The notes beneath the pieces were generated by a model, which was not told the origin of the DNA, ran no database searches, and was given only the letters and a program-made list of their open reading frames with translations. A program made the translations under genes and the position numbers. Positions 1 to 64,000 of a stretch of DNA of 64,000 bases are shown here, piece after piece; within the stretch, counting starts at the first letter, position 1; every line of letters begins with the position of its first letter. The stretch comes from Fimbriosthenelais zetlandica (Eukaryota). The DNA is taken from positions 26,102,001-26,166,000 of the forward strand of contig OZ365116.1 in assembly GCA_977030845.1 (NCBI GenBank). Direction: 5' to 3'.

Positions 1-13619: not shown

Positions 13620-13765
13620 GGGACTGGCTTCGGGCAGGTCCAGCGGCTTCGTATCGTGCTCGGGTTGGTCGCGCAAGGATCAGCCTTGGGCTTCGCCCGC
13701 GGCAGATCCTTGCGCGACCAACCCTCGCACGATACGGCCGCTCGGACCTGCCCTCAGCCAGTCCC
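13620..13765. repeat. Long imperfect inverted repeat (hairpin)
   Basis: GGGACTGGCT..GGGCAGGTCC..CGTATCGTGC..GGGTTGGTCGCGCAAGGATC pairs with GATCCTTGCGCGACCAACCC..GCACGATACG..GGACCTGCCC..AGCCAGTCCC around a GGGCTTCGCCC core. Confidence 0.9.
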
Positions 13766-14697
13766 TGTTATGTATATAATAGGCCTATATGGCGTTTACC
13801 AGCCTTGTGTCACCTAGCTTCAGTCTAACCTCTCACTATACGACCATCTAGAGAGATGTAGAGGTGTGTAAATGAATAATGAATGGTGAATTAAACCACT
13901 GAGATTCAATACGATCCACTCATAGACTTCACACCTATAGACGTGAGAGACTATACTCCCAGCCCCGGGGGGTCGGGGGGTGGGGGGTGGGATGGGGGGG
14001 GGAGGGGCTGTCTATAAAATAACTACCATTTAAATCACTATTCTCCTACCCGCATTCCAAACACTCTATAAATACCAAAATGTCTACCAACCTGGGTAGG
14101 ATTTATTTATAAATAGTTTTTCTCATTATTTTGAATTCCACCCATTTTTGATTTTCTACCTCGATATTGGAAAGAATTAATGTTCACAGCATTGCTATAG
14201 GGAATTGATAATGATGATTTTGTGAATGCATTGTGTTTTATTTAAGAATATTTGGGTCTATTCTTTCTCTCTGTGAGATGTTTTGAGGTCAATTTGTCCT
14301 GACGTGGACTCAGGAAGAAATGAGGCGAGGACTTAATTGATTGCTTGGAGTCAAAATTCAAAAAATAGAAAAAAAAATGAAATAAAAGTGTCACAGTACC
14401 TGAGGGTAGGCTGGGTCGACTGGTGCACAGACATGGAGAGAGGGAGAGGGAGGGAGAGGGAGGGAGAGGGAGGGAGAGGGAGGGACATGGAGGGAGAGAA
14501 TAAAACAAGGCCAGATACAGACCAGACTGGTTGGAGGAGAATATGTTAATATCTCAGACGGTTCTCTATTAATTTATAGCCTGATTATTCATCGCCTTTA
14601 CATTATTAATAACTTGTCTACATGTCTCCAGACATGGAGGAATCAATTTAAGTTTCTCCTGAGAAATCAATTTGCGATTACACCATCTCAAAAGGAA

Positions 14698-14834
14698 CCA
14701 TCTCAAAAGTTTTGTCTAATTTTAATTGCTTTAATTTGTCACCAGACCACCACCCCACCTCCTATCTTAAAGTATGACAAACAGCGGCTGAAGTCATGCT
14801 AACTGATATCCATGTGGTTTGTTCACAAATTAAA
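14698..14834 (+). mobile_element. MITE family A, partial copy
   Basis: ccatctcaaaagttttgtctaa...gtttgttcacaaattaaa is near-identical to 1169-1305. Confidence 0.8.
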
Positions 14835-15579
14835 CAATGCCTGTAACATTAACAATGCCCTTGTTGCATGACAATAAGTTCTCGTCATGACCTGAACTCA
14901 GGGAATTCTTCTCTGAAAACTTTAAATTAAGTCTTAATCATTTCTGACTTGCACAGTTTCAACAGAAGCAGTGAATGTCTTTGATAGGAGATCATTTGAA
15001 ATATAATTGTACCAGAGCGAACCCAGCAGATGGTGGTTTGAGTGAGGCATGTAGCATGTTGAGATTTTAAACATGTTAAGTTTAACATGTAAATTAACAT
15101 GCTAATTAACATGCTAATTAACATGCTAATTAACATACACTCTCACATGAAGTACAAGATAGCTTCAGAAGCTAGCAGCTTGACTGATTGTACCTCACTA
15201 CATGACATCTACCTTCATATTAATCAATCTGTTAATGGATATTCTGATCTTCACAGAGTCTAAATGAAGCTCAAACATTCCTTGTTATATTTTATCTTTT
15301 CAATCTTGAAATTTTCTACATTTTATCTTCTCAATCTTGAAGTCGCCATGTTCAGAAGATCTAATTTTTTCAATTAGAGACAGGTTTTTAGCAATTATAG
15401 GTTGGTTTTCTCATTTATTGTCATAAAGTGATTGGAATGTTTCTCACAAGATAGAAGATGGCTTCCTCATAACAAAGGGTCCATTTTTATTTTTACAATT
15501 TAACAAGTTTTTTTCCCCAATTATAGATACTTTTCACATCGGGAGGTATGACATTGTTTGATTTGTTTTAGGTGAGCCA

Positions 15580-15752
15580 TGATGGGGGGGGGGGGTGTGT
15601 TGGGGGGGGGGGGTAGACAGTGGTGGGGGTGGGGGGTGTTGGGGGGGGGGGGGGGGGTAGACAGTGGTGGGGGTGGGGGGTGTTGGGGGGGGGGGGGGGG
15701 GGTAGACAGTGGTGGGGGTGGGGGGTGTTGGGGGGGGGGGGGGGTAGACAGT
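15580..15752. repeat. G-rich degenerate tandem repeat (ggggtagacagtggtgggggtggggggtgttg)
   Basis: Three to four visible copies separated by poly-G tracts. Confidence 0.75.
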
Positions 15753-16140
15753 AGATGTTTTGTATCCCTCATGGCAGTGAGATCCAGCTCTGAGGTGAGA
15801 TCACAGGGATCCTGGCTGTGATTTGGATCCTTGTCTTCATCTCACCTCGTGTAATTAGAGTTCTACATGTACATCTCTCACGACACGGCCATGCTCCACA
15901 TCCTAACCTCCTCCCATACACCCCCACCATCCCCACCATCCCCACCTCCACCCCCACCTCCACCCCCACCCCCACCCCCAGCAACGACCAAGACAAAGCA
16001 GCCTGGAGAAAGGGGCTCCCTAAATGAAAGTTTATTTCTGTTTATTTTCATGTAATTGACGGTTTCCATGGCATTTTTCTCACTATCTAAAGTCTGTCCT
16101 GTTCCTATAGTTTGTCTGTCCCTGTCCCCATATCCCTCCC

Positions 16141-16240
16141 NNNNNNNNNNNNNNNNNNNNNNNNNNNNNNNNNNNNNNNNNNNNNNNNNNNNNNNNNNNN
16201 NNNNNNNNNNNNNNNNNNNNNNNNNNNNNNNNNNNNNNNN
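16141..16240. other. Assembly gap (100 N)
   Basis: Run of N. Confidence 1.
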
Positions 16241-16735
16241 GATGATATATAATATTGTGTGTATAATTTTAATGGCCAGTCATCTCTGAGTTTAGTTGTT
16301 ATTAATTATTTTACCAGGCAGCTGAGCCAGCCTCGTGTAATGTCTGTAGTAGATGTTTTATTATTACATGTAGACCTGTGGTCGGTAGAGTGTGATTTTT
16401 ATGTCTAAACCTGCCTTCATGGTTGTAGGATTTTTATACCAAGTGAAACCAGCTCACAGAGAGGGTGTTTTTTGTCTTTATCTTAGAAAGGACTTTGTCT
16501 TGTCTTATCATCTTGTCCCTGAGGGATCTGTGTGCATTATCAAGGTGCATTATTAGACTAACTTGGTGGGGGGTGGGGGGGGGGGGGGAAGGGGGGGATT
16601 AGGGTGCATTATTAGACTAACTTGTGATCCGAGGCTGACATGATGAACCACCAACAAAGGCTGGAGGCACGAGACGGCAGGTTGATGAGGAGTTGAGATG
16701 AGGTTTAGATGATAGTTGATGTTCATACTGAGATT

Positions 16736-16822
16736 GAGCTGTACAGGCCGGTGTTTGAGCTGTACAGGCCGGTGTTTGAGCTGTACAGGCCGGTGTTTGA
16801 GCTGTACAGGCCGGTGTTTGAG
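16736..16822. repeat. 21-bp tandem repeat x4 (gagctgtacaggccggtgttt)
   Basis: Directly visible. Confidence 0.9.
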
Positions 16823-17975
16823 ACTTTTATGGCGAAAATAGTTTATGAATAGACCACACAGAGAGTTATAGAGAAGTGGGATGGTAGGGGGTGGGGGGGG
16901 GGGGGGTGTACAGGTAAATAAATACCTGACGTAGACCTACCTGTTCACCAAACAGTGATTATATCGACACAAAACATCAGCTGATTGAACCTTGGTTTTT
17001 GAGCTGATTGAACCTTGGTTTGGATAATTGTAAATTTTATTTTTTCTGAGTTACACATGATTGTGTTGTGTACCAGTTTCACCCGGAAGTAGAGAAGGCA
17101 CTGATGCATGACGGGATATGTGAGGGCACATGTTGTCTAATGTCCCAGTCATTAGGCCGGGCTTTATCTGTTATAACAAAAGTAAAGCAAGGCTGGAATG
17201 ACTGACATATTGATCATGATGATATTGATCATGGAGATATTGATCATGATGATATTGATCATGATGATATGAAGTCAGAATATTGGCTTCTATACCGGTT
17301 CTTAGATTAGTCTATTTTACTTAATATATTTTATTTATTCCTTTACAAAAACCTGATTTTAATAAAATAACAGGACAAGCCCACTTAGAAAAATTGCGAC
17401 TAGAAGTTTTATTCTTCAATCTAATACAAAATGGCTATGATGGATTACATAATAATGTACATGTTGGATATTAGAAGTGACTATTGGTTTGTTTTGTGGG
17501 TTCGAATCTTCATAATATCTTAATCTTTTGACATATTGTTGTCTATTATTAAATTTAAAACAGCGATTTCATTTCAACATCTCTAATAATTGAATGTCAC
17601 ATTAAATATATGAATACAATGTGATAAAGAATTTAACTGTCGAATACTGGATAATAATATTTACATCTCTCAACTATTATTGTACAGTTTCTAATAATTG
17701 AATACATTATAATTTAAAGGGAGATTGAACAATGTGGATACTAGAGCTTGGGGTGGAGATAAGTTGAATGTAGTATTAATTACAGGATTGATAACTATAG
17801 ATGTTTGTCTGACAATTAGACACACATCCACGACTCTCCCCACTTAAACACATACAACATGGAACACTGCTTTATACAAAAATAGATTATAAATCATATA
17901 TTATAAGTACAGGATTTGGTTTATTATGGGCTTTAACATTACAATACTGGAATATCAACTATTTTATTTATTTAA

Positions 17976-30514
<12,539 letters not shown>

Positions 30515-31355
30515 TCTCTCCTGAAAAATAGGTAAAAAAAATAGAAAATATTATTTCTTTGTGAACAAATAAGCTTACAAGAAAGGTTGCTTCTAATATT
30601 TTTTTGGAATTAAGTTAGAAATTTTGTTATATTGTAAAATAATAATTTTACCTAATGAGACGCTCTTAAAATATTTCCTACAATAATTTAATGTACCGGT
30701 AATCTATGTTTTGGCCAAAGTAGCCCAAGAAACTGACTCCCTTCAGTCATAATCTTTAGGCTATAGGCCGGGGGCATTACAAGTTAGAAGCTAGGCCTAT
30801 AATTTTGGTCTATTTTTAAAGCTGGCATTGGTGCACAAGCCACAAGGGTATACAGATGTCACGGCTTGTGAGTGTGAAGTAAAGCTTTATTATTAATAAT
30901 GTAGCTTTATATTGGGTTGACACTAGTTAGATAATGCAGTAACAGCGTTATTTATTCATCATATATGAGGGTGTGGGTGTATTTTGTGGCGGTAGTCTCT
31001 GCTCCCCTCTCTCCGTGAAGTGAATGGTGAGTGACAGGTGATTGGTTGACAAGATGGCGGACAGCCGAGCGGGGAGGAAAATGAGGTCAAAACACGACCA
31101 GACACGCCCGTATAAAGAAATAAAGCCCACAATATAATGAAATATTACAGGAGGCATATATAAAACCCCCCAAATATCACATAAACCCGCCGGGAATATT
31201 TTAATAAAGACTCGGTTCAAAATTTACAAACATATGCAAATGAGTTTGCGCGCGGAGCTGTGCTGTCAGTAACTCCGCATTTACAAAACAAGGAGGAAAA
31301 TAGTCAGCCAAGAAAATACAAAACAGGTCTCATTAGAACCGCAAAGAATTATTAC

Positions 31356-31551
31356 CTTCTACTGTAGGGTGATACTCGGTGTGTGGGGCGCGGATGGTGG
31401 TATAATTGTGATTTTATGAGGAGATATTTCCGTTTTTCTCGGCGTCAGCGGGCCTGTCATTACCCAGCATGCCGTGCCACCCGTGCTGCCATCTTCCGGC
31501 TAACCCCGCTATATCCTCCATTATCGCTCACCTGATTCACGCTAAAACAAG
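31356..31551. promoter_or_regulatory. Bidirectional CpG-rich promoter / first non-coding exons of the head-to-head gene pair
   Basis: Minus donor AGAAG|gtaata at 31356 and plus donor ACAAG|gtaaaa at 31551. YY1-like GCCATCTT (31488) overlaps ETS-like CTTCCGG (31493). CpG is elevated against the flanks. Confidence 0.6.
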
Positions 31552-31635
31552 GTAAAACAATCAACATTTACTCCTCTTATAGATCATTAAGACCACATTA
31601 TCACCACTCATCATATACAAGACCCTCAGCTCGCC

Positions 31636-32589
31636 ATGGTTCCCGCAGTTATTGATAAACTCTTTGATTTCTTACAACAACAAAGACAGATATTCCAGGA
31701 TTATAAACTGACTGGGAATGATCGGAGGTGCACACTGACTCTGAGATTCTGTCATGAGGATTACCTGAACACATCAGCTGAGACTGTGTCAGCCCTCCCC
31801 TCATGTCATGATGTATCAGACAGGGAGCTGCCACTAACTGTAGACATCCCTGAACCTACAGAAGCTGATCAGGAGAGTGATTCAGGTCTACAGATGTCTC
31901 CTAACCCCGTCATGCGGATTAATAAATACACCCGACCCCAGGACCGGGAGTTGAGCAGTGAATCAGAGAATGGTAACACGGGGGTGTCAGGGGCCCCCAC
32001 CACCACCGGGGGGTTTAAATTCACACCTCCATTTAATGATAAGGAAGCCGGGAGTGAAGACACGGACGCCTCAGACAACACGGACTGTGACAGTGACGCG
32101 CGCAGTGAGGACAGTTTTGATGTCGTTTCTGTCGTTGATCCTGACGAGCCTTCTGACGAGAAGCTCGCAGATGAGGCGATACACGAGCTGGAGACTTCAA
32201 AAACATGTCACTCTCTCTACTTAAAGACTCAGGTGGCGGGACTCGCGGCTAAAGCTCGTGAAAACATCATGGATCAAACCAGAAACACAAAGATCGTGAA
32301 GAGAGCTTATCACTTTGACGGCGCGATGAACACCCTGATAGGCGTGAGTGAGGACATCATGATCAGACTTAACATGGATTCACACGACGACACGGCGCTC
32401 GGTACCATGAGGAAGTGGGCGCTCAGAGACACGGATAATAAGTCAGGCTGGCAGGACTGGTTTGAGGGGGAATTTAAAGAGAGTCGATATACGGTGCCTG
32501 CGGATGATGACCGGTACCCCACAGCCAGCAGAAAGATGGAGCATATACTCATGAACATTATGACAAAACTCAGAGACCAACTCAGATAG
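31636..32589 (+). CDS. Orphan 317-aa protein; single coding exon with an acidic/Ser-rich central linker
   Basis: Stop-free 954-nt ORF with higher GC than the flanks. Strong Kozak ctcgccATGG, preceded by a putative 78-nt 5'UTR intron (31552-31629). No family recognised. Confidence 0.7.
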   Translation: MVPAVIDKLFDFLQQQRQIFQDYKLTGNDRRCTLTLRFCHEDYLNTSAETVSALPSCHDVSDRELPLTVDIPEPTEADQESDSGLQMSPNPVMRINKYTRPQDRELSSESENGNTGVSGAPTTTGGFKFTPPFNDKEAGSEDTDASDNTDCDSDARSEDSFDVVSVVDPDEPSDEKLADEAIHELETSKTCHSLYLKTQVAGLAAKARENIMDQTRNTKIVKRAYHFDGAMNTLIGVSEDIMIRLNMDSHDDTALGTMRKWALRDTDNKSGWQDWFEGEFKESRYTVPADDDRYPTASRKMEHILMNIMTKLRDQLR

Positions 32590-33479
32590 ATTAACATTAA
32601 TCACTTAAAATATCACTCCGACAAATTCAACTCACAAGTTCTACAATGATGGAGTCGTGTTAGATAAAGTGAATTGTATATTTATGAATTAATGCCAAGT
32701 GATTTTTGTATTTAGTAATCATTTCACTCACTCTAGACAGACACCAAATTTGTTTCCCCAGTGGAAATAATTCTCAGTAATTGACTATTATTTTATAATT
32801 ATTTTTATGTATTTTTTCGGGGATGATTATTTATATTTCGCACAAGTCGTAGCTTTAATGAATCTAGTATGTATTTAAACTATGATGTAATTAATAAGAT
32901 GGGGCGGTTTTTGTATATGCAATTTATTAATCCTTTAACACTAACCGTATTCTTTATAATATCTGTGTTAATAATATAAATATAACTATCAATATAAATA
33001 ATTCTCAGTTGTAATATTTACCATCTATAAGTAAACTAGCCTATTGTAGCCGTAGAAAATTGATGCCTAATTTTCTCACATCAGTATTTTATATATCTAT
33101 TAAGGGTAAATTAATTGATGACACAAAGATAGAGAAATGTTTATTGTAGCCATCATGGGTGTGTGCTCATTGTGATAGACATTATACATGTAGCTCTATC
33201 AGGGCTCCACCTGCACCTTACAGGCCAGGAGATTTCTAACTCTATGTCCTAGCTTTTGACCCCCAGTGAAGCTTTTGACCCCCTTGTATCTTCCAACTAA
33301 ACTACCCAGTAACTGCCCGTCTTATTGGTCAATGCAAGATGGTTTGATACAATTTTCTTTGTAGTTTAGTATAAAACCCGTGTAGTAAATAATAATAATA
33401 GAGTTATATTAGATTTATCCCCACAAAACGATGTGATTTATAAGTAAAGATCGGCATTATATTTCTATGATACTTGTAA

Positions 33480-33762
33480 GTACATGTATATATGATATCT
33501 ATACATGTATGTATGATATCTATACATGTATGTATGATATCTATACATGTATGTATGATATCTATACATGTATGTATGATATCTATACATGTATGTATGA
33601 TATCTATACATGTATATATGATATCTATACATGTATATATGATATCTATACATGTATATATGATATCTATACATGTATGTATGATATCTATACATGTATG
33701 TATGATATCTATACATGTATGTATGATATCTATACATGTATATATGACATCTATACATGTCT
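33480..33762. repeat. 21-bp tandem repeat (~13 copies; tacatgtatgtatgatatcta)
   Basis: Produces the 7-aa periodic ORFs (MYRYHTY) in several frames. Confidence 0.95.
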
Positions 33763-34738
33763 AATTTAGATAGAGTGGTATAGTATGTAGGTGGATAATG
33801 TCATGAATTATCTAATTAAATATAACGGTAACTGTCTATAGGTGCTTTAATCAGTCAGTGATAAATAGAAATTAAAACCCGTGATTTAATAAACCGTCTC
33901 TAGCTACTGAATGTATGAGCTACACGTACGTGTCGACTCGTTAGGTTCTGTCCTCAGTAGTAAATAGTCTAGTTATTAGTATGTCTATCTATCTATCCCT
34001 CCCTCCTCTCTATCCCTCCCGCCTGTCCGCACATCTTAATGTGGAATTTTAAACTAAGGTCGAAACCACGATTGTCTTCAACAAAGCCTCCAGTCTATGC
34101 ACGTGAATGCCTGTTAAATTATTTTAATTTTAAATCTAAATCTTTCTAGACAGGATTATTTTGCTGCTTCCCAAACTTACTGACATCTCGCACAAAGTTG
34201 AACTCTGAATAATTTAATTTAAGTTTTAAATATTTTTGTCAGGGATATTTTAACGCCAAAGTGCTATTATACATATCAGCCGCCTACAGTAGTATGTGAA
34301 CATGATTCCCTTCAGTTTACTTCTCATTAGATGATCAGGGAGTTAATAGATTATATTGTATATTTATATCAAATCTATTACAAGACATCTTTCTGCTGCG
34401 TTCAAGTTTCCTAGGATTTTATTACTTTCCAGAATCACCAGTATCAAATTATTTAAAGGAACAAAAAGTTGTATTTATTTGGCATTGTATTAATTCAACC
34501 TTTGTTTGGGTTAAGTTGACGTTATACATTCTGACATAGAGCTACAATAAATGTAATATAAATATGTAATATACATTTTATCTTGTATTCTTGTATGTAA
34601 TTGTGCTTCTGGACAAATGAAAGCCTGAAGTCTGTCAATAAAATAAACTATTTAAAGATACAAACTAGGTTTGATGTTTTTATTATCGTTTAATAATTCA
34701 AAATGTTTGTTCATGCTTGTTCTCTTTCAAGGCACCCT

Positions 34739-34874
34739 CACACTAATCCCATTCTCCATCCGATTCCTGTCTGATACTATATTTCTGTCTGATACTATAT
34801 TTCTATTCACATCCAATGCTTGTAATGTTAACAGTCCCTTACACCTAGGTAAGGCTAACCACTGATACAATGTC
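34739..34874 (-). mobile_element. MITE family B, partial copy
   Basis: cacactaatcccattctc...ctgtctgatactatatttct (x2)...ctaggtaaggctaaccactga is the reverse complement of part of 38710-38917. Confidence 0.8.
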
Positions 34875-35427
34875 CATCATGTATCTGTTATTTTATCAGC
34901 CTTCTGTTCATCTCTGTGTGTTTTGTCTGTGTGTCGTCCGTGGCGCCACCTCGTGTGTTGGCGGTGAAGTTCATCTAGTCTAGTTCCTCCTTTACTCACT
35001 AGGCGTCACCCTCGTCTCTCCACCTCACCGCTCACTCTTATAGCCTCCCTCTACTGAATGATATCATAGACATAAATCAGTTATGTCTATGATGATATCT
35101 AATTATATTATATAATTAGTGGAACTTTTCTTTTGTGTTGTCACAAATCATCATTCCAATTTAGCGTGGAAAATTAATCATTATTGGCATGAATGCCAAT
35201 GTGCAGAATATTGGAAACTGATCTTATGTTAAGTGTAGACTAGTAGGCTCTCTGTTCGTGGGAAAATGTCATGAAGTAGAAATCGCATATGAAGGGGAAC
35301 ATATGTCATCTAGATTTGTCTTCATTTTCTTATTTTTATTCCAGAAAATGAATCCAATGCCTCTTTGTGACGGCGGTCGGCCTGGTTGCCCGCCAGTTCT
35401 AGTGACAATGGTAGGTGAACATTATAA

Positions 35428-36343
35428 TCCTTTAAAACAGATGGTGGTGGTCTGAGGCCCACTTTAATTTATGAACAAACTACATGGATATCAGTTAGCA
35501 TGATTTCAGCCGCTGTTTGTCATACTTTAAAGCCGCTATGAGAGAAGTCGGGCTTGGGATGAGTAAATTTTCCTAAATTTTTTGTTCTTGGTTGGTATAT
35601 ATAAAGTATACCTAAATCTTCGATGATAAATCCAGAATAGTGCAATTAGTCCACTTACAGAGGTAGTTTTAATGAAAATAGCGATTGTAAACAATGATTG
35701 AAGGTCCCCTACTTATGACCTACATTTTGACCGAGTCAATTCAAATATTTGGGGCATGAGCTTCGGGTGACCTATTTGTGTTGACCCAATTCTGCTGCGC
35801 ATGCTCAGTCGGGTGTATCCGTCATGTAACCAACTTACACACAAAATTAATCAAAAGGATATGGGTGATGCGAGCCAACAAAAGGGGGAAAGATTATTAG
35901 AATGGTTTTCAGAGTCGGCCAAGAAGCGAGCCATGAAAGATTACATGATCAGAAAGAACAGGGTGGTGGTTTGAGATTTTGACAAGTGAGCTATGTTTAC
36001 AAACACGCATTTGAATAACCCCGCCCTGTTGTGAGTCGGAGAACCTCGGTCATTTCCGTGGAGTTGTCGCGCAATGCATCATGGTTAGAGCCGAGCGCCA
36101 AGACCAAAACATGCCTCCATGATTTTAACCGTCTCTGTTCTTAATCCTCGTAATTTACGGGCCAAATACCCCATCGGTAAGCCGAATATCACATTTTTAC
36201 TGACACACATTGGTTGCCCTAGGTCTTTAAGGTTCATATATAGCAAGAACAAAATATGACCCGTCCTACCCCAGACTGTCTGTGACTTCTTTCATTGCAG
36301 CTTTAAGATATGAGGTGGGGTGGTGGTCCAAATTAAAGCAATT
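35428..36343 (-). mobile_element. MITE family A copy split into two halves (35428-35530, 36303-36343) by an insertion
   Basis: The left half ends gtttgtcatactttaa and the right half resumes ttaagatatgaggtgg, contiguous in the reverse complement of 1165-1420. Confidence 0.8.
35531..36302. mobile_element. Kolobok-like non-autonomous DNA transposon (772 bp, TTAA TSD)
   Basis: TTAA at 35527-35530 and 36303-36306. TIRs AGCCGCTATGAGAGAAGTC / GACTTCTTTCATTGCAGCT (16/19 match). AG...CT termini with a TTAA TSD are the Kolobok signature. Confidence 0.75.
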
Positions 36344-38709
36344 ATTATTAGATTTAGATGAAAAGTTTGCTCGTTTTTGAGATGTTGCCGATCCTGGCCT
36401 TGTATATAAGTGGCCTCACATTTGTCACAGCTGTCACGGAGCGCCTGACTTTCAGACCATGAAGTCTCTTTATAGAAGCGTAGAAAGCGTTTTTTACGTA
36501 TTTACAATATTCTCCAAACTTGTTTTTGTAGCCAAACGTGTAATTATTAGAATGATTGAAAACCGCTTCTGGAATGGTCTTATAATGTAGGTTATTACTG
36601 GAAACTTTAGGTGGTATTGGCAATGGTCGGGGGCTGGGGGGGGGGGGGGGCTATTAAAATTCTTTCCGCACTACTTCCACCTCTGATCTTGTCGTTACTG
36701 GGAACAATTTCCTGGGAACTTGTTATGAATTTCAATAGACGGAATATAGTGAATTACTAAATTAAAATTGTAAATACTCAACTAGGCCCCTGTATATTGG
36801 CACCTATAGGTGGGACATATAATCGTAGGTGACACATACATACAATGAACCAACATGGAATCTCCATTACTGGTCTGTCGACTGCCAAGTTGGTGACAAA
36901 AGAACTTAACAAAGAGAATAATTTAAATATAATATATAATATCTGTCCTTGAACTTTGCCATGAATTATTAAATTATAAGACAAAGATAAAGAAAGAGAA
37001 GCAATGACTCAGAGAAAGAGGAAGGAACTGATTTCCTCACATACACGCGTTATGTAGATTAGATGGTGGGTTAATTAGCTCACAGAGAGAGGAAGTATAT
37101 ACAATGACAACCTTTAATATAGAGTTGATAAAGTATGTTAAATATACATTATGTAGCTCATTATATCATAATCAGGGTTTAATATACAGTTGATAAACTA
37201 TGTATTATGTCGCCCATTAAGCCCATTATATTCCATGTAATAAGGAGCACACTCTCTCAAGCGTGTCGGCCCTGTCTGCCAATCCCACCGCCCATCTCCC
37301 CCAAATTATATCTTACACAATGAAACCTTTCAGTTCTGAAGATAAAATATAAAATAAGTAAAAATAAAGAAGTGACGTCATTGGGGGTTAAATATAATGT
37401 TGAGGTAGTGCACAGAAGGCAGATTTAGAATTAGTTACAAATTATATGGGAGGAAGAACCGGTCTCCCATGACATGGAAGATGCCATGTCATGTCATGCC
37501 ATGCTGGATGCCATGTCATGTCATGCCATGCTGGTTGTGATTTAGCTCTATAAAAATAGCCAATTAACTTGGAGGAATGAGTGCCCCACACCTCACTCTC
37601 TCACTCTGGTGGTTAAGATTACTGTCAAGTATGTTAATCAGGATCAATATAATAAGTCTGATCATCAGATTGAGATCTTGGCTCGTCTATATATATAATC
37701 CCCTCCTCCAGTAGGCCGCCATTTAGCTGACTCTACTCCTGTCAATCTTCTACAAGACTTGGCTGAATCTTCATATAACTAGAGGCTAAGATTTCAAGGC
37801 CTCCTGTGCCCTTCCCCCTCCCCTCCCCTATCCCCAGCCCCCCCAGTCCCCCTCTCCCCCCCCCCCAGATCAAACCCCCCTCCACCCACCCACCCACCCG
37901 CCCACCTCAAACTCCCCCGAGAAATCTTAAACTGATTTCTCAAATAAACATGGACCATGGAAACCAACAATCAATACTGATATGGCGCTGGACCCACTCC
38001 TCACACCCCCCGCCCCCACCCGGCCCCCTAACCCCCCCCCCCGGGCCCCCACCCCCCGGGGCCACTTCCTCCTCCTCTTACAACCCACACAGCTGGAGTT
38101 TGCTCCTGTGTTGGGAACCTGTTGTATTTGTATATTGAGGATGGTGGAAATGCCGGGCTGTGGTCAGGACTAGATAGATAGTAATATATCTCTATACATG
38201 AGTCTATATATCTATATATGAGTATATATTGATATACAAGCCGCCTAGTATGCTATAGGAACACGTGAGTGATTTACTCTACTTTATTTACTTCACAATT
38301 CATGTCCTACACATTCCGTATTCTTTATCAAATATTGACCTGAATTAATGGGCAATATATTGATTAATATTGATATTGGCTAACTCAATTATACTTGTGA
38401 CAACTATTGACTGACTCTTATCCAAGAATCAATATTACATTTGTTACTCTCTTAATTACTCAGATTTTTACTAAGATATTTATAAATGTTTTGAGCAATA
38501 TTATATATACATCAGTTTTCTATATGAATCTATGCTACATGATTAATTTAATGTACATTTTCATATAATACACCGTTCTATTGGGTACAGTTTGGTATGG
38601 TTGGCTAATCGGTTTAATATCGTATTACATTATTACCAGTTTATGTAGGATATCACTGAACCTGAAGGCAGCGACTTACATAAGTTAACTTAATCTAGGA
38701 GGTGAAGCT

Positions 38710-38917
38710 GCCCACACACTAATCCCATCCTCCAATCCGTCGCCATCCGATCCCCCATTTCTAATGACATCCAATGATTGACATTGTGTCAGTGGTTAGC
38801 CTTACCTAGGTGTAAAGGTCTGTTAACATTACAAGCATTGGGTGTGAATAGAAATATAGTATCAGACAGAAATATAGTATCAGACAGCCGGATAGAGAAT
38901 GGGATTAGTGTGTGGGC
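38710..38917. mobile_element. MITE family B, full-length copy (~208 bp)
   Basis: TIRs GCCCACACACTAATCCCAT / ATGGGATTAGTGTGTGGGC; related partial copies at 19301 and 34739. Confidence 0.8.
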
Positions 38918-39934
38918 ATCCTAATACAACACCTGATTAAGGTTCATTGTGATAACCTGAAACATTCCATTATATTCCACTGAGTTAGACCAGGGTAAAC
39001 CCTAGTTAATTTAACCTTTGCGGGGATTTAATATTTGATTGAAGGAGGAAGCTTGGAGGTGAATTAAATACACTTAGTAGATGAAGAAGGCTGCCAGAAT
39101 CCGTGATTAGTTCTAATCAATGATTGCTACCTGCTACCATGGTGCCCCCCACCTCCACCCCCCCCCCCCCCCCTCCAGCCAGACTAATGAATGAAACAAT
39201 GGCTTGTAATTCCAACTCTACCATTAACTGAAGCCATTTGTAAACTTGTTTTTTATAATCAAGGAACCTCGAGTCATTGAGCCACTACTTAAGTATAATA
39301 GAAAGTATTTATAAAATAAACATTTAAGTAAATTACTTCCTGTGGAAAGGTCGTCAATTTGGAAAGATTTTAAAAACACTATAGGCTACGTGTGTTTGAA
39401 TAGGTCGTAAATGTGAAAAGATTTAAAACATTATAGGCTACGTGTGTTTATGTAACACACTTTGGTAATTTAAGCACGAGTGCGTTACAAGTATGTAAGA
39501 GCAGCAGGTGTAAAATATACCTGGTAATATGATCTACATGTATTCATCTTAATATTATAGACATTATCAGACCATGACGAGCGTTTTTAATTCATATTTA
39601 ATCATAAATCAGGACCGTGACTTGTATTTTGTTCTTTGTGTTAATCTACATGGAGTGAGGTAGTTTTTTGTAGTTGTTTAGGTTAGTTTAGTTAGTTTAG
39701 ATTAGATGGTGTATACAGGTGTTTACACCATGAGTGGGATGGGCGTGCTGCGTACATCCGGGCATTGTTTGGTATTAATTAGCTGCCCCGTGAGGATTAG
39801 ACTTATCATTAAACTATTGATACGTTCAACCATCGCCTAGCGACATCCAAACTATTGTCATCTTACCTCATCTCACTCCTTCTATCTTACCTTCTATCTC
39901 TTAGCTTCCATCTCTTAATTACCTTCTATCTTAC

Positions 39935-40480
39935 CTTCTCTCTCTTCCTTCCATCTCTTCCTTCCATCTCCCCCTTCCATCTCTTCCTTCCATCTCTCCC
40001 TTCCATCTCCCCCTTCCATCTCTCCCTTCCATCTCCCCCTTCCATCTCTCCCTTCCATCTCCCCCTTCCATCTCTCCCTTCCATCTCTCCCTTCCATCTC
40101 TCCCTTCCATCTCTCCCTTCCATCTCCCCCTTCCATCTCTCCCTTCCATCTCCCCCTTCCATCTCTCCCTTCCATCTCTCCCTTCCATCTCTCCCTTCCA
40201 TCTCTCCCTTCCATCTCCCCCTTCCATCTCTCCCTTCCATCTCCCCCTTCCATCTCTCCCTTCCATCTCTCCCTTCCATCTCTCCCTTCCATCTCTCCCT
40301 TCCATCTCCCCCTTCCATCTCTCCCTTCCATCTCTCCCTTCCATCTCTCCCTTCCATCTCTCCCTTCCATCTCTCCCTTCCATCTCCCCCTTCCATCTCT
40401 CCCTTCCATCTCCCCCTTCCATCTCTCCCTTCCATCTCCCCCTTCCATCTCTCCCTTCCATCTCTTCTTTCCATCTCTTA
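39935..40480. repeat. 13-bp pyrimidine-rich minisatellite (~40 copies; ccttccatctctc/ccttccatctccc)
   Basis: Explains the four repetitive ORFs between 39855 and 40497 (13-aa period = 3x13 nt). Confidence 0.95.
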
Positions 40481-40698
40481 CTTTCGACTTTAAACATGAT
40501 TTATGGAGACCTACTTTTGATATATTTTTCTCTCCTGTTTTTGCTCCATAATAAATGACTCAGGGAAGTTTTAACTTTACGCGGCCTGTTTTTCCACCTT
40601 TATCTACCATCTCACTTCACGTCTATTTTGTCATCGTGAAGGTTCACGGTTGCCTTGGTAACGTTGGTAACCTGTAACAATCACAGGTATTACAGACA

Positions 40699-43600
40699 AT
40701 GGGCTGCACGCCTTCCCAGCCACAGGCAACTGGTACTAAACTATCTAATTTTAAATTAAACTTAATTTATTCCATAAACTTGAACCCTGTATATATCTTT
40801 GCATGTTTTCTTTCTAAGCATGTGTACTTTGAACATTCACAAGGAATAAAGTATTTGTCTTGTGGGAAATTAAAATGATTGAGATTATATTCAGAAAGCG
40901 GAACCCAAGTTGTTCCCACGATACTCTAAGAGAATGGAATGTGGAATAGACCAATAGTGAATTAATGTCAGTAGTTATTAGGGCAATATAATCCTGGGTG
41001 GCATGGGATGGGATGGCAAGGGACGGGCAATCTTCACTTTCAATTGCTGGTTAACGGGCCAAATTCCAGATTTTTTGGGAGGAATTTAATACGAATATAA
41101 ATCACATAATATATAGATCCCCCAAATAGGTCAAGCCAAGGTCTGTAGTCAAACCCATCCCCTCACGAGGTGAGACAAATGTATGTTCTCACACCTTTGA
41201 CAACACCTTCCGGTTTTTTATTCCGTTTAAAAATCTCCATCCTTCACGCATGGTGTATAGGTGTATCAGAATATCTCCCCGTGTCTTGTGCTAACTGTCT
41301 CATCTCAAGCCTCTCTGATTCTTCTAAGAAGGAAATTACAGCTAAAAAAATGACCATAGCCTTGTCCACTGATTGTGGGAACATTGTATGATATTGCTGG
41401 GTGGAGAGGTTCTTGTTCATGCTATGTGTTTAGGTTCGTCACATAAATCTCTAATTAACTTTTATTGTTATTTAACTCAATTCTTCTCTTGTTTCTAAAC
41501 GTCTATCGTCTTCAATATTAAAAAGCAACCGTCCATGTAATAATGATAATAATCTATTATCTCTAATTCATCTGTTATTATTATTTAGTTAGTAATAGGC
41601 CTATGCTTCCGGACATTAAGCGATGGTGATTTTTATCATAATATAATTCTTCCTTTGATGTTATTTTTTGATGAATCATTCTGTGATTTATGTTCAGTAT
41701 TAAATGACTCTACATTTCTATTCCAGCTAACACTGGTCCGGCGGCCAAAACCAAAGCGACGCGGGCCCCGAACAAAGCGACGCCGGCCGCGACTAAAACG
41801 ACGTCACATGACCGGAAGGTGACGTCACATGACCGGAAGGTGACGTCACGGGACCGGAAGGACAAGATGACGTCATTAGAGGGTGGTGACGTCATGCGTG
41901 ACGTATTGAGGGGTCAGGTGGAGTCGGTGTCTGACCCGCCACCTAGCGTCTTTAGAGTGTACCTCGCCTCGTCCTCTACAGGTGAATAAATGACAGACAA
42001 TAACATGATTGTATTAGGCCTCATCCACTAGGTCGCAAGGGGGAAGCGATCACCGGCGATCAGCGATCCCTAGCGATCAAATCACTCAATATTTAGAATG
42101 TTTAATATTTTGTGCGATTAAAAGCGATCACCAATGTACCTGGCGATCAGATCGCTTATATGGATGAACATGGGCGATCTGATCGCTGGCACTTCATCCA
42201 CATCCATGTGATCGCTTCTGATCGCTAATAACACGATCACAAGCAATCTCTTGCCCCTTGTGACCTAGTGGATGAGCCCTATATATGTCAGATATTTTAA
42301 CATGATTCTATGTCTGATATTTTAACATGATTCTATGTCTGATATTTTAACATGATTCTTTGTCTGATATTTTAACATGATTCTATGTCTGATATTTTAA
42401 CATGATTCTATGTCTGATATTTTAACATGATTCTATGTCTGATATTTTAACATGATTCTATGTCTGATATTTTAACATGATTCTATGTCTCATATTTTAA
42501 CATGATTCTATGTCTGATATTTTAACATGATTCTATGTCTGATATTTTAACATGATTCTTTGTCTCATATTTTCCATATTTCTTATTAACATCTTGTGAT
42601 TTTCCCCCACACAGATATGTGTATAGAGCGCGCAGTGCTGGCCAAGAAGGTGTTCCCGAGGCTGAGAGAATACTGCCGGACCACCTACAACACCGACCTA
42701 CAGGTAGGCCTATTATTATTCTAAAACTTATACAAAAGAATAAAAAATCGCGGAGACAATTTATAGACTTTTTTAATCTAGTTTTATAGGCGGGACCGAA
42801 GACTGCTTTGGTTGTTCGCACTATTAGCTCAAAGCTTTTACTTTAAGCTTTTGGAGCATGACAATATTTTACCCTCCCCCCCCCCCCCAGCCCCTTGACC
42901 CCATGTACATACTTTCACCATTTTAGAATGCCCCCATTCTGTCTATAGGTAGATGGATGGTGTTTAGATGTGCATGAATTGAGTTACCATGCTCACAATG
43001 AGCCCTTCTGTTACCTGGTAATTCATCTTTGGTAACAGACTTTCTGTTAGTCGGTAATTGATCCTTGTTTTGTCAACCCTTCATGTGGAACATCTTCCAT
43101 GTATAAAGGAACTTATGTGGAACTCCGCCAACTCTCCACCTCTCTGCTCACATCCTGGCGTGACGGAGGACCCCACCCTCTCTAATGGCTCACTTTACTT
43201 CACTTCTCGTTCACTTTAATTTTTGTTCACTTTTAGGTCGTTGATCTACGCTTGGGTGCGGAGTTCTCAGACGATCCCACAGCCACCCCGCTCAGACTGG
43301 AGGAGATAAAGAGATGCCAGCAGCTCTCACTGGGTCCAACATTCGTGGTGAGTTTAAACCATGAAACATGAAACGTTTAAAAGATGAAACATAATAAGCA
43401 ACCTTCCCTTTAATAAAATTTATAAAAAACATAATCTGTTTATCATGATGACAGGGTTTATGTTCACTAATTATCCCTCAATCCATCTCATCCTTTTACT
43501 GATTTAAACTTCAATATTTCCTCAGTACGTAATAAGATGTTTTACAATTAGTAAGATGTTTTATAATTAGTGTGATTATGTTTATTTTAGTTGTTAATCG

Positions 43601-46600
43601 GGGGTAAGTACGGCAGCTCCGTCATACCCACCCACATCCCGGCTCGTCAGTTTGAGGTGATCTGCTCGTGTCTCGCGTCTAGCGGCCAGGTGGCGCTGTT
43701 AGACATGTGGTATAGACGTCATGATGACGTCACACCGCCCGTGTACGTCTTACGTCACACGGTGAGCGGGAGTTGGAGCCAGGCGGCGTCTGAGTGGCGT
43801 GAGGCGGCTGGTGAGCTGAGACGGACGCTACAGGCGGGCGTACGTCGGGGCGTACAGGTGGGCAAGATGGAGGCCGAGGTGGAGGCCACATACTTCACGT
43901 CAGGTAAGGCGAACCATCGCCAAACATCGCCAAACATCGCCAAACATCGCCAACCATCGCGAGCTTCAATCTAAATATGATACCTTTAATATGGAACCCA
44001 CAAGCCCACCATTTAATTTTATTTAGAATTTACTTGCCTTTTCGAAATTAGTTATACTTGTTAGGGGCCTTAGGGGCCATCTCCTAAATTCACAAGTGTC
44101 TTTTCTGAATTTAAGTGCTTTAATTTGTATCCAGACCACCACCTCATGTCTTAAAGTGTGACAAACAGCCGCTGAAATATTGCTAACTGACTTAAATTTT
44201 AAAAGACTTAAAGTTAGGAAAAAATTTGCCAATTTGTGAATTGATATAATTTGCAAAATGACCAAAATAATCACGTAATGACCAATGATGACAAGAATCT
44301 ATGCTCACATTAGATGTTTGATCAATTTAATTTAAACCAGTTAGTCTTGTGCCGTGAATCGTGCCTTGGTTGTGTCTACAGCCACTTAAAATTAATTACC
44401 TCATTACTAACATTCCTCCTTAATGAAAAAATGTTAATGACCTGCCAATCATCTTCATACATGATAATCATGTTTGTATTACGTTGTAACTCTTTATTTC
44501 CATGTTTATATTACGTTGTAACTCTTTATTTCCATGTTTATATTACGTTGTAACTCTTTATTTTCTTCCTCGTCCATCAGAGTTAGAGTTGGAGGTCGAG
44601 GCTGGCATCCTCGCCGATCCTCGCGCCAGTTCACGATGTTTGATGTTCCGTCGTAAACTGACCAACATGAACCTGAACCATGAACTGGCTGGTCACTTTA
44701 TAGATGTAGATCAATCAGGTGATGTAGACACCCACAAACAGTCACTATGTGAACACATGGCTGAACAAAAGATCCCATCAAAGATCCACTCCACACACAT
44801 ACACAGCTTCACGGTAGAGTGGAGTGACGAGGGTGGAGTCAGTGAGGCGCGACATGGCGACTACCTACATCAACTCTGTGAGACATTTAACACCAGCATG
44901 GTTCACGTCATAGACGCCAGTATCAAGACGCGACGTCATGATGACGTCATCACACACACTGATGACGTCATGACGGAGGTGACGCACCACGTCAGGGAGT
45001 GTAGACGCCGGAGTATACCACTCACCGGATGTGACGTCATACTCCAGCGTCTGCGTCATTACGTCACAGATGACGTCACAGAACCTCTGATACTGTATGG
45101 TCAGCCTGGAGTGGGGAAGTCGTGTCTCATGGCCAAGGCGGCGTCTCTAGTAGGTTCATCTTAATATCTAGATGTTTAGATTTGGAATTAGAACATTATA
45201 AACATTATGAAATGTTAATTAGTGCCAGTAATGTCCCGAGCACCGAGTTAATGGACACCCCCACCGACTGACACCAATCTACACTCATTATGTCTTTATT
45301 TATAGCTGTGTGTTTATCAGATTAACCTGGTTTTTATAATTATTTAAAATTCGTCATTTGATGATTCATATTCTTACCTCAGACCTGTTCCTTTACTTGG
45401 ATATGTTTATATTTTGAGATATCAAAGGTCAGCCATGTCTGTGGTGAGAGGCATGGCATAGTGCCATGCTAATTGAGATGAGCAGGCCATTCTCTACCGA
45501 TAGCGAGTTTCCTCCAGTAATATTAAGTTTATTTACCCTTTCCAGGTACCTCAGTGGTTGGAGGACGACCCCGCACCGTCAGTCGTCATCCCGCGGTTCC
45601 TGGGCACCAGCCCCGCCTCCTCCTCCCTGGAGGGCGTCCTCCGGTCTATCTGTCTCCAGCTCCACCTCATCTACTCCCCCTCCTCCCCCTCCTCCCCCTC
45701 CTCCCCCTCCTCCCCCTCCTCCCCCTCCCCCTCCTCCCCCTCCCCCTCCTCCCCTAACCTCCCCCACGACCTAGAGCAGCTCAGTGAGCACTTCCTCCAG
45801 CTCCTCTACGACTCCCCTCCTCATCTCTCTATCATTATCCTCCTGGATGGCCTGGAGACCCTCCTCCCTGCCCCTCACCCTGCAGGGAGCTCCCTGTGTC
45901 TACCCTCCACCCTTCCTGAGAACGTGAAGCTGATCGCCTCGTGTGTGGACACGGAGGAAGGCCGGGCGATCCTTAAACAACTGAGGAAAAATAAGATAAA
46001 TAAAGATGAGTTTGTGGAGGTGCTGGGCCTGGATGGGGAGGCGTGTCAGAGGTTGATGAGGTCCTGGGTGAGTAATGGTCGCCGGGTACTCAACCCGCCA
46101 CAGTGGCGAGTAGTGGATGAGTTACTCATACAGGGAGCTACTCCTCTATACCTGAACCTCCTACTAGAGCACATCATGAGCTGGAGGTCTGATACCAGCT
46201 TACTGGAGGTCCCCAGCACGGCGGGGGGGTTGATAAAAAACATGGTGGACCAACTAGAGGAGAAACACGGCAAGAACATGACGTCATCCGTGCTAGGTAT
46301 GCTACTGATGACGTCATACGGCGTCACGGAGAGCGAGGTGGAGGATATGCTCAGCTTAGACGAAACAGTGAGTTTAACTTTCACATTCCATACAGTCAAA
46401 CAAGCCCTCATATTTATTAAATGAAATATGTTTTCAGTTTAAGTATTTGACACCTCAAAGTTAATTAAAACATAATTGGGTTAAATATATTTTTTATATG
46501 TGACTTATAGTTATAAATTAGCCTGATTAATTGCCTTGATTTGATGATAATTGTTTTATATTATAACAGTATTTTTTGTTGTTTTAGGTGTTGATGAATA

Positions 46601-49600
46601 TCTTCACGGATTACGTGCCGTCAGTTCGCCGGTTACCCAGCGTTCTGTGGTATAAGCTGCTGTCTGATCTCCGCCCCCTCATCACCTACACCTCTATAGA
46701 CGGTCACTCTGTCATTAAACTCACAGACAGACTGTGTGAGACAGAGTTAAGACAGAGGTACCTGTCTACATGGGTGACGGCGGTCGGCAGCCGCGTGAAG
46801 AACCTGATGTTAGACTATTACACGGGAGAGTGGAGTGAGACTGAGAAACCATTTATATACCTCCCTGATCAACCCCGACTACTGGGACTAAAGACTGACT
46901 CATCCTCTCATAGATACGTCCCTACACAACCCACCCTCACTAAATATACTGATACTAGAGGTGAGGTGAAGTGGATCATCAACACGAGGAAGGTGAGGGT
47001 GCTCAGCACGGTGCTCTATCACGATGCTCTATACTGGGATAATGAGGAGGCTCTATTCCGCTTTATGAGACTCGTACCGTTTAACTTTGAGCTGCTCATG
47101 GCTTTGTTGATGATGGGTGAGTGGAGGCAGCTGATGAACGTGTTAAACATCAGATCAGTGATTGATGATGAGGATGGGGAGTTTGAGAAGAGACAGTTAG
47201 TGGTGTATACTCGATGTCTGACGAGTGTGAGGGAGCAGCTCATACACAACCCCTCCACTCTCATCATACACCTCATAGGTCAGCTGATTGGTCAGTATAA
47301 CTTCCTCACACACCCCACCACCTTAATACGCCAGGCTGATAAACAAGATGGCCGCCAGTTCTGTGGGTTGGTGTGTCCCTACCAGCAGTTACCGCTCGCC
47401 GGTGAGGTGAACTATCTACACGCCACCCACCACAACAATGACGTTACCAATGTTACCTTCACTGGTAACGTCATGTTTACAGTCTCTGATAAACTGGTAG
47501 GCGTCGCTTTTGACACTTACGGTAATCAGACTAAGATAGTGACAAATGTACGGGTACAGGGTATACCTAGAGGTGACTACGTTAAACACATGGAGGTGAT
47601 CGGGGTGGAGAATCAGTATGGTGTTCACGAGGAGGAAGATGAAGATTATGATAAACTATTATCATCTGTGAAGATTGTACTGGCTTTATACCATCAACCT
47701 ACAGTGGTCATCATCCGGGCATCTGATGGTCAAGTCTTACTGACCATAGACTGTACGAAACATATTCCTAATGATAGCCAGTCACAGCTCAGAGACAGTG
47801 ATAGCCAGTCACAGATCACAGACAGAGACAGACAGTCACAGATCACGGGACTTGAGGTCATCTCCCCGTCTCTACATGAGAGTCAGTTACTGGTCAGTCT
47901 GAACCATGGGTCATCTATACATGTGTACAGCTGTGACAGTGGTCAGTTCATACACTCACTGTCCACTAGTGACCACTCTATACTAGACATCACTCAGATG
48001 GACGATGGTACCTTCTGTGCTCTACTACAAAACGGTGAGATAACGCCTATAGAAAACATACAAAACATGAAACCTAAACACATGAAACCACAGAACATGA
48101 AACCACAGAACATGAAACCACAGAACGCCTACCAGAAGGCAACCACGCCGTTACCAACGCTCAAACACGGTAACAACATCAAGGCGTGGAATGTGGGTAA
48201 GTGGGGGGCACTCGGCAGTGAGGTGTTGGTGCTCAGTACTGAATCTGGTGATTTAATGTCGATATTTGGAGTGAACCCCTCACTGTCACACTCCCTACCC
48301 CCCGTGACGGCCGCCATGACACTCCCCTGTCACACCCCCGCTCACTCTATCGACACGGATGTCAGGGGTTTCAGTTCACGTCTGGTGGTAGCCCTGGCTC
48401 TCATCTCCACACAGTCGTGGGTGTATATGGTGAAGTTTGAGGTGGGCAGGAATAGACAATGTTCTACGACACTCGCTGCTAGTCTGAAGACGCGACTAGA
48501 TGACGTACGACTGTATGACGACGTCTTTATAGGACGTCACATGAACGCCGTCATGGTGGGTTCATGTGGTAACAAGAATGATGGTTCATTCTACATGAGG
48601 AAACTAGCCATACTAGATGTACATAGCTCACCCATCGACATCATGAGGCCCTCAGCTATCTGTGAGTATACTTATAGTCATTTATACTTAAATGAAACAA
48701 TATGAAATGAAATAGAAATTACCAACAAATCTGGGAGCCTGTTTTCTTGCTAACACCAAATATTCTATAGGAATTTATTTAAGTTTTATTTGGCTTTGAT
48801 CATTGACTTATTCTCGTTTGGTATTTTTAATATCAGTGAGTTTATTTATTTATTTATTTATGTGATATTTTCAGTATCAGGCACCCAGTCTAACCGCCTG
48901 GTAGCCACCGTGGCTAGTGACGGCTCATGTCGCGCCTTTAACTTGACCACTGTCCAGATGTCCAGTGATAACATCACATCGTTTGAGAGGATGGAAGGAC
49001 CGGTCCATTCTATCACGGCAGGCGTGTCACTAGCTGCTCTCACCGAGAAAGACAACAGGTGAGGCGAAATGAGTGATTAATTATAATGAAATATCATCAT
49101 GATATAACTGAAAGTGACGTTAATCTTATATCTTCTATTTATTACAGCCATGTGGCGGTATTTGACATACAGACGGGCTCTCTGATGAAGGACTTCCTCC
49201 ACTCTCAGTCCGTCACGTCATGTTGTTTCTCCACCAGTGAACGTTACCTGGCAACCATAGACACGACTGGTCACCTCTGTGTGTGGGACATCCTCGTCCT
49301 GGCCAGCACCGTGGAGATCTCTACACCTATACTCTCACGAAACTTACAGGTAACTCATTAACTTATATCTACACCTATACTCTCACCAAACTTACAGGTA
49401 ACTCATTAACTTATATCTACACCTATACTCTCACGAAACTTACAGGTAACTTAATTAACTTATATCTACACCTATACTGTCACGAAACTTACAGGTAACT
49501 CATTAACTTATATCTACACCTATACTGTCACGAAACTTACAGGTAACTCATTAACTTATATCTACACCTATACTCTCACGAAACTTACAGGTAACTTATT

Positions 49601-52493
49601 AACTTATATCTACACCTATACTGTCACGAAACTTACAGGTAACTTAATTAACTTATATCTACACCTATACTCTCACCAAACTTACAGGTAACTTATTAAC
49701 TTATATCTACACCTATACTCTCACCAAACTTACAGGTAACTTATTAACCTATATCTACACCTATACTGTCACCAAACTTACAGGTAACTTATTAACTTAT
49801 ATCTACACCTATACTCTCACGAAACTTACAGGTAACTCATTAACTTATATCTACACCTATACTCTCACCAAACTTACAGGTAACTTATTAACTTATATCT
49901 ACACCTATACTGTCACGAAACTTACAGGTAACTCATTAACTTATATCTACACCTATACTCTCACGAAACTTACAGGTAACTCATTAACTTATATCTACAC
50001 CTATACTCTCACGAAACTTACAGGTAACTTATTAACTTATATCTACACCTATACTGTCACAAAACTTACAGGTAACGTATTAACTTATATCTACACCTAT
50101 ACTCTCACCAAACTTACAGGTAACTCATTAACTTATATCTACACCTATACTCTCACGAAACTTACAGGTAACTTAGCAACTTATATCTACACCTATACTG
50201 TCACGAAACTTACAGGTAACTTATTAACTTATATCTACATCTATACTCTCACCAAACTTACAGGTAACTTATTAACTTATATCTACACCTATACTCTCAC
50301 CAAACTTACAGGTAACTCATTAACTTATATCTACACCTATACTCTCACCAAACTTACAGGTAACTCATTAACTTATATCTACACCTATACTCTCACCAAA
50401 CTTACAGGTAACTTATTAACTTATATCTACACCTATACTCTCACCAAACTTACAGGTAACTTATTAACTTATATCTACACCTATACTCACCAAACTTACA
50501 GGTAACTTATTAACTTATATCTACACCTATACTGTCACGAAACTTACAGGTAACTGATTAACTTATATCTACACCCATACTGTCACGAAACTTACAGGTA
50601 ACTTATTAACTTATATCTACACCTATACTCTCACGAAACTTACAGGTAACTCATTAACTTACATCTACACCTATACTCTCACCAAACTTACAGGTAACTC
50701 ATTAACTTACATCTACACCTATACTCTCACCAAACTTACAGGTAACTCATTAACTTATATCTACACCTGTACTGTCACAAAACTTACAGGTAACTTAGCA
50801 ACTTATATCTACACCTATACTCTCACAAAACTTACAGGTAACTTAGCAACAACACATCAATATTTCCCCCCTAAATATCGCTTGAAATGTTGTTTGATAT
50901 ATTATTAAGACTACAATGTAAATCTGTCATTTTCAGGGCAGCAAACATTGGATGTTCTGGTGCAGTAACAGCCAGTTCCTGGTTGTTTCTGATTGCGGCA
51001 CACAAGTAACAGCTCACCCAAAGACAAAGGAGGTGATAGAGATAGACAATGTCCCCACCCCGGGCTCCACCCCGGGCCCCCTACAAGACGTAATCATGAA
51101 TAATCACGGTGACATCCTGTGCCTGAGTTCAGACGGTCGAGTCCTGACCACCACCAGGCCTGGTGACACCTCCCACACCTCAACACTGGACATTAAATCA
51201 GGCCACTCCATCTCTAAATACGGTCCGTCCATCAGTAAGATGGGTGTGAGTGGAGCTGACACATTAATGTTGGTGGGAGGGACACTGCTCTGTTATAAAC
51301 TCACATCTCACAGTATTATACCGCTATATAAAGGTCTGTCACATGATGCTCACATTGTGACAGCAGGGTCTACTATAGCTGTCATTAACCACGATCAGCT
51401 GTCAGTACTGACAGACATGGATGACAGCTGGATGGATTATAACCACCATATTAACACTAACATGGTGAGTGTGACAGGTGATGGCAGGTATGTGGTTATA
51501 GTAGCTGACATTAAGACAGTTAAACTACTCCGTGTGTCAGATCATGTACAGCTGGCCTCCTTCATCTTCATGGTGGATATATCAGCTGTCAATATCAGCA
51601 GTGACGGCTCGTTTGTCATCATTGGCGGGGTGGATGGCCGATTATATACATACGTTATAGCTGATCCTGATGAACCTAGTCACGATGAACGTATAGCTAA
51701 CCTCCCGAGTCGTCAACAGCCAGTCGTACTTCAGATAGAACGGCTACATGACTTACGTTATAAGACGTTACGTCACATGACGGTAGACATGGAGACCAGC
51801 TCATTCGGCGGCAGTGACAGCGAGCTGTCAACTACTGACAGTGACAGTGACAGTGACAGCGAGTTTGGTTCATCAGATGAAGATGAGGAGGAGGAGGAGG
51901 AGGAAACATCAGCTACAGATCAAAATAAAGCTGGATCTACTCAACAAAAAAACATTAAAAAAGACAGCGGACAAGTAGACAGCGCCAGGCCTAAAGCCAT
52001 GGTCAATGGTAAGACAGGGACAGACAGTAAGACAGGGTCAGACAGTAAGACAGACAGTAAGACAGACAGTAAGACAGGGACAGACAGTAAGACAGACAGT
52101 AAGTCAGACAGTCAGTCAGTGTTGATGCCTCTACCTAACGGTACAGTCTGTCTAGCTCCCGTCACGTACCGTCAACCAGCCCTACAGACAGGATATAAAA
52201 AGAGGATAAATAAACTAAATAACAGATTTACTGACGTGGATAAAGCTGACAAACATCACTGTCACACTGACAGCGGTAAATCATGCTGTCACACTGACAG
52301 TAAACCCTCCTGTCACACTGACACTGACAGTGACAGCAGGCCTGTATGGACAGCACCCCTGTCACGTGACACTAGACGTGCCAGCTGCCGGTTAACAAGT
52401 CTACAGTCACGTAAAGGTACAAGTGTCACCTCACCTCAACCTAACCCTACTGACGGCCGAGTGTCGGCATCTAAAGCCTGTGTCATCTCATAA
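40699..52493 (+). CDS. NACHT and WD-repeat domain protein (NWD1/NWD2-like): DUF4062/TIR-like N-domain, NACHT, WD40 region; 11 exons, ~2069 aa
   Basis: Exons 40699-40732, 41727-41981, 42615-42703, 43237-43347, 43591-43903, 44581-45149, 45546-46367, 46588-48661, 48875-49058, 49148-49349, 50937-52493 (6210 nt, phases consistent). N-domain FRVYLASSSTDMCIER..VFPRLREYC..VVDLRLG..LEEIKRCQQLSLGP. Walker A LYGQPGVGKS; PRFLGTSP; Walker B IIILLDGLE; TPLYL; GVTESEVEDMLSLDE; RRLPSVLW. WD-like repeats (DTTGHLCVWDI, ISSDGSFVIIGGVDG). The first exon is the least certain. Confidence 0.88.
42017..42279. mobile_element. MITE family C (263 bp) with GCGATC subterminal motifs, in NWD intron 2
   Basis: TIRs GGCCTCATCCACTAGGTCGCAAGGGG / CCCCTTGTGACCTAGTGGATGAGCCC, with TA on both flanks. 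Confidence 0.8.
42291..42575. repeat. 25-bp tandem repeat (~11 copies; gatattttaacatgattctatgtct)
   Basis: Period 25 (catgattcta at 42301, 42326...). Confidence 0.95.
44073..44220 (+). mobile_element. MITE family A, diverged partial copy
   Basis: ggggccatctc...tgtatccagaccaccacc..aaagtgtgacaaacagccgctgaaat..gctaactga. Confidence 0.7.
49319..50850 (+). repeat. 48-bp minisatellite (~32 copies) comprising an exon end and splice donor
   Basis: ctacacctat at 49321, 49369, 49417...; the unit is ATCTACACCTATACTCTCACGAAACTTACAG|GTAACTCATTAACTTAT. Confidence 0.95.
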
Positions 52494-52947
52494 TACCAGT
52501 GTCACCTCACCCCAGCCCACGTCTACTGACGACCGAGTGTCGGCGTCTAAAGCCTGTGTCATCTCCTAATACCAGTGTCACCTCACCCCCCCCCCCCAGC
52601 CCCCCCCCCCCCCACCCCTCACCCCAACCCACGTCTACTGACGGCCGAGTGTCAGCATCTAAAGCCTGTGTCATCTCATAATACCAGTGTCACCTCACCC
52701 CAGCCCACGTCTACTGACGACCGAGTGTCGGCGTCTAAAGCCTGTGTCATCTCCTAATACCAGTGTCACCTCACCCCCCCCCCCCCCCAGCCCCCCCCCC
52801 CCCACCCCTCACCCCAACCCACGTCTACTGACGGCCGAGTGTCAGCATCTAAAGCCTGTGTCATCTCTTAATACCAGTGTCACCTCACCCCAGCCCACGT
52901 CTACTGACGACCGAGTGTCGGCGTCTAAAGCCTGTGTCATCTCCTAA
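52420..52947 (+). repeat. Tandem duplication (76/112-114 bp alternating, 6 copies) of the last codons and stop of the NWD-like gene
   Basis: GCCTGTGTCATCTC(A/C/T)TAA ends at 52493, 52569, 52681, 52757, 52871 and 52947. Confidence 0.95.
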
Positions 52948-52990
52948 AAGACACTCAAATGACTAATGACTAATGAACTCTCGTATTAAC

Positions 52991-52996
52991 AATAAA
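52991..52996 (+). other. Putative polyadenylation signal of the NWD-like gene
   Basis: AATAAA just downstream of the terminal repeat array. Confidence 0.5.
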
Positions 52997-54794
52997 AGTG
53001 AAGTGAACATTAGAGCTGATAAAGTGAGAGGAGCAGACTGTGGAAGGTAAGCTAGCAGTAAGTGAGGTTAAGGCTACCTTAAGATGTTACGTTGACTGTT
53101 ACCTTGTTACGTTAATCTATAGTTATAAGTATTATGCATGTACACTGTCTCTTAACTACTTTTTGTTGAGGATCTCCACTTAAACTCCATGATACCTCTC
53201 TGTACAGGAAATGTAAATTGACATTGAACTGAAAACACAGAGTGGAAAAAACCTCGTCTACAAGAAGTGAAAATATTCAACTGACGTATTAGAGAAGCAT
53301 CTGTGATAAAGTCTTGTAATGTTATCGTTAATTATATTGTAAAGTTATTGTTAGTAAAGTTAATAAATATTGTTTACTGCTATATATATGTTTATTCCTA
53401 TCCCACATGTAAAAGGTGCAGCTGAATTCATTAATATTTGACCAAATTTCAGAATCTGCTGTCACGATTTAAATTATGGGCCCCGGGACAATACATAAAT
53501 GAACAGTATAAAGTATTTGTTGGAAACATCGCGTAATATATCTTCAATATAATTAATTTGATGGCGGGCAAATGGAAGTTTGGTGTAAACAGTCTGAAAT
53601 GTAGTGCCAAAACAAGTGCCAATAATAGAAACCCCATTCACTGGACCGTGTGCTGGTATAACCTGAGAAGACCTCTTGTATAAAGTATGGAACAAGTGAG
53701 TGATTGTACACAGTCCGCCCTGAAGGAGGACATCTAGGGCTATATCCTACACAGGTCCGCCCTGGATGAGGACATCTAGGGCTATATCCTACAGTATCCT
53801 ACAGTATCCTACAGTACACATTCATCACCTTGTCATGTTCTGGTGCTGGCGTTAAATCATTTTCTGCACAATTCCGCTTAGATTTTTAAGTTGTTCCTTT
53901 AACAGCACTTATAGACGATGACAGTAAATGCAATGTATTATAATCACACTGACAGGACTGGTGGCGGGGGTGGGTGGTGGACCATGGTATGACTTGTTAA
54001 TATTTTAAACCCTACATGCCTCCTTAATTGACTCTTACACCCAGTCAAATCAACTTATATAATTATGTATTTTATTTTTCATCTAGAGTTTGGTAGCGAG
54101 GTTGTTGACATTTTTTAAAATGAAATTTCTGTTCGTTTAAGTGTGGCAATCAGTGCGTGGAGATGGCGGGGTGGGGGGGTGGGGGTGGAACTTTGGGGGC
54201 GGGGGGGGGGGCATTGTATACTTTAGATCCAAGCTCGGGCTCCTGATCTCTCTTACACTCTTTAAACATTAATACTCATTAAACCAGACAACATTCCATG
54301 ATATGATAATAGTGTATGTTAACCGTGGATGGGTGAGGATATTAAACCACTTAACGAACTGTCAAGGCCGGGTGGATCTGGCCAAGGTCGACGTGCACGC
54401 ACTCAGGATCAGGAATCTGAGGGAGTGGAAGTATAAAGGAAGGCATCAGTGCGTGGCTTGTGGAGAGTTGGTGAATGTAGAGGCGAGGCAGCCTGATGAC
54501 ACGCTCACAACGGCTGGAGCACTGAGACAGAAACAACCCCACAGAGGCGGTGAGACAGAAACAAACCTACCAACGGAGACTAGATAACAACCCTACAAAC
54601 GGGAACTACAGCACTGATAGATAACAACCCTACAAGCTGAGACTAGCTACATCTCTGTGTGACAAACTCAACTCCTCACTACCCATTCTCCACTGATCAT
54701 ATTGAGTTTTATTTAATCTTCTAACATAAGGAGCAATTCGTGGAGGACTAGGAGGCCTACTTCCACGTTGAGGTGGATGTTCACATGCGGCAGA

Positions 54795-57700
54795 ATGAAG
54801 ACTTTATTACTGAGTCTGTGTCTATTTGCCGCATGTTTTACCACATGTCAGTCTCTCACATGTCCACATTACTGTCAGTGTGAGAGGATGGATGGTGACG
54901 GCCATGACGTCAGATCCACGTGTCTCTTTACAAGTCTTAAACCGTCAGACACTCTAGACGACATCGACCTGGACAGGACAACTTGGCTGCGACTCGTGTG
55001 TGTGGATGTGGGTCCGCGGAGTCAACTCGCTGACAATGTGTTCGCTAAGTTAACGAGTCTCATCAGGCTGGATATTCTACAGTGTAAATTCACATCAGTG
55101 ACAGACACCACGTTCCCCGGGATTCCTTCCACCGTCACTAACTTCACCCTGGCTTCTAACCGACCCTCGTTTGAGGATAGTTGGCCGGAGTCAGCCGCTC
55201 ACTTTGAACATCTAGACTTGAGCTCCAGTAGACTGGAAGCTTTCGCTCACGGTTATTTCTGTGGTTTAGATTCCTTATTAACTTTAAATATTTCTAACAA
55301 TAAAATCCGACACGTCAGTGACCTGGGTTTACAGTGTACGGGGGAGGAGTCGGATTGTAACTCGTGCCTCCCTAACCTGGAGAGTTTAGACATCTCCGCC
55401 GCCGACTTCAGGAATTTTGATTCTCAGTTAGCCTGGGATGTTCCTAACCTCAGGAGGTTCGTGGCCTCCTCTTGTAACATTCATCCCACCGTGGATCGGT
55501 ACCTATTTAATAATCTACACGACCTCGACTATATCGACCTCAGCTGGAACCTGATTAGTGAATTCCATGAAGACACCTTTAAGGGTTTAAACAATCTCAA
55601 ACATTTAATCCTAACGGGTAATGAGATATTTGAACTGGACCCCGCCATCTTCACCCCCATACAGGACTTGACGTATCTAGATCTCTCTGTTAACTTCATC
55701 TCAGACCTGGTTTATGATGAACCTTTAGGATTTTTAGAAGATCTTGATAAACTGGAGTTCCTCGACCTCAGTGAGAATTTCTTTTTCTCAGTTTATGATG
55801 AGATGTTAAACAACAAGCCACAGCTGAAGACCCTGCGACTTTTACGATGCGATCTTCAGGAAATTGATCCGAACGTTTTTGAAACCGCCCCGAACATAGA
55901 AACTCTGAATGTGGGGGCTAATTATATACAGACTATTGAGAAGGAAACCTTCAGTGGCTTAACAAAACTGAAACGCTTAGTGCTGGCTGCTAATGAGATT
56001 AACTCCATCGACGACGAGGCCTTTGACGGCATCACATCTCTACAGACACTCTACTTGTTTGACAACTTATTATCAGAGCTACCGGAGGCTGTCAAGGTTC
56101 TTGACAACTTGAAGGGCTTGTACATCAGTAATAACGATATAGACGAGCTGGATACTGACATACTCCACAGTCTGACTGACTTAGAGGAAGCCTTCCTTGA
56201 TGGGAACCTGTTAGAGAGTGTGCCTGCTGATTTATTCCCTGACGGCAGTAAAGTTAAACAGCTGGATTTAAGTCATAACAGCATCAGCAGCATCGACCCT
56301 CACGCCTTTAGGAACATGGATGACCTGAGGAGTTTATTTATCAGCAATAATTACATTAAAACCATCGGATCATGGCTGGGTGGACTCTCAGGCCTGGAGC
56401 AACTTGATGTGACATTTAATGAGATAGAGATTGTAAAAGCCAACACGTTCCCCACGTCTCTCACGTACCTCAATCTGTCCCTCAATGATATCTCACAGGT
56501 AGAAAGTGACGCCTTTTATGGCATGGAGGATATTGAGGATATATCTTTGGCCCACAATAATATTAAGAATTTCGCTCCCTCCGCTGTTCGCACGTTTACC
56601 AGCAAGCCACCCAATATCTACATGACAGGTAACCCTGACCACAGCTGTGACTGTAGATCTCTCACTGATGACTCCCTCATCACGTGTCAGAATGGTAACA
56701 TCAAGCAGTACAACCAGCTGCTGTCATTCTCAGAGTACCTCCAGAAGCAGGATGTGGTGTGTATGTACGAGTCGGACTGCTCCGTGGCGAGCTGCTCTTG
56801 TTGTGGGGAGGAGGACTGTAGTTGTACCGTAGAATGTCCTACAGGATGTACGTGTTTCAACAACTATGACCGGAGCTCTGATATTATTAACTGTAGATCA
56901 TCAGAGTTTATTGAGGAGGTCCCTCAGTCTCTCTCCCCTACCCTCACCCATCTGGACCTCTCTGGTACCTTCATTGAGGTCCTAGTGCCTGGCGTCTTCA
57001 GCAGGTATGAGAAACTTAAATCACTCTCCCTCAACTCAAGTGGAGTGTACGATGTGGATCCGGGGGCGTTTGATGACCTGGATGAGCTGGAGATTCTGTA
57101 TATTCATGATAACAGTATATCACTCGTGGAAAACCTAGAGCTGCACACATTGAGCTCACTGAGTGAGGTCCACCTCAACAACAATGATCTAACGGAGATG
57201 GACCTGGACCTGCTGGATGCTAATGGCGCCAGCTTCGCCCTCAGTCTGGGCGGGAATCCCTGGCACTGTGACTGTGATTTCGGTCACAGATTCCAGGCCT
57301 GGTTAGATATACGATCTGGGCGCATCTTTGACATGGATGAGATCATCTGTGTGACCAGTGATGATGAGGTGACTGTAGGTGACAGTGTTCTAAACACGGA
57401 CTTCATGTCTCATTGTGGTGAACTACCCGAGGATCTCTTCACCAGACCTCCCACCACAGTCGCTAACACAGTCTCTACAGAAGATAACAGTACCAGGGAC
57501 ATCGCCCTGGGTGTGTCCCTGGCCGCTGTCCTCATCCTAGCCCTCGTCGGTGCTCTATTATTCTACTTAAGGTACAGAAGACGGAGGAACCGTCAACCAG
57601 CTAATAAAGCCCCGCTAGAGAACAGACCTTCTCGATTTGAGAACGTTAATGGCATGACGTGGCGGTCGTCTAATATATCCGAGGGCTCTATCAGGAAAGA

Positions 57701-57809
57701 GCACCTCGAGCTCGGGAGAACAAGCTCTGTTAAATCTATAGGCGAGAAGCAAAGTATCAGAGGTCTGGGGTCTATTCCTTTACAAACCGAGGCCACATAC
57801 CATGTATGA
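54795..57809 (+). CDS. Toll-type (multiple cysteine cluster) LRR transmembrane receptor without TIR domain, single exon, ~1004 aa
   Basis: Signal peptide MKTLLLSLCLFAACFTTCQS; LRRNT CPHYCQC; ~20 LRRs. Internal LRRCT-LRRNT cluster GNPDHSCDC..CMYESDCSVASCSCCGEEDCSCTVECPTGCTC, the Toll-6/7/8/18w-type signature. Then further LRRs, LRRCT GGNPWHCDC, TM 57501-57569, RYRRRRNR, and a ~75-aa tail. AATAAA at 58106. Confidence 0.92.
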   Translation: MKTLLLSLCLFAACFTTCQSLTCPHYCQCERMDGDGHDVRSTCLFTSLKPSDTLDDIDLDRTTWLRLVCVDVGPRSQLADNVFAKLTSLIRLDILQCKFTSVTDTTFPGIPSTVTNFTLASNRPSFEDSWPESAAHFEHLDLSSSRLEAFAHGYFCGLDSLLTLNISNNKIRHVSDLGLQCTGEESDCNSCLPNLESLDISAADFRNFDSQLAWDVPNLRRFVASSCNIHPTVDRYLFNNLHDLDYIDLSWNLISEFHEDTFKGLNNLKHLILTGNEIFELDPAIFTPIQDLTYLDLSVNFISDLVYDEPLGFLEDLDKLEFLDLSENFFFSVYDEMLNNKPQLKTLRLLRCDLQEIDPNVFETAPNIETLNVGANYIQTIEKETFSGLTKLKRLVLAANEINSIDDEAFDGITSLQTLYLFDNLLSELPEAVKVLDNLKGLYISNNDIDELDTDILHSLTDLEEAFLDGNLLESVPADLFPDGSKVKQLDLSHNSISSIDPHAFRNMDDLRSLFISNNYIKTIGSWLGGLSGLEQLDVTFNEIEIVKANTFPTSLTYLNLSLNDISQVESDAFYGMEDIEDISLAHNNIKNFAPSAVRTFTSKPPNIYMTGNPDHSCDCRSLTDDSLITCQNGNIKQYNQLLSFSEYLQKQDVVCMYESDCSVASCSCCGEEDCSCTVECPTGCTCFNNYDRSSDIINCRSSEFIEEVPQSLSPTLTHLDLSGTFIEVLVPGVFSRYEKLKSLSLNSSGVYDVDPGAFDDLDELEILYIHDNSISLVENLELHTLSSLSEVHLNNNDLTEMDLDLLDANGASFALSLGGNPWHCDCDFGHRFQAWLDIRSGRIFDMDEIICVTSDDEVTVGDSVLNTDFMSHCGELPEDLFTRPPTTVANTVSTEDNSTRDIALGVSLAAVLILALVGALLFYLRYRRRRNRQPANKAPLENRPSRFENVNGMTWRSSNISEGSIRKEHLELGRTSSVKSIGEKQSIRGLGSIPLQTEATYHV

Positions 57810-58510
57810 GACTGAGGACCAAGGACTGAAGTGAGGACAAGTCTCTAAACCTTTATCGTATAATAGTGTAGTGTTTAGTGTATGCTATACGCTGATATGA
57901 AGTGCTGTGATACAATGTAATGAAAGGATAATGTAAAATAGTCTGATATTATTCAAGCGATCGCTGCCTATACCGGGCAGGACACTCTCTACTCCCTCAA
58001 CATAATACACAATGTGATATATAAGTATGCAAGGAGAATGTGTATATAATTCACTGCCTTTAAACTCTCTCTTCGCTGCCAAAAATGTATAAAGTGATAA
58101 ATATCAATAAATATTATATATGTCAGTTTAATTGAGAAATTACTTTAATTTCAACAAACTAACCCCCAAATTTGTGAAGAATGATAACTATGTATATTGG
58201 TACTTAATCACATATCATCTTTTAGTGGCCTCGATACATGCCTAGATGTGAAATGACAAAGACACAAGACGATCCTAGGAAAGATTGATCTGTTTACATT
58301 AGTTTAAATGAAGCAACGCCCTCATGACTAAGTTAGCCAGGGATTAGCATTGACGACGAGTAGATGAAGCATATAGAGATAGAGGTAGAGGTGTAGTATG
58401 GGTGGAGACGGCTGGTCATGGTTGACATCCCTCACTCTATCCCACACTAACCTGCCGTGTCCTGAAACAGGTTGATGGTCACCTTACCGTGGCCAACTAC
58501 CGACCTGATC

Positions 58511-59610
58511 CAAAACAACCATCCCACATCTAAAACAACCATCCCACATCTAAAACAACCATCCCACATCTAAAACGACCATCCCCCATCTAAAACAACC
58601 ATCCCACATCTAAAACAACCATCCCCCATCTAAAACAACCATCCCCCATCTAAAACGACCATCCCCCATCTAAAACAACCATCCCACATCTAAAACAACC
58701 ATCCCCCATCTAAAACAACCATCCCCCATCTAAAACAACCATCCCCCATCTAAAACAACCATCCCCCATCTAAAACGACCATCCCCCATCTAAAACAACC
58801 ATCCCCCATCTAAAACAACCATCCCCCATCTAAAACAACCATCCCCCATCTAAAACAACCATCCCCCATCTAAAACAACCATCCCCCATCTAAAACAACC
58901 ATCCCCCATCTAAAACAACCATCCCCCATCTAAAACGACCATCCCCCATCTAAAACAACCATCCCCCATCTAAAACAACCATCCCCCATCTAAAACAACC
59001 ATCCCCCATCTAAAACAACCATCCCCCATCTAAAACAACCATCCCCCATCTAAAACGACCATCCCCCATCTAAAACAACCATCCCCCATCTAAAACAACC
59101 ATCCCCCATCTAAAACAACCATCCCCCATCTAAAACAACCATCCCCCATCTAAAACAACCATCCCCCATCTAAAACAACCATCCCCCATCTAAAACAACC
59201 ATCCCCCATCTAAAACGACCATCCCCCATCTAAAACAACCATCCCCCATCTAAAACAACCATCCCCCATCTAAAACAACCATCCCCCATCTAAAACAACC
59301 ATCCCCCATCTAAAACAACCATCCCACATCTAAAACGACCATCCCCCATCTAAAACAACCATCCCCCATCTAAAACAACCATCCCCCATCTAAAACAGCC
59401 ATCCCACATCTAAAACAACCATCCCCCATCTAAAACAACCATCCCCCATCTAAAACAACCATCCCCCATCTAAAACAACCATCCCCCATCTAAAACGACC
59501 ATCCCCCATCTAAAACAACCATCCCCCATCTAAAACAACCATCCCCCATCTAAAACAACCATCCCTCATCCAAAACAACCATCCCCCATCTAAAACAACC
59601 ATCCCACATC
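58511..59610. repeat. 20-bp satellite (~55 copies; taaaacaaccatcccccatc)
   Basis: Highly homogeneous period-20 array. Confidence 0.97.
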
Positions 59611-61299
59611 CTGCCTCCAATTGGGAAATATACACATAAAAGTAAAAAAAAAAGGGAATATTATATTACACTCATTCCCCAGGCACTCCCTCCATTGTTT
59701 GCTTAATTCAAGATTTAAAAAAATACAACTTCAAACTTCCTCCTCAGCTGTCTCCGATGTATGCATGCTTTAGTGTTCAAGGGATCCTTTATTAATATTA
59801 ATAACTAATTCATTATGGTTAAGTACAAGCATTTATAACAGCGAGGTGTGTATATGTCCTTTCGTAACATGTTTACATAAGTGTATTGTGGGTGTCTATT
59901 TTAGGGTGAGAGGGCAGGCCGTATAGCATGCTGCCAGTTAATGGGTGTCGCCCCGTTCCGCGGCCAGTTGGAGGGTCGACTCCCTTGGGTGGACTTGCAG
60001 GTCACCTTCACTATTCTCACAACTAGAATAGTTACTCTACTGTATACTTATCAATTTATGTATACTTACTATCAATTTAAAGATCTTAAAAGGCTGATAT
60101 ATCATGCGTCAAGCTTATGCATGTGAAAAATGTGCCAAAAGCTATATAGAGGGAGGCGATTTGTCAGTCGCTATTTTCACTTATTTGTTTTTCGTTTTTT
60201 CTTTGTTCTTTTAAGTGGGGTGGAAGTCGAAAACACTATTTCACTGTTTCAAGGAGGAGAGTAATTTTTCAAGAGTGGAAAAGAATATAATTATAGAAAT
60301 ATCTGAAATGGGAAAACGTACCTGAGAACGCTTAGAGAATCATAGCGTTTGAGAGCAATGATTATTACGGGTCATAAAATCCCAGATCATTATTATTTAA
60401 ATGACAGGGCAGATATGAATTTACCAAATCTGCTCTCAGCTATCCATGGGAATCAATGTGAAAACGTCCTCAAATTCCCCCACGGTAATTAGAAATGAAA
60501 ACATATATGTACAAATCCGTTTGCCAAAGTATTTAAAAATATTTTTATACAGATAATTGTTTTGGGGGATAGTTTAACTGCCTTTGGTCACGATGGCTGA
60601 CATGGCAAGTTTTAGTCCTACATCACACAAAGCTTGATCTCAATGAGCAGTCAAGTCTGAAGACTACCAGTTCACACGCACTGCAATGAAAATGAAAAAT
60701 AGATAACAAAAAGTAAACCAATTAACCAGCCCTCTAATTAACAGCTAAGATGAAAGGATTTCAAATGTTGTTTATAAATAACAATTTTGAGTTATGAGTA
60801 TTTTTAATCCATTTCCAACCATATGTATATGCGTCGTTGGCCATCAACTTATACATTAAATTCCAGAAATCTTTGGTGGTCCAAGTTTTGATGTACTAAT
60901 AATTTTAATGATTAATTAATTGTGTCGCCTCAGTTAAAAAAAAATAATAATAATAAATTGTATTCTTTATTTTGTTTGTTTCAATCAATAATAAACAATT
61001 AACAGTCATGTCCATTGACTTGCAGATAAAGAGTAGTAGGCCGACTACTAGTCGCGCACCTGTCTCCTCACAGATATAGAAGAGTAGATTTACTACTAGT
61101 CGCGCACGTCCTCAGTTCCTCACCTTGCCACGTGGCGTCGCGTCAGTTCCACTGGCCGCAGTTCCCCAGTTTGCCACTTCCTACTTGTCGCTTCCTGACG
61201 CCTCAGTTCCACAATTCGCCACCACAAGTACCAGTCGCCTTACTTCGGCTGGTCGCCACCATCTGTCGCCTCAGTTCCTTACTTTACCTCAGTTCACCA

Positions 61300-61470
61300 T
61301 TTCTCCACCACGCGTCGCCTCAGTTCCCCAGCTCACCTCAGTTCCGCCTTTCTCCACCACGCGTCGCCTCAGTTCCCCAGCTCACCTCAGTTCCGCCTTT
61401 CTCCACCACGCGTCGCCTCAGTTCCCCAGCTCACCTCAGTTCCGCCTTTCTCCACCACGCGCCGCCCCAG
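61300..61470. repeat. 49-bp tandem repeat (~3.4 copies) inside a GC-rich region of recurrent CCTCAGTTCC motifs
   Basis: tctccaccac at 61302, 61351, 61400, 61449. Confidence 0.85.
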
Positions 61471-63102
61471 TCTGGCCTCGTTATGTATATGAGGTGAAGA
61501 ATCGTGTCACAGAAAAATGGCGGAGCTGGTCTGACCAGCGAGTTAAATTCAAACCCAAAACGGACTAAAACAACCAACCTCGCCCCTCCACCTCACCCCG
61601 GATAACTGAGATCGTCAGGCGATGACGAGGCTCTCGTCATGAGCAGGTAAGATGGCGTTTAACGCGCGTTTATTACTGATTATACATCAATGTTTAACTG
61701 GACCTGTGATCGGGGAGGAGGATGGAGCCACTGAGGGAGTCTGGCTCTCCCTCTCTCACCTTATCTATCACCTCTATTATATGATTCTCTCTCTATTTCA
61801 TGGAGTGACTGTTATATATACGGGCAGGTTGATTTGTAGTTGGATTATTGTGATATTAAGCCGTGGTTGGCGTTATTGACAGCAGTAGTCACTGTTGATG
61901 TGCCGTGTTTTGGTTTACACTTGTTCTCTGTGAGTGTGACAGTGAGTCAGTCACATACCAACACACACTCTGACATCCACATTAAGATCATCATTTATTA
62001 CACTTTATGTCAGATTAATGTCATCTATAATACACTGACACCGACATGGATGTGTCAGGTCCATCTAGTGTACTAAATGGTCATTAATAACTTGTAGACT
62101 GACATTTCATCAGTTGGTTATTGTAAGGCCAATAGAATCTTCACAAATGTGGAGATTTAAATTGTCAGTTTATAGACTATATTGTTTTGTTTATTCGCCA
62201 TAATTTTCACCATGTGGAATTATTAATGGTCAATTATATTACAAAGATGTAAAGGGACCCCCTGATATTCACTGATGTGAAATTGTTACTTGGATCCTGT
62301 AGTTTTTAGTGATTTTAGGTTAATTTTAGGCCAGAATTTTATCTTTCATTGTTTTAGTAAAAACAATGTGGCCTTAATAAGAGTGTCAAATGCACCAACA
62401 ATATTATGAAAGTATTAGACAATGTAGGTTTTATAAATGTAGATAAAGACTATTTTAAATCCCCGTTAGATCTCTAGGTTCACAATGACTTGGTCATGAA
62501 TGGTCATGGCTCGGTGCTTCTAGCCGTTAGAACAGTTGTCTACTTCGACATAAAGAAAAATATAAATTTATCCTCAACAATCTTTACGTACAAGTTTGCC
62601 AATAAAAGACTGGCAAAGGATTCCGTGCACTCAGACACTGGCCTGGTCTGCACCCAATCTTCTCTACTCACTTAAGTTTCCCAAACTTAAGTTCTTACTC
62701 AAACACCATTATGTAATACATTTCTGATTATTAAGCCATATTTTAGATATGATCTAAAAACAAGTCATTACAATTCCTGTTAAGCATTTCTAAAGAACTT
62801 GATGCCAGAATTGACATTAAATCCCCTTAATAAAGCCATGGTATCTTAGTAAATTGACTGTAGTGATTATTGTAGGATATTTGACCTACATGCCAGCAGT
62901 GATACATGTAATCCACGAATAGCATGAATGATGGTCATATATCTACAGCTACCATGTAGGCCATGTAGGCCATGTAGGCCTACATGATAACCTACGTGCT
63001 AGGAATTATGGGTAGCATTATTTGCTGGTCTAGACAACCAACCCTATTGTGGCTTGTTACATTATAAATGTGTATTTGGAGTGGGCCAGTGTCACTTCTT
63101 GA

Positions 63103-63269
63103 NNNNNNNNNNNNNNNNNNNNNNNNNNNNNNNNNNNNNNNNNNNNNNNNNNNNNNNNNNNNNNNNNNNNNNNNNNNNNNNNNNNNNNNNNNNNNNNNNN
63201 NNNNNNNNNNNNNNNNNNNNNNNNNNNNNNNNNNNNNNNNNNNNNNNNNNNNNNNNNNNNNNNNNNNNN
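63103..63269. other. Assembly gap (167 N)
   Basis: Run of N. Confidence 1.
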
Positions 63270-64000
63270 AGTCAGCGTTAGTAATTTTGATACGTTTAAA
63301 CTTTGATTTTTGTAACTATTTATGAAGACCTTTTCTCCGCCTACAGTGCCCGGTATTATTATAATTAGCCCAGTGTTTCATGTCAATAACGCCTGGAGTT
63401 ACGCACCAGCTCAGGCTGCGCACCCAGCATTAAGTTTTTATGAAATGCCTGGTGATGGTGGACATTAAAGCCTCGTGATGGTGACCATCAAAGCTCGGTC
63501 AGTCACAGCTGGTGCTCGGTGTCTGATTCTCTATTAAAGCGACACCAGCTTGAGACTAAACTAATATTATCATCAGCTCTGACTACTTTAATAATTCACT
63601 GACACTTGACTCAAAGGATGTCACTTTGTTCAAGTCCTATACTACTGTCTAGGTGCCTACAAACTAATTAAGCTGAATATAATTCCACATATATGAAAGA
63701 CTGTAACAATCTTCTGTAACAATCTTTAGGAATACTTTCTAAAGGCATATTTTTCCCCACAACTTCTTAGTCGAGAAAAGAAAGTAGCAGCTTTTCACAG
63801 ATGATATGTTAGAGTCAATGTTGAGTCGTATTGAGTTGTTTTGAGTAGGAATAGCGGTAGTGTAGAATAAGAGACCAGCCATCTAGTCCTCCTATCCACC
63901 GTCGACTCATCGTGTTTTGAATAGTTGTGGTTTCCATGGTTTCCCTCTCACTCATCGCCAAGTTTATACTTAGAAACTCACTTTACACAAATTCCTCTAC

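Follow-up and report, generated by a model that had tools for sequence, protein, structure and literature searches.

A divergent NWD-type STAND ATPase gene of Fimbriosthenelais zetlandica ends in a conserved CaaX box of the farnesylation type

Gene structure and upstream elements

The window analyzed here is a 64,000-nucleotide stretch of the Fimbriosthenelais zetlandica genome (GCA_977030845.1, contig OZ365116.1, positions 26,102,001 to 26,166,000, forward strand). Between positions 40699 and 52493 of its forward strand, which we infer to be the ends of the transcript, a splice model joins 11 GT-AG exons into an uninterrupted frame of 2069 codons plus a stop (Table 1). The predicted product begins with MGCTPS and finishes with SKACVIS. 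In its N-terminal part, a TIR-like DUF4062 domain is followed by a NACHT NTPase and an NWD-type winged helix; a helical linker then leads to degenerate WD40 propellers and to a disordered tail, about 260 residues long, that closes with CVIS. An earlier note on this DNA had proposed an NWD-like NACHT-WD40 protein with these two ends, and its structural particulars are reproduced. The first exon (ATG GGC TGC ACG CCT TCC) is present at 40699 with a GT donor after base 40732. An AG acceptor that ends at 41726, preceded by a pyrimidine tract, continues phase 1 into exon 2. The closing codons TGT GTC ATC TCA TAA occupy 52479-52493, and the length given in the note, about 2070 amino acids, agrees with the 2069 of the model.

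Table 1. Features of the NWD-type locus, in positions of the window
Feature	Position	Strand	Basis or remark
X-box-like RFX motif GTTGCCTTGGTAAC	40649..40662	+	37 bp upstream of candidate ATG
Candidate exon 1, MGCTPSQPQAT, phase-1 donor ctg/gtacta	40699..40732	+	Putative myristoyl-Gly2 and palmitoyl-Cys3
Exon 2, low-complexity basic stretch, then onset of DUF4062/TIR-like domain (..RVYLASSST)	41727..41981	+	
Three 21-bp repeats, each with TGACGTCA (CRE) and ACCGGAAG (ETS-like)	41800..41861	+	
Exons 3-5, remainder of DUF4062/TIR-like domain	42615-42703, 43237-43347, 43591-43903	+	Splice model, alignment
Exon 6, NACHT onset, Walker A GQPGVGKS at 45099-45122	44581..45149	+	
Exon 7, remainder of NACHT (Walker-B-like IIILLDGLE), NWD1-type winged helix	45546..46367	+	
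Exon 8, helical linker and degenerate WD40 region	46588..48661	+	Splice model
Exons 9 and 10, WD40 blades	48875-49058, 49148-49349	+	WD40-type Pfam matches, splice model
Exon 11, final NWD2_C-type blades, disordered tail, CaaX, stop	50937..52493	+	Pfam, orthologue alignment, AF2
Predicted disordered tail, ~260 aa	51705..52478	+	Orthologue alignment, AF2
CaaX box of the farnesylation type, CVIS codons; TAA stop	52479-52490; 52491-52493	+	Conservation
Species-specific tandem array, 76-bp unit, 188-bp super-unit	52418..52947	+	

The X-box-like motif upstream of the candidate first exon is the sole exact match to GTTGCCTTGGTAAC in the window, and none arose in 100 shuffles. The sequence GTTGCCATGGTAAC lies upstream of the orthologous gene on the same strand (L014:3891-3904), with none expected by chance. 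This conserved upstream X-box suggests control by RFX factors and hence expression in ciliated cells. The 21-bp repeats might be either a coding linker (TSHDRKV three times over) or a promoter/5′UTR element.

Assignment to the NWD family

The identification of the gene as NWD-like in the earlier note is borne out by protein comparisons and by sub-threshold Pfam matches to the NWD1 winged helix and the NWD2_C propeller. The best named blastp matches are NWD2 proteins of molluscs and a brachiopod (E 1e-119 to 1e-125, about 30% identity over roughly 1000 amino acids), with E about 1e-124 for those of Lingula, Lottia, and Patella, and the alignment to NWD2 covers the NACHT region. Pfam models were scored exon by exon, and single-exon scores fall just below the curated cut-offs: PF25469 (NWD1-type winged helix) scores 25.9 bits on the exon-7 ORF (E 9.9e-6, cut-off 27) and PF23586 (NWD2 C-terminal propeller) scores 27.6 bits on exon 11 (E 2.1e-6, cut-off 33). 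PF25469 is also carried by the orthologous ORF in L014 (a precomputed match) and PF23586 by the orthologues P0122 and P0123, and WD40-type matches fall on exon 10.

The Pfam NACHT model gave no score on single-exon ORFs; a P-loop NACHT NTPase is recognizable from GQPGVGKS in exon 6 together with IIILLDGLE in exon 7. The DUF4062 exons are individually too short for Pfam scoring. When spliced, exons 2-5 align with the motifs RVF.SS..D...ER..L....P.L...C...VD.R.G of named NWD proteins, as a DUF4062/TIR-like domain should, and the DM.IER..L....P.L...C and VDLR.G motifs of NWD relatives are found in the alignment of exons 3-5. Orthologue fragments match exon 8 at 48% (P0001) and 38% (P0002) identity. 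An AF2 model of the exon-11 ORF contains beta blades with pLDDT 75-88, and strands extend to about residue 250.

At least 15 loci of the NWD family are present in this genome, some of them with stops. Because the genome also encodes a canonical NWD2 pair, which is 61% identical to Lingula NWD2 and ends in CILQ, the gene under study is a divergent paralogue. We put at roughly 0.75 the probability that it is a fast-evolving but intact paralogue among the NWD1/NWD2/QUI-1 STAND ATPases of metazoans, with a tail that ends in an ancestral, presumably farnesylated CVIS box.

Two candidate translation starts

We lean toward translation from the exon-2 methionine at 41867, which would yield a protein of 2011 amino acids. 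In-frame ATGs of exon 2 at 41867 (41867-41869, residue 59 of the full model) and 41895 match the start positions of relatives. The first of these is the family-typical start, to which a Lys-Met of L014 aligns, with a ACCGGAAGTG site just upstream.

A start at 40699 is a serious though less favored alternative. The resulting 2069-residue STAND ATPase would be myristoylated on Gly2, palmitoylated on Cys3, and farnesylated on its C-terminal Cys, and so tethered at both ends. If this ATG is the start, the sequence M-G-C-T-P-S-Q places a small uncharged residue at position 3 after Gly2, Ser at 6, and no Pro at 7, which matches the NMT consensus. It also differs at only one position from MGCTLS, the start of G-alpha-i. 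Of the 2,637 ATGs that the window has on its two strands, just one (that of MGCTPS) begins the pattern MGCxx[ST]. Moreover, this ATG is the first downstream of the X-box kept in the orthologue and has A at -3 and G at +4, and a good pyrimidine tract precedes the exon-2 acceptor, after which 47 open codons lead up to Met59. MGxxxS N-terminal extensions of 85-170 amino acids recur in the family, in six anthozoan proteins (a polybasic run comes next in most of the six) and in amphioxus P0119. Montipora P0172 bears both terminal motifs, starting with MGIVVSRK and ending with CQIL.

Several observations weigh against the 40699 start. Residues 1-58 align to nothing, and relatives begin at the position of Met59. 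In L014, the sole orthologue with readable upstream DNA, MFC is encoded at the ATG past the X-box, and that upstream DNA was found to hold no MG exon fitting the orthologous layout. Of the two terminal motifs that the earlier note proposed to check in orthologues, CaaX is kept in all four sequences, and MGCxxS is missing from L014. The ACCGGAAG copy adjoining Met59 is retained in L014 in another codon phase, which indicates conservation at the DNA rather than the protein level. The donor of the MGCTPS exon is weak, and a better one (cag/gtatta) precedes its ATG. Finally, 25 ATG mini-exons within 3 kb upstream (24 besides MGCTPS) could splice in phase 1 to exon 2, so the phase-1 splicing of the MGCTPS exon is nothing special.

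Conservation of the C-terminal CaaX box

Whichever start is used, the protein ends with a Cys exactly four residues from the C-terminus, aliphatic residues at a1 and a2, and an X within the S/M/Q/A set. This CVIS-stop is unchanged in four of four orthologous sequences (the window, P0122, P0123, and L014) whose overall identity is only 40-50%. In the orthologue alignment the invariant fraction is 1.00 for CVIS, 0.12 for the adjacent linker, and 0.00-0.01 for low-complexity segments. Across three species, the CVIS codons vary at third positions, and TAA, TAG, and TGA are all used as stops.

The tail around the box is otherwise almost unconserved among orthologues. It is rich in Ser, Thr, and Asp and holds two conserved blocks (..MPLPNGTVCLAPVTYR..RFTDV and VWTAP..RKGTS) plus a lineage-specific His/Cys-rich insert. 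AF2 assigns pLDDT <50 to residues 252-513 of the last-exon ORF, as would suit the flexible linker of a CaaX substrate, and neither a polybasic stretch nor a Cys adjoins the box. The CVIS-stop sits in the first unit of the tandem array, every unit of which re-encodes SKACVIS-stop; through the array, the final ~25 codons are duplicated with their stop into the 3′ flank. This array is local, is not a dispersed repeat, and was not found in the orthologues.

The box also recurs well beyond these orthologues. Of 50 relatives with 1200 amino acids or more, 34 end in C-x-x-x, clearly more than chance against a Cys frequency of 0.02, and the box is present in 39 of the 120 named members of the family. 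The NWD2 proteins of Patella, Haliotis, Argopecten, Lingula, Aplysia, Lottia, and Daphnia end in ACVIS, and annotated NWD2 ends in molluscs, the brachiopod, and Daphnia read KS[RQ]ACVIS or SKACVIS. Deuterostome NWD1-like proteins in the sampled set end in C-x-[IV]-L. This distribution points to an ancestral family trait. Hexapod NWD2 proteins among the named members sampled lack the box, which is therefore dispensable in some lineages. Orthologue conservation and family-wide recurrence strongly back the CaaX box proposed in the earlier note. At the level of sequence, they show it to be an ancestral feature under purifying selection and common to most non-insect relatives, and thus a trait of the whole family rather than a peculiarity of this locus.

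It is improbable that CVIS is kept for a purpose unrelated to prenylation, such as docking or degradation signaled by the C-terminus of a soluble protein. The near-invariant Ser at -7 (36 of 40 relatives) does suggest a motif longer than a bare CaaX, the box has been lost in hexapods, and N-terminally tagged C. elegans QUI-1 is reported to be largely cytosolic (PMC8871372). However, the family keeps only the C-a-a-X pattern, with Cys always at -4 and with a and X (S, L, Q, M, I) varying inside the classes that prenyltransferases accept, which is the signature of a prenylation box, unlike that of a docking peptide of fixed sequence. The many internal tandem repeats, the degenerate WD40 region with its few Pfam matches, and the expansion of a family in which some loci have stops might be explained if the locus, lying among repeats, were a pseudogene or a paralogue in decay with functionless terminal motifs, but this is very improbable given 2069 open codons through canonical introns and orthologues in three other species with block-wise conservation and an identical stop position.

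Possible lipid anchoring

FTase, and not GGTase-I, farnesylates the related ends CIIS and CVLS (PMC11152559; PMC9231725). Because X is Ser in CVIS, farnesyltransferase would be the enzyme that modifies its Cys, after which RCE1 would cut off -VIS and, at the ER, ICMT would methylate the C-terminus so exposed. Its long flexible tail might then suspend the protein from the cytosolic face of endomembranes. With neither a polybasic stretch nor a Cys near the box, the ER/Golgi would be its default location. Perhaps holding the ATPase on a two-dimensional surface favors ligand-triggered NACHT oligomerization, with signaling through the TIR-like head. The earlier note pictured a "constrained, membrane-looped" sensor. 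The putative extension at the N-terminus has 58 residues of low complexity, and the tail has ~260 with pLDDT <50; both tethers would be long and flexible, so the word "constrained" is unwarranted.

A broader and more doubtful proposal is that the whole NWD1/NWD2/QUI-1 family was ancestrally prenylated and membrane-tethered through K-S-x-x-C-a-a-X, such that a farnesyl or geranylgeranyl group and not the WD40 domain explains the ER-surface localization of mouse Nwd1. N-terminal myristoyl(-palmitoyl) extensions would have been added independently in anthozoans, amphioxus, and possibly this locus, which would be under RFX control in ciliated cells. If this proposal is true, there would be STAND ATPases anchored at both ends. 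In ciliated cells, UNC119 and PDE6D sort myristoyl and farnesyl cargo.

Comparison with known systems

How NWD1 and NWD2, STAND ATPases conserved among animals, work is poorly understood; their reported roles include purinosome assembly, SERCA2/ER stress, and nematode chemosensation. We found no account of a prenylation box in searchable literature on NWD1/NWD2 together with prenyl, farnesyl, CaaX, or myristoyl. A conserved prenylation box would offer a simple, testable account of their membrane targeting, and C-terminal tags or farnesyltransferase inhibitors would be expected to cause mislocalization.

The mollusc and brachiopod NWD2 proteins share with the locus their domain order and an identical C-terminal S-[KR]-A-C-V-I-S, and the locus matches the NWD2_C propeller model just below its cut-off. 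The locus differs from them in its low identity (only ~30%), its longer (~260 aa), repeat-rich tail, its degenerate WD40 repeats, and a possible 58-residue N-terminal extension. The same STAND family includes mammalian NWD1 and C. elegans QUI-1. Mouse Nwd1 resides on the cytosolic ER face, a C-terminal fragment is enough for this localization, and published work ascribes the binding to the WD40 domain (PMC11897295). A CaaX box, if present in mouse Nwd1, would account for that fragment on the ER surface. QUI-1 functions in ciliated sensory neurons (PMC8871372), a role that fits the X-box upstream of the locus.

Ras-type CaaX proteins and GBP1 resemble the locus in that a flexible linker leads to a C-aliphatic-aliphatic-Ser at the very end of the protein, and the same FTase-only specificity is expected. 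H-Ras ends in CVLS, yeast Ras2 ends in CIIS, and GBP1 is a farnesylated immune GTPase. The cargo at this locus, in contrast, is a STAND ATPase of ~2000 amino acids rather than a small GTPase, and no second signal, whether a palmitoyl-Cys or a polybasic run, adjoins the box. Among STAND immune ATPases, lipid modification keeps N-acylated plant NLRs of the RPS5 type (with MGG/C starts) and S-palmitoylated NOD1, NOD2, and NLRP3 at membranes. Their acylation is N-terminal or internal, whereas the prenyl group predicted here is C-terminal, and we know of no described NLR-like STAND protein with such a modification. If they are indeed prenylated, NWD proteins would be the first known prenyl-anchored members of the NLR-like world.

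Gene model and family membership

Eleven exons with canonical GT-AG introns join into a single open frame of 2,069 codons on the forward strand of the window (40699-52493), which belongs to a eukaryotic assembly of 447 Mb. The predicted product of this splice model begins with MGCTPSQPQAT and ends with SKACVIS, and thus has the termini that an earlier note had proposed as lipid anchors at both ends of an NWD-like STAND protein. The exact end of exon 10 is uncertain because its modelled donor is the first of about 32 repeated cag/gtaact sequences. Intron 10 is packed (49320-50845) with a 48-bp repeat, present in about 32 copies, each of which carries this donor-like sequence.

Exons of the NWD-family gene model, in window coordinates
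Feature	Position	Strand	Basis
Exon 1	40699-40732	+	GT-AG splice model (candidate)
Exon 2	41727-41981	+	GT-AG splice model
Exon 3	42615-42703	+	GT-AG splice model
Exon 4	43237-43347	+	GT-AG splice model
Exon 5	43591-43903	+	GT-AG splice model
Exon 6	44581-45149	+	GT-AG splice model
Exon 7	45546-46367	+	GT-AG splice model
Exon 8	46588-48661	+	GT-AG splice model
Exon 9	48875-49058	+	GT-AG splice model
Exon 10	49148-49349	+	GT-AG splice model
Exon 11	50937-52493	+	GT-AG splice model

The STAND assignment is upheld by several features of the spliced protein. Its best named blastp matches are the NWD2 proteins of Lottia, Lingula, Biomphalaria, Patella and Haliotis (E 1e-117 to 1e-125, with about 30% identity across roughly 1000 residues), and its nearest named homologues are lophotrochozoan. 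The DUF4062/TIR-like motifs of the family are present in exons 2-5 and a P-loop (GQPGVGKS) in exon 6, while exon 7 hits the winged-helix model of NWD1 and exon 11 the C-terminal propeller model of NWD2, both with scores slightly below the curated cut-offs for single exons. The gene is a new addition to the known NWD family.

At least 15 NWD-family loci reside in the host genome. Two of these form a canonical NWD2 tandem pair (70153904-70158085 and 70172657-70176787 on C1 of the host assembly, G000) with 61% identity to Lingula NWD2, which makes the studied gene a divergent paralogue; both canonical copies terminate in SSACILQ. At least 13 further loci are spread across other chromosomes, and some contain stops. 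Orthologous exon ORFs with 38-50% identity are kept in three other assemblies, ENA ERZ25767047 (contig L014), ENA ERZ26222911 and Logan ERR14368248 (contig L015), and a pseudogene reading is rejected on this basis.

A conserved CaaX box at the tip of a disordered tail

The proposed C-terminal CaaX motif stands at the sequence level, because the last-exon ORFs of four species align along their whole length and each terminates in CVIS-stop (4/4 orthologous sequences). The fraction of invariant columns in this alignment is 1.00 for CVIS, 0.12 for the preceding 16 residues, and 0.00-0.01 for low-complexity stretches of the tail. The CVIS codons vary at third positions between species (TGT/TGC, GTC/GTT/GTA, ATC/ATA, TCA/TCC), and the stop that follows also differs, with TAA, TAG and TGA all occurring among the three species represented by DNA. 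Column invariance, third-position variation and differing stops show, as judged from these aligned sequences, that the CVIS peptide is under selection.

The predicted CaaX box is no peculiarity of this gene, but recurs across the family. Exon 8 retrieved 50 relatives that reach 1200 aa or more, and 34 of these have a C-x-x-x end (Cys frequency 0.02); the box is carried by 39 of 120 mostly named family members. KS[RQ]ACVIS ends NWD2 of Patella, Haliotis, Argopecten, Lingula, Aplysia and Lottia, and Daphnia NWD2 terminates in SKACVIS; the S-K-A-C-V-I-S end of the studied gene matches these molluscan, brachiopod and Daphnia ends. Most NWD1-like proteins of hemichordates, echinoderms and amphioxus end in C-x-[IV]-L, and the box is lost in hexapods and most crustaceans. 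Ser occurs at position -7 in 36 of 40 boxes, these 40 being found among all 121 exon-8 matches, and this residue could serve for phosphorylation or recognition beside the lipid. The conserved family end exceeds the CaaX box itself, since Lys usually precedes this Ser (K-S-x-x-C-a-a-X).

AlphaFold2 predicts beta blades in the last exon to about residue 250 and pLDDT values below 50 from residue 252 to the end, which places the box at the tip of a tail of about 260 residues that is predicted to be disordered. The tail also holds a His/Cys-rich insert (HHCHTDSGKSCCHTDSKPSCHTD; 52254-52323, about residues 431-462 of the last-exon ORF). This product of a 24-bp repeat adds four extra cysteines and is lineage-specific, as it was found in none of the three orthologues.

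CVIS-stop falls in the first unit of a tandem array (52418-52947) with a 76-bp unit and a 188-bp super-unit. The units copy the last ~25 codons and the stop, which places about seven copies of SKACVIS-stop in the 3′ flank; successive units are mutually out of frame because 76 is not divisible by 3. The possibility that the CVIS unit is a dispersed repeat or transposon fragment was rejected, since genome-wide only its poly-C part matches elsewhere. Because the array is local and is missing from L014 and L015, it is a recent duplication of the coding 3′ end into the 3′ flank rather than the source of the CVIS motif.

Position of the translation start

We favor translation from Met59, the in-frame ATG of exon 2 (41867), with a probability of roughly 0.55. 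Relatives begin 6-12 residues ahead of the h-L-x-G-x-L motif, which is the position of this ATG, and residues 1-58 have no alignment partner. In L014, Lys-Met aligns at the exon-2 ATG and the ETS-like motif ACCGGAAGTG lies just upstream; the same motif is present in the studied gene, but in another codon phase.

A start at MGCTPS in exon 1 is possible but somewhat doubtful. Its ATG is the only one of 2,637 in the window to open an MGCxx[ST] sequence, positions -3 and +4 around it are A and G, and it is the first ATG downstream of a near-canonical X-box, GTTGCCTTGGTAAC (40649-40662), which occurs once in the window and in none of 100 shuffles. A matching X-box, GTTGCCATGGTAAC, lies upstream of the orthologous gene on the same strand of L014, where none is expected. 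Furthermore, N-terminal extensions headed by MGxxxS, a predicted myristoylation signal, recur among NWD-family proteins of anthozoans and amphioxus. However, no MG exon fits in L014. There, the ATG 52 bp downstream of the X-box gives MFC, and its short ORF either runs into a stop codon ahead of the better donor or requires a weak-donor junction to exon 2. The exon-1 donor of the studied gene (ctg/gtacta) is weak, and a stronger one (cag/gtatta) precedes the ATG. In-phase splicing of exon 1 was rejected as evidence because it is uninformative: 25 ATG mini-exons within 3 kb upstream could splice to exon 2 in phase. A DNA alignment of the first exons of the window and L014 is unconvincing beyond the X-box and ATG-nnn-TGC-AC. 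The L015 contig begins in exon 5, and a query with the exon-6 ORF for further orthologous N-termini gave no match.

Extensions across both animal groups span 85-170 residues. Those of anthozoan proteins P0166, P0171, P0172, P0176, P0215 and P0220 have 120-170 residues, mostly with a polybasic run after the Ser. The amphioxus proteins P0119 and P0130 are also MGxxxS-headed (P0119 begins MGIGASVR), and Montipora P0172 combines such a start with a C-terminal CQIL.

The X-box pattern GTTGCC-NN-GGTAAC, which occurs at 3891-3904 and 20884-20897 in L014, suggests RFX control and ciliated-cell expression of the gene and its orthologue. The second L014 copy lies about 3.8 kb beyond the stop of the gene, on the opposite strand. 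Directly upstream of the X-box/exon-1 region of the window are about 43 copies of a 13-bp repeat, CCTTCCATCTCTC (39922-40478).

The window holds 15 copies of the palindrome TGACGTCA, where 0.46 would be expected, and 11 of them lie in exons 2, 5, 6 and 7 of the gene (41800-46316). Its half-sites reach 6.1 per kb in the exons of the gene but drop to about 0.2 per kb in its introns; the orthologous loci have 0.4-0.5 per kb and lack the full site. The palindrome is read in two codon phases (D-V and [MV]-T-S) and is thus a DNA-level, lineage-specific feature. A CRE/ETS cluster in exon 2 was considered as an internal promoter, but this proposal is weakened by the enrichment of the palindrome and half-sites in several other coding exons.

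Proposed membrane anchoring and comparison with known systems

The mechanism proposed here starts from what the analysis shows: the gene belongs to the family, its CaaX box is conserved and its tail is predicted to be disordered. By standard CaaX biology, FTase would farnesylate the CVIS Cys, and RCE1 and ICMT would process the farnesylated end at the ER. With neither a polybasic nor a palmitoyl signal beside the box, the protein would by default reside on the cytosolic face of endomembranes. The suggestion of a constrained, membrane-looped sensor is not supported, as a protein lipidated at both ends would hang on disordered tethers 58 and about 260 residues long, with its core still free.

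About 8.4 million full texts yielded only incidental co-occurrences of NWD1 or NWD2 with prenyl, farnesyl, CaaX or myristoyl. The PRENbase paper makes no mention of NACHT, WD-repeat or KIAA1239 proteins. As far as could be established, a STAND ATPase with a conserved prenylation box is a variant of lipid-anchored NLR-like proteins that had not been described.

C. elegans QUI-1 is described as largely cytosolic (PMC8871372), which counts against a universal anchor. The CVIS box is a close analogue of CIIS of yeast Ras2 and CVLS of H-Ras, which are substrates of FTase and not GGTase-I (PMC11152559; PMC9231725; CVIS itself is in neither main text). Mouse Nwd1 resides on the cytosolic ER surface, for which an N-terminally tagged C-terminal fragment suffices, and its authors credit the WD40 domain (PMC11897295). 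We predict that CaaX anchoring would account for this localization.
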